From the human T2T-CHM13v2.0 reference genome, Homo sapiens, in assembly GCF_009914755.1 (NCBI RefSeq), contig NC_060945.1: 64,000 bases of DNA; one strand, written 5' to 3'. The notes below the pieces were generated by a model, which saw nothing but the letters and a program-made list of their open reading frames with translations, was not told where the DNA came from and did not search any database. Positions 1 through 64,000 of this stretch are shown in pieces. The position numbers and the translations under genes were made by a program. Within the stretch, counting starts at the first letter, position 1. Each line of letters opens with the position of its first letter.

Positions 1-288
1 AGCCAGACAGGCTGGCGGAGACTCTGCCAGATGTGAACAGCAGCTGGTGTCTGCTGTCCCATGGCAGACAAGAGACACTCAAGGAAAGGCTGTGAATGGA
101 GGAAAGGCACTTTGGCACTGCCAGGAACGGGACTGCCAGGCATATGGTAGCATTGGAGGACACTGCATTTCAGAGAGCATGGATTTTACTGGACATTTCC
201 AACCAACAACAGAGCTGGCAGCAGACGTCATCGTTTCTGTTCCTTTCCTTCCCACCTGACGCGCACCTCGCATGCAAAAGGTACTTAC

Positions 289-398
289 TTGCTTTCAAGG
301 ATGTGTAAAATCCATGTTAAAAGGCTATAGTCTCGTATGATTTCATACGCAGATCTGGCAACCTGGGCAGCATTCTGTAGAATTTCCAGAATCCAATT
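289..398 (-). CDS. URB1: URB1 exon (window exon 32; NWILEILQNAAQVARSAYEIIRDYSLLTWILHILES)
   Basis: TTTCAG|AAT acceptor, CAA|GTAAG donor, 110 nt. Confidence 0.92.
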
Positions 399-1558
399 CT
401 GAAAACCCCAAACAAGAAGTTACTCTTCAGTGAGAAAACCCACTTTACTTGATTAAAGAAACCGTTTTAAAAATTAATGGTATGGTGCCATTACAGGTGG
501 TGGCTGCAAATGAAGCCTGCTTTGCTAAGTCCGTCAGAGCGGTGGCCATGTACGAACGTGCCCTTCCCTACAAGAGACAGCCAGAGGACACAGACTTCCA
601 CAGCAATCTCTGGGCCCGGGGATCCCCACTTCCGTTAATCCATCATCTGGAACCCACCCACAAGCAAAGATGCACCACAGAAGCCAAATGGCCCAGATGC
701 GCAGCCACCGGCACAGGGAGTGCGTGAGGGCCCGCCTCCAGGCCAGCTGCTGGCCGCCAGCCACGAGCCATGCGGCCCTGTGTTTACCACCTGGAAGGGA
801 GGACATAAAAATGGGATGGTCCCCTGACTTGTTCATGGGGTGCTTCAGAATTCTCACATGCCATAGAAAACAAAAAGTTACTATACTCAAATTCAGTTTA
901 TTCAAATGGGCTTCTTAATCTTGACTTACTCCTATTTACCCACATTTTACATATGAGAAACAAAAGCTGACTACGCTAGAAATTAATCAAAATACTAAAA
1001 GCTTTTCCTATTTCCTTCTACCACCTACCTGTAATATTTAGAAGGTACACACACCAGCTCTTGGTTCCTGACTGGCTAGGTGAGGCTGTCTGTTTCAACC
1101 TGACCCTTGCTTTCTAAATGAGTTCTGATGACCCCCAACTTCTGTAGTAGGTGGAATCCTGGTGATTCAAAAGTGCCTCAGAGTACCTCAGTCACTGACA
1201 GGGGGTTTCTAGACTTGTGACCACTCTGAAGGCTCATGATTACTGATCAGTACCCCCCACTGATGGCCTTCGTATATGCCAAGGGCCGTATACACAGTAG
1301 GAGGGTTGCAGTGAAGAGTATTTAGAGGACAAATGACACTGGGGGTCACAACACTGCAGCCTCAAGTGAATCCACCTGCTCTGCATGCAGGGAACAGGAC
1401 AGGCGCTCTCAACATCTCACTTCCCCTAACTGAGAGCCAGGGTTAGGTCGGTCGTGTCCAGGCTGGGAACTGAATTCATACGGACTTGACTTCCAGATAA
1501 AATCTTAAGAAGGGGCACAGACCTCTCGCTCTCAAATAAGCTTGCGGAACCCATGTAC

Positions 1559-1702
1559 CTGTGCTGCCTCGTCACACAGCGGGCTGTGGAAGAAGGACAG
1601 GATGATGTGGAAGATGCCACGCCGGGCACACAGTTCGTAGCACTGCTTGTCACGGATCCCCTGCCGCAGAAGGCCAAACACCCACTTCTGCTCTGTTTTT
1701 TG
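1559..1702 (-). CDS. URB1: URB1 exon (window exon 31; QKTEQKWVFGLLRQGIRDKQCYELCARRGIFHIILSFFHSPLCDEAAQ)
   Basis: TTAAAG|CAA acceptor (weak; boundary less certain), CAG|GTACA donor, 144 nt. Confidence 0.86.
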
Positions 1703-2235
1703 CTTTAACCCAGGCACACAAAAAACTGTTGTTAATAAGTGAAAGTCCTTTCATCTGACAACTGTTCAAACACCACTATTTTAAGTGGTGGCAAAAGTTG
1801 TAACACAGCAGCCCTGACCTCCATGTCTGATTATGAAAAATCCCTGATCTCATCTTTGATTCCATTTCTTCAGGTCAGAAATAGAGGATCGAGTCAAGTT
1901 TAAATACTGAAGTCAGATAAGTATTCTATAAAAGAATATTTAATATGAATATCTAAAAACAGAATTTAATATTTAACCCAGTGATTCACCAAGAAAATAT
2001 GAGAATGTCGTAAAACTCAGGACTCTGAAGCAGTGTTTTTAAGGTTTGAGGCGCCATGTAGAAGTGAGCCAACAGCACGGAGACATTCCGAAGTGCAGGC
2101 CTGCGTGGCCACCGACTGCACAATCGTGTTGGCCGTGCAGCATACAGGATCCATGGGGAAATGTCAGAATGACAACGGTGGCTGCATCATCAATTCAGGG
2201 GCCTGCAGAAAGCCGTGAGGACTCTGGAAGCATAC

Positions 2236-2342
2236 CTCAAAGTCGGAGCTGTAGAAGAACTGGTAGAAGCCTGGCACTTTGTCCATGTTCAAGTACTCAT
2301 GCGACAGCAGGAAGTTGCTGACCTTCAGGTACATGTGCTCCT
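2236..2342 (-). CDS. URB1: URB1 exon (window exon 30; EEHMYLKVSNFLLSHEYLNMDKVPGFYQFFYSSDFE)
   Basis: CTCAG|AGG acceptor, GAG|GTATG donor, 107 nt. Confidence 0.93.
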
Positions 2343-3423
2343 CTGAGAACACAGGCAGTCAGTCAGTCATGGCAGGCCCCAGCAGGACGCCCCCTGGTCT
2401 GGCAGCACTAAGAGGCAGGCATTCTGGGTATCAGACATAAATCCCCTCCCAGGAACTTTTGTGTCCTGACCCAGAGGACTGGCTCTTGAGAATGAGAACA
2501 GAATTCAACACGTCAGCTCCATACCACACATGGGCTTGCTCTCCTAGCTCTGAAACCACTGCTGGATGTTGAGTCCTTCAGGGACCTCGCACCCTCCGCC
2601 TCCCCAGCTACCATCCTACAGCACAGGCTTCAAACCAGCCGGTGGGAAGGGTGGGACTTGGTCACACATCCCACAGATCAGGGCTGACACCACACCCACC
2701 CGCTGCACCTGCCTCTAGCTTCTCACTGAAAGGAACCGTCACAGCGGGGGAGGCTCAGACACTACTGAGTGCCTCTGGAATGCAGCAACGCAGAGGGCAA
2801 CGGACACCCTAGCTCCTGCTACCTCCTATCCTTGGATCACCAATGAGTCTACCCCATGACCATGCTGCCCTGCACACGCTCCACCCCGACATGAGCACCG
2901 GTGTGGGACACAGCCACACCCAGGACCAAAACCATCATGGTCTCTGCCAATTATTTTCTTCCCCTTCCAAATCTCCAAGGCAAGTAAATCCATGGAATAA
3001 AATGAAATGGGAGCAGATGAAAATGAGATCTGAATTCTAATAGCAACTTGACTGTGAACTAACTGTGGGGCCTTGACAAGCTATCTACCCTTGGGAGCCT
3101 CAGTTAGTGAGTATGGGGGATACAGGTGGAAACAGCACCCTGTGGTCCCTGATGGTACCAACTTTCTATGATTTTTCTCTCAATAACCAAAAAAAGTCTT
3201 AGAATGAGCTAACTTCTAGTCACACTATCTTAGCAGTGGTACCCCCATTCCTGTAACAAAAAGGAGCCTTGTTCTAACAGCGTGGATTACACATGTGCAG
3301 TACTCACATACCAAAAGCTTTGTAGCTAAGGACCCGTGAGCCTAAGCATGAATCAATGATGAATAATGGCGGTGATGGTGACGGCAGCTATCACTGATGA
3401 GTTTTTACTGTGCCAGGCACTTA

Positions 3424-3735
<312 letters not shown>

Positions 3736-4248
3736 GTGTGTGATCCTCATCACCCTCACAGCAATGCTAGAGGCAGTGAGTCCGATCATCACCCCATCTT
3801 AGAGGAGGAAACGGGCATGGGGAAGTCCAGGACCGTCTGGCTGTGTCCACGCTTTCAGCCCCTGGGTTCCAATCCCTATGATGTGATTGGCCCACATTTT
3901 AACTTCAGTTTTATTTGCTCTCACCACAGCTTCCTATAACTACAAGCGAATATGAATATATACTCTTTCCCTCCATTATAAATACTGTTCTGCACTTTGC
4001 TTTGCCATCTACTTTTTTCTGGATTTCACCCCCCAGGGGTCCATGACGAGCTTCCTCATAGCCATCACCTATTTACTGTCCAGAGCTGATGGGGACTTCG
4101 GTGGCTCCTCATCTTCCACAATCATGAGCACGGAGTGGCCTTGAACACAGATGTGTGACCCACTATACCTGTGGGACTAATCCCTAGAAGTAGACTTGCT
4201 CAGCTTCAGCTTTTCAATTTCCCCTCAACCTAATTATGTCAGTGGTAC

Positions 4249-4360
4249 CTGGTTTCAAAATCTGCAGGGCTGCTTTGGCAATGAAGAGAGCCAAGGTAAA
4301 AGTAAGTCTCATGTCCTGAGTTCGAATCCCATTCCGGACTACATCCAACAGGTAAAGTAG
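4249..4360 (-). CDS. URB1: URB1 exon (window exon 29; LLYLLDVVRNGIRTQDMRLTFTLALFIAKAALQILKP)
   Basis: TTCAAG|CTA acceptor, CAG|GTACC donor, 112 nt; required for phase continuity. Confidence 0.88.
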
Positions 4361-4986
4361 CTTGAAAACAGAACAGAAAAGGAAAATGTAAGATGAGCGT
4401 GTTCAGAGCTATGGTCAGTCCTCTCTGGTGCAGCCGAACCAGGGCTCAGCAGGGTGTGCCTGCTTCTCATATCCCAGGGGCCACTGAAGACGAAGCTCAC
4501 AGGAGCAGACACACTACTTGCCAGCATCTCTGGAACGCTTTTCGTTTTTATTTTAGGAGTCAGTCAGGTGCACAACAGCAGAGAGAAGTCTGGCACCATG
4601 CCCTGAAAATCTAATCTGCTCTTGTTCCTCCAGCACCATGGGGTACAGGTTTCTAAGGTTCAGTGTGTCGTGGATAATAGCCACCTTAACCACTGAGTTT
4701 AGACCAAAGAAATACTCAGTAGAAGTCATATAATTTTGTCTACACACAACACAAGAAAGCCTGTAAGGAGAAACCTTTCTCAACCTCCACGGGGGGTTGT
4801 GGATCAAAGGCGACCTCCGGGATCACCTCCTAAGGGAACAGACTTTTGCTCTTCAGCAGAGATCTCCCGGCAACATGCCACCTCCGTGTTCCCTAGTAAA
4901 TCCTTCTACCAAACCGGGTGGACAGCCAGCTCTCTGAAGTCCGCCAGGCCCACCCCCACAGTAGGATGTACGCTCTTCCTACTTAC

Positions 4987-5147
4987 CTGGGACTGCTCTT
5001 GGAACCGTGCGCCCTCCAAGTGCGAGTAGTAGGCCGCCAGGACATGGTAGGCTATGGCTCGCATCTGGGGGTCATAGCTGCTGAGGGCTGTGACAGTTAG
5101 GCCCAGAGCATTTGAATCCAAAAATTTTCGACAATCCACCACAAACT
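4987..5147 (-). CDS. URB1: URB1 exon (window exon 28; EFVVDCRKFLDSNALGL...GARFQEQSQ)
   Basis: TGCAG|AGT acceptor, CAG|GTAAG donor, 161 nt. Confidence 0.93.
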
Positions 5148-6263
5148 CTGCAGGAAATGAAATACAGCATGAAACACACACAATATGATTTTATTATTCT
5201 TGTTAACCTGGAGAATTAAATTTCCTCTTGTGTCTTACCAATAGCTACATGTGCCAAGCACAAGGAATGCAAGTCTCTCTCCAACTCCTCCTAACTTCTG
5301 CTGAAGTTAGACAAAAAAACCTCTTCCTTTATGTGGCAATAATGACCATACCTTCAGTTTCTAAAATGCTCATACATCCCAACCAGGATAATTTCATTAT
5401 TTCTCATAAACACCCAATGAGTCAGGATATTGGAGGTGACACTGAGACCCACTGCGGAGACCCCAGCATGCCAGAGGCCTGGGGAACACAACTGGGAATC
5501 AGCAGAGAAAATCAGTCCCCAGCTTCCACCTTGCTCAGCCCTCCACCGCGGGCGCCTGTCTATAAGCATCACCGAGGAAAGCACACACAGCAGTGAAAGC
5601 AGGAAAAGGCAGCTGATGCCAACCAGCCCGACAAAGGACTCACTCACACCCACTCTGCAACCCTAGCTCTTCCTTCAAATAAACAACACAAGTCTCACAG
5701 AAAAGTGGCTCATCAAGCTTAAGCAAAAGCTACGGTCCAGAGAGCCTGTTGGCTGGTATCCATTTGCCATTTGTGAGGCCGAGAGAAGCTGACAATCACT
5801 AGAGGAGAGGAGAAGACTCACAGAGAGAGGGAGAAGGTCAGACACATGAGGGGATGCGCCTTACCACAACCTAGAGGGCTCTTCACTAACGAAACTGAGG
5901 ACACCTTCCCACTCCTTAATAAAAACCCAGGCTATTCTACAAGATAAATACTGTCAAGAAGAACCTTAGAATAGGAATTAATTATTAATGATTAAACTGA
6001 TCATGATAATTATCCACAATGATGTTCTCGAGATAGAGTGACCAGTGGCCTAATTGGGAACCAAACACAAGCCAACTGAAATGACTACTCCAAATGAGTA
6101 ATCATGGAATATAACATCAATAAGAGATAGTCCATTGATGACATTTTTAAAAGTTAAAGAAAGATAAAGCATTTTAAGCAGGGACACAGAAGATACAAAA
6201 ACCCAAAACCAAGCTTCTAGAGATGAAAACTAAAATATCTGAGCTGAAAAATGCATTGGATGG

Positions 6264-6631
6264 TGAAATGGTTTGGATTTGTGGCCCTACCCAAATCTCA
6301 TGTTGAATTACAAACCCCCATGTTGGAGGTGGGGACTCCGGTGGGAGGTGATTGGATCTCGGGGCAGATTTCCCCTTCCTGTTCTCATGCTAGTGAGTTC
6401 TCACAAGAGCTGGTTGTTTAGAAGCGTGTGGCACTGCCCCACTTCCTCCTGCTCTGGCATGTAAGATGTGCCTGCTTTCCCTTTGCCTTCTACCATAATT
6501 GAAAGTTTCCTGAGGCCTCCCCAGCCATGCTTCCTACACAGACTATGAAACCATGAGTCAATTAAACCTCTTTTCTTGATCAATTATCCAGTCTCGGGTT
6601 CTTTATACCAGTGCAAGAATGGACCAATAGA
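6264..6631 (+). mobile_element. MST (ERVL-MaLR) solo LTR
   Basis: TGAAATGGTTTGG...AATGGACCAATAGA termini; 5-bp TSD GATGG at 6259-6263 and 6632-6636. Confidence 0.88.
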
Positions 6632-7134
6632 GATGGGATTATCAGTGATTAGACACTAGACCAAAAAGGATTAGCGAACTTAAGACAGCAATAGAAACTA
6701 TCCAAGCTGAAAACACAGAGAGGAAAAATATGAACAGAACATCAGTGTCCTGTGGGTATGTGTAATAGGGGGTCCCTGAAAAAAATCCGAAGAAATAATG
6801 GCCAAAACTTTTTGAAATCTGACCAAAAAAAACTATAAACCTAGACAGCCAAGAAACTCAAAACATAAAACATTAAGAATATCATGCAAGCATCATCACA
6901 AATAAAGCATATATATTTATATATAAAAGAAAATCACACGAAAGCACATTGTGATCAAATTGTTTGACACCAGTGATTTAAAAAAAATCTTAAGAGCAGC
7001 CACATGACATACAGAAGAATGAAGATAAGAATGGCAGATTTCTTGTCAGAAATAACTCAATTCAGAAACCAGAGGAGCAACTTCTTTAAAGTACTGTAAG
7101 AAAAAAAACTGTCAACCTTGAATTTTATACCCCA

Positions 7135-7266
7135 TCAAAATCTTTCAAAAGTTAAGACTTTTTTCAGACACAAAAAAGCTAAAACAATTGGTCACCAGTA
7201 TCAAAATCTTTCAAAAGTTAAGACTTTTTTCAGACACAAAAAAGCTAAAACAATTGGTCACCAGTA
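7135..7266 (+). repeat. Perfect 66-bp tandem duplication
   Basis: 7135-7200 is identical to 7201-7266. Confidence 0.95.
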
Positions 7267-7907
7267 GACTTGAACAATAAGAATTCTTAAAGGAAGTATT
7301 TTAGGAAGAAGAAAAATGATACCAGATAGAAATCTAGATCTACACAAAGGAATGGTAACAATATGGCAAATATCAAATATTTACACTTCTTTTAGAAATA
7401 ATGACAATTTGAAGCAAAAACAACACTATATTGTAGGGTTTATAGCATACTGAAATGTAATGCATGACAAGAATAGCAGAAAAGCCAGAAGGGAGGAAAT
7501 GGATCTATACTGTTACAAGGTCCTTATACTATACATGAAGTGGTATCATCTCACTTGAAGATAAACTATAATAGATTGAAGATGTGTACTATAAACCCTA
7601 AAGCAACCAGTAAAAATATGCATGCATGCACTCATACACATACAAAAGTTGCAGGTAAAAGTCAACAAGAGATAAAATAGAGTCAGATCAATAATCACAT
7701 TAAATATAAATGATGTATGCACTCCAAAATAAAAGGCAGAGATGGTCAGATTAGATAAAAAGCAGAACCTAGGTACATGCTGCCTTCAAGAAACCCATTT
7801 TCAATATCAAGACATAGACTAAAAGTGAAAGGATGAAAAGAGCATAGTCAGATGACTCTTGGGCATAGCAGTTTAGGAACAAAATTTTCTAATTCTCTTA
7901 TCTCTAC

Positions 7908-8195
7908 TTTTTTAAAGCCAGAGTCTCCTTTGTCGCCCAGGCTGGAGTGCAGTGGCACAATCTTGGCTCACTGTAACCTCCACCTTACGGGTGCAAGCGA
8001 TTCTTGTGCCTCAGCCTCCTGAGTAGCTAGGACTACAGGCATGTGCCACCATGCCCAGCTAATTTTCTTATTTTTAGTAGAGACGGGGTTTCACCATGTT
8101 GGCCAGGCTGGTTTCAAACTCCTGGCCTCAAGTGATCAGCTCGCCTTGGCCTCCCAAAGTGCTGGGATTACAGGAATGAGTCACCGTGCCCAGCC
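7908..8195 (-). mobile_element. Alu (S-like)
   Basis: Reverse-strand Alu consensus. Confidence 0.9.
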
Positions 8196-8737
8196 TAATT
8201 TTCTTATTTCTCACAAGTGACTGTTTTTGATAAGAGGGAAAAAGAAATCCAAAAGCTTTAAAAGCACCAAACTAGATACAATTATATTGTTTTACAAAAG
8301 ATGGAAGAAATGTGTTTAAGAGACACCTACATAAGTACATAACAAATATAGGTAAATGGAATACATTTGGGAAAGAGAAAAGTCTAAACATTTAGTTTAT
8401 ACTCACTAAAAGCAGCTAATACTCAGCTGGCTGGGATATTTTTAGTAATCACTGACATTCTAAGACAAATGGATTTTCCACGTGTCCATGAGGAAAAGTC
8501 AGTTTCCTGTTTTGTGCTCATCTCTGCTACTCTATGAAAATCTTGGCTTTGTAACACTTATGGAAAAGAGCCGCCCTCAGAATGCTGAAAACATGATAGG
8601 CTATTTAAAAATAGTTATAAATGCCATTCTCTTTGTTTCAAGAACCTCATGAATAGCAACGTGGCCTTAACAGACCTTCAGATCAAAATGGCTTAACCAG
8701 GACAGTTATCAAGGATTAAAATTAAAACTGCCCCAGA

Positions 8738-9035
8738 ACTGGGTGTAATGGCTCACCCAGCCTCCCAAGGTGCTGTAATCCCCCAGCAACTTGGGAGGCT
8801 GAGGTGGGAGGATTACTTGGGGCCAGGAGTTCCCCTGGCAACATAGAGAGATACAGTCTCTACCAAAAAAAAAAAATTAGCTAGGCATGGTGGTGCACAT
8901 TTGCAGTCCTAGCTACTCAGGAGGCTGAGGCAGGAGGACGGCTTGAACAGGAGTTTGGGTATACAGTGAGCCATGATCATGCCACTGCACTCCAACCTAG
9001 GTGACAGAGTGAGACCCTGACTCTTAAAAAAAAAT
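8738..9035 (+). mobile_element. Diverged AluJ-like element with an inverted insertion
   Basis: Dimeric Alu with A linker and tail. Confidence 0.85.
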
Positions 9036-11139
9036 GTGCCCCAGTATTAGTGGGCTTCAGTAGCAGTGTAACTGCTGTTGGAGCATCAGAAATCTTCCTT
9101 ACACCTCTTTTTACATAATATCCCCCAGAGGCACCCCAATAGGCTAGACTCATCACAGTGAGAAGAGTCAGAGGAGCCTGCGTGCTCTGGTCATCTAGTG
9201 ATGAGGCTCAGAGAATTGCAAATGGGGCTTCCTGTTCTGGCTGCCTTGTGGCATGTGTGAATTATGAGCTGTAGATTTCAGCCCAGTTCTGTTGAGGACA
9301 AGAGTTTGCTGTGGAAAAAGCATTTGTCACTGCCATTGCTAACAGCCTTGGCTGGCCCTGTTTCTTGGCCAAGGACTCAAAGAAGGGAAGGAATAAGGTT
9401 AAGAAAATAGGTTCCCATTTCCAGCAAAGGGCTGAAAACGGAGCAGTGGGACTGTAATTACTCTCAAGACTGGCAGCCACATATAAAAATTAATTGGATG
9501 CTCAATTTAGGATTGCAGTTAGTTTAGCAATATCTGGACCCAGATGCCACCGCAGGAAGTAAAAACATACAGTTGAGAACTTCTGCTACACTCTGCATAG
9601 CTGAATCTCACAAATGTAACATGGGATAGATGCAGCTTGGCAGCAAAGATTACATCATGTGTATCGCCATTTACATGAAGTTCAAATACAGGATGCTGGC
9701 CCCTTCTAGGGAGGAAGGGGCTTGAGGAGCTGCTTACTGTTCTATGCCCTGATCTCACTGGTGGTGTCACCACTACTGACTTTTCTATGTGTCACACTTC
9801 AACTATTTTAGTGCCAGGAATTTGCCTCTTCCAATGAATGAGTGTGCTTCCTTTCAGCAGTCAATGAAATCTGTTTAAAAACCAGGCCTCCATCTTTCGT
9901 TTGGGATGACAAGATGCTCAGAGCAACATCTAAGAAATGTACTTTTTGGGGAGTGTTTTTTTTTTTTTTTTTTTTTTTGGGTATATCCATTTCCCTCTCC
10001 ACCTGTATGCCTTTTGAAATGTTCTACTTTGATATGAATTTTTCGTGTAAATTTTTGACTATTGCAATTCCTTTTCAAATTGGGATAGGCAAGCTCTGCA
10101 AATTTTTCTACCTGTATTAAACCAATAAAACTTAAATAGTCGTATTTGGAAATTTAAGGTAAGGAAACTGGTACCTGGTACATTTTCCTAATTTGAAAGA
10201 CCATTTACTAATGACAGCTCTTCAAAAAAGTCCTCCCAGACCAAGGGAAAAAAAAAAAAAAAGCACAGTACTCAAGATTTCATGAAAATTAACATCCTGA
10301 TTTTGCTATTAAACTTTTTCCAAGCCTTTTTCTCCTGAAAGCTCTATCTGTTATAATTCACTAAAGTTAAAAGGTCCAGTAGTCTTGCATTTTTTTAGAG
10401 TATGGAAACTTTATTTCCATGTTTGATGAGTAACAGATTTAGCAGCACCACTGAGGCACAGGGGAAATCAGAAGAGCTTCCTGGCCACTGACTAGGAGAT
10501 CTGCTGCAGTTAGCCTGCTGCTTAAAATCGCCATCAGGGCAATTAAGATATCCATTTGCTATTACCGTAATCTGACATTTGTATGAAATGCCCCCTGCTC
10601 TCTTGCAAACAAAATCCAGCTTCAGCAACAGAGCACAGTGCTCACCATGGGGAGCTAGAGCCAACACAAAGGCCTATTGATGGGAAGATCTCTATGATAT
10701 CCTAGCCTCTTTGATCTTTTTAAAAGGGATACAAAGGGCACTGATAGAGGATTGGCAAATCTATTCAGAAGTAGGAGCATTTGTTGAGAAAATAAAATTT
10801 CAAGTTTAAAAAGGAGGAAAACAGGATGAATAGTGGAACAATGTCTCCCCAGTGCACCTAAATCTCCCCAGTTGTGAAGTCTGGGAGTCCATTCAGGGAT
10901 CACGCGAACCAGCACAGAAGCAAAATGTGTGCCGCCACACCCCCAGCACACCCCACTGGAATCTCAAGCTGGACCTAGGAAAACATGAGGAACTGCAACA
11001 GTTCTCCCTCTAGAATGAGGAAACTGTGGCCAGAGGTAGGGCAGGAAGTGCATTTTCCCTGTATACCCTTCAGCACCTGCTGAATTTCAAACTGTGAATG
11101 TATTACCTAATGTTAAAAATTAATGAACTTAGACTTCCC

Positions 11140-12570
11140 AATTCTGGCAAGATGGAGTAGACATGCTTTTTCCTATTCTTCCTATCAAGTAGAACTAAAA
11201 ATACTGAGCATCATATGTAGAACAAATATAAGATGATTCTGGAAGGTAGAAAGAAAGCAGACCAGTCAGAGACCTTGAGACCCAAAGAACAAGGGAGTGC
11301 GTTCCTGGGTTGTCTTCTTGCCTCATTTGTCCTAGACTTAGAACTCAAGTCAGCAACCTGGAAACATCGACAGGCTCTCACACACACAAAGGCCGGAACA
11401 AAAGCCTGTTCTCTCTAACAAAAAAGAATGGAAAAAGGGCTGCCTAGCAAGACAGAAAACTGTGAGCCAAGAGCGGCGATACTTCAGCCAAACACTTCAC
11501 TGTGCCCCACTCCCAGCCACACCAGCAAAGGTGGAGCCTAGACTCCCACCCCTGCCAGGCTGGAAAGAGGAGCCCCAAATCCCCTGTTGGGGTGGCATGA
11601 GAGAAGGCCAAGTAGGGAGGCAGGATGTTCCTCTCCTGGGCAGTGACAGTACACTCCTCCTGCCCCCACTGGGGTGTCAGAGGAAGCCTAGCAGAGAGTA
11701 AGGACTTTCAGCATGCCCAGCAGTGACTGGGCAGCCCCCACTTCTACCTGTCCCCGCCAGGAAAGACCTGCAGAGGCCCAGTGAGCAGCTGGGACCCCCA
11801 TCTCAACCAACAGTCACAAGCGGGACAGATGGACTTTTCAACACACAGAGGCTGTAACAACTGACAACAACAGGTGAAGCAGTATGAATCCAGACCTGGA
11901 CATCACACCTCACAGAAAAGTGAGCTCAAAACAGATCACGGGCTTAAATTTAAAGAGTAAAACTAGAAACTTTTAGATAGAAACATAAGAAAAATTCCTC
12001 AGGATCTAGGAGTAGACAGAGTTCTTAGATGCCAAGAGCATGATCCGTAAAAGGAAAAACTGACCAAATGGGCTTCATCAAAATTAAAAGCTTTTGCTCT
12101 GTGAAAGAACTTGTTAAAAGGATTAAAAGATAAGCTACGGATTGTTAGATATTTGCAAACCACAAATCCTTCCAAGGACTAGTATCTGGAATATATAAAG
12201 AACACTCAAAACTCAATAGTTGAAAAAAGAAAGACAAAAAAAAAAAAAAATCCCCAAACTCAAGTTAAAAAAACAAAAGACAAAAAAAAAAAAAAAATCC
12301 CCAAACTCAAGTTAAAAAAACAAAAGACAAAAAAAAAAAAAAATCCCCAAACTCAAGTTAAAAAAACAAAAGACAAAAAAAAAAAAAAATCCCCAAACTC
12401 AATAGTTAAAAAAACAAAAAACAAAAAATCCCATTAGAAAATGGGCAAAAGACATGAACAGACATTTCACCAAAGAGGATGTGCAGATAGCAAATAAGCC
12501 ACAGGATGTTCAACATCATTAGCCATTAGAAAAATGCAAATTCAAGCCACAATGAGCTATCCCTGCACAC
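11140..12570 (+). mobile_element. L1M fragments (5'-end-like plus 3' ORF2)
   Basis: L1 ORF2 3' motifs (catcaaaattaaaagcttttgctc, aaatgggcaaaagacatgaacagacatttcaccaaagagg). Confidence 0.75.
12209..12432 (+). repeat. VNTR, 46-47-bp A-rich unit, 4 full copies plus 1 partial
   Basis: AAACTCAA(TA)GTTAAAAAAACAAAAGAC(A)nTCCCC starts near 12209, 12256, 12303, 12349 and 12395. Confidence 0.92.
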
Positions 12571-13121
12571 TGTCAGAATGCTCCCAACCAAGAGACCTGA
12601 CCAGCCTGGGAAGATCAATCTCAGTGTTTCTCAATGTGCGTTACATGGAAGTGTTTCTTTCTCTCCCCACAACCCATTCACCCACAAGGACTCCCACTCT
12701 GAGGCTACTAGACACAAAACATAATTTCCAAAATGTACTTAAGCCAAGAAAAAGGCAACCTCAGCAGGCTGACCCATTATCAGGACTAAAATCTCTCATT
12801 TCTGTTGGTATTTGACCAGTAACTAATAAAAATGCAGAAAATGTTCATCATTAGGAATTAGGAAAACATCAAAGACAATTGGACATTTCCAGATTTTAAA
12901 ATTACAATTTTTTTTTTTAAATCACTGTATGTTCAAAATACTAACTGTGACTTTGCTGAAAATCACTGGAATGAACAGATGAGGATGGCTGAAGATCCTT
13001 TAAGAATTATTTCCAAGATTCAGGTCCTCATGTGGTAATTATGGCAATAATTACCATAATCAACCTGACCTCTGAGAAGTCATGCATAGCAAGCCCTGAC
13101 CCAAGAGAAGACTGCAGTTAC

Positions 13122-13224
13122 CTGGCCTGGTCAGCTCACTGAAGAGCTGAAGGAGAAAGCAGGGGTCATAGAGGCCATCAAGATCCACCCTGCTTTTGTC
13201 TTTGAATATCAGCTCCTGTGTGTC
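13122..13224 (-). CDS. URB1: URB1 exon (window exon 27; DTQELIFKDKSRVDLDGLYDPCFLLQLFSELTRP)
   Basis: TTTCAG|GAC acceptor, CAG|GTAAC donor, 103 nt. Confidence 0.93.
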
Positions 13225-13277
13225 CTGAAAGAGCCAAAATCAACAAAAACGTGTGATTCAACCTCACAAAGGTAATA

Positions 13278-13597
13278 CAGGTTGAGTATCTCTTATCTGA
13301 AACACCTGGGATCAGAAATGTTTCAGATTTTGGAATATTTGCATACATAATGAGATATCTTGGGGATGGGAGCCAAGTTTAAACACACAAATCATTTATG
13401 TTTCATATGCACGTAATATACATAGCATGCAGGTAACTTTATACAGGAATTTAAGATAATTTTGTGCATGAAAGAAAGTCTCTGTACACTGACCCTCAGG
13501 AAAGCAAAGGCGTCTCTATCTCATGTTAGTGCTCAAAAAGCTTCAAATTTTGGAACATTTCAGATTTGGGATTTTCAGATTAGAGATTCTCAACCTG
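13278..13597. mobile_element. MER46-like TcMar-Tigger DNA transposon fossil
   Basis: Terminal inverted repeats CAGGTTGAG...CTCAACCTG flanked by TA target-site duplication. Confidence 0.85.
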
Positions 13598-13967
13598 TAT
13601 GGCATAACTGTTTACCCTCTACTGCCAGAGCTCAAATTATTTTGAATATTTAAGGGCATAAAGCAAAGTGCTTGTGTAAAAAGCAGTGCTTGTACATGAA
13701 ATGATAGGATCCTTGGGATGTGCTGCAACATAATCTCCTTGGGGGCAGGGGAACAGAGTGGTATAAACAGAACAAGCGTGGCCAGTGCAGATCATTGTTG
13801 CAGCTGGGCGGTGGGCTTATGAGGGTCTGGTCTCTATACCTTTATATATGATAAGATTCTTACTTAATAAAAAGGTAAATAACAAGAAAAACGAAGCTGA
13901 GGGTGCAGATGGAGCCCCTGAGGCTGGGGTGAAGGGGTGGGTAGGGACAGAACAGCAGCAGCCCAAC

Positions 13968-14139
13968 CTCGGGGGGCAGCAGCCTCCGGTTCTGGGGGAA
14001 GTGCAGGATGGTCTGCATCATCCGGTCCCGGTCCAGCAGGCGAAGGATGTCCCCGACACTCGGCTGCTGCCACAGTGACCTGCCCAGGCTCCGGCACGTC
14101 TTGTGATGCTCCACGGCCGCTGGGCCCCACAGCAGCACC
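13968..14139 (-). CDS. URB1: URB1 exon (window exon 26; (R)VLLWGPAAVEHHKTCRSLG...NRRLLPPE)
   Basis: TCTAG|GGT acceptor, GAG|GTTGG donor, 172 nt. Confidence 0.9.
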
Positions 14140-16898
14140 CTAGAGCCAGAAAAGGGAAAAGAGACTGGTCACAGAGCCCCCCGGGAACAGAATTAATCAT
14201 GATAACAACAACAGGTAGCAGTTGTCAGGCTGCCAGTTCACACCAGGTGCTGTTCTGAGCATGCGACGTGTTATATCACTCAATCCCATCACAGCTTACG
14301 AAGTGGGTGGTGGTGATGGTGAGGCTGAGGGTGGGTGACAGTGTCAGTGATGACGACAGAAGCTGGTGTCTACTCAGCTGGCCCTATTCTAAGCCCTTCA
14401 TGTAGATCAATTCACTCAATCTGCACAACATCTCCATCAGGTGGGTACTATTATTATACCCCTTGTGCAAATGGGGGAAAGAGGTGCGGAGAGGATTAAG
14501 CAAGTTGCTCAGCTGCTCACCTGCTCAGATGGTATGTTGCAGGGCTGGGATTCAGACTCAGGAAGTCTGGCTCCTGAGTCCATGCTAGAACATAGCGGCA
14601 GAATTCTGATCTCTCACTGCTCACATGTGGCCACGAGTGAACCAGGTCTGCCTACACAAGCCTTTCGGCTAAGCCCACCATGTGTGTGCTATGGACAACC
14701 TTCATACCTCAACCGCCACCACAGCTGTCAGAGGCCACCTTGCCTTCCTTCCTCCTAGAAAATGACTCCAGCCTAGCACTTCCCCCAACTCTCCTCCTCC
14801 CTCCCCCATCCACTGCCCTGCTGCTGCCCCGCTGCTGCCAGGCCGCTCCCCAGAGCCCAGCTGTGACGAGGAATGCTTCCCTGCTGTCTCCCAGATGGAA
14901 TGGAAATGCTTCCATCTGGTACTTTCACCCTCCACTGGCAATCCACGTGGCCTTCCCATTGCCTGTTTCCCTGCACACATCCAATGACCCCGATAAGCCG
15001 GGCTACTCACCCTTTCCCCAAATGTCCTGAGTTTCCACTCCTGCATGCTGTTTCCTCCTCCTGCTGCCCCAGGCCCCTCTGCCCACCTCACCTCAATTAA
15101 ATCCCTCTGACTCGCCAAATGCCAACCCTGGCACGAATCGGTCTTGAGCACATAGGGCCTGGCTCTTGGTGCTCCTGTAAGAGCTGGTTTATATCACGGG
15201 GCGTGAGTCAGCTGCCACTTTAAAAATGTCTAAATTTCTCACAGTCTGTTACCCTCAGCAGATGGGAAGACTGTATCTCATTCCCATAGGTTTTCCTGAG
15301 AGCACCAAGCCCAGCGCCTCCAGGCAATCAAGGAACATTATCTATAGAGCTAAATACTTCTAAACAAAATTCTTCTAAATACAGGTTCGCTTCTGTGCAA
15401 GTCGACAACAGTCACTAATGTCAGAAAAGGAAAGAATCATCCTTTCAGGAATGCTCGCTGTTCACCCCAGTTTCTGGCAGGCAGAGAGCCCATGCGCCAG
15501 GCACACCCGGCAGACTGCCCATCACAGACCGGCGGGAGAGCCGCCACGTAGCGTCCAGGATCCCCAGCTCAGCTCCCCGAGCTCAGGCCTGCTCCCTCAT
15601 CTAAGGACGAGATGTTTATTTTGTTTGCGGAAATGCTCTGTGCCCCTTAGAGCCACAGTGCCAGTGAGCGGCACATCCTTGATTCGCTCTTCCCCGGCAG
15701 CTGAAACTAGACTCCCTTCACAGCCAGCCCTGTCCTGTGACTCCCTGGGCAGCCTCGCTTGGCGTTCTCTGCTGTGTTAGAGGTCGTTCTGCAGAAATGG
15801 GTAGCTGGAACAATGCTGCACTGTGATAAAACCCGCCTCCGACTTGCTCTCCCCTCTTCCTCACATAAGAAGGGCTATTCTACTCCAGAAAGGACATAAC
15901 TGACATAGCACCAGCTCCGACGTCAAAAGAGCGAGGCTGCCGCAGGAGAAAGGAAAAGAGCTTCTATGCAAGCCCTGGGCATTCTTAAGAGACAGAAAAA
16001 AATGTTTTCATTTCCTTTTTCTTTCTTTTTTTTGTGGGGTGGGGAGGGTTGGGAGATAGCTTCTGGGCTGATACAGCTCTAATCTTTAAACAAAGTACTT
16101 TGACGTGGAAATTGTTTTCTCCTCCCTGCAAGCTCTCCTGAACAATCTTCCTTGGCCCAGTCAGCCCGCCTCCTGGCTGAACACACACACACACGTACAT
16201 ACTGAGCAGATGTTCCAGTGCTAGTCCCAAATGGCAAGGAGAAAAGAAGACTCTAGGGCAGCAAAGAGGATCCAAAAGTGCATTCTATCAATGGCACATT
16301 TGATCAAGCTCCTGCTTAGGTGCGGCACTTGTAAAGGTGAGGCAGGGCCCACAGGGAAAGGTGTCACACTCAGCCCTGCAGGACCAAAGCCCATCTGACC
16401 AAAAGACTGGGAGCCCAGGAAAGACAGACATGTACACCCACACCCACCTACATACACGCATGCACACACAGACACAAGCATGCATGCACATACAGACAAA
16501 AAAAAAGAGATTTTATGTACAGTTGAGCCCCCTGACACTTCCCCTGAAATCCCTATGGCATAAGTCAATCTACCTAAAGGCATGAGCAGAAAAGTTTTCA
16601 GAAAAATCAACCAAATGAGACACCCCAGTCCAGCTGACAGTGCACAACAGGGGCAATTCCAGACAGACAGGCACCCATCAGTCAGCTGCAGTGGCCCTGC
16701 CCAGATGCCTTATGGCATAAGGCCAAGCTTCCCCAGAGCACCCTATGCAGAAGCCAGTGTGAGTCAGGGGAGTGCTGCCTGCCTCACTCTTTCCCTGAGA
16801 ACCAAAATGGAATGAGAGAAAATCTCGAGTCTGGAGCTCACTGTGTGGAGAGCAGGCTGTGACCTCAAGGCCTAGTCTACCTCTAGCCCAACACTCAC

Positions 16899-16962
16899 CT
16901 GAAGTTGATGAGGCTGAGCTTGTTCTGCTCATACGCTCGAAGCAGAAGTAAAATCTTCTGAT
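16899..16962 (-). CDS. URB1: URB1 exon (window exon 25; DQKILLLLRAYEQNKLSLINF)
   Basis: TTGTAG|ATC acceptor, CAG|GTGAG donor, 64 nt. Confidence 0.92.
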
Positions 16963-17208
16963 CTACAAGTCAAAGCAGGATCGGTTTAGGAAGATGAACC
17001 CCTGACACCCTCCTGCTGCTCCCACCACCTGCCCTCATACCCTCCCTGCTCAAATGGCCCGGTCCTCATATCTTCACCCTGCTTGCACCGCCTGGTCTCA
17101 CTGTCTCCTCCTGCTCACATCCCTCCAGCTCTCATTCCCTATCTCTGCTCACACCCCCGGCCCTCACTCCCTCCCCCTGCTCACACTACCCAGCCCTCAC
17201 ACCCTCAC

Positions 17209-17319
17209 CTAGGACGCTGAGAGTGGCGCCATAGGCCCCGAGAAGCACTGCAAAGTGGCTGCTCTCACAGACAGAGGGGCACATCTCCACCACCGTCAGC
17301 ATCAGGTCCACCAGCGCTT
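17209..17319 (-). CDS. URB1: URB1 exon (window exon 24; EALVDLMLTVVEMCPSVCESSHFAVLLGAYGATLSVL)
   Basis: TTGCAG|AAG acceptor, TAG|GTGAG donor, 111 nt. Confidence 0.93.
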
Positions 17320-17499
17320 CTGCAAGAAAACAACCCTGAAACACATGGCATGGTGGGGCAGACACACTGAATACCAGAAGAGGAGAGAGCCTTCCAGGCA
17401 ACATTGAAATGCTGGAAATCTCCTCCTCTGAATAATACTGGTGTTTGGACTGCCATCTAATCCCTTCCCCGCTTATTTTTTTGTTATTATTATTTTCTT

Positions 17500-17626
17500 T
17501 TCTTTTTTTCTTTTTTTTTTTGAGATGAGGTCGTGCTATGTTGCCCAGGCTGAACTCCTTAGCTCAAGCAATCCTCCTTGGCATCCCAAAGTGCTGGGAT
17601 CAGAGGCATGAGCCACCGCGCCCAGC
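17500..17626 (-). mobile_element. Alu monomer (FLAM-like)
   Basis: Poly-T followed by a reverse left-arm Alu sequence. Confidence 0.8.
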
Positions 17627-18511
17627 CCCCCACGTGTTTTTCAATTAAGACATCTCCACAGTCACCTTTCTTCCTAGGCCTTTGACAAGGCTGAATTCAG
17701 TCCCTGCGCATTCCCCCTCCCAAATGTTAAGCCAATACAGATTTTCAATCCAGGCATGTTTTCCCCATGACTGTGCTACCAAAGCCTCTACTCTGTCTAC
17801 TCTTGCCTGAATTGAATGGCGGAGCCCTTTTAGTTTTTCTACTACCCATACCAGTGATGTGGCTAATGGCTGTCTTCGACTTATTAATAGCAGTTTATTA
17901 CAGTCTGACCCTGTGGTGATTGCTAATACTTCCGGGTGTGAATTTTATCTGTCTAAACAGAGCGTGGCGTCAGGAGGGCAGGAACCCTCGGATTATCTTC
18001 TCTGACATCCGACCTGTGAGCACTAAAGTGAATCCTTACTGAATTAGGGATGGAGCCTAAACTTAGGCTTTTGAAGTTCTTTACCACTGAACTGTCAATG
18101 GGCAAGTTCCAACCGTTTTCCCTTGATAAAAGTTTCAGTCTTCCCAAGCAGAAATTTCATGCAACTAATCAATTTCTCTCAGGTTAGACACCCACACTTT
18201 TTTCCCACGCGTGACTTCCCCTCGATCCCAGATTTTAACATGAGCCCATGATAACGGCACTAAGATCTCAAACACAACTTCTGTAAGCCAGTTAAGGCCT
18301 TGAAAACAGGTTTGTATTTGCTGTTTGACCACAAGTCAGAGGAGACATTTCTTCACCCTGGATTTGACAGAAATAAAACATTCTGACACTGTCTTGGCAA
18401 TGCTTCCTTAGCTCCGAGAGCCGGAGGGAGATGAGCCTCAGTGCAGCCAGTGTAAGGAAATCAGGAGATAAAATCTGGATACGGAATGGAAGGGCTGGGG
18501 TGAGGGGTCAC

Positions 18512-18705
18512 CTTTTACTTGGCTGTCCGGGCTCTCCTCTCCGTCAGACGTCAGTAGAGTCGGCAGAAACAGCGAGTGCTGCATGAGCATCACGTAGACC
18601 ACCGGGAGCTGGATGAGCTTCGTGCGCACGGAGCTTTCTGGGCTGTACAGGAGCTGTACGGCGGTGAGGAGCATCTTTAAAAATGTGTGGTCCTGGTACC
18701 GAAAT
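18512..18705 (-). CDS. URB1: URB1 exon (window exon 23; (K)[21 protein letters not shown]...SPDSQVK)
   Basis: CCTAG|ATT acceptor, AAG|GTGAC donor, 194 nt. Confidence 0.92.
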
Positions 18706-18794
18706 CTAGGCGGCGAGAGTCAAACGGAAAAGAGCTTTGCTAAAAGGAAAATTTATTTTACAGGAAACAATAAAGATTCTTTTTCTCAGTATTT

Positions 18795-19098
<304 letters not shown>

Positions 19099-19146
19099 AT
19101 TTTCTCAGTATTTTATTAAGAAAATGTTCAAACAACACCAAGTTGA

Positions 19147-19595
<449 letters not shown>

Positions 19596-20067
19596 CAGTG
19601 CATTTGTTTTCTTTATGACTCAAACACCAAAAGAACTTCCTGCTTAGTGGAAACGCCAGGAGGCATGAGAACAGCTGCGCCTGAGAAAGAGGCAACTTAG
19701 TGCCTCCCAGGTCACCTTGCCCGGCCTCCCTCCTTCCTCACTCTCCTCTACTCAGAACTTCCATCAAATGGTTCAGAAGCCTTCTATGTCCTAAATCCCT
19801 TCAAAACCCACTAAGGAAAGGAAAGCAACACGCTCTAAAGAAAGTGTTTTTCAGTCCTATACGAATAACTTTAACCTAAGATGGAAAGAAATATCATAAT
19901 TCTGTGATGGTAACCTATAGTTGTCATTAACCTGGCACCCACTCTCACTTCTCTCTCTCCTCTTGTGTGAAATACTTTTCTCTGTTTCAAGTTCATGGGA
20001 TGGTCAGGGAAATGAAAATAACGCATGACTATCTGATTGCCCCAAACTGAAGAGCTGGAATGTATCA

Positions 20068-20437
<370 letters not shown>

Positions 20438-21270
20438 TTGCTCAACAACTTTGGAGAGCAGTTTGAGCATCTAGAACTGAAGATGCACCCACACTAAAAG
20501 CTAGTAAGTCCCCAATCCACCCCAAGAGACATGATAGAGACTGTAAGACTATAATGGGAGAGAATGAGAGAATGAGACAGAGAAAGAGAAAAACAGAGAG
20601 GGAGGGAGAGAGAGATGTGATGTAAAGGGGAGAATAGGGAGAACAGCCTAGACATTTGTCAGTAGAGGACTGGCTAAGTAATCTGGAATATAGTCAAAAG
20701 ACCGAATATTCTACAGCAGTAAAAATGAATGACTTAGATCTACAAGTATCAGTACGGGTAAATTAGAAACATCTCAGTGAACAAAAGGATGTATAAAGAA
20801 TGATACATTAAAAAAAAAAGAATGATACATTAGTGTAAAATGTTAAACATGCTAAATAATACTGTTTAACAACATACTAACACTCAGTGTATGAAAATAC
20901 AAAATAAGATACTGACGAGACAAAGCAGAACCTCAGAAGAGTGTTGACCTTTGGTTACAGAGGGATGAGAAAGAAACAGGACAAACACAGAAAACTGTCA
21001 GCATGTATTAAATGTGGGGGCTACTATTATTCTCTGCACATTTCTGTATTTCTTTAAATAGTTCTTTTAAAAGACTGCTTCTCTCATCATCAGAAGCACC
21101 CTGTGTCAAGAGGCAAATCATTTAACTTCTCCAACTTCTATCTCTAAAAACGAGGTGACATCGGCTCCACCACGTGGATTATGCTAATAACAAGCTATAA
21201 AAGAGGCTTTGCATGCTGAACGACATTCACACCTTTACCGAAGGGCACCAAGAAAATAAAATCAACTTAC

Positions 21271-21329
21271 TTGAGTCCCTTCTTCACGAATTTCTGCCAG
21301 TCACCAGGATCAACTTCATTAAGTGCATG
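21271..21329 (-). CDS. URB1: URB1 exon (window exon 22; HALNEVDPGDWQKFVKKGL)
   Basis: CATAG|CAT acceptor, CAA|GTAAG donor, 59 nt; bridges the phases of its neighbours. Confidence 0.9.
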
Positions 21330-22268
21330 CTATGAATAAAATAAGTAAGAAAAACACATGAAACATCTCAGTCTACAAAACACTAAAAGGCCCCAGCTGC
21401 AGAGCCTTCAGAAAGGCATCTGCCTCCATGGCCTGACTACCTCCTCTGTAAAACCCATGATCAAAGGGTTGAAAAGAGGAGCGCTGGTGTCCCCTTCTGC
21501 TCTGACACTTGTGATTCAACCCAGCAGCTGCTCTGTTCTGGACTCTCTGTGCAATGATTATTTTTTTTTAATAGAATAGGCATACAAATTTATTAATGTG
21601 CGTGGGAAAAATCACTGAGCAGTTACTCTTGTTTGCACAATTCTTGACAAGCATGTGATAGCTCAAACTTACAGGGGCAGAGAGCAGAACCAAGATTAAT
21701 CTTAAAACAAAAACTAAAATGCAGAATATGAAATTACACTTAGAGCACTTAGAGCCATGTAATATGAAATTACACTTAGGGCCATTCAGTAAATATGAAA
21801 CACAGTCATCCAAACAATCCACAAGAGCATGAAGGTTTTGGATTTTTTTTTTAACTTAAAAAAATTGTTTGGTTATTTCTGCTAGTAGCTCTGACATTTT
21901 ATCAGCATAATTGTGTTTATCAAATAGTCAAAGGAAATTTCCTGAGTAGTCCTGTTATTTTTTTCCTTTGTCTATCATTTCAAATAGCACTAATAGATTT
22001 GTAATTAGCCTTTTATTAAATAGCCAATGAAAACTACTAGTGTGACACCTTTACCCAGCCTCCAGGACACAGGGTTGGATGACATGAAGAGGTCTGTGGA
22101 ACTGGATGATCAATGCTGGCTCCAGAGAGACCAGCTACAGGCCGTGTGTGTGCAGGCTGCTGCCTCCCACCAGGCTGGCTGTGCAGTGGAGGCCACAGTT
22201 CCAGAAATCACAAGGAAATCCAAGGAGATCCTGGACCCATCAGCTGAGGTATATCTCACACTCGTGAC

Positions 22269-22584
22269 TTTTTTTTTTCTTTTTTAAAAGAGATTGGGTC
22301 TTGCTAGGTTGCCAAGGCTGGAGTGCAATGGTGCAATGGCTATTCATAGGCGCAATCCCACTACTGATCAGCACAGGAGTTTTGACCTGTTCTGTTTCCA
22401 ACCTAGGCCAGTTCACCTCTCCTTAGGTAACCTGGTGGTCTCCTGCTCCAGGAAGTCACCATACTGATGCCAAACTTAGTGTGGAAACCTGATGGGAATA
22501 GCCCGGAACCTCTGGGCTCAAGCGATCCTCCTGCCTCAGCCTCCAGAGCAGCTGGAATTACAGGCGCGTGCCACCATGCCTGGC
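22269..22584 (-). pseudogene. 7SL (SRP) RNA retropseudogene with A-rich tail
   Basis: Alu-domain ends flank the 7SL-specific S domain (ACCACCAGGTTACCTAAGGAG, CAGGTCAAAACTCCTGTGCTGATCAGTAGTGGGATT); many substitutions; tail at 22269-22285. Confidence 0.93.
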
Positions 22585-22599
22585 TCATCACATTTTTAT

Positions 22600-24220
22600 A
22601 TACATGTTCTCTTTCCCCCAGCATTTCCTGCAACTGGACATAAATGGCCAAGTGTGCAAAAATGGACCATGCAAAGATGTTTATCACAGCATTCTTTATC
22701 ATAATAAAAAACTGGAAAACCACCCACAGCTCCAGTATCATACAACTGCGTGATACATGATGGTACATTTACCCATCTACCACTGACCACTAACAAAGTC
22801 ACAGCAGGTCCGCAGTCATCGGGTGGGGAAAAAAAATCTCTAAATATGGTATTATGCTAAAAACAAACAAAAGACCAGGCTACACACAGCATGCATAATA
22901 TCCTATTAATATATAAAATTATACATAATTTTATCACACACACACAGATATATAACAAGGTTTCTACAGGGAAATTCACCAAACTTATAATGAGATAGAC
23001 TCTGGGTAATGGGAGTTTTTTTTTTGTTTTCTTCTCTATTTTTTGCAGTGTGAATACTTGCAATGAGTATGTCTTTTAGCCCTGTGATCACAAAAACCAG
23101 TAATTCCAAATTTTATGAGTGGTAGAGGAGAGTGGACATCATACAGTAGAATTCTACTCAGCAACAAAAAGTAAGAAACTACTTATTCCCACCACATGGA
23201 TGAATCTGGAAAGCATCACTGAACTTAAAGAAGTGAAACGCATCACAGTTGACACACTATATGATTATACTGCACGGTTCCAAGTATACAAAGGTCTCAA
23301 ACAGGCAAAACAACCTCAGGGTTACAGAAATCAAAAGAGTGGTTGCTTTGGAGGGAAGGGGATTTTGAGAAGATGCACAAGAAACTTTCTGGGATGATGA
23401 AAATCTTCTTGGATAGGAATGTGGGGTACACAGATACATGAAGTACACATATTTCTGTATATTTCAAAATATGTAAACTTACCTCAATTAAAAGAAAAGG
23501 CAGGTAAGGAGGGAGGCAACCCTCTAAAAGAGCCCAGTCTGTCATTCCATCATCAAGCCACCCACTGGATGGAGAGGAATAATGGCCAAATATCTCTAAA
23601 TTTTGTGAAAACTATAAACCTACAGACCACGAAGCTCACTGAACCCAAAGTACAAGAAACTTGAATAAAACTACCCTGAAGTGTATCATTATCAAACTGC
23701 TTTAAACCATGTAAAAAAAAAAAAATCCTAAAATCAGTCAGAGAAAGAAGACACAACACACAGAGAAACAAAGGCAAGAAAGGCAAGTTTCTTACTGGAA
23801 GCAAAGCAGGCCAGAAGACAGAAAAGCAACAAGTTTGAAATACTTAAAGGAGGAAAAAACTATCAACATAGAATTTTATACCCAGTGAAACTTCCCAACT
23901 TGTTTTATAAGGCCAGCATTACTTAATCCTTAAGACCAAAGACATTGCAGGAAAATAAAATTACAAATATCCCTCATGGACACAGATGCAAAAATTCTTA
24001 ATGAAATATTAACAAATCAAACAATATATAAAAATAACACATCAAAATCAAGCAGGCTTATCCCAGGAATGCAAGGTTGGTTTAACATTCAAAAATTTGT
24101 TAATATAATTCATCTTATTGGTAGACTAATCAAAAAACAAGACATTATACAACATCTTGAAATGGAAAAAAGCACTTGACAAAAAGCATTTGACAAAATC
24201 CAAACATCCATTCCTGATAA
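22600..24220 (+). mobile_element. Patchwork of old L1M fragments
   Basis: Motifs gatgcaaaaattcttaatgaaatattaacaaatc, tcccaggaatgcaaggttggtttaacattc, atggatgaatctggaaagcatc. Confidence 0.7.
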
Positions 24221-24401
24221 AAGATGGTTCATCAATTCTGGGGTTATCCAGTATCTGCCACTCTGCCCCAGACACAGCCCCTCTCATTTCCTACAGGGCC
24301 ATATTCATGCCACCTGGCTTGAAATGCATCTATAGCTTGGTTTGTCTAGCATACTCTTTCCCACAGAAATTTAATCTGGATCTCTAAGAAAAGACACTTA
24401 C

Positions 24402-24588
24402 CAACAACGCATTTAATCTAAGCAGCATTTCCTTCTCCTGATTCTGAGTATTATCATCATCTTGCTGTCCACCACTGAAAGACACGATCAGCCACTTCAC
24501 ACAGGACTCCAAAAGGGTCCTTCTCCAGGCACACAGCTCTTCTGCTGACCCTTCCAGAGCTGCTGAAATGGAGTCGGCCACGATCCAC
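24402..24588 (-). CDS. URB1: URB1 exon (window exon 21; (R)WIVADSISAALEG...LRLNALL)
   Basis: TGCAG|GTG acceptor, TTG|GTAAG donor, 187 nt. Confidence 0.92.
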
Positions 24589-24838
24589 CTGCAGCAGGAG
24601 ATGAGAGTCAGAGACAGAGAGCAGGTTTAAATCCTTCTGACTTTACGTATAATCCAGCATCACAAAGAGCCATATGGGATAGATGCTGAGTCCTGCTCCC
24701 CACACTACCCACTCACAGGAATCACAGGCTTCCCTGGACTCTTACTCAAATGCCAAAGATATACCAAAATTTTTACAAGCAAGGGAAATACTATTAGTAC
24801 ACCAGGAAAAGGACACGTATGTCCAGACTTTTTCTAAA

Positions 24839-25002
24839 TCAGGGTTTCTCAACCTCAGTGCTACTGACATTATGGGACAGATAATTCTACCCTTTAGAAG
24901 CCAGAAGCAACACCCTCTCATCCTAGTTGTGACAATAAAAGATGTCAGACATTGTCAATTGTCCCCTGGGAGAAAATCACCCCCAGCTGAGATCCATGGC
25001 TC
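24839..25002. mobile_element. MER20-like hAT-Charlie fossil (internally deleted)
   Basis: cagggtttctcaacctcag...gttgtgacaa...cagctgagatccatgg. Confidence 0.75.
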
Positions 25003-25205
25003 TCAGGGAACCCGACCCAGCCATCTACTTGTGGAGATGTACAAGCTCCAGGCAGGATGGCTGGAAGTAGAGTTCTCATAGGAACTGCCTGATCACAGAT
25101 GGGGCACAACAGTAATGCAGCAGTTTTTCAATGACTTACTCTATGAATTAAAAAAAAAATGACACCGAGAGTGGAACATCCTGCAACCAACCTGAGCCTT
25201 CATAC

Positions 25206-25407
25206 CTCTTGTGACTGCTTGGGGTGTGAAGCAAGCTGGGCAGGCGGTCCATGAGTACACTGAGATCCTTGGCTCGTGCAAACGGGACCAGCTGTGCCAG
25301 GATCTCCTGGTACAGCCCAGATGCTGGGGGACTGTCAGTGCTAAGAAGCCTGCTCTGTAGCTGCCTCCACAGGGTCTTCCTCAAGACAGGAATGACAGCA
25401 GAAGACA
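25206..25407 (-). CDS. URB1: URB1 exon (window exon 20; VSSAVIPVLRKTLWRQLQ...HTPSSHK)
   Basis: CCTAG|TGT acceptor, GAG|GTATG donor, 202 nt. Confidence 0.92.
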
Positions 25408-25760
25408 CTAGGGCAGAGATACAAAGGAGAAGTCATCACACCCAATGGTGGGCTGCAGCCAGCTTGGACCAGCTCCTAGGAACTGGTTGCTATATTTTAG
25501 GTATCCTGTGACCCTGGTGATGCCACACCGGTGGCCTGAAATTGGTCACGGCAGGAGTACTGACACCATGGAAACTGGCACACCTGTCTCCTTCAAGGGT
25601 CCTCCCCTATCTCATCAGTCAACACTCTTGATGGATACTCTTCAACACAGGGGGCCCTGGCTATAGATGCTATTTCTAAGCTCATGATGAGACCATGAGT
25701 GCCAAGGTTCTCAATTCATATGGGATTCATTCTTCAAAGCCATGGAATAGGGAGGGTAGC

Positions 25761-26188
25761 TGCTATGGTTTGGATGTCTGTCCCCTCCAAATCTCATGTT
25801 GAAATGTGATCTCCAGTGTTGGAGGTGGGGTCTAATGGGAGGTGTTTGGGTCATGGAGGCAGGTCCCTCATGAATGGCTTGGTGCAGTCCTTGTGGTAGA
25901 GTGAATGAGTTCTGGCTCACCCTATTAGTTCCCAGAGTGCCAGGTGTTAAAAAGAGCCTGCCACCTCCTGTGCCTCTTGCTTCCCCTCTGGCCGTGTGAT
26001 CTCTGCAGAGCTGGCTCCGCTTTTTCTTCCACCATGAGTGGAAGCAGCCTGAGGCCCTCACAAGAAGCAGACGCTAGCTCCTTGCTTCCTGTACAGCCTG
26101 CAGACGCATGGGCCAAATAAGCCTCTTTTCTTTATAAATCACTCATCCTCAGGTCTTCCGTTATACCAATGTTAAATGGACTATGACT
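25761..26188 (+). mobile_element. MST (MSTB-like) MaLR solo LTR
   Basis: TGCTATGGTTTGGATGTCTGTCCCCTCCAAATCTCATG...AATGGACTATGAC. Confidence 0.88.
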
Positions 26189-26787
26189 AGAAGACTTGCA
26201 GGGCACTGTCTTACTTTTTAAAACCTCTGTCATCAATGATAGGAAGTTATGCAAAACAGAGGCAAAGTGGTGAGTAAAAATCACCCATGCATTCAACAAA
26301 AGGGAATTACATTAAATTTGGGGTAATTGAAAAGTGCCTCAGCTCTGAAACCCAGTGAGTGGAGACAGAAGAGAGAGCTGAACCCAGGCTGCCTCGACTC
26401 AACATCAACTCATCAACATCTCCCCAGAGGGCAGGGAACCCTGGGACATGGGATGGATTGGCACCCAAGAACTCCTTCAACGTAACAGGACAGCCCTAAA
26501 TAACCCCCGCTACTGTACCCAACTCCCGCCAGCTTCATGTGGGGGAACTCAGACCTGATGGGGCACAATGGGCTGTGCCTCAAGCCACAAAGTAGGGAGA
26601 CTGAAGGGAGACAGGGTACTGGGGAGAATTACTCCACCTTTCTCCATCTTCAGAGTTGTGTCAGACACTGGAAACTAACCCACATCCCAGAACCTGAATT
26701 TCTAGGGTTTAAAAATGGCCATGCAGTTCACCTTCTTAGCCCGTGCAACTTAAGACCCCAGCTGCCCAAAGCTAGCCTTTCCCTTAC

Positions 26788-27643
26788 CTCCTGCTGGGCG
26801 TGTGAAGTGGCTCCGTGTCCTGCACTGGAGGTACACATGGATGAGGGGAAGGAAGTCGTCCAGGTCCCCCTGGAGGCCGAGCCCTGGGCCAGCCTGCAGG
26901 CACCACTGCTCGAACCACAGCAGGTGGGTGCAGCTCTCCTGGAGGAGCAGGGCAGCGATGCTGAGGGCCGCCTGTGTGCGCCGGGCCAGGCAGTAGTCAA
27001 GCAGATCAGCCCCGACTGCGGGGGCCAGCACAGGGTCTCTCTGCAGAGTGTGGAGGAGCACTGTGTCCAGCTCGTCCACTGCTAGCGTGGGCAGCAGAGC
27101 CCCCAGGCCTCTCACATACTCGGAGGACCACAGGAGCTCACCACTCTGCAGCTGATCCTGGGGGCTGCAGGTCAGCAGCTGCACCAGGGTCTTTCCAAGA
27201 GCATTCAGGTGTCTTTCTTTCCCGGGGGATTTCGTGGGTTGCTGGGTCACCAGGTGTGTCTCAGGCAGGCTCAGCAAGGCCAGGGTGACCTCACGGAGCT
27301 GGGCACCCTCCATGTATGGATGCAGCTCCTGCAGGGCCTCCAGCTGCGGCGGGGTCTTTGGTGGTGATGTGGCCGGGCCCGCCCTCCTGTTCTGAAGTTC
27401 CTTCAGCACACTCTGGGTGATGGCCTCTGAGTACCTGGCCAGAAGGCCCAGCTGCCCAATGTTCTGGAGGATCGGGGCACTTGCTGCCAGCAGCTGAAGG
27501 ACCCCTGCACTAAAGTGGGTGGCCAGGAGCTTCACGAGGACAGGGCTGAGCGTGTGCGGCGGGAGGGCCTGCTGCTCCAGGGCCAGGAACCAGCCCTCCA
27601 GGGTGGGGTGCCTGAGGATGGCCACAAGCACCTCCTCCAGCGT
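26788..27643 (-). CDS. URB1: URB1 large exon (window exon 19; TLEEVLVAILRHPTLEGWF...RSHFTRPAG)
   Basis: TTTCAG|ACG acceptor, GAG|GTAAG donor, 856 nt; corresponds to the 293-aa ORF 26750..27631. Confidence 0.95.
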
Positions 27644-29135
27644 CTGAAAGGCAGTGACGAGGCACAGACGTCACATAGAGCACAGGGCTAAGACAGGGGC
27701 GGCAGCTGCCACGCAAGTATTCACTGTTGTTAGCGAGACAGAGAGCAGAAGGCCCCTTTCCTAATCCATTCCATCCTCAAGCCTACATTTCCATGCCCAC
27801 CTCGGGGTGCCCAAGGCATCGCAGCCAAGCCCAGCCAGAGCTGTCATCCAGTTATACCACAATCGCCTGAGACACTCCACCTGCCCCGGAAGGACTGGAC
27901 TGTGACCTGGCTGGTGCCCCACCCACATTTGCGAGCACGTGTCTGAAGAACCCAGCCTGGGTGAATTTCCAGCATGGGAAAAGTGCTCTCTATGGTCACT
28001 CAGTGTGGGGGGCGGGCCGTGCAGAAACACCACCATGTGAGTAAGATCAATCAGCTGCTGGCTTCTCCTCAGCGGCCTTGCCCTCCTAGATAAATCTGGT
28101 TGAGGGACAGGGGTGTCTACTTACAGCTGGGGTGATGTCAGTTTAGATGAGACCATGTGTCCGGGGAAAGTGGGTTGGGATTAAACCACCGTGTGTCTAC
28201 GATCCTGAATTGAAAGTAATCCTGTCTCCACTGTCAGGAGGAGACTGGGCCTTGAGTGACCCCACAAAACCCCCAAACTAGTTCTGACCTGGCCAACTGA
28301 GTAAACATTGAGCAGAATGCAGTTGAGCTCCCTTGCTGGATTAGAGAATAATTTCATTCAGTCATTCCTCACAGCCCTGCTGAACCGATTCCTCGCCAAC
28401 GACACTCCACCAGTTCCCAGAGACAGAAAGAAATTTTCTTTCCTTATTTATTCTTAGGGAAGGAAAGAGGAGCCTATCACAGTCTCCACTCAAGCTTTAC
28501 CAGTTAAAAACAGCAAAGCACGATTACATATTGAGAATGCTTTGCCTCACGCTGACTGGCTAATAATAGGTGGTCCCACCCAAGAAAATACCTCCCAGAA
28601 AGGCAACTCAGAGCTCAAAGGAAAAAAGTGTATATTTCAATTAGATTGTGCAACAAGGAACGTGTCTGCCTCCTGAACCCGGTAAAACAGGTTACATGGC
28701 AAACTGTGAAATAGTCATCTTGGCCCCAATTAAACAGCCTGCTTCCCAAGACTCCCAACAGGACAGAAAGGCTGCTGCTTCTCAGAGCAGTCTATTTCCT
28801 GTGTGTATTTCCTGTGAAAAGCAGCACCTGCTGCCCACCTTTCACTCAACACAAGCTGCAGCTATTCACACTGTTTCTCAGCAGGCTCACCTCACACAGC
28901 GTGAGAGAAAGCTGTCTGCAGGGAGGGTGACTGTACACAGAAAAGCAACGGGAAAGAGAAGCCCAAATTAAACCGCACGCTGGGCGGGTGCCAGGAAGTT
29001 TTTATGATCTCTGCTGTAGTTTCTGCATTTCCCAATTTTCCCACAATGGACCTATGTTTGTTTTTAATCAGAAGTGAAGAGAAAGCCACTGCCCATGACT
29101 CTGAGAATAGGCTACCAGGCAACCTGTGGCGGTAC

Positions 29136-29315
29136 CTGATCATTGGCCAACTCCAGCGAGGCCACGGACTCCATGTCCAGGAAGAGGTCGGCTTCGGCCC
29201 GGGCGGCCTCGCATCTCTGCTGGTTCTGGGCATCCAGCTGCTCACAGTGGACAACCAGGCGCCTGAGGAGATCCAGGAAGAGCTGCAGGAGGGGCGGGCC
29301 CACACTTCTGCCCAG
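29136..29315 (-). CDS. URB1: URB1 exon (window exon 18; LGRSVGPPLLQLFLDLLRR...SLELANDQ)
   Basis: CACAG|CTG acceptor, CAG|GTACC donor, 180 nt. Confidence 0.9.
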
Positions 29316-29644
29316 CTGTGAGGACAAGAGCACGAGCCTCAGCAGGGAAGAGACGGGTTCACAGCCACCAGGCAGTGACTTCCAGGGCCCGTGTTTTCAG
29401 AGCAGGAGACTCGGGAGGCAGGCTGAGATGGCAACTCCTCACAGAGTGTGTGAGACACCCATCAATGCAATGCCATTTCTCAAATAAGAGATGTGTCTTC
29501 CTAAGCCTTGGTGAAACACAAAGGTTGTTTTGACTAAACTGAAAGGGACAGGCCCACCTCAAAACTTAAAAATCCCTTGAACCACATCAGGAACAGAAAT
29601 TCATCAGCCAGTTACTAAATTAATACACTTAAGAGGGAGGGCTG

Positions 29645-30260
29645 GGCCAGGCTCAGTGGCTCACGCCTGTAATCCCAGCACTTCGGGAGGCTGTGGCGGG
29701 TATATCACCTGAGGTCAGGAGTTCAAGACCAGCCTGGCCAACATGGCGAAACCCCATCTCTACTAAAAATACAAAAATTAGCCAGGCGTGTTGGTGTGCA
29801 CTTGTTATCCCAGCTACTAGGGAGGCTGACGGTTGCAGTGAGCTGAGGGTTGCTGTTGAGGGTTCAACAGCTTGAACCCGGGAGGCAGAGGTTGCAGTGA
29901 GCCAAGATCCTGCCATTGCACTCCATCCTGGGCAACAAGAGCGAAACTCTGTCTCAGAAAAAAAAAAAAAAGAGGGAGGGAGGGCTGGGTGCGGTGGCTC
30001 ATGCCTGCAATCCCAGCACTGTGGGAGGCTGAGGCAGGCAGATCACTGTGAGCCCAGGAGTTTGAGACCAGCCTGACCAACATGGTGAGAACCCATCTCT
30101 TCAAAAAACACAAAAATTAGCTGGGAATGGTGGTGCATGCCTGTAGTCCCAGCTACTTGAAAGGCTGAGAGGTTGGAGGGTGGCTTGAGTCCACTGAGGT
30201 CAAGGCTGTAGTGAGCTATGATGCGCCACTGCACTCCAGACTTGGTGACAAAAAAAACAA
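29645..30260 (+). mobile_element. Two tandem Alus (S-like 29645-29970; J-like 29983-30260)
   Basis: Two dimeric Alus with A tails. Confidence 0.9.
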
Positions 30261-30535
30261 AGGCCCGGCAGGGCTGCCAACCCATTCTACTGTAGGAAGG
30301 GCTCTGTCTTGACCAGGCTGCCCTGAAAACAAAGTCAGGCTGACCTGGCTCCCATGGGCAGGGCTGAGGGACATGAAGAGTTTGCAGCTGAGGTCTGGAC
30401 AGAACAGCACTTAAACTGCCTCTGCAGTGAGTTCCAGGGAGCAAGAGTGTGCTGGGCTGTGGGCCCGACTCAGAGAAGGCTTAGCTCTCTGGTGGCAGAG
30501 CTCTGAAGCCTGTGGAGGATGGGGGCAACGCTGAC

Positions 30536-30754
30536 CTGGCCGAAGTTCTCCACAGTGCTCCGCAGGTAGAGCAACACCTGCTTGGCCGCGAGCAGGACCT
30601 GCTGCATGGACAGGTGTGGCATGGTGGCCTGCAGCTGCACCTGGATGTGCTCGTCCCGAAGCGCTTGGCTCTCGTAGGCTGCCTGCAGCAGGGCTGTGAA
30701 GGACGAGGCCAAGGGAAGGGCAGGGGGCGAGGGGCTGCCCTGTGCCTGCAGCAG
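30536..30754 (-). CDS. URB1: URB1 exon (window exon 17; LLQAQGSPSPPALP...LRSTVENFGQ)
   Basis: CTCAG|CTG acceptor, CAG|GTCAG donor, 219 nt. Confidence 0.9.
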
Positions 30755-31379
30755 CTGAGGGAGACAGCAAAAGGCCGGGGAAGAGAAAGACACATCACCA
30801 CAGATGAAAACGGTCATAGGCACAGGTAACACACAACAAACGGACATTTCACAAAGAAGCACATGCTGAGATAAGACTAACGAATACGGGACCGTGTGGC
30901 ATTTTACTTCAGTAGAGTAAGTTCTCGTACCATGTCATGCGTACTTTCCTAGAGCGTTTCCACTGACCACATGTGAAGGCCCAAATTCATGCTGCATCTA
31001 CACCCCTTGGAGAACAAGGCAGAAGCCTGTCCCACAGGCAGGAGCCACGTGTGACAGAGGCAGGATGTGAATCACAAGAATCACTAGAAAGGGGGAAATC
31101 AGCCCACAGAGAAGCCCGCTCTGCGAGTGGCCTGCCTTCGGAAGACCTTCCCCAGGAGCTGCGGGTCGAATATCTTGTTAGAAGGACAGAAGATGGGCAG
31201 AACACAGAGAAATTTCTGGAGCCCTTCTGCCTCAAACTGAAGTTATTCATTTCTTCTAACATTACTACCAAGCTGCCTTCTTTATTTACTCCACGTGGCT
31301 TATGTTGCTATAATTCCATTTGACTTCCTTAGGCTAATAAAACCCAAGGCTGTAACATGCCCTGAAACTTGGTGGTTGT

Positions 31380-31535
31380 CAGTGTTCCCCAGGCCTGCAG
31401 CAGCATGTGTGAAATGCAAATTCTCAGGCTCCACCCAGACCTGCCGGGCCAGACACTGTGGCTGGAACCCGGCAGTCCAGTTTGAAAAGGCCCTCTGGGG
31501 AATTCCGACACACCTTGGAGGGTGAGAACCACTGC
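31380..31535. mobile_element. MER5A-like hAT fossil
   Basis: gaaatgcaaattctcaggctccacccagacct...gagaaccactg. Confidence 0.7.
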
Positions 31536-32541
31536 TAAGTCTTATTCCACAGAAGGTGGACACCCACTCCAAGCAACCACGAGGGGCAGGACAGAACCTC
31601 TAATACTGCCACATAAGTTGCTGTCTGGCTATCACTGTGGCCTACGTGTGGGGGAAGGTGGCAACATTATGGGTCAGGGCTCTGGAGCCAGACTGCCTGG
31701 GCCAAATCCTGACTCCGCCACTGACTGGTGTTGGAACCGCTCTGGGCCTCGGTTTCCCCATATGCATAAAGGATGGTGAGAGTCCCGGCCTACTTCTCAG
31801 AGTTACAGTAAGGATTAAACGGCCAAAAATACACATAGTACACTTAGTACAGGACCCGGTATGCCTCCAAAAAACACACAGAAAACATGCAATCGCTGTT
31901 GGCTATTGCTACCAATATCACAAGATAAGGAGGGTCTAAACTGACTGCTTTTTCGAATGCAGCTAAAATGAAATGAATGCACAAAAATGCATACCACAAA
32001 TTTCGTGCCCCACACAGCATTGTAAATACCCTGCACATTGGAGCCAGAATCCCATTAAGAGAATGTAGTCCCCAGCAAAAGAAAATATACTTTTTCCTTT
32101 CCTTCCCCAACTTTAACAGAAGAGACCCTGCTGGAGGCCTTGAGGGGCCATGTGTGACAGCTGAGCACAGTTTGTCTAGGGCCATGCTAAGGTCCGCAGA
32201 GGAGAGCCAGGAGACAAGCACGCACAGATAACAAGGTAAGGAAAAAAAGGAAGAGGCAACGCTCCTGCCCCAGGCTGGAAGAGGAATTAACCTATTATCA
32301 TTATCAGGGAGCCAATGGGGAATTTAATTTGGCTGCATCACTGAGTCCTGTGTGTTCAGTTATGTTAGCTGAGCACCAGGGATACTACTTAGCTTCCTCT
32401 CTTATGCAGGGGACTTTAGGGTAAGAAATTTCACCCTGCAGGCTGTCTGGCTACCCAACTGCACAGCTGTGGCCCAGCCAGCTGGGACCCTGGGAAGAAC
32501 CCTGCACAGCAGCAGTGACCACAGCTGTGGCTGCAGCTCAC

Positions 32542-32738
32542 CCAGGCCTCTCGGGCTTGCTCCGGGATCCAGAGGCTGTAGTATCTGTTAAACCGTGAGA
32601 GCTGCTGGCAGCAAGGCACCAGGCATGGAGGCTCAAGCTTATCATATGCCTGGAGCAGGAGACACAGAGCCAGGGGGTCCCTCTGGGTGTGGAGGAGGTC
32701 AGTCAGCACTGCCGTCAGATATGTCACAACGTTTTCCG
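32542..32738 (-). CDS. URB1: URB1 exon (window exon 16; AENVVTYLTAVLTDLLHTQRDPLALC...PEQAREAW)
   Basis: TTGCAG|CGG acceptor, TGG|GTGAG donor, 197 nt. Confidence 0.92.
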
Positions 32739-33019
32739 CTGCAAAGGAACGAGATGCATATGGGAAGAGGCTGGCTGGGCCCACCCTTCTGTGACCTACC
32801 AACACCACCTTCTTCCACATACAGGCAAGACCCTGAAAAATTCATGCAACTCCATGAGGGGACACATAACCACAGGGAAGGAATTGCTACTACTGGAGAC
32901 TGTACTAGGCTCTGTTTTATTAAACATATACAGCAAAGTCAGACATCCACTCCCGAGGCCCAGGAGTGAAGACCCAGGCATGTAAAAGGCCAGGCAAAAG
33001 CTACCTGGGACCAGGACTT

Positions 33020-33375
33020 GCTAGGTGCTCACCAATCCGTTTACTGTGCCTCGGCACACAAGCCTCTCTTGCGTGTAGGCTGGGACCACATGCCTGGTTA
33101 GTCACTTCCAGGCCATAACACCCCTTGCTTGACTGTCCACCCTTTCCAGTTCCCTTTCCATGGTGATCTTGGAAGCCATAAATTGAGATGGCATAGCTAC
33201 AAAACGGGAGCAGCCTGAATCCCTGACCAACCTCCTAAAGGACAGCCAACCAGAAGAGCCACCTGGCCTGTACTGGACCACAGCATGGTCTAGAAACAGA
33301 CCCTTATTTATTAAACTACTGACAAGTCAGGGCTTATTTGTTACTGCAGCAAAGCCTGAGTTCTCCCAACCAATC
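33020..33375 (+). mobile_element. MLT1-like MaLR LTR relic
   Basis: 3' motif gggcttatttgttactgcagcaaagcct. Confidence 0.55.
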
Positions 33376-33764
33376 ATGCTACTATAATCTGTGAGCACTT
33401 CCTTGGGTCTAAGTTGCCTGGAAAATCCAACAAGTATGAAGGATTCATCCTCTACATCAACGTATCAAGAATAAATGTTGACGAAAAAACATCAACGTTA
33501 CAGAGGCTGTCTGGGCAGCCAGGCAAACACATTATTTCAGACTCATGCTCAAATGACCAATTTCCCAAAAGCCTAGCCAGCCCCAAGATCCCTCCCACTG
33601 TGCTCCTAGCTCTGCTGGCTGGGTAGCTATCACTCTGGGGGTTCTGACCTCCTATTGCCCTGGATTCTCAGCAATTGATCCCAGAGCCCCTGGAATCCCA
33701 CCTCCCACCCTGCACAGACTAGCTGGCCAGGTGCAGCCAAGACATCCTGACTATACATAGGTAC

Positions 33765-33935
33765 CTGCTTCATTGCCTGTCCCAAGGAGCAACTTATTCC
33801 TGGCTTCCAGGGCCGCAGGGACTACCGCACTGAATGGGAACGTGAGCAGGATCATGTCTTCACTCAACGTGAACCCTATTTCCTCATCCAAGCCTTCACT
33901 GCCCTCCACCAGGACATCCACCATGTCGAGAACAT
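33765..33935 (-). CDS. URB1: URB1 exon (window exon 15; DVLDMVDVLVEGSEG...LLLGTGNEA)
   Basis: CTCAG|ATG acceptor, CAG|GTACC donor, 171 nt. Confidence 0.9.
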
Positions 33936-34690
33936 CTGAGACAGAAAGAGGAGAATCCAGCTGATGTGAGAGCCACTGAAGGGTTTCACTGCAAATACCC
34001 ACAGGGAGGCAGAAGCAGAATACGTGCAAAAAGAAAAAAGCCAAATTCCTCTTGGGGGGAGCATTTAACATAGTTTGACCCTAAACAGACAAAAACATTG
34101 CCTATGAAATCTTTTGTATCTTTGTCTGATAAAATGCAGGATATTCAGCTGAGGTGGTAATAGGTTGAAGTTTCCTCAAGTGACACAAGAAGCCCAGGAA
34201 CTTTAACCCAGATATTCAGGCAAACAAGCCAAAATCTGAGAGGCAAAATAGTGTGAGGGTTAAAGCACAGGCCAGAGCCAGAGTACCTGCGTTCTAATCC
34301 TGACTTTGCTATGTAGTAGCTGTATGAGCTTGAGCAAGTTATTATACTAAACCTCTCTGTGCCCCAGCCGCTTTATCTCTATATAAAATGAGTAGAATAA
34401 TAATACTCTTTTCTCTTGGGGTTGCTTATGAGATTTACATGAGTTAGAACTTAAAAAGAGCTTAAAACCCTACCTGGCACCCAGTAAATACTATGCAAAT
34501 AAAACAACAAGTGTTTCCCATTACATGAACACATAAGGAGATTATTTCCAGAACAGGCTGGTCTTTGCTGCAAAGGGACTGTGTGCACTTGGCCTAGGGC
34601 ATTAGTGCAGTTCTTGTTCTCAATCTCTTAACACGTCACTGTGGCTTGGTCTTCAGACCTCTGAGCAGCGCAGAACAGAATGGAACATAC

Positions 34691-34829
34691 CGTCAATGTG
34701 GGAGATGGGAATGCTCATGTCATCGGCTTCTTGCTTCGTCATAGTGGCCTGCAGCATGCTTGCTTCTTGGACAAAGTCAGATGCTTTGTCTGTGTATGAA
34801 TAGGGATTCGCCACCAATGTCAATAAAAT
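34691..34829 (-). CDS. URB1: URB1 exon (window exon 14; ILLTLVANPYSYTDKASDFVQEASMLQ...SIPISHID)
   Basis: CCCAG|ATT acceptor, ACG|GTATG donor, 139 nt. Confidence 0.92.
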
Positions 34830-35280
34830 CTGGGCATTAAAGAGCCAAATAGAAAGCATTCAGATGGTCACAGGTGAAATGAAGAAGCCAAAAAATGTCA
34901 CTGGTCAAAATCAAGGCAAGTGATAATATGTTCAATCCTTAATTAGAATAGTTTTACTATGAAATTGGGCCTAAACTTTTTATTGTGGAGTTAAAAAAAA
35001 ATCTCCTTTTACTATAGCACTGCTTTTAATACCACTTTTGGTTTACCTATTCCCCTATGCAAAAACAAATTCCCAAAAGGAAATGAAACAGCATGCTGTA
35101 ATATATACGTATTTTACAGATTCTAAAACTATGTAGATTCTGAAGTCTCAGCAAGAATTAGGAAGTAAGCCAGGACGAGAAGCCTTTTGGTGCTGGTGCA
35201 TCAAAAATGCCTCGATGACGCTAAGAAGTTAATATAATTATCTCTGAGCATGTTCCTTTATGTGGGAAATATGTGCTTAC

Positions 35281-36237
<957 letters not shown>

Positions 36238-37367
36238 GACAATATGATCCCTTCTCTCAAGGCTACTTATCGTTTATCCTCATTTCCTAAATAAAAAGAA
36301 GGGAAAAAATTTGGCTGCTACTTAGGAGCCAAAGACCTCTGGATTTTCACAAAGACCCAGGTAAATGTGTAAAACTTGACCCCTCACAGCTACTCAACCC
36401 TTAGCCTGTATGAAATTCTCCAAGGTCACGAGCCAGTCACATCATATCACTTCAAATGCAGACCTCAAGACTCACTATTCCAACAGAAGAGAAACTGGTA
36501 TGAGGCAGGACTTGAATGTGCAGAAGTGACGAAATGATTTCCCTAAATGGTCTGAAAGCAGAAACTCAGAGTCTAAGAGGCCTCACGGCACAGAGCCCTG
36601 CAACAGCATGCACCAAAGGAAAGCCTGACTGTGCCAATTTCACCTATTTGCAGTCAGTGATCACGAAATCTGGCTGGGGTCAGGTTCACAACTGCACTAC
36701 CTGGAAGGAAATGGCAACCTATGGAGGTCAAGACTTAGACTGCCACATTCTTTAAGCAGCTCAAGAGAGAAGGCTGTAAGTGTAGCAAGGTTATCAGCAT
36801 TTCAAATAAAAGTGAAAGGTCAAACCTCTGTACCCTAAACATAGTGCATCCCCCAAGCTGTTTGTTGCAGAGCAGAAATGAGGACTAGATGTCCTACTGC
36901 TATCATAAGACCTGACATAGCTCTGGAAACATGAGTATCAAGGACAAAACAAGATAAGGAAATAAATTCCTATTCTCTTCCACTGGCTTTGATGACCCAT
37001 GTGCTGTGGGTGATGGATTCTGGCAAAAAGGCTGAAAGCCCTGGATAACGCCGGAGCCTGAGAAGGAGGAAAGAGGCACTGCCTAATAAACACCAAGAAG
37101 CCAAAATTTAGTATTGAGCCTACAACAAGCTAGAAATGACCTACCTAAAAAAAAAAAAAAAAACATTTTTCCAATGCACCAGGCTGCCTCCCAGGAATGT
37201 AGCTAAGTGTAAGACACAATAAATTAAACTGCCATAAAACCTTCTATTTTAAAACTAAAAACAATTCCAATACCTCCTGAATTCAATAACTGTTAACTAA
37301 ACACTTACCATAAGGAAGATCTATACAAAATGCTTTTCAGAGTTAGAAACTGGTAGAAAATGCTCAC

Positions 37368-37487
37368 CTTCATGATCAGAAGTTTGGTCAATGACTTCAG
37401 TTGTAAATGGCTACTGGTCACAAACATTTTCATTAGTAAGTAAAATACTGATCGTTCACCTCCAATAATTTCTGCATCTGGGCCTTC
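37368..37487 (-). CDS. URB1: URB1 exon (window exon 12; EGPDAEIIGGERSVFYLLMKMFVTSSHLQLKSLTKLLIMK)
   Basis: TCTAG|GAA acceptor, AAG|GTGAG donor, 120 nt. Confidence 0.92.
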
Positions 37488-37576
37488 CTAGAGTTTAAAC
37501 AATATTACGTATTTTTAGTATATATAATTACATATATAATTTTAATATATAGTTATATATTAGAAACATACCATGG

Positions 37577-37878
<302 letters not shown>

Positions 37879-39626
37879 ATAACGTAGCAGGAGCCATCAC
37901 TTGCTGAACACACAGTATGCTGCCAGGTCCTTACCTCATCTCATTTTAACCACAATTTGGCAGGAAGAGTAGCAAGAGTAAGCACAGGTAGCCCTGTTCC
38001 TGTGCTGGAGCCGTCCCAGGGGCCCAGCTTACACTGACTCACTGAATCCTCCCAACACCCCTGTGAGGTGGGTACAGCTGCTACCCTATTTTACATATAT
38101 GGAAACTGAGGCACTGGGAAGGCACCTGGCTGTTTACTGGGAACCAAGGCAGATGCTGTGCTGTCTGGTGGATGGTGAGCAGGAGGGACCCCAGGCTGTC
38201 TGAGTCCATCAAATGATGTCCTTGTTACTTTCATCACGATGCCAGTGCTGATAGAACGGATTGCTTATGCATAATTTATCCTCCTCAAAAGGCTTTTGGG
38301 CTTTGAACAAGTCTTCAACAAGTACATGGAGCTCCAGATCCCCAATTCAAACTCTACTGAGCCTGTGTGTCTCACTACAGCCCTTGGCAATGAGGACAAC
38401 CCTGAAAATGGTGAGGTGCTGGTTAGCTTAGGCAGAGCCAGCAGATATAAGCATAAGGTGGGGCGCAGGATATAAATTCACACCAGCTCTTTCAAATTAT
38501 GAGGCCTCTGTTCACTTTCCAACTAAATTATCAAGATCCCATGAGCCTAGTTGAGCTGGAGTGAAAACCAATCAGCAATGCCCGAGCCTGTCACCTCCCC
38601 AGGACTGGTGGCAATGAACTCACATCTCAGTGGAATGGTGGCAAGCAGAGCTCTAGGCAGCACCGCCTGGGTCCCATCCTGGACCCACCACTCATGGACA
38701 GGACCCTGCAGAAGGTTCTGACACACTGTGCCCAGCTGCCTTGTCTTTAAGTAACGTGAAACGAGCAGCCACATGAAGCACCCGTAACCTGCCCAGCATG
38801 CGAGTAAGTTCTCAGTAAGAATGATCCTCAGCTACGATGCAGGGAAGCCTCAGAACGGGGACTCGAGGGAGAGACACATAGTCCCAGAGGCACAGCATTC
38901 TTAAGTCTTCCTGGAAATGTCGCGTGTAGAAATGCCAACATACATTTCCATACTACTGGTTCCATATAAGATCTAAGTCATTAAAAAGTACATCAGCTCA
39001 GATTATAAGAAACACTTGGACAATGATTAATTTTGCTTGATAATGTTCCCTCCTCCTCTTTGCATAGAAATGATGCAGCATCCTGGGCTTAAGCCCAGCA
39101 TAAATATACGTGGCATCCTGAGCTTCCCTTTATGATTTAACATTATGTTCTCCAAAAAGTTCTGGTAGATATTTTATTAAAGACCTAGAAAAAAATGCTG
39201 GCAATGTCTACTGATTCTTCCACCAGCCTCAACCCTCTCCTGACTTGGTTATCTATTCTCATCTCGTCTTTAATTCTTCCAGGATGAGGACAAAAGAAAA
39301 GGAATGTATTTTATTTTGTTTATTATTTAAAAATGAGAAAAATGTAAAATGTAAAACAGTTGAGATAAACAAGAAACTCCCTGGACCCAGCAATGTATCT
39401 GCAGCAAGGACATGTTAAGCACCATATTTTACAAAAGCAAGCAGGTTCCCAGGCCTCCTGGTTCATGAATCAGGACCTCTGCTGTGGGTCTCTCTAAAAT
39501 GAGAACTGTTAACCTCTTCCGTCTTGCCCCGTCAGGTTCTGAGCCAATTAGCAATTCATCAGGCCAAGAAGCCACCCGGCCCAGCAGGTAAGCTTAGGGC
39601 AGAAGACTGGGAGTTCTGCTTCCTAC

Positions 39627-39739
39627 CTGTGCCTTTAACCACAGAAACTTGCTGGCCGGCAGCTCCAGGGCCACCTTCAGCATGTGGTGCTGCAGAATGG
39701 GAGGCACCTCCTCTCGAAGGCCCTGCTCAGAGATGACAC
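39627..39739 (-). CDS. URB1: URB1 exon (window exon 11; GVISEQGLREEVPPILQHHMLKVALELPASKFLWLKAQ)
   Basis: CATAG|GTG acceptor, CAG|GTAGG donor, 113 nt. Confidence 0.92.
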
Positions 39740-40837
39740 CTATGGGTGAAAAAGAGGCAGGCTGAAAAAAGTCACATGGACGTGGGTGCCCAACAATTGC
39801 TGCCCTGGCCAGAAGGACAAGGAACTCACCATGGAGAAAGAAAAAGGGTGGATGCAGGGTTCTGTTTCTCTGTCCTGTGCTCACCCTCACATGGCACATC
39901 TCGCCTGATGTACCCCCACGCCCTGGTCTGTCCAAATCTTCCAACAAAAAGCCCAAATCCCACTTGCCTGAAGAAGCCCTCCCATGCCACACAGCCCACA
40001 CTGACCCCAAACAGCTGGAATCAGGCACCCACCAAGTGCCCTCCAGGGGTAGGCTCTCGCTAACATTCTCCCTGACTCCCCAGACAGCAAGCATTTTGTG
40101 GACAGAGACTGCAGCCACCTGCACCTGAGATTGGGTTCTCATCCTCTAGCCGGCTCTCTGGGCTTCTCCTTTGCTACCAAATACTAAATGGCCACATTCT
40201 AGTAAATTTCATATTTCCACAGCAAAGAGAACTTTTCACCTTCAAATGATTAAAAAGTGAATTGCAGCTTTTGAAAAGGAGTATTTCAATAGCTCATATA
40301 AATTCCAAGAATGATATTTTTGCAAGTCTTCTCCCATAGGCCCAATTATAAAGTGGATCAGACAAACTTTACCATCCAGGAAACATGACCAGACAAGCAT
40401 TGTTACTTTTACAAGTTTGAACCTGACTCAGTGGGGTAAAAGATGAAGTAACTATGTCAAAAGTGTCTCTGCATAAACAGGATGTCCCTTCTGCAGGCCC
40501 CTCATTTCTGCTACACCCTCTGCAACCCTGCTCCCTTGAAAAGTGACTTTAGAGTTAACGTCACATGATCGGATTTGTGGGCCATTCATGTAGGTTGCTC
40601 AGCACTCAGAAGCTGGCTGGCTTCTTCCATTGTTCTCACTGCTACCAGGTGTTCATCTGATATTTACTTAAGGAAGACCAGCTATTTAAAAAATACTGAT
40701 GCAAGTACAATTTCTCAGGCTGACGGATGAGCACGCAGCCAACCGTCCACCAGCCTTCCTGATTCTTGGCTGCAGGGCTCTGCTCTGGTTTATTGGCAGC
40801 AACAGTGGCGGCTTGTCTGCAAGACCTTGAAACCCAC

Positions 40838-40954
40838 CTTTCAGGAGCTTGCTGAAGTCAAAGTTGTACTGCATGACCACGTGGGGGACCACCTTCTGGT
40901 AGAGGCATATGACCTGGAGCAAAACAGCTTTCAAAAGAATGGTTTCTGCATCAT
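40838..40954 (-). CDS. URB1: URB1 exon (window exon 10; DDAETILLKAVLLQVICLYQKVVPHVVMQYNFDFSKLLK)
   Basis: TGCAG|ATG acceptor after (TTTC)n, AAG|GTGGG donor, 117 nt. Confidence 0.92.
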
Positions 40955-40960
40955 CTGCAC

Positions 40961-40991
40961 AAAAAAAAGAAAAAGAAAGAAAAAGAGAAAA

Positions 40992-41059
<68 letters not shown>

Positions 41060-41062
41060 AAA
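40961..41062 (+). repeat. (GAAA)n / (TTTC)n microsatellite forming an acceptor polypyrimidine tract
   Basis: About 100-nt pure purine run adjacent to the exon 40838-40954 acceptor. Confidence 0.95.
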
Positions 41063-41747
41063 TAGCTTGAATTAGAAAACATACTGGTTCTTTGTCCTTG
41101 AGCAGCTGAACCAAGTGTGGCACCACACTGCAGCCAACTGCATGCTGTACACCGAGGCTGCAGACAGACTGCTCAGTACCTAGATCTAATGAGTCAATGT
41201 GGTAAAAACGTTAAAACTGTTCAGGGGGTCTGGGTTAAAACCTCATTTCACTGCTGTGACCTTAGACAGGTTCTGGTCACTCTGTCTCCCTGTGCTTTCG
41301 TGTCTTCATCTGAGCAACAGGGACATACAGCAGGGCCTACCCTTGCAGGGCTGCCGAAAGGATGAAATACGATACAGACATAAGACACAAACCTCAATGC
41401 CTGACCAACAACAAGGCTCTGAGCTCTATCTGCAAACCAAGAGACAGCACCCCCATACTGTCATCCCTGGAAAGGCCAGAGCACATGGCACCCAACACTC
41501 AAGTCTTCAGAGAGACACAGTGCTCGCATAAAGATGGGCACGTTTCTAACAGATACTAAAATTCAATCTATGATTCCTTTCCAATTCTTCTCCCTAAGCA
41601 AAAAAGGATATAGACACATTCACAGCCAGAGGTGCCTTGAAACAAAAACTGCTCCAGGACTCTCTGGATAGGAGCTATCCTAGGCTGCCAGTGTCAGCTC
41701 TGTCCCATGCAAAAGGCAGAGGGTCCCCCTCACCCCTGAGACCTTAC

Positions 41748-41877
41748 CGCACTGGTGAGCATCGCAGGCAGCCGGGGGCCCATCGCTCCTTTTCTGCCCT
41801 TTCTTGTCATCCTGTTTGGTCTCTTGCTTTTTAAGTGACTGCCAGACCCACACGACAGTGTTCAGGTCTGGCAAAAT
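41748..41877 (-). CDS. URB1: URB1 exon (window exon 9; ILPDLNTVVWVWQSLKKQETK...DAHQC)
   Basis: TTTAG|ATT acceptor, GCG|GTAAG donor, 130 nt. Confidence 0.92.
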
Positions 41878-42067
41878 CTAAATGGGAAAAAGAAGCAGAA
41901 CATTAGTTGTAGTCAACCACAAAGGGAGACAAATGAACTGAACACATTAACAAGATACAAAAAACAGGGAGGGGGGTGCGAGTCTAGAGGAGTGCGTGTA
42001 AGAAGGAGAGGGAAGAGTGGTGAGAAAACAGGCCCAAATCCACATAAGCTCTGCTCTGCAGTATAAT

Positions 42068-42362
42068 TTTTTTTTTTTTGAGATGGAGTCTCACTCTGTC
42101 GCCCAGGCTGGAGTGCAGTGGGGTGACCTCAGCTCACTGCAACCTCCGCCTCCCAGGTTCAAGTGATTCTCGTGCGTCAGCCACCTGAGTAGCTGGAACT
42201 ACAGGCACCCACCATCACATCCAGCTAATTTTTTGTATTTTTAGTAGAAGCAGGGTTTCACCATGTTGGCCAGGCTGGTCCTTGAACTCCTGACCTCAGG
42301 TGATCCACCCATCTCAGCCTCCCAAAGTGCTGGGATTACAGGTGTGAGCCACCGCGCCCAAC
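42068..42362 (-). mobile_element. Alu (S-like)
   Basis: Reverse Alu; TSD tctgcagtataattt. Confidence 0.92.
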
Positions 42363-43011
42363 CATGTTCTGCAGTATAATTTCTAGAACTATACACAGTA
42401 AGGATTTGGTGAACAGGCAAGTGCTGATCATTAAAACGAACCCCTTAAACCTCATTCACCTAAGCAAAAGACACAGGGAACAAAGAAAGACTTTCTCAGG
42501 AGCAGCTCAGGGAAAGCTGCCCTGTGTAACTGGGGCTCTCAGAGCAGCCGGTCAGTTTACAGAAGCCTGGTCTTCAGCCATAGGAAGCAAGAGGGGCTTC
42601 CTGAGCCACTGCATCCCTTCTCACTGGGCCACAGTGTGGTCTATGTGTGTGCCTGCAGCCATGGGTGAGGGGTAAGGACACAATCTACCCCTCGACAACA
42701 TCACCACGGCTCCTGATTGAACATGAGGTCCCCACCAGAGACAGAACCCCTGTGAGAGAACACATGTATCGTCTAAATTCTTACTCTGCACAAGGACTTT
42801 GGGATCATGCTCTGTGACATCACTGCCTACAATCACAAGTGGCAGGTCTTCTCAGCTGACCCTCAGCACCCACGCTACCACACTGCCCACCGGCCTGTCC
42901 AACCCTGCGGCTCCAAGGACACATCACTTGGCTTCCACCCTAGGGCTGCAGAATGGCCTTTTCCACCTGGTGAGGTCTGGAAGGAAAGCCCAAACCCAGA
43001 TCAGAGCCTAC

Positions 43012-43185
43012 CTTGCTCAGGGCTTCTCTGAAGAGCTGCACGAATTCTTCCATCATCACAGCTGTGTACACGCCTGATTCCTGCCACACCTCTTTATTCA
43101 GGCAGTGGTCAACAGTTTTTAATGCCCTCTTCAAAATGACAGAAATAAGGGATAAGGCTGTGTGCCTCACTGAGGTGCTGTCCAA
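43012..43185 (-). CDS. URB1: URB1 exon (window exon 8; LDSTSVRHTALSLISVILKR...LFREALSK)
   Basis: CCCAG|TTG acceptor, AAG|GTAGG donor, 174 nt. Confidence 0.93.
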
Positions 43186-43524
43186 CTGGGAAGAAAAAGA
43201 GTTAAATGCACACATGTCTCTAGGATACACAGATTTGCTAAGCTATGGGCTTGGCTGGCATTTGCCCCTCCTCAGGTCACTCACAGGGAAAGCTGCATGA
43301 AACTGCTGGTCTCTACGCTCTGAGAAGAGGCGACCTGGGTACCTCGCCCTCCTGACATCCTCTGGGTCTGACTTCAGCAATTGCCAGGAAATGACCACTA
43401 ATGGTGGCATCCAGCAGTAGTTTCATTTTTATCATCTGCTCTTTGGTAAGCCTTGAGACAACCACTCAGCTACCATGAAAGTTCTCCATTAACAACAGAT
43501 CTCACCAGAACCCACTCTGCCACT

Positions 43525-43860
43525 ATTTTTTTTTTGAGTCAGGGTCTCACTCTGTCGCCCAGGCTGGAGTGCAATGGTGCGATCATAGCTCACCGCAGCC
43601 TCAAGCTCCTGGGCTCAGGCAATCCTCCCGCCTCATCCTCCCAAGTAGCCAGGACTACAGGCACCTACTGCTTCTGGCTTTCTTTTTTTTTTTAAGAGAT
43701 GAGACTTAGTATGTTGCCCAGGCCGGCCTCAACCTTCTGGCCTCAAGCCAATCCTCCTGCCTCAGCCTCCCAAAGCACTGGGATTATGAGTGTGAACCAC
43801 TGTGCCTAGCCTTTTTTTTTTTCCTTTTGTAGAGGCAGGGTCTTGCTATGTTGCCCAGGA
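43525..43860 (-). mobile_element. AluJ-like element with an extra partial left-arm segment
   Basis: Reverse Alu arms separated by T runs; flanking (t/c)tct(g/a)ccactatt duplication. Confidence 0.85.
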
Positions 43861-44967
43861 TTCTACCACTATTAAAAGCATTAGCATCAGGTGGAGGAAT
43901 GGCCAAAAAAAAATGCATCAGGTACTTTAGTATGAAAATCCACCTCCAAGCTCAGTGAGCAAGCAACCCACATCACAGGCCTGTGACATCCAGAGCTCTT
44001 GACTTCCAGTCAGAATGACACCTGGGAGAGTCACTCACTGCAGAGACTGAGTAGGGTTCAAGAACCTGTGCTACTACCAACAGTAGGAAAACAGTCCCTG
44101 CCCCTGCTAGTCACAGTGTGTTCTGGGGCCAGGAGGATCATATGATGGCATCTCCCGGAGCTCAGGAGAAATGTAGAAGCCCAGGCCCCGGCCCACACAA
44201 CTCAAGCAGAATCTGCATTTCACATAATCCCCAGGAGAGCCCTCCGACACTGAGATCTGAAAAGCCCTGGCTGGGACACTGCAGACTGACAGTGCGGTAG
44301 AAACAAAGAGCTTTTCTGGTTTACTTTCAGCTCAATAACCACGACACCCCAGAGCCCCAGCATTCCAGTCAGCTGCGGCTTCACTCTGTGTACACTGCAC
44401 ACTAAATCAGGACTACAGGAACTATCCTAAGCCAAGAATGGCCAGCCCCACAATCGCTTCAAAGGCAGGCCCCACACAAGCGTGCACACCACACCCAAGG
44501 GGCTGGGAGCACAAAGCTCAACCAACAGCCTGAGGCCCTGCTTCCAAACGCTTTCTTATTTCCTGTTTCTAAAATAGGCTAAAGCTTCTCCTCCTGACTC
44601 TAAAATGTATGCTTTAAAAGTTTTTTAGACAAAACCATAAGAAATAAAACAAAAAAAAACAAACATCATCCAACTCCAGTCCCTGGATGCACTCACATCA
44701 CTGGGTCTCACTTACATAAAAACACAGTCTTGGCTCTCGGAAAGGGCACCTGTGGAGGGAAGGCAAGGCTGGGCTCAGTGGCCCTGGCCCTGGCCCTGCA
44801 GGGCATGGCAATAGCCAACAGCGGGAGAGGAGGCTGTGTCCTCTGAGACTCCTTCCTTGGAGCCACTCCGTGCAGGAGCTAGTACACCCCTCTAGGGGCA
44901 CAACCCTTTGTCCTGAAACAACACTGTGAGAGGAGGAGGAGACAGGCTTTTCTCTCCCAGACTACTA

Positions 44968-45355
<388 letters not shown>

Positions 45356-46473
45356 AGGAGGTTCATCAAACTAATCCTTTCAATCTGGTTTTCCTGCAAG
45401 CCCTCTGAGAAATGCAAATGTCTCCCACATTAATTAAAACAGCTGGGCAAGCTAGCTGGGTGCTAATTTTGCATACGATGATTTGACAAACACAACACAA
45501 AACCTTTCTGCCTACTCCCACACAGGCCTCCTCTCTACTCCTCACCCCATCATCACCCATGCTCAGCACAAACCCTGGAGGGGTATCAAAAAATGGTGAA
45601 TCTCACCATGTGGTCTCAGGAGTCCACCCCACTTTACAGTGACTGTGCGCATTACCACAGGGCCAACTGAGGCCTGTGCAACCCCTCACAGCCAACCTGT
45701 TCCTACTGAAGCCACACAACAACTCAGCCTGCCTGGAAGGACGAAGACACCCTTCTGAATACCTGTCCTCCCCCAGGTACCTCAGGCAACTTGGGGTTAG
45801 GAGGCACTGGCAGGGCCCAGGACCCACGTGTGCCAACAACCCACAGCCATTCACCTAGGCCCATGATGCTGCGGTGAAAGACATGTGAACCCCCCAGAAT
45901 GTGGCTTCTGATGGGACATGGGGACCTTTATGATAAATAATGATGTAAAATTTAAGTATCAATTTCTTCCATGAACATGTCCTCCAAAAATGCCTGAAAA
46001 CAGCTGGCCTTCAAAGTATATGTTTGCCAGGCATCTTAACACCATTCATCTAAACCATAAAAGAAAGAATTTGCTAGGCAAATTTCAGTCCTACCATGTC
46101 TGGAAATTCTAAACTAATGAGATTTTAATGATAAACTTTCTTTCTTCTGATTTAGACATTCTTTCATCCTCAGGCAGGACTAGAAAGGCTTGGAGGGATG
46201 CAGGGGTCCCTGCTGTGTGATGGAGCAGGGCCAAGGACATGAAGTCCGTTGTCCCTATAAGCAAAGTCTCTTTGCTCCAAGGTCCTTACCCAGGTGCGTG
46301 GACCTGTCACTTATGGGCTATTTCAAACTACAGCCTCTGTCCTGGAAGCCTCCGAGGCCCCCTGACAAAACACAATCAAACACATCCAGGCCAGTTCTCA
46401 GAATAATTACATCATGTAGCCAGCGAGTTTAGCTGGAGGCAGTTCCAGAAGTGGGGCAACCACATGCCCTTAC

Positions 46474-46611
46474 GTTTAATGCTTGGGTGAACATGCTCTT
46501 ATTGCACACCAGGGGCACGGTGGTCACCATCACCATTGCCAGGAGCCGAGGCAAGGGTATAAACTCTCTGGTCTGAAATGCCCGGGAAATCTCCGGCTGA
46601 GCCTCATAGAT
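46474..46611 (-). CDS. URB1: URB1 exon (window exon 7; IYEAQPEISRAFQTREFIPLPRLLAMVMVTTVPLVCNKSMFTQALN)
   Basis: CCTAG|ATC acceptor, AAC|GTAAG donor, 138 nt. Confidence 0.93.
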
Positions 46612-47904
46612 CTAGGAAAAGCAAAAAAGAGATTTAGGTGGTGCTAGAAGTAAGTTTCAAACCTGAGACTAGCTGTAGGCACCCAAAGGTGAAGCCATTC
46701 AATCAAATAATTATAGCGGTAAAGGTCCGAGACTCCCCACAAGGCAGAGTGGAAGATTAACCCTCAAATCTACTTGTCAAAGACAAATCAGGTCAGGAGA
46801 CTGGCTGTTAACAGAGAAAGGACCTTCAGAGCAGAACTTGACCTGTGGTCTGCAGAGTCTCTTAAAACCTCTGATGGCAAATAAATCACTGCCAGAACTA
46901 CGAATGGTACTACTTACCAGTTCCTGCTGCACTTGACAGGCACCTGACAAATGATGTCAGGAAGGGATGTCAAGAAGCCATCTTCTCAAAGCTTCCTCAC
47001 AACGCTTTGGGATAGGCACACTTTACATTAAAACAAAAATATATTCACAGATGACAAAATTGGACCTCAGTGAGGTTAGGTAATTTCCTTAAGGCCACAT
47101 AGCTAGTAAGCAGCCAAGTAAGGACTCAACACTGGGCCTGCAAAAACCACACACTCACCCCTCCCCTATCCTACAAATCAGATGTTTCATCAGATGCAGC
47201 TCCTAGTAGGGGTGCTGGCCCCAGGACTGTCTGTACCAAAACAAGGGGTGGAGTACATCCTCCTCATCCCAAGGGTAAATGTGGAGACTGTGCGCATAGG
47301 CACTCAAGCAGAATAAAAGCTGGTTTTATAGATAATGCCAGGCCCAGGTAGAGGCACAAGAAACAATCCCAGGTATTTTACCACTAGGCAAACCATGAAT
47401 CAGTGACAGAGAGTTCAAACAAGTCAGGCATTACTGCCAAAGAACTAACAGTAGGTACCTCTACTTGTAAAATGGGCAGATGCTGACACTATGATCAAAA
47501 GGAAGGTAACGCACATCCACTTAAACCAGCAGACCAACGTTCCACAGCTTATTTCAAGTTGTTCTAATTGAAGCAGCAACCTTTAAAAACTATCCTACAA
47601 GTCAGACATTTCATTTTATTTTACTTTTTATGAGCCCAGATGGAGAAGAGATAATCGGGCAACTCATCAATCCCAGTCTAACTGTGCTGAGACTCAACAA
47701 GATTTCACTCTAAGCAAAATCTTGATGAACAGGATAAATTGGCTCAAAAGATTCTAAATAAACCTCAAATTCAGCTCAGTGAAAGGCAAAATGCTATAGA
47801 AGATAAGGACACCAAATTTACATGGTCTAAAATATCCCTTTTTATCCCTGAAAGGTCTTCATATTGTATAGTTTACCAGATGAGAATGTCTGCCTGTCCC
47901 CTAA

Positions 47905-48217
<313 letters not shown>

Positions 48218-48251
48218 TAGCTAACAGACTTTTAAATATCATGTTTTTTAC

Positions 48252-48447
48252 CTTGTTTAGTAGTTTGATATTATTTAACCAAGTAGACTTCGCTCGTGGG
48301 ATAAAGGAAAACGTTACTTCCTTGAAGTATTTGTTCAGTAAGTCCGGGCACACTTTGAGGATGTTTACCACAAGGTCAGCCACCAGATCATCATCAGCTG
48401 CAGTTTTCAAACCCAGCAAGAAGTGCAAGAGTGTCAGGTTTCCGCCT
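48252..48447 (-). CDS. URB1: URB1 exon (window exon 6; (R)GGNLTLLHFLLGLK...NNIKLLNK)
   Basis: AACAG|AGG acceptor, AAG|GTAAA donor, 196 nt; within ORF 48150..48464. Confidence 0.93.
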
Positions 48448-48793
48448 CTGTTAGAGAAAGACACATGGGGAGAGGTCAGCAGAAAATGGTCAAAGCACCC
48501 TGAGAGCTCATGGTGACGTGCAGCTCTGCAGAATTGCCCTCAGTGAACACAGCAATAACAACGTAGGGAATTTCCCCCAGGACGTAAAGTGGGGGTTCCG
48601 TGGCCTGGGGGTTCCAGCTCTCCACAGAGGGCTTCCCTCTCATCCTCTACTTCTGAGTGGCTGAAAAAGTCTCTGATTGTCCTGCGATATTTCTTCTTTC
48701 CTACTTCCCTCCCTTGAGTTCAATTTGCTTTCTAAAGAAAAGGAAGAAAACCATTTTCTCTCACTCTACCTCAGCCACCTACCAGTCTGCCTA

Positions 48794-49225
<432 letters not shown>

Positions 49226-49275
49226 AGCACTATGTAAATACATATGTGAGTGTGAGTGTAAAAAAATGCAGATAA

Positions 49276-49848
<573 letters not shown>

Positions 49849-50541
49849 GTAAGAAGCAGGAAAGTCTGCAGAGACTAAAACTTGCATAAAGGGAGTAAAA
49901 CCCCAGGATCCACACAGCCAAAGCCCCAGGACACTAGGCTTCACCTGCCTCAAAGTCTTTTTAGAAAATATGCCCTTTCCTATCTGCTTGACCCTGTGAA
50001 GTCAAAACATCCAGAAAATCCTCAGACTCTGCCTCATGTGCACGACACAGTGATGGTTTCTAGGGTCCCCGGTGTCTCACATCCCCCTTATAAATTGAGT
50101 AAAACTACAATGCTATATGAGAGCTTTACATATAGTAAAAAAAGTTTTTTAAAAACCAAATTAGAAAGTATAATTTTGATCAGAAAAACTATCCTTTAAA
50201 AAAGGACATGAAAATATCCTTTCCTAATATGAAAATGTCATGAACAAAATAGTTTGTACTGTCAAATGAAAAGGATATTAAATCTACAAAGAGTGCTAAA
50301 AATACTACACATGCTTTATTTTAATCAACAACGTAATAAAATGGAGAGCATTAATATTTATGTAGTGCACAACACATGCCAGACACTGCTCTAAGCAGTT
50401 ACCACCACGTCTCTGCGACAGGCACTACTTTTATTCCCACTTTATAGACAAGATAATGGAGGCAGAGAGGATGCCTAACCCAGTGAAGGTCTCAGAGCTA
50501 AGTTGGGATTGAAGCCCAGCTGTCTGCTCTGTTAACCTATA

Positions 50542-50722
50542 CCAGGGACTGGCAAAGTAGGGCCCAGCACCTATCAATGTAATTTGATTGGGACACAGGT
50601 AAACCTACTTATTTACATCTATGGATGCTTTGCTGGCACAACTCAGTGGTCACAACAGACTGTGTAGGCTGCCAAGCCCAAAATACAATCTGGCCCTTTG
50701 TAGAAAAGTTTGCCAATCCTTG
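50542..50722. mobile_element. MER58A-like hAT fossil, with a MIR upstream and L2 downstream
   Basis: cagggactggcaaa...ctggccctttgtagaaaagtttgccaatcc termini. Confidence 0.7.
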
Positions 50723-52357
50723 CTCTATGCTCTAACACCAGCTTTCAGTGAACACCTACTATGTGCCAGGCACTGTCCTAGGGACTGGAGGCCCATAATA
50801 GACCGGCGCCCGTTCTCACCACTTCTCACCAATCTGATAATGAACAAGCAAATAAATAAATCAGCAAATAAATGTATGAACAGTCAGAAGCCTAAGCCAG
50901 GCAAAAAGCACAGTGACAGTGGAGGGACTATTTCAGAAAGGGCTGTCCGGGAAGGCCTCCCTGAAGTGGTGAGGTCTGCACAGGAACCTGAATGAAATGA
51001 ATGAGTGGGCCACGTGTCTACTGGGGAACAGGGAACGATGCAATTCAGTGTTCTCAAAGCTTTCTATCACCATCCACAAACAAATCTCCTTCCTTTCCCT
51101 TATGCACAAACACTTGTCTTTTGCCCATGGCTTCAAAATTCACATAAATCACAGCTTGCTGCAAAGAGACACACACCCACAAGTTGATTCAATATGCTCA
51201 TTAAATGCTCATCTATTTCATGGGCCTCGTTATGGAGGAAAAATGCTTTAAAAAGGGGGAACAATGCATGTGTTTTAAGCATGGTGTAATATTCTATTCG
51301 ACTATAAAAGTCTGCTGTTATGTTTTGGCAGGAAAATGAGCTCATTCTTACTGATGAAAGAAAAAAGAAATGATGTGACAAGTTAAATCACAGTGACCTC
51401 AGAATCAAAACACGTCCAAAGTCATAAGCAGACAGAAAAACTCCCACCATGTTATTCCATTCTGAAGGAATCACCTGATTTCCTGACTGGCTGAAATTAG
51501 AAGTAAATCAAACTGCCTAAATCCTTGTGATATAATGCTAGGATAGAATAACAAGGATTAAACAATAAATCATTTACACATTTACAATGACAAGAAAACA
51601 TGGCCAATATTTTTATTGTCAAGTGGGAAAAAAGCAGATAGGATGAACAGTAGTAAGCCATTTTTGTTATTAAAAAAAAAATCACATGGACCTGTATTAT
51701 ACGATTACAAAAAGAAAGTCTTAAAGAATATGATCAAAACCAGTAGATTTGAACTTAATATGTTTCCTTACTGATGAAATGTTACCACAATTGTGAAATG
51801 TGAAACAAAATGTTAAAAAAAAAAACAATTTTGAAATCGTGACTCATGGGCAGCCTGTCAAGGAGAGGGAGGACTGTTTTAGTATCAGTTTGGAGCTGGA
51901 CTTCCTGGATTCCAGTGCAACCTCTGCCATTTAACCAGTGTAAGTGTCTCGACCTCTCTAGAACTACTTTCTTCCTCTGCAAAGCTGGCATAACAATGGT
52001 ACCTGCGTCAGGACTGCTGTGAGGCCCATGTCAGGGCCAACCCTCTCTGGCAAGGCAGACGCCTTTTCTGAGCTCCAGCTGACGAACACTGTCTTTAGGT
52101 AAACATCCGCAGCACCTCCCTGGGTGAAATATCCCATGACCTAACTAAGTGCTAATAGACAGCTACCCTCAGAACTGCCCCTGAGGACATGCAACAAGGA
52201 GAAGTTCTCTGGGACTACAACTGTTCAACCCTGAAACGAGTTAGATAATGTCCACAATTCTAGTTCTAACCTACTACAGTTCCACTAGACACTCACATAT
52301 GTGGTGACTTCTGAGGAACATACACACCCTGGGGTCCACAAGAGTGTTATACTTTAC

Positions 52358-52482
52358 CTGCCAAAGGTACCCAAAGATGCATCGTAAAAATTAATTCCAT
52401 GCTTGAGTGAACAGCAAAGATCCATCAGGAAGTTATGAACAAGCTCCCGCACCATGGTTTTCCCTGCTTCTTCGGCAGAAAC
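52358..52482 (-). CDS. URB1: URB1 exon (window exon 5; VSAEEAGKTMVRELVHNFLMDLCCSLKHGINFYDASLGTFG)
   Basis: CATAG|GTT acceptor, CAG|GTAAA donor, 125 nt. Confidence 0.93.
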
Positions 52483-53497
52483 CTATGAAGATTTTTTAAA
52501 AATTCAATGAAAATCCCAAGCTCATACACTTTAGTAAGAGCTAGAGTAAAAACAAGGACAATATTAACTGCCGATGACAATTTAGAAAACATTTTAAATA
52601 CTTGGTGTCATTCCAAACAATAAATGAAAACAACAACAAAAAGATACACCGATCAAGATAAAAGAATACTCTGAAGAGGGGCAAGTTTAAACCTGTATTT
52701 TTAAAAGCTTTAAAGTGATCTAATTTCTCTTGTTCATTTGAATAAAATTCCATATTTGGGAGTGTTTTTATGCAGCCTCTGAGGCTTGCTGGTCTAGAGC
52801 ATACAAAAACATGTTCAAAACAAGAGGACCTGGGCAAGTCTCCAAGATAAAAGGAGGTGAAATATTAGGCTCTTGAGAGGTGAATTATTATAACGTTAAC
52901 AGGAAGTCTGTGCCTTTACTACTCTGGCCAAGTCCATGTTCAGTAACACCCTGAAGAAAATTAAAATATACACTGGCATTGGGTCGATGTTAAGAGCAGC
53001 TGTTTCAATTTAGCACGAGTTAACTAGCACAAAATAAATTATATATGTCAGTAGGTGAGGCTCCTAGACATTCAGGATCCTGAGGTTAAAAACAAACAAA
53101 CAAACAAAAAACACACAACAAGCCTTGAAACTCCAACAACTGGACATGAAAGAATGGAAGGATGGGAAGGCAGAGGTAAAGCAAGAGGAAAAGATGGCCG
53201 GGATGACCCTGCAGGTCTAACAGGCAAGTGCTGCAGGGAAAACTAAGATATGGCTCAGCCCAAGGAAATCATAGTTTTCTAATTAAAAAAAAAAATTATT
53301 AGCATGATTAAGAAATTAGGGGAAAAAAATCCTATTGCAGTTAGCAGAGGGTTAATACAACCATATAACCACAGTCAAAAGAAACAGATCAAATGAGGGG
53401 ACTTCAAGTCTGGTGCGGTGTTGAGAATTCTCCCTCTCCCAACCCTGAGGATCAAATTCCAACAACGAGGTCAACGAAAACCAAAAAGTGTCTGCAC

Positions 53498-53623
53498 CTT
53501 GACATTTTCTGGGTTCACATCGGTAATCCCATTCCAGTTGTACAGCGATGCTATGTGGTTCAATAACTGCCCCGTAAAGAAACGCACCTTCTGGGTTTTT
53601 GTGATATTTTTATTGTGAACTAC
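53498..53623 (-). CDS. URB1: URB1 exon (window exon 4; VVHNKNITKTQKVRFFTGQLLNHIASLYNWNGITDVNPENVK)
   Basis: TTTCAG|GTA acceptor, AAG|GTGCAG donor, 126 nt. Confidence 0.9.
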
Positions 53624-54488
53624 CTGAAACAATAATAAAACAAATTATTAAAAAACAAATTATGAAAAAGTTCATGGAATTCAATTATTTTTTAAATGGT
53701 GCTTACTGTTTTCTCATCATTATAAAAATAATGCTTGCTAGTGGCAGAAAATTTGGTTTAAAAAAAGGAAAAACATAAAGGGAAATTCACCAATATTCCC
53801 AACCATCCTAGGATATCGTTACTATTTTGATATATTTCCTTTCAGTCACCACCCACACCCACACAATATACATGTGTATGTATTCATTATTTTTTGCCTG
53901 AGATTTTATTTATATATGATTACTTATGAAGCATAAGCCTTTTCCACGTCATTAAACATCCCTTTAGAACATTTTGGGGGGCTAAATACCATTCTATCCT
54001 ATGAGTGGACCACAACTTATCTAACCATTCCCCTGGTGTTTACAATTAGTTGTTTCTAAATTCTGGCTATTCTCCATAAAGCTGTGATTAGCATCCTTGA
54101 ACATAGTCTTCATTGCATCTGACTTTGGACTTGACACTGGTTCCTGCAAGTAGAATTGTGGCACAAATTCTCAGCTCCACCCAAACCTAACCCCAGAATC
54201 CCTATGGGTGTGGCCCAGGTATATATATTTCAGATACATTCCCCTAGAGGTTCTGATGCAACTCCCCCAGTTCAGAACAACCATACGTCACGGTCCATGA
54301 ACATATTTAAGACCTCTGACACATCCTGTCAGAACTGTTATCTTCCACAGGGGATACAACACTTCCTCCTCAAGAAAGTATCTGATTCAAAGCATCCTTG
54401 CTAGCACTGAACACCATTGTTTTTAAAAGTCAATGCTATTTTAGTAGGCAAAAAAATCTGTATGTCATTATTTGCTTTACTTTAAATT

Positions 54489-54695
54489 AGGGTTTCTCAA
54501 CCTCAGCTCTATTGACACTTGGGGCCAGGTAATTGTTATGGGGGCCATCCTGGGCATTACAGGATGTTCGGCAGCATCCCTGCTGTCTCCCCACTAGGCA
54601 CCAGTTGTACCTCCCCAGTTGTGACAATGCAAAATGTCTTCAGAGATTGACAAATGTCCCGTAGAAGGCAAAATTGCCCCCATTTGAGAATCACT
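54489..54695. mobile_element. MER20-like hAT fossil
   Basis: tagggtttctcaacctcagc...gttgtgacaa...tttgagaatcact. Confidence 0.8.
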
Positions 54696-55248
54696 CTTTA
54701 AAATACTTCGAAAATAAAGTCCTTTCATGCTTATTAGCCATTTTCATGTGGACTCTGGACAACTTGTCATGTTGGGAGGGTCATAGTTTTTCTTACTGAT
54801 GATTTAAAGTGTTTCTGTATTAAAGGCAGTGATCTTTTTAGCAAGTTTTAAAATATCAATAAGATGCTTGCAAAAGGCAGAATATGGAACATGACACAGA
54901 ACAACATTTTGCTAGATATGTGAATGAAGTATTATTTATAATTTACAGCTCACAATGATTACTTTGGGTTGCTGTGAAATGTTGACCAGCAGCTTTTCTG
55001 CTGCTGTAATAAAACAGCAGCCATGTCTGGACATCACTGGCTGCTTCAGCTATTCTTTAACCTTCTAGTCCCAGGATATGCTCATCAACAAGAACAAGTT
55101 TCTGCTTAGGGAAGAGTTTTCCACTCAACCAATACAACAATCTATGTAAGATAAGATGTTGTAGCTCTACAGTCCTGTAAAACACCGGAGAATATCTCCA
55201 TTCCCAAGGGAAAACAGACAACAGAAACGCGGATCACCAAGCACATAC

Positions 55249-55334
55249 CTTTGTTTTCAGTGTGGATAATAAAATATTGATGGTAGAGATCCTATCTTCC
55301 TTTATCCCTGAGCTAAAAATGCAAGGAATAAATT
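55249..55334 (-). CDS. URB1: URB1 exon (window exon 3; EFIPCIFSSGIKEDRISTINILLSTLKTK)
   Basis: TTTCAG|AAT acceptor, AAG|GTATG donor, 86 nt. Confidence 0.93.
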
Positions 55335-55464
55335 CTGAAAGTAAAAGTTTCAAAGCATTAAATTCAAAAATATTTTGAAAATGAGAATAGACGAGAGAAT
55401 ATTACTGTTTAGGTGGTACAGCAAACAATGCCATTTACTTTTTCAAGTTTTTTTTTTTTAACTA

Positions 55465-56825
<1,361 letters not shown>

Positions 56826-57037
56826 TAATCGCTGCATTCCATCTTATGACCAGTCCCCAATTTGCTCAGCCAATCCCTTACTGGTGGATAGTTAGAAGAC
56901 CCATTTCCAGCTAATATAAATATTATTCCCTAACAAAACCTCTACTCACATCTTTAATTATTTCACTGGGATAAATGACTAGACATGGAATTGCAGGATC
57001 AAGTATCTTAAAAGTTTTTTTATCTTTTTTCTTTATC

Positions 57038-57173
57038 TATTGTGCAACCCACTTCAGTGCCAGCAGCCTACGGGCACAGAGGCCAGGCAATGGTTCAGGG
57101 CTACAGTTTGCTCTGGCATGGGGTACTATGAGAGGTCCAGGGGGACGGGCCCATCATAAATCCAAACCCATGC
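57038..57173 (-). ncRNA. SNORA80A: H/ACA box snoRNA SNORA80A (ACA67)
   Basis: 136 nt with two hairpins (first closed by GCAUGGG/CCCAUGC), H box AGAGCA (57109-57114) and ACA 3 nt from the 3' end; pocket sequences GGAUUU..AGU and GAACCAU..CUGA are complementary to 18S rRNA; intronic and sense to URB1. Confidence 0.95.
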
Positions 57174-58295
57174 ATAAGCACCTTAAAAGTTTTGATGTGT
57201 ACAGCCAAACTTCCCAGCAGAAACATTAAACTGTAGTATGTTCCAGCCCCCTTCAACAGTGTAAATGGTACCAACTGTCACTGAATAAAAGGCCAGACAG
57301 CTGAAATGGCCCACGGGAATTTGAAGAAACTACTGGCCCTGGCAGCAGCAAGATATCCTGAACCTAGTGCCTGGTAACAAGTAGGAAAAAAAAAAATCTG
57401 TCCGCTGCATTATGCAGAGACCACATCTCCACTCTCATGCTGCTCCACCACAGCAGCAATAGAGCGCCCCACACAGACCAGGCTGACCACATACAGGGTG
57501 ACCGCCACCTGCACTCTCCTCCTAAATCGTCCCGGCAGTCACGTTCCAGGGGCAGTCCAGATCTCCCATCCTGGGAGGGAGAAGAAGGGCTGGAGACCCA
57601 AACACCCTGAGTACAGCACCCTGCTACTCCTCCTCAATAACTCCCAGAGTTCCGGCCAGGACATGGGACTGCTCCTCACCTCCAGACAGGCCAGGATTCC
57701 AGGGAATCTTACCGAGCAACTGCCATGTGCTGAGCTAAGTGCTGCCATTTATCATCTTAGTGAATCTCTTGATAAAATGCAAGGGGCCCTGGCAGATTAA
57801 ATGATGCCAAGCCTCACTCTAGGGACACAGCCACCAAAAGGTGGTCAAGTTGGAATTCTCTGAAGCCCTGTTACTGATGTTCTCGTAACACAGGTCTAAG
57901 CCACCAAAGAAACTAACTTTGTTTTTTAAAACGACATCTCCCAAGGAAATCCAGGTAGCCAAGGCTATGAGTCTGAGTAGGTTCCATAGCCATAAAGCCT
58001 CCTTTGTTTGCCCGACTCTGCCTCTCTGAAGTCTGCATTTATCCTCTGTGACGGCATTGTTCAGCATTCCAGACGGCATAACAGGAACAACTCTGTTCAC
58101 TCTTGACCAGTGATATCAAAATGGTACTGACCAAGGCTTTGCACCCGCTCACCCACCTCCCTGCCCCACATCCTTCAATCTGGTGTACACAGCAACTGCA
58201 AAGGCTGCAGACTTTTTTTGAACTTGGAAGAAACGGTTTGCAGTAGGTTTTTCAAAACAAATGGGCTTTCCTAACGGACAAGGGAGTACACCTAC

Positions 58296-58392
58296 CTTTC
58301 ACTTCCAACACCTGCACTATAGTGCTGTCATCACCCGCAATTAAAAAGGAGAGAGCAAACTGAACGTAGGCCTGCCGAACGTCGTACACTCC
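58296..58392 (-). CDS. URB1: URB1 exon (window exon 2; GVYDVRQAYVQFALSFLIAGDDSTIVQVLEVK)
   Basis: CTCTAG|GGA acceptor, AAG|GTAGG donor, 97 nt, phase-consistent. Confidence 0.93.
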
Positions 58393-59558
58393 CTAGAGGA
58401 CAAAGGAGACCTACATGTCACATGCATATTCCACATACAGCCAAAGGAATCAGCAACACAGTGGCCAAGCACACCCCTCCCGTCTCAACATCACCAGCCC
58501 CCCAGCCTTGTCCCCAGTCACCAGGGGATGCAAGTCTGAAACCAATGCTCATTCTCCATGGAAAGTAAAAAATTTTTTCCGTTCTCTTTCCCCGGTAATC
58601 TTCTCTACTTTCCTTCTCTTTCAAGCCCTATTCTCAATACAAAAGTATGGGTAAAAAATAGTAGTGTTCCCTTCCCTGACTATAACACATACATTTTCGT
58701 TTCTTGGCCACTTTGGTGTAGAGCAAGACTCTCAGCCTGCCTAGATCCATCTCCTCTCGCTTGCTGATGAAAATAATCTATGTTTTTGAAAATCCAGAGA
58801 TGATGAAATGGCTGGTACTGCTTTTGGTGAGACACCAATGTGGTGATGTCTGGTTTTTATGAGATATTATAAATAACTTATTAGCTCATACCACAAACCA
58901 AAGCACAGATGCTGTCACGTTACTAACCCTGTTAGGCCTTCCCAGGGTTGTAGCCAGCACTGTCCACATGCATCAGCCACCAACCAGGGCACTGGGCACG
59001 TTTGGGGAGGGCCCCAACACCGTGACAGCAGCCAGTGCCTCTAGGGAAGCCGCTGATCAGCTTCCCCTCCCAGTATCATTAAGACAAAGCTGTGTCACAT
59101 CACTCCTCGTTTTGTATCTAAGGAACTCAAGGCATGTGGTCATGTCAGTCTCTCATCAGCTGTTCCAGAACTAGCAGGTGTGCCTGGATCCTCCATTGCT
59201 TACACCCAGCACTATTCTCTACTTCACAGTTACTCCAAAGATACCTTCATTCACTGCCAAGAAATAAGTTAATATCACAACAAGTCACTGCCCCAAAATG
59301 CCTGGGAAAATTAAGGAGTAATCTCTGCCTTCCAGATAGTTCTGTTCCACTTAGTAGTAGCAGGAGAGGTGGTGGCAGTAGTAGTGATGATGATGAGGAG
59401 GAGGAGGAGAACAATGTTTACAGAGCACTTACTATGTGCCAGGCACTGTATCAAATGCTGCACATCCGTGATCTCATTTACTCCTCATAACAGCCTGAGG
59501 GAGAGATGCCCACACCACACCCATTTTACAGATGAGAAAACTGAGGGTTCAAAAATTC

Positions 59559-59843
59559 AGCCGGACACGGTGGCTCATGCCTATAATCCCAGCACATTGG
59601 GAGGCCAAGGAGGGTGGATCACTTGAGGTTAGGAGTTCGAAACCAACCCGGCCAACATGGTGAAACCCTGTCTCTACTAAAAATACAAAAATTAGCTGGG
59701 TATGGTGGTAGGCGCCTATAATCCCAGCTACTCGGGAGGCTGAGACTTAAGCCCGGGAGGCAGAGGTTGCAGTGAGCAGAGATCACGCCACTGCACTCCA
59801 ACCTGGGCGACAGAGCGAGACTCCATCTCAAAAAAAAAAAAAA
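59559..59843 (+). mobile_element. Alu (S-like) inserted in a MIR
   Basis: Dimeric Alu; MIR motif cattttacagatgagaaaactgagg upstream. Confidence 0.9.
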
Positions 59844-62800
59844 ATTTCACTCGAGGTCACACAGCTAATTAAGTACCAGAACTGAGATAAGAAGTAATTG
59901 TACAAACATACGACTTATGTTCAACTACAGAGAAGTTCTTCCTTCTTCACAAGATTCTGTGGCATTTTCCATTTTCATTTCACTTTTTCTCAGGGTGCAA
60001 GGACCATACTTGGCATCAGTTAGGTCTCTGTGCAAGTCTTTAATTAATTCCATCTTATTTTGTTGGGTCTATGTTTCTTCTGGAGAAAAGGAAGGCTATC
60101 CAACCCATGCTCCCTAATATGTGGATCAAGGCCTTGCACACTCATTACATTTATTGAGTTTATCCCCATCCATGTCACACAGCATCTCAGCAAGACCTTA
60201 TTACACCAATGTGAGTTTCTTCCAAAACTGAGACCTTCAAACTATCCTCTCTGTTCTGAGGACCTATCTGTGTGTCTCATCACAATAAGGAGTTTGCATC
60301 CAATGATCACTGGTGCTGAGAATGTGCAGCACTTCCATAGTGTCAGCAACACTCCAGTGCCTTAACCCACCAATTCAGTTTTTATGAAACACTCATTCCA
60401 TTCAAGATGCCATCATCTCAGGCCAAGAGAGGGTGCAAAGTTTACCAAGATGTTGTCCCTGTCCTCAGGAAGCTTAAGCTGCTCCCAAGCCATCTCTATG
60501 CCTCATTGTTCAAATAAACATACCATCTAATTCAAGCAGTTAATTTTCTTGATCTACACACACCTTGTGTTCCAGATGAATGCTGGTAAAATGCTAAAAC
60601 TTGCCTGGCAAAATTAAATTAAGTTCTGTCTTTTCCCTGCTAGTGGAAAGTTCCTGTGCTTTTATTTTGTGTCCACTGAAGTAACAGTACTGGGAGTCAG
60701 GGCCCTGGAATGCTGGTCCAGGTTTTCTGCCATTCTACATCTTTCTATCCTGCTGGTACACAGCAGAACTAGACCTCCTGTGGGTCCCTCCAGCAATGAA
60801 TTTATAAATGAAAAGGGATTTAGTTATCACCTCCTGGCTTCCATCTTTTATATCCCAGACAACTCCAAATTTCACGTCCTGACATGATGGAGGAACTGGG
60901 TAAGATCCCCGGGACACAGCAGCTGCCCACTCTAGGCTCTAGGCTCTGCCACTGTCGTGGCCCCCTGGGGCTCCATCCTCTGTTTCCAGTCCTCTCCATC
61001 AAAGGCGTCCCACTCCTACTGCAAGTGGACCACATGCCTGCTCTTCATTCCCACCCTGTGACCTCACAGGGTTATTATTCCAGGAAGAAAACGTCCTGAA
61101 CTCTTCAGGGCTTGTTCTGCAAAACACTGTCTAAAACAGACCAAAATACACTTGGTAAAACTGCTCTTTGGCACAGGATTTTAACAATGCTTTCTTTGGC
61201 TGGATGAATATTATCTATAACCCTCCTTCTTCATGACGCTTTAATAATTTCCTCCAAAATGTTAACATATATTCATTAAAAAAAAAAAAAAAATCCCTGC
61301 CAGCACTTCAACAACTAAATAGCATTTAAAAAAAAAAAGCAGGGGATGGCATGAGGGAGAAAAACTCAAAGACGCAAAAGGGATCAAAGATATTTAAGAA
61401 ACATATCAACCAAATGCAATGTGGACTTTGTTTGGATCCCGATCTGAATCACAAAGTGTAAAAACATTTTTGAGACGGAAAAAACCTGAGACCAAACTGA
61501 GTAATAGATGATAGTGAGAAATTATTAATGTGTTAGGCGTGATAATGGCACTGTGGTTTCTGTTCTTTAAAAGGTCTTTTTCTGTTAGAGTACATGCTGA
61601 AATATTTATAGTGAAATATGATTCACGTCTGGGATTTGCTATAATCGACTGCCCCAGAGGAAACTGAAAAGGTGGAGGGTGGGGACAGTGGCTGAAGCTG
61701 GACAGCTGGTACAGGGGTTCCTCACGCTGCTCTATTTTTAAATGTTCCTAACAGTTCCTTATTAAATGTAATGTCTCAACTCCATTTCCTATAACATATA
61801 AGATATCTAAGATACTTATTACAGATTACACAATGAAAGTAAAAACACTTTCAACTTGACTGTAACTCCCATTTTACAGATCCTGGAGAGGTAAAATAAT
61901 GTGCCCTGAGACCCTGAGATGAAACGGCTTGTGTGTGGCCCTGCAGCCGGGGTTCAGGACGGGAAGCCCTTTCCCACGCTGTCTGGGCTCCTAAAGTCTA
62001 TTTCACTTAGACGGCGGGGAGGGCTGAGATCAAAAGAGATGGGTGGGGAGGGCATCTGATGGATAATTATTGCCAGGCTTACTGCCAGGTAAGACCAAAG
62101 AACCGTGATATTTGCCCTCGTCTGCAAATAGCACACACATTCTTTTTATTAGAAACGTATTTAAATGTCAGGAGCCATTACTCATTGAATGGAATTTGTT
62201 GACACATGGATAAAGCATAGTATCTAAGAGACATTAAGACCTGGAATTTTTTTCCTTAGAGAATACCTTATTTGTAATTCCAGTAAAACCCTCAACACCA
62301 GGCCAATCTCACAGAGCCATAAAAGCTACTTGGTATTATCAACCCTTTAGTCCAATTCCCGGCAATGTAGAAACTCTTAGTTCCCAGGGATACTGACAGA
62401 ACAAGGCAGCACACTGTTATAGAAGTGAATTATTCTAATGTGGTTCTCCACCGCAGCAGATGGGATGGACTGATACCTGTCCCCTTATTCTTTACGTTCA
62501 GGAAGAGGGTGACACTCTGGCCAGGGCTGTTCACAGCACTGAATTCCAGCAGGGGAGCTGATATGGCAACCAGAAGAGGCCCTACGACAGACAACCTGGA
62601 GCCAGCACACGCGATGGGAGGATGCCCTCTCTCAAGCTCAGGAGTCCTCCAAGTGTGCCTGCTCCCCAAGAACCTTTCCAAACCCAAGTGAAATTTCAAA
62701 AGCCACCAGGGAATTTTTGTTTCACAGGTTTCCTGAAAACCAACCATCCACACTCCCATTTTTCCTGGGCACAATCCAACCCTTACCCATCACAAGATTG

Positions 62801-63273
62801 TAACTGGGAGGCAAAAGTCACTTATTAAAAAGCCATAAAAGTCCTCTTTGAGGACGTCACTGGCTTAGAGCTTCAAGGGCTTTCTCCGAGGTGGGCAGAA
62901 CAGGAACAGAGGACTGGCACACACTACAAGCTTCAGGGCCATGGGCACATGGAGGGTATTTCATTTACCAGGAGAGGAGATGCCCACAGCTAAGTCATCC
63001 TCACAACCAGGAAGGCCCTGTGCCACTCAGCCCCCAGGAGCCTCCTCAGATATCCCCATTGTTCAGGCTCTGCCAGGTTCTGGCCCTATCGCCAGCCTGA
63101 AGCGAGTCCTGTCCTCACAGACAGATCCTGTGGCTGCTGACACACACCTTTCTACATAGACACCTCTCATTTCATCTGTGTGGGGATCAGGGGCAGAGAA
63201 TGGAGGAAAAACCACTACAGTCCTCCAAGGGAAGGAGACCCATGGAAGGCACGAGACACTGTGGTCCCCTCAC

Positions 63274-63406
63274 CTTTGAATCCCTCTTGGTCACCAGGGT
63301 GTACAAGGTCTTTTTATTCAAATCAAAATGGCTGCAGACGTCCCTGGCAGCTTCCGGACCCTGGGTCACCATGGCGGTCATCAGGCTCAGGCAGGCGCGA
63401 GCCAAC
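63274..63406 (-). CDS. URB1: URB1 exon (window exon 1; (R)LARACLSLMTAMVTQGPEAARDVCSHFDLNKKTLYTLVTKRDSK)
   Basis: TGCAG|GTTG acceptor, AAG|GTGAG donor, 133 nt. Confidence 0.93.
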
Positions 63407-64000
63407 CTGCACAGGGAACCAGAGGAAATCGGACACGTCAACAACAGCAGAAGCACAGAGCCGCCTCACCACAAAGCCAGCTGCAAGCTGCTTGTGTTAT
63501 TTGCTATCCCCAAACCAGAAAAAAAGAAGGAAAAAGACATGCTCTTTTTTTAAGGAAAAAGAAAAAAAAAAGCATAAAGATTCAAAATAACGCTAAAAAT
63601 TAAAACTAAGTAGGATTAACAATATAAACACAAGATTTGAAGAAGATGGACATTTCTCTCTGGAGTGAGCCACTGTGTGATCAATAGACCACACCTCAGT
63701 CCCTGTGACTGCAGAATACAGAGGACGACTTCTTCACAAAGGCATCTCTGAATGCGAGCTCTTGGCTGTCTTTCCGTTCTGCGGTTATCCAGATTCCATG
63801 GTTTTCTGAGCACCTGCTACATGCAAGGCCCTGTTCTAGGTGCTGGGAAGGTGGCATTTTATAACACAGGCAAGGCCCTGCCACATGCACCTATAGGATT
63901 CCAGTAGAGGGAGTCACTCAACAGATAATAGCAGCAAGGACAGTAGCAGGCAGGACAAGAGGGACAAGGGGTAAGTAAGAGAGGAGTCAGGGACAGCCAG

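What the first reader, a model, noticed from the sequence alone, without database searches (positions are those of the whole stretch)
57001..57193. SNORA80A is a retrotransposed snoRNA: A tail, 18-bp TSD and L1-endonuclease site, inserted sense into a ribosome-biogenesis gene
Seen in sequence: the H/ACA RNA (57038-57173, minus) is followed by a decayed A tail (plus-strand T-rich 57015-57037). It is bracketed by aagtatcttaaaagtttt (57001-57018) and aagcaccttaaaagtttt (57176-57193), which match at 16 of 18 positions. On the minus strand the 5' junction reads TC/AAAA, close to the L1 endonuclease consensus TT/AAAA, and the flanks look like a split old L1 relic. Established: L1 machinery mobilises snoRNAs (snoRNA retroposons), and the ACA67/ACA42 family has several paralogues. 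Inference: this copy jumped into URB1 in the sense orientation and kept both boxes and both guide pockets intact while its tail and TSD decayed. That suggests selection, and couples an 18S guide RNA to a 60S assembly factor. Retroposition within this family may already be reported.
Basis: partly seen in the sequence, partly recalled or inferred. Interest (0 to 1): 0.8.

Follow-up and report, generated by a model that had tools for sequence, protein, structure and literature searches.

The report
SNORA80A: a known retroposed snoRNA copy
SNORA80A in a URB1 intron is a LINE-1-mobilised copy of the snoRNA hosted by the ornithine decarboxylase gene, and this was already published for this snoRNA in 2006, so the finding is correct but not new.

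Summary
An H/ACA snoRNA of the SNORA42/SNORA80 family lies at 57038-57173 on the minus strand (159 bits). It is followed by an A-rich stretch (18 A of 23). It is bracketed by 18-mers at 57001-57018 and 57176-57193 that match at 16 of 18 positions. Only 12 of 12,000 random anchors in the same window do as well. The 5' junction reads TC/AAAA.

The interpretation, L1-mediated retroposition into URB1 in sense, is right. The flanks do belong to an old L1 ORF2 relic.

It is already in print. Weber 2006 calls ACA67 (SNORA80) a Type-1 snoRNA retroposon seen only in human, chimpanzee and rhesus. That paper names ACA67B, in ODC1 intron 1, as the parent. Luo & Li list ACA67 among snoRNAs encoded by retrogenes.

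- The chr2 parent has no flanking repeat and sits upstream of the ODC coding exons.
- Both 18S guide elements are identical to the parent's.
- SNORA80A has 2 private changes, against 9 and 11 in the chr16 and chr7 copies.
- Part of the "tail" may be parental intron carried along.

Selection is suggested but not shown. The link to 60S assembly has no support.

The parts
57190..57195 (-). Target nick site. The minus strand reads TC/AAAA, one substitution from the L1 endonuclease consensus TT/AAAA. The AAAA is the start of the upstream repeat copy.
   Evidence: Read directly. Luo & Li state that most H/ACA retrogenes carry T2A4 or a derivative with one or two substitutions at the 5' end.
57176..57193 (-). 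Upstream (5') copy of the target site duplication. Minus strand: AAAACTTTTAAGGTGCTT.
   Evidence: 16 of 18 match with 57001-57018. 12 of 12,000 random anchors do as well.
57174..57175 (-). Two nucleotides (AT) between the repeat and the annotated snoRNA 5' end. They are identical to positions -2 and -1 of the chr2 parent.
   Evidence: The chr7 copy has one such nucleotide (T), equal to the parent's -1.
57038..57173 (-). SNORA80A (ACA67), an H/ACA snoRNA. H box AGAGCA at 57114-57109. ACA at 57043-57041, 3 nt from the 3' end. Guide elements at 57163-57158 with 57127-57125 (18S U572) and at 57096-57090 with 57057-57054 (18S U109).
   Evidence: RF00406, 159.3 bits, full length. Boxes and guide complementarity computed against this genome's own 18S. 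The target numbers are recalled from snoRNABase.
57024..57037 (-). 14 nt directly after the snoRNA (GATAAAGAAAAAAG). Probably the parent's A-rich intronic trailer carried over with the RNA.
   Evidence: 12 of 14 columns match the 13-nt trailer of the chr2 parent, with one gap. 146 of 5,000 composition-preserving shuffles do as well. This is an inference.
57019..57023 (-). Short remaining A tail (ATAAA). It runs into the AAAA that starts the downstream repeat copy.
57001..57018 (-). Downstream (3') copy of the target site duplication. Minus strand: AAAACTTTTAAGATACTT.
   Evidence: This 18-mer itself aligns to uninterrupted L1 relics L009 and L014 as part of the repeat.
56812..57000 (-). Old LINE-1 ORF2 C-terminal relic, in the same orientation as URB1 and lying 3' of the insertion. 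It translates as DPAIPCLVIYPSEIIKDV... with four stops.
   Evidence: blastn to L012 (E 4e-13), L009 (2e-11) and L015 (1.6e-4). BLASTP to L014, E 4e-10 over 64 aa. L014 carries RVT_1 (E 1.4e-19) and aligns to human LINE-1 ORF2p residues 1124-1190 (E 1.5e-14).
57194..57293 (-). Sequence 5' of the insertion. Probably the continuation of the same L1 relic, much more decayed.
   Evidence: Banded colinear alignment to four natural L1 copies: summed score 40 against a null of 27.4 (sd 3.1). 1 of 400 shuffles and 1 of 391 other window pieces reach it. Unrestricted DNA and protein comparisons were not significant.

Best explanation
SNORA80A is a Type-1 snoRNA retroposon. A nearly mature H/ACA RNA was released from intron 1 of ODC1 (today's SNORA80B/ACA67B). 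It still carried 2 nt of 5' flank and probably about 13 nt of the A-rich 3' intronic trailer, plus a few added A residues. The LINE-1 machinery reverse-transcribed it at a TC/AAAA nick inside an old L1 ORF2 relic in a URB1 intron. This produced an 18-bp target site duplication. The copy landed in the sense orientation of an expressed gene and kept its H and ACA boxes and both guide elements. It is therefore excised from the URB1 intron and assembled into an H/ACA particle like any intronic snoRNA, and it guides the same two 18S pseudouridylations as its parent. What is shown here: the anatomy, the paralogue comparison, the L1 nature of the target and the identity of the guide elements. What is taken from the literature: the restriction to primates, the conservation of the parent across vertebrates and the expression of the RNA. 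What is inferred: the exact RNA intermediate and present-day function.
For: - snoRNA: full-length family match at 159.3 bits.
- Repeat: 18-bp flanking repeat matching at 16 of 18, reached by 12 of 12,000 random anchors.
- Tail and nick site: A-rich tail with 18 A of 23 and a TC/AAAA junction.
- Extent of homology: in the alignment of all seven copies with 25 nt upstream and 45 nt downstream, similarity between paralogues ends at the snoRNA. The exceptions are 1-2 nt 5' and an A-rich trailer 3'.
- Family: seven members by covariance model. A DNA search with the parent finds six of them and nothing more.
- Parent: the chr2 copy's best flank match is 8 nt, 90 nt away, so it has no target duplication. 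It lies about 2.1 kb upstream of Orn_Arg_deC_N model positions 1-48, on the same strand.
- Other retrocopies: the chr7 copy has its own flanking repeat (AAAAAGGCTGTCA / AACAAGGCTGTCA). The chr14 copy has a pure run of 18 A.
- Target site: it lies in an L1 ORF2 relic. Natural uninterrupted copies carry a single equivalent of the 18-mer.
- Guide elements: those for 18S U109 and U572 are identical in SNORA80A and the parent.
- Weber 2006 (passages read): ACA67 is a Type-1 snoRT present only in human, chimpanzee and rhesus. ACA67B in ODC1 intron 1 is conserved in 11 vertebrate genomes and is the parental copy.
- Luo & Li (passages read): ACA67 is encoded by a retrogene. These RNAs were cloned from anti-GAR1 immunoprecipitates or verified by Northern blot or primer extension.
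Against: - I could not see an empty orthologous site myself.
- The upstream flank's L1 origin rests on one banded test. Four less constrained comparisons gave nothing.
- The trailer reading is weak (146 of 5,000 shuffles for SNORA80A and 285 of 5,000 for the chr16 copy). G-interrupted A tails are common in snoRNA retroposons according to Weber.
- SNORA80A shares A136 with the chr16 copy. So a route through another retrocopy, rather than straight from ODC1, is not excluded.
- Weber names the host only as 'the AF231919 mRNA gene'. That this is URB1 rests on my recall and on the SNORA80 name in Weber's accession list.
Confidence: 0.95

Rival explanations
1. SNORA80A was not copied directly from the ODC1 parent. 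It came from another retrocopy, for example the chr16 copy SNORA80C, or it was itself the source of that copy. This would be secondary retroposition within the family.
For: SNORA80A and the chr16 copy share A at position 136, against G in the chr2, chr7 and chr1 copies. They also share T21, G22 and A72.
Against: T21, G22 and A72 are also the states of the outgroup SNORA80E. They are therefore probably ancestral states of the parent, not shared novelties. Position 136 lies in the unconstrained tail after the ACA box. The chr16 copy's trailer resembles the chr2 parent's trailer (11 of 13 ungapped) more than it resembles SNORA80A's. The chr16 copy has 9 private changes that SNORA80A lacks.
Confidence: 0.1
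2. The snoRNA is ancestral in URB1. The 18-mers and the A-rich stretch are chance features of an AT-rich intron, and the ODC1 copy is the derived one.
For: The repeat is imperfect (16 of 18) and AT-rich. The tail is interrupted by G and T.
Against: The anchored repeat is reached by 12 of 12,000 random anchors. It coincides with an A-rich tail and an endonuclease-like site. The chr2 copy has no such hallmarks. Both flanks fit one L1 relic that is uninterrupted in other copies. Weber reports ACA67 only in three primates and ACA67B in 11 vertebrates.
Confidence: 0.02
3. DNA-level duplication (segmental duplication or gene conversion) moved the snoRNA into URB1, rather than an RNA intermediate.
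For: None specific. Paralogous snoRNAs can arise by local DNA duplication. Luo & Li give ACA5 in TBRG4 as a case that most likely did not arise by retroposition.
Against: Homology with the chr2 locus stops within 2 nt of the snoRNA 5' end and within about 14 nt of its 3' end. The copy is on another chromosome. It has the tail, the flanking duplication and the nick site expected of target-primed reverse transcription.
Confidence: 0.02

Closest known systems
Type-1 snoRNA retroposons (snoRTs) of Weber 2006, PLoS Genet 2:e205. ACA67 is one of the paper's own examples.
   Same: [quoted passage not shown] It sits in an intron in the sense orientation, and a conserved parental copy lies elsewhere (ACA67B in ODC1)..
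   Different: Nothing essential. The carried-over 3' trailer may be about 13-14 nt rather than the 0-9 nt of Weber's definition (weak). The 2 nt 5' of the snoRNA match the parent rather than being untemplated.
H/ACA retrogenes of Luo & Li, Nucleic Acids Res 35:559. ACA67 is listed among previously known snoRNAs encoded by retrogenes.
   Same: Poly(A), a flanking duplication and a T2A4-like site at the 5' end. Formation is attributed to the L1 integration machinery.
   Different: None. Their Figure 2 is not held as an image, so I saw only its legend.
SNORA80D (ACA67d, chr7) and the ACA42-derived copies on chr1 (115.6 Mb) and chr14
   Same: Same RNA family and the same mode of origin. chr7 has a 13-nt flanking repeat, chr14 has a run of 18 A, and chr1 (115.6 Mb) has an A-rich tail after a parental-type trailer. 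All are listed as retrogenes by Luo & Li.
   Different: They are more decayed: 11 private changes in chr7, no H box in the chr1 (115.6 Mb) copy, and the 5' part of the chr14 copy does not align with the family. SNORA80A has 2 private changes and scores highest against the family model.

Membership tests
H/ACA snoRNA family SNORA42/SNORA80 (Rfam RF00406) | Score above the curated gathering threshold over the full model | tested here: met
   159.3 bits against 70, model positions 1-136 of 136.
H/ACA snoRNA family SNORA42/SNORA80 (Rfam RF00406) | Hairpin-hinge-hairpin-tail with an H box in the hinge and ACA 3 nt from the 3' end | tested here: met
   AGAGCA at RNA positions 60-65 and ACA at 131-133 of 136.
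H/ACA snoRNA family SNORA42/SNORA80 (Rfam RF00406) | Bipartite guide complementarity around a target uridine, 14-16 nt from the box | tested here: met
   18S U109: 7 + 4 bp, 14 nt from ACA. 18S U572: 6 + 3 bp. Both are identical to the parent. That these are the accepted targets is recalled, not from a call. Actual pseudouridylation by this copy was not tested.
Type-1 snoRNA retroposon (Weber 2006) | Starts at the mature snoRNA 5' end, with at most a few extra nucleotides | tested here: met
   Only AT lies between the repeat and the snoRNA. Definition.
Type-1 snoRNA retroposon (Weber 2006) | 0-9 parental bases followed by a short A-rich tail | tested here: met
   A 23-nt stretch with 18 A. How it divides into trailer and tail is uncertain, and the trailer may be 13-14 nt.
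Type-1 snoRNA retroposon (Weber 2006) | Bracketed by a target site duplication of 7-19 bp | tested here: met
   18 bp, 16 of 18 identical. Reached by 12 of 12,000 random anchors.
Type-1 snoRNA retroposon (Weber 2006) | L1 endonuclease-type site at the start of the duplication | tested here: met
   TC/AAAA, one substitution from TTAAAA. Criterion as in Luo & Li.
Type-1 snoRNA retroposon (Weber 2006) | Lineage-specific presence, with an empty site carrying one copy of the duplicated sequence in outgroup species | not testable with these tools
Weber reports presence only in human, chimpanzee and rhesus. As a substitute, natural L1 copies L009 and L014 run through a single equivalent of the 18-mer.
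Type-1 snoRNA retroposon (Weber 2006) | A parental copy without retroposon hallmarks, conserved in its host gene | tested here: met
   The chr2 copy has no flanking repeat. It lies upstream of the ODC domain exons on the same strand. Its conservation in 11 vertebrates is from Weber and was not tested here.

The most novel reading that the evidence does not exclude
Two things would go beyond the 2006 descriptions.

1. SNORA80A has been held under purifying selection since it landed in URB1, as a second working source of the 18S U109/U572 guide. Its sister retrocopies on chr16 and chr7 drift. SNORA80A has 2 private changes against 9 and 11, although shared character states suggest it left the parent before the chr7 copy did.
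2. The ODC1 parent is unusually prone to retroposition because its intronic trailer directly after the snoRNA is A-rich (GAAAAGAAGAAAG). A 3'-extended precursor would then already carry a built-in substitute for a poly(A) tail for the L1 reverse transcriptase to prime on.
Probability: 0.3. Interest if true: 0.25.

Novelty: already known. Interest (0 to 1): 0.1.

Why it matters
It is a clean textbook case of how mammals gain new snoRNA genes and how snoRNAs change host genes. An RNA copy made by LINE-1 lands in an intron in the right orientation and works at once. That principle, and this very example, were established in 2006, so the finding opens no new question. The session does give an independent check from a complete human assembly. 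The check covers all seven family members and the L1 nature of the target site. It also adds two modest leads, on selection and on the A-rich parental trailer, that primate genome alignments could settle quickly.

Tried and rejected
- Flank translations against solved structures gave nothing useful. The upstream flank had 0 hits and the downstream flank had one irrelevant hit at E 0.67.
- Pfam on three minus-strand frames of each flank: 0 families for 6 of 6 translations.
- Own-genome DNA searches with the flanks. The left flank gave one extra 45-bp hit on chr17 and the right flank gave none. So the flanks are too decayed to count as a recognisable repeat by that search.
- Unrestricted local alignment of the upstream flank to chr17, chr11 and chr6 relics was not above shuffles: 120, 40 and 71 of 300 reach the score. 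The same holds for L014, where 197 of 500 reach it. BLASTP of the upstream flank against L014 found no alignment at E <= 100. Only the banded, position-restricted test was positive.
- L017 (chr9) is a weak protein match to the upstream flank (E 0.05). It has no DPAIP segment and neither flank matches it at the DNA level, so I dropped it as spurious. L018 and L019 (E 1.18 and 3.15) were not followed.
- L013 was scanned with Pfam without result. It was not used in the alignments.
- The chr16 copy: no convincing flanking repeat (best 7 nt, inside the tail). It sits between two Alu elements, identified by eye.
- A test of selection from the repeat's own decay. There are 2 changes in 36 repeat positions and 2 in 136 snoRNA positions. 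By my own arithmetic this gives about 0.2 under equal rates, which is not significant.
- Paper search for SNORA80A: 10 papers in the listing. Judging by title and abstract start, none is about its evolution.

Full report
**What is there.**
Rfam's SNORA42/SNORA80 model (RF00406) matches window 57038-57173 on the minus strand over its whole length. The score is 159.3 bits against a gathering score of 70. URB1 is on the minus strand in the supplied gene table, with exons at 55249-55334 and 58296-58392. The snoRNA is therefore intronic and in sense.

Read on the minus strand, the locus is:

...ACACATC | AAAACTTTTAAGGTGCTT | AT | snoRNA (136 nt, ending ACAATA) | GATAAAGAAAAAAGATAAA | AAAACTTTTAAGATACTT | GATCCTGCAATTCC...

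The two 18-mers (57176-57193 and 57001-57018) agree at 16 of 18 positions, and both differences are transitions. The 23 nt after the snoRNA hold 18 A. The six bases at 57195-57190 read TCAAAA. This places a TC/AAAA site at the start of the upstream repeat copy.

**Is it more than chance?**
I placed a 136-nt element at 12,000 random positions of the same window, on both strands. I then asked for an 18-mer ending within 5 nt upstream that matched one starting within 40 nt downstream. Twelve of the 12,000 positions reached 16 of 18 or better. This count ignores the tail and the nick site, which are additional coincidences.

**The family in this genome.**
The window's own assembly could be searched. 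The covariance model finds seven loci:
- chr21, this one (159.3 bits)
- chr2 at 10.48 Mb (155.2 bits)
- chr16 at 30.8 Mb (147.1 bits)
- chr7 at 6.13 Mb (146.0 bits)
- chr1 at 155.06 Mb (137.8 bits)
- chr1 at 115.6 Mb (96.0 bits)
- chr14 at 31.9 Mb (63.6 bits, below the cut-off)

A DNA search with the chr2 copy finds six of these and nothing else. SNORA80A differs from the chr2 copy at 10 of 136 positions. It differs from the chr1 (155 Mb) copy, which is ACA42/SNORA80E, at 34 positions.

In snoRNA-sense orientation:
- The chr2 copy has no flanking repeat. Its best match is 8 nt, 90 nt away.
- The chr7 copy has AAAAAGGCTGTCA just upstream and AACAAGGCTGTCA 6 nt downstream of the snoRNA.
- The chr14 copy is followed by 18 uninterrupted A.
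- The chr1 (115.6 Mb) copy has an A-rich tail after a trailer that resembles the trailer of the chr1 (155 Mb) copy.

Homology between the chr21 and chr2 loci stops 2 nt before the snoRNA and within about 14 nt after it. This argues for an RNA intermediate and against a DNA duplication.

**The parent.**
The Pfam ornithine/arginine decarboxylase N-terminal domain matches chr2 at 10474083-10474226 (model positions 1-48) and at 10473694-10473879 (positions 48-109). Both matches are on the minus strand. The chr2 snoRNA (10476324-10476459, minus) therefore lies about 2.1 kb upstream of the first domain-coding exon, in sense. This fits intron 1 of ODC1.

**The target site.**
I tested this without building any joined sequence.

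The flank 3' of the insertion (56812-57018, minus) matches three other loci by blastn: chr11 L012 (E 4e-13), chr17 L009 (E 2e-11) and chr6 L015 (E 1.6e-4). Its translation (DPAIPCLVIYPSEIIKDV..., with stops read as X) matches a chrX locus, L014, at E 4e-10 over 64 residues in a pairwise BLASTP. L014 carries a reverse-transcriptase domain on the same strand (RVT_1, E 1.4e-19). The matching segment of L014 aligns to residues 1124-1190 of the solved human LINE-1 ORF2 protein (E 1.5e-14). So this flank is a relic of the C-terminal part of L1 ORF2, in the orientation of URB1.

The alignments to L009 and L014 begin at the first base of the 18-mer (for L014, 0 of 500 shuffles reach the score). The duplicated sequence is therefore itself L1-derived, and those natural copies run through a single equivalent of it.

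The flank 5' of the insertion is far more decayed. Unrestricted DNA and protein comparisons gave nothing. I then restricted the alignment to within 12 nt of the position expected for a continuous relic and summed over four natural copies. The score was 40 against a null of 27.4 (sd 3.1). It was reached by 1 of 400 shuffles and by 1 of 391 other pieces of the window. I read this as a split relic, with the upstream half only weakly supported.

**What is in print.**
Weber (PLoS Genet 2006, PMC1687206; passages read) makes these statements:
- ACA67B lies in sense in the first intron of ODC1, is conserved in 11 vertebrate genomes and 'constitutes the parental copy'.
- A further copy in JTV1 is primate-specific.
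- ACA42 may come from an ancient retroposition.

Weber's accession list equates ACA67 with SNORA80. That AF231919 is today's URB1 is my recall.

Luo & Li (Nucleic Acids Res 35:559, PMC1802619; passages read) list ACA67 among previously known snoRNAs 'encoded by retrogenes'. The legend of their Figure 2 says it shows poly(A), TSD and the L1 site. They note that these RNAs were cloned from anti-GAR1 immunoprecipitates or verified by Northern blot or primer extension. Their table also lists ACA67d (chr7, intronic), ACA42b (chr14) and ACA42c (chr1) as retrogenes. These correspond to three of my seven loci.

Figures themselves are not held. A search for SNORA80A returned 10 papers. Judging by the listing, none deals with its evolution.

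**Function.**
I took an 18S copy from the same genome and scanned for bipartite complementarity around uridines at the right distance from the boxes.
- The 3' hairpin elements GAACCAU (RNA positions 78-84) and CUGA (117-120) bracket 18S U109, 14 nt from the ACA box.
- The 5' hairpin elements GGAUUU (11-16) and AGU (47-49) bracket U572.

All four elements are identical in SNORA80A and the chr2 parent. That U109 and U572 are the accepted targets is recalled from snoRNABase. The naive scan also lists other sites of equal or higher pair count, such as U1625 and U892, so the scan alone does not single these two out.

**Selection.**
I counted positions where one of the four ACA67-type copies differs from the other three. 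The counts are 2 for SNORA80A (C77T at a CpG, and G134A after the ACA box), 2 for the parent, 9 for chr16 and 11 for chr7.

At positions 21, 22 and 72, SNORA80A and chr16 share the state of the outgroup SNORA80E, while chr2 and chr7 share another state. The simplest order is that chr16 and chr21 left the parent before those changes and chr7 left after them. SNORA80A would then be older than the chr7 copy yet five times less changed, which suggests constraint.

This rests on six informative columns, with conflicts at positions 38 and 136. It also cannot be dated here. Comparing the snoRNA (2 changes in 136 nt) with the repeat pair (2 in 36 nt) gives about 0.2 by my own arithmetic. Selection is plausible but not shown.

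**The 'coupling' idea.**
Nothing supports a functional link between an 18S guide and a 60S assembly factor. The parental host is ODC1. In a passage on another snoRNA, Weber writes that the insertion 'occurred by chance'.

**Small additions.**
- The AT between the repeat and the snoRNA equals the parent's positions -2 and -1. The single T in the chr7 copy equals the parent's -1.
- The first 14 nt after SNORA80A match the parent's 13-nt trailer in 12 of 14 columns with one gap. Of 5,000 composition-preserving shuffles, 146 do as well. For chr16 the figure is 285 of 5,000, and chr7 is uninformative.
- If this is real, the 'decayed A tail' is largely carried-over intron and the added tail is only about 5 nt. 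It would also hint that the A-rich trailer is why Weber found ACA67B 'particularly prone to retroposition'. This is a lead, not a result.

**Verdict.**
Interest is low.

Noticed in passing
window 57024-57037 (minus); L002, L003: The 14 nt after SNORA80A resemble the 13-nt A-rich intronic trailer of the chr2 parent (12 of 14 columns; 146 of 5,000 shuffles do as well). The chr16 copy shows the same pattern (285 of 5,000). Part of the 'A tail' may be carried-over parental intron, and it is longer than the 0-9 nt of Weber's Type-1 definition.
   Followed up: partly
L001-L005 (snoRNA positions 21, 22, 31, 38, 42, 72, 73): The human ODC1 copy has changes (C21, A22, G38, G42) that make a perfect 8-bp upper stem, GACAGGCC/GGCCUGUC. 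SNORA80A and SNORA80E keep a weaker stem that looks ancestral. This suggests the parent evolved by compensatory changes after SNORA80A was copied.
   Followed up: partly
L004 (chr7:6134639-6134773): SNORA80D has its own flanking repeat (AAAAAGGCTGTCA / AACAAGGCTGTCA, 12 of 13) with only about 6 nt between the snoRNA and the downstream copy. It has 11 private changes, including a 1-nt deletion in the 5' guide strand.
   Followed up: partly
L007 (chr14:31909513-31909649): An ACA42-type retropseudogene with an uninterrupted run of 18 A. Its first roughly 35 nt do not align with the family, so it is 5'-replaced or chimeric. It is listed as ACA42b by Luo & Li.
   Followed up: no
L003 (chr16:30805829-30805963): SNORA80C sits between two antisense Alu elements (identified by eye). 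No clear flanking repeat could be defined for it.
   Followed up: no
window 56487-56811 and 55515-55809: Alu elements show up as sub-threshold Metazoa_SRP, mir-1268, mir-3135 and mir-1285 matches. The one at 56505-56811 (minus) abuts the L1 relic about 230 nt 3' of the snoRNA.
   Followed up: no
L009 (chr17:8403049-8406093, minus frame 2, residues 168-240): The chr17 locus that holds the uninterrupted L1 relic also contains a Myosin_tail_1 match (E 6e-19). It is presumably a myosin heavy chain exon, so that relic is intronic too.
   Followed up: no
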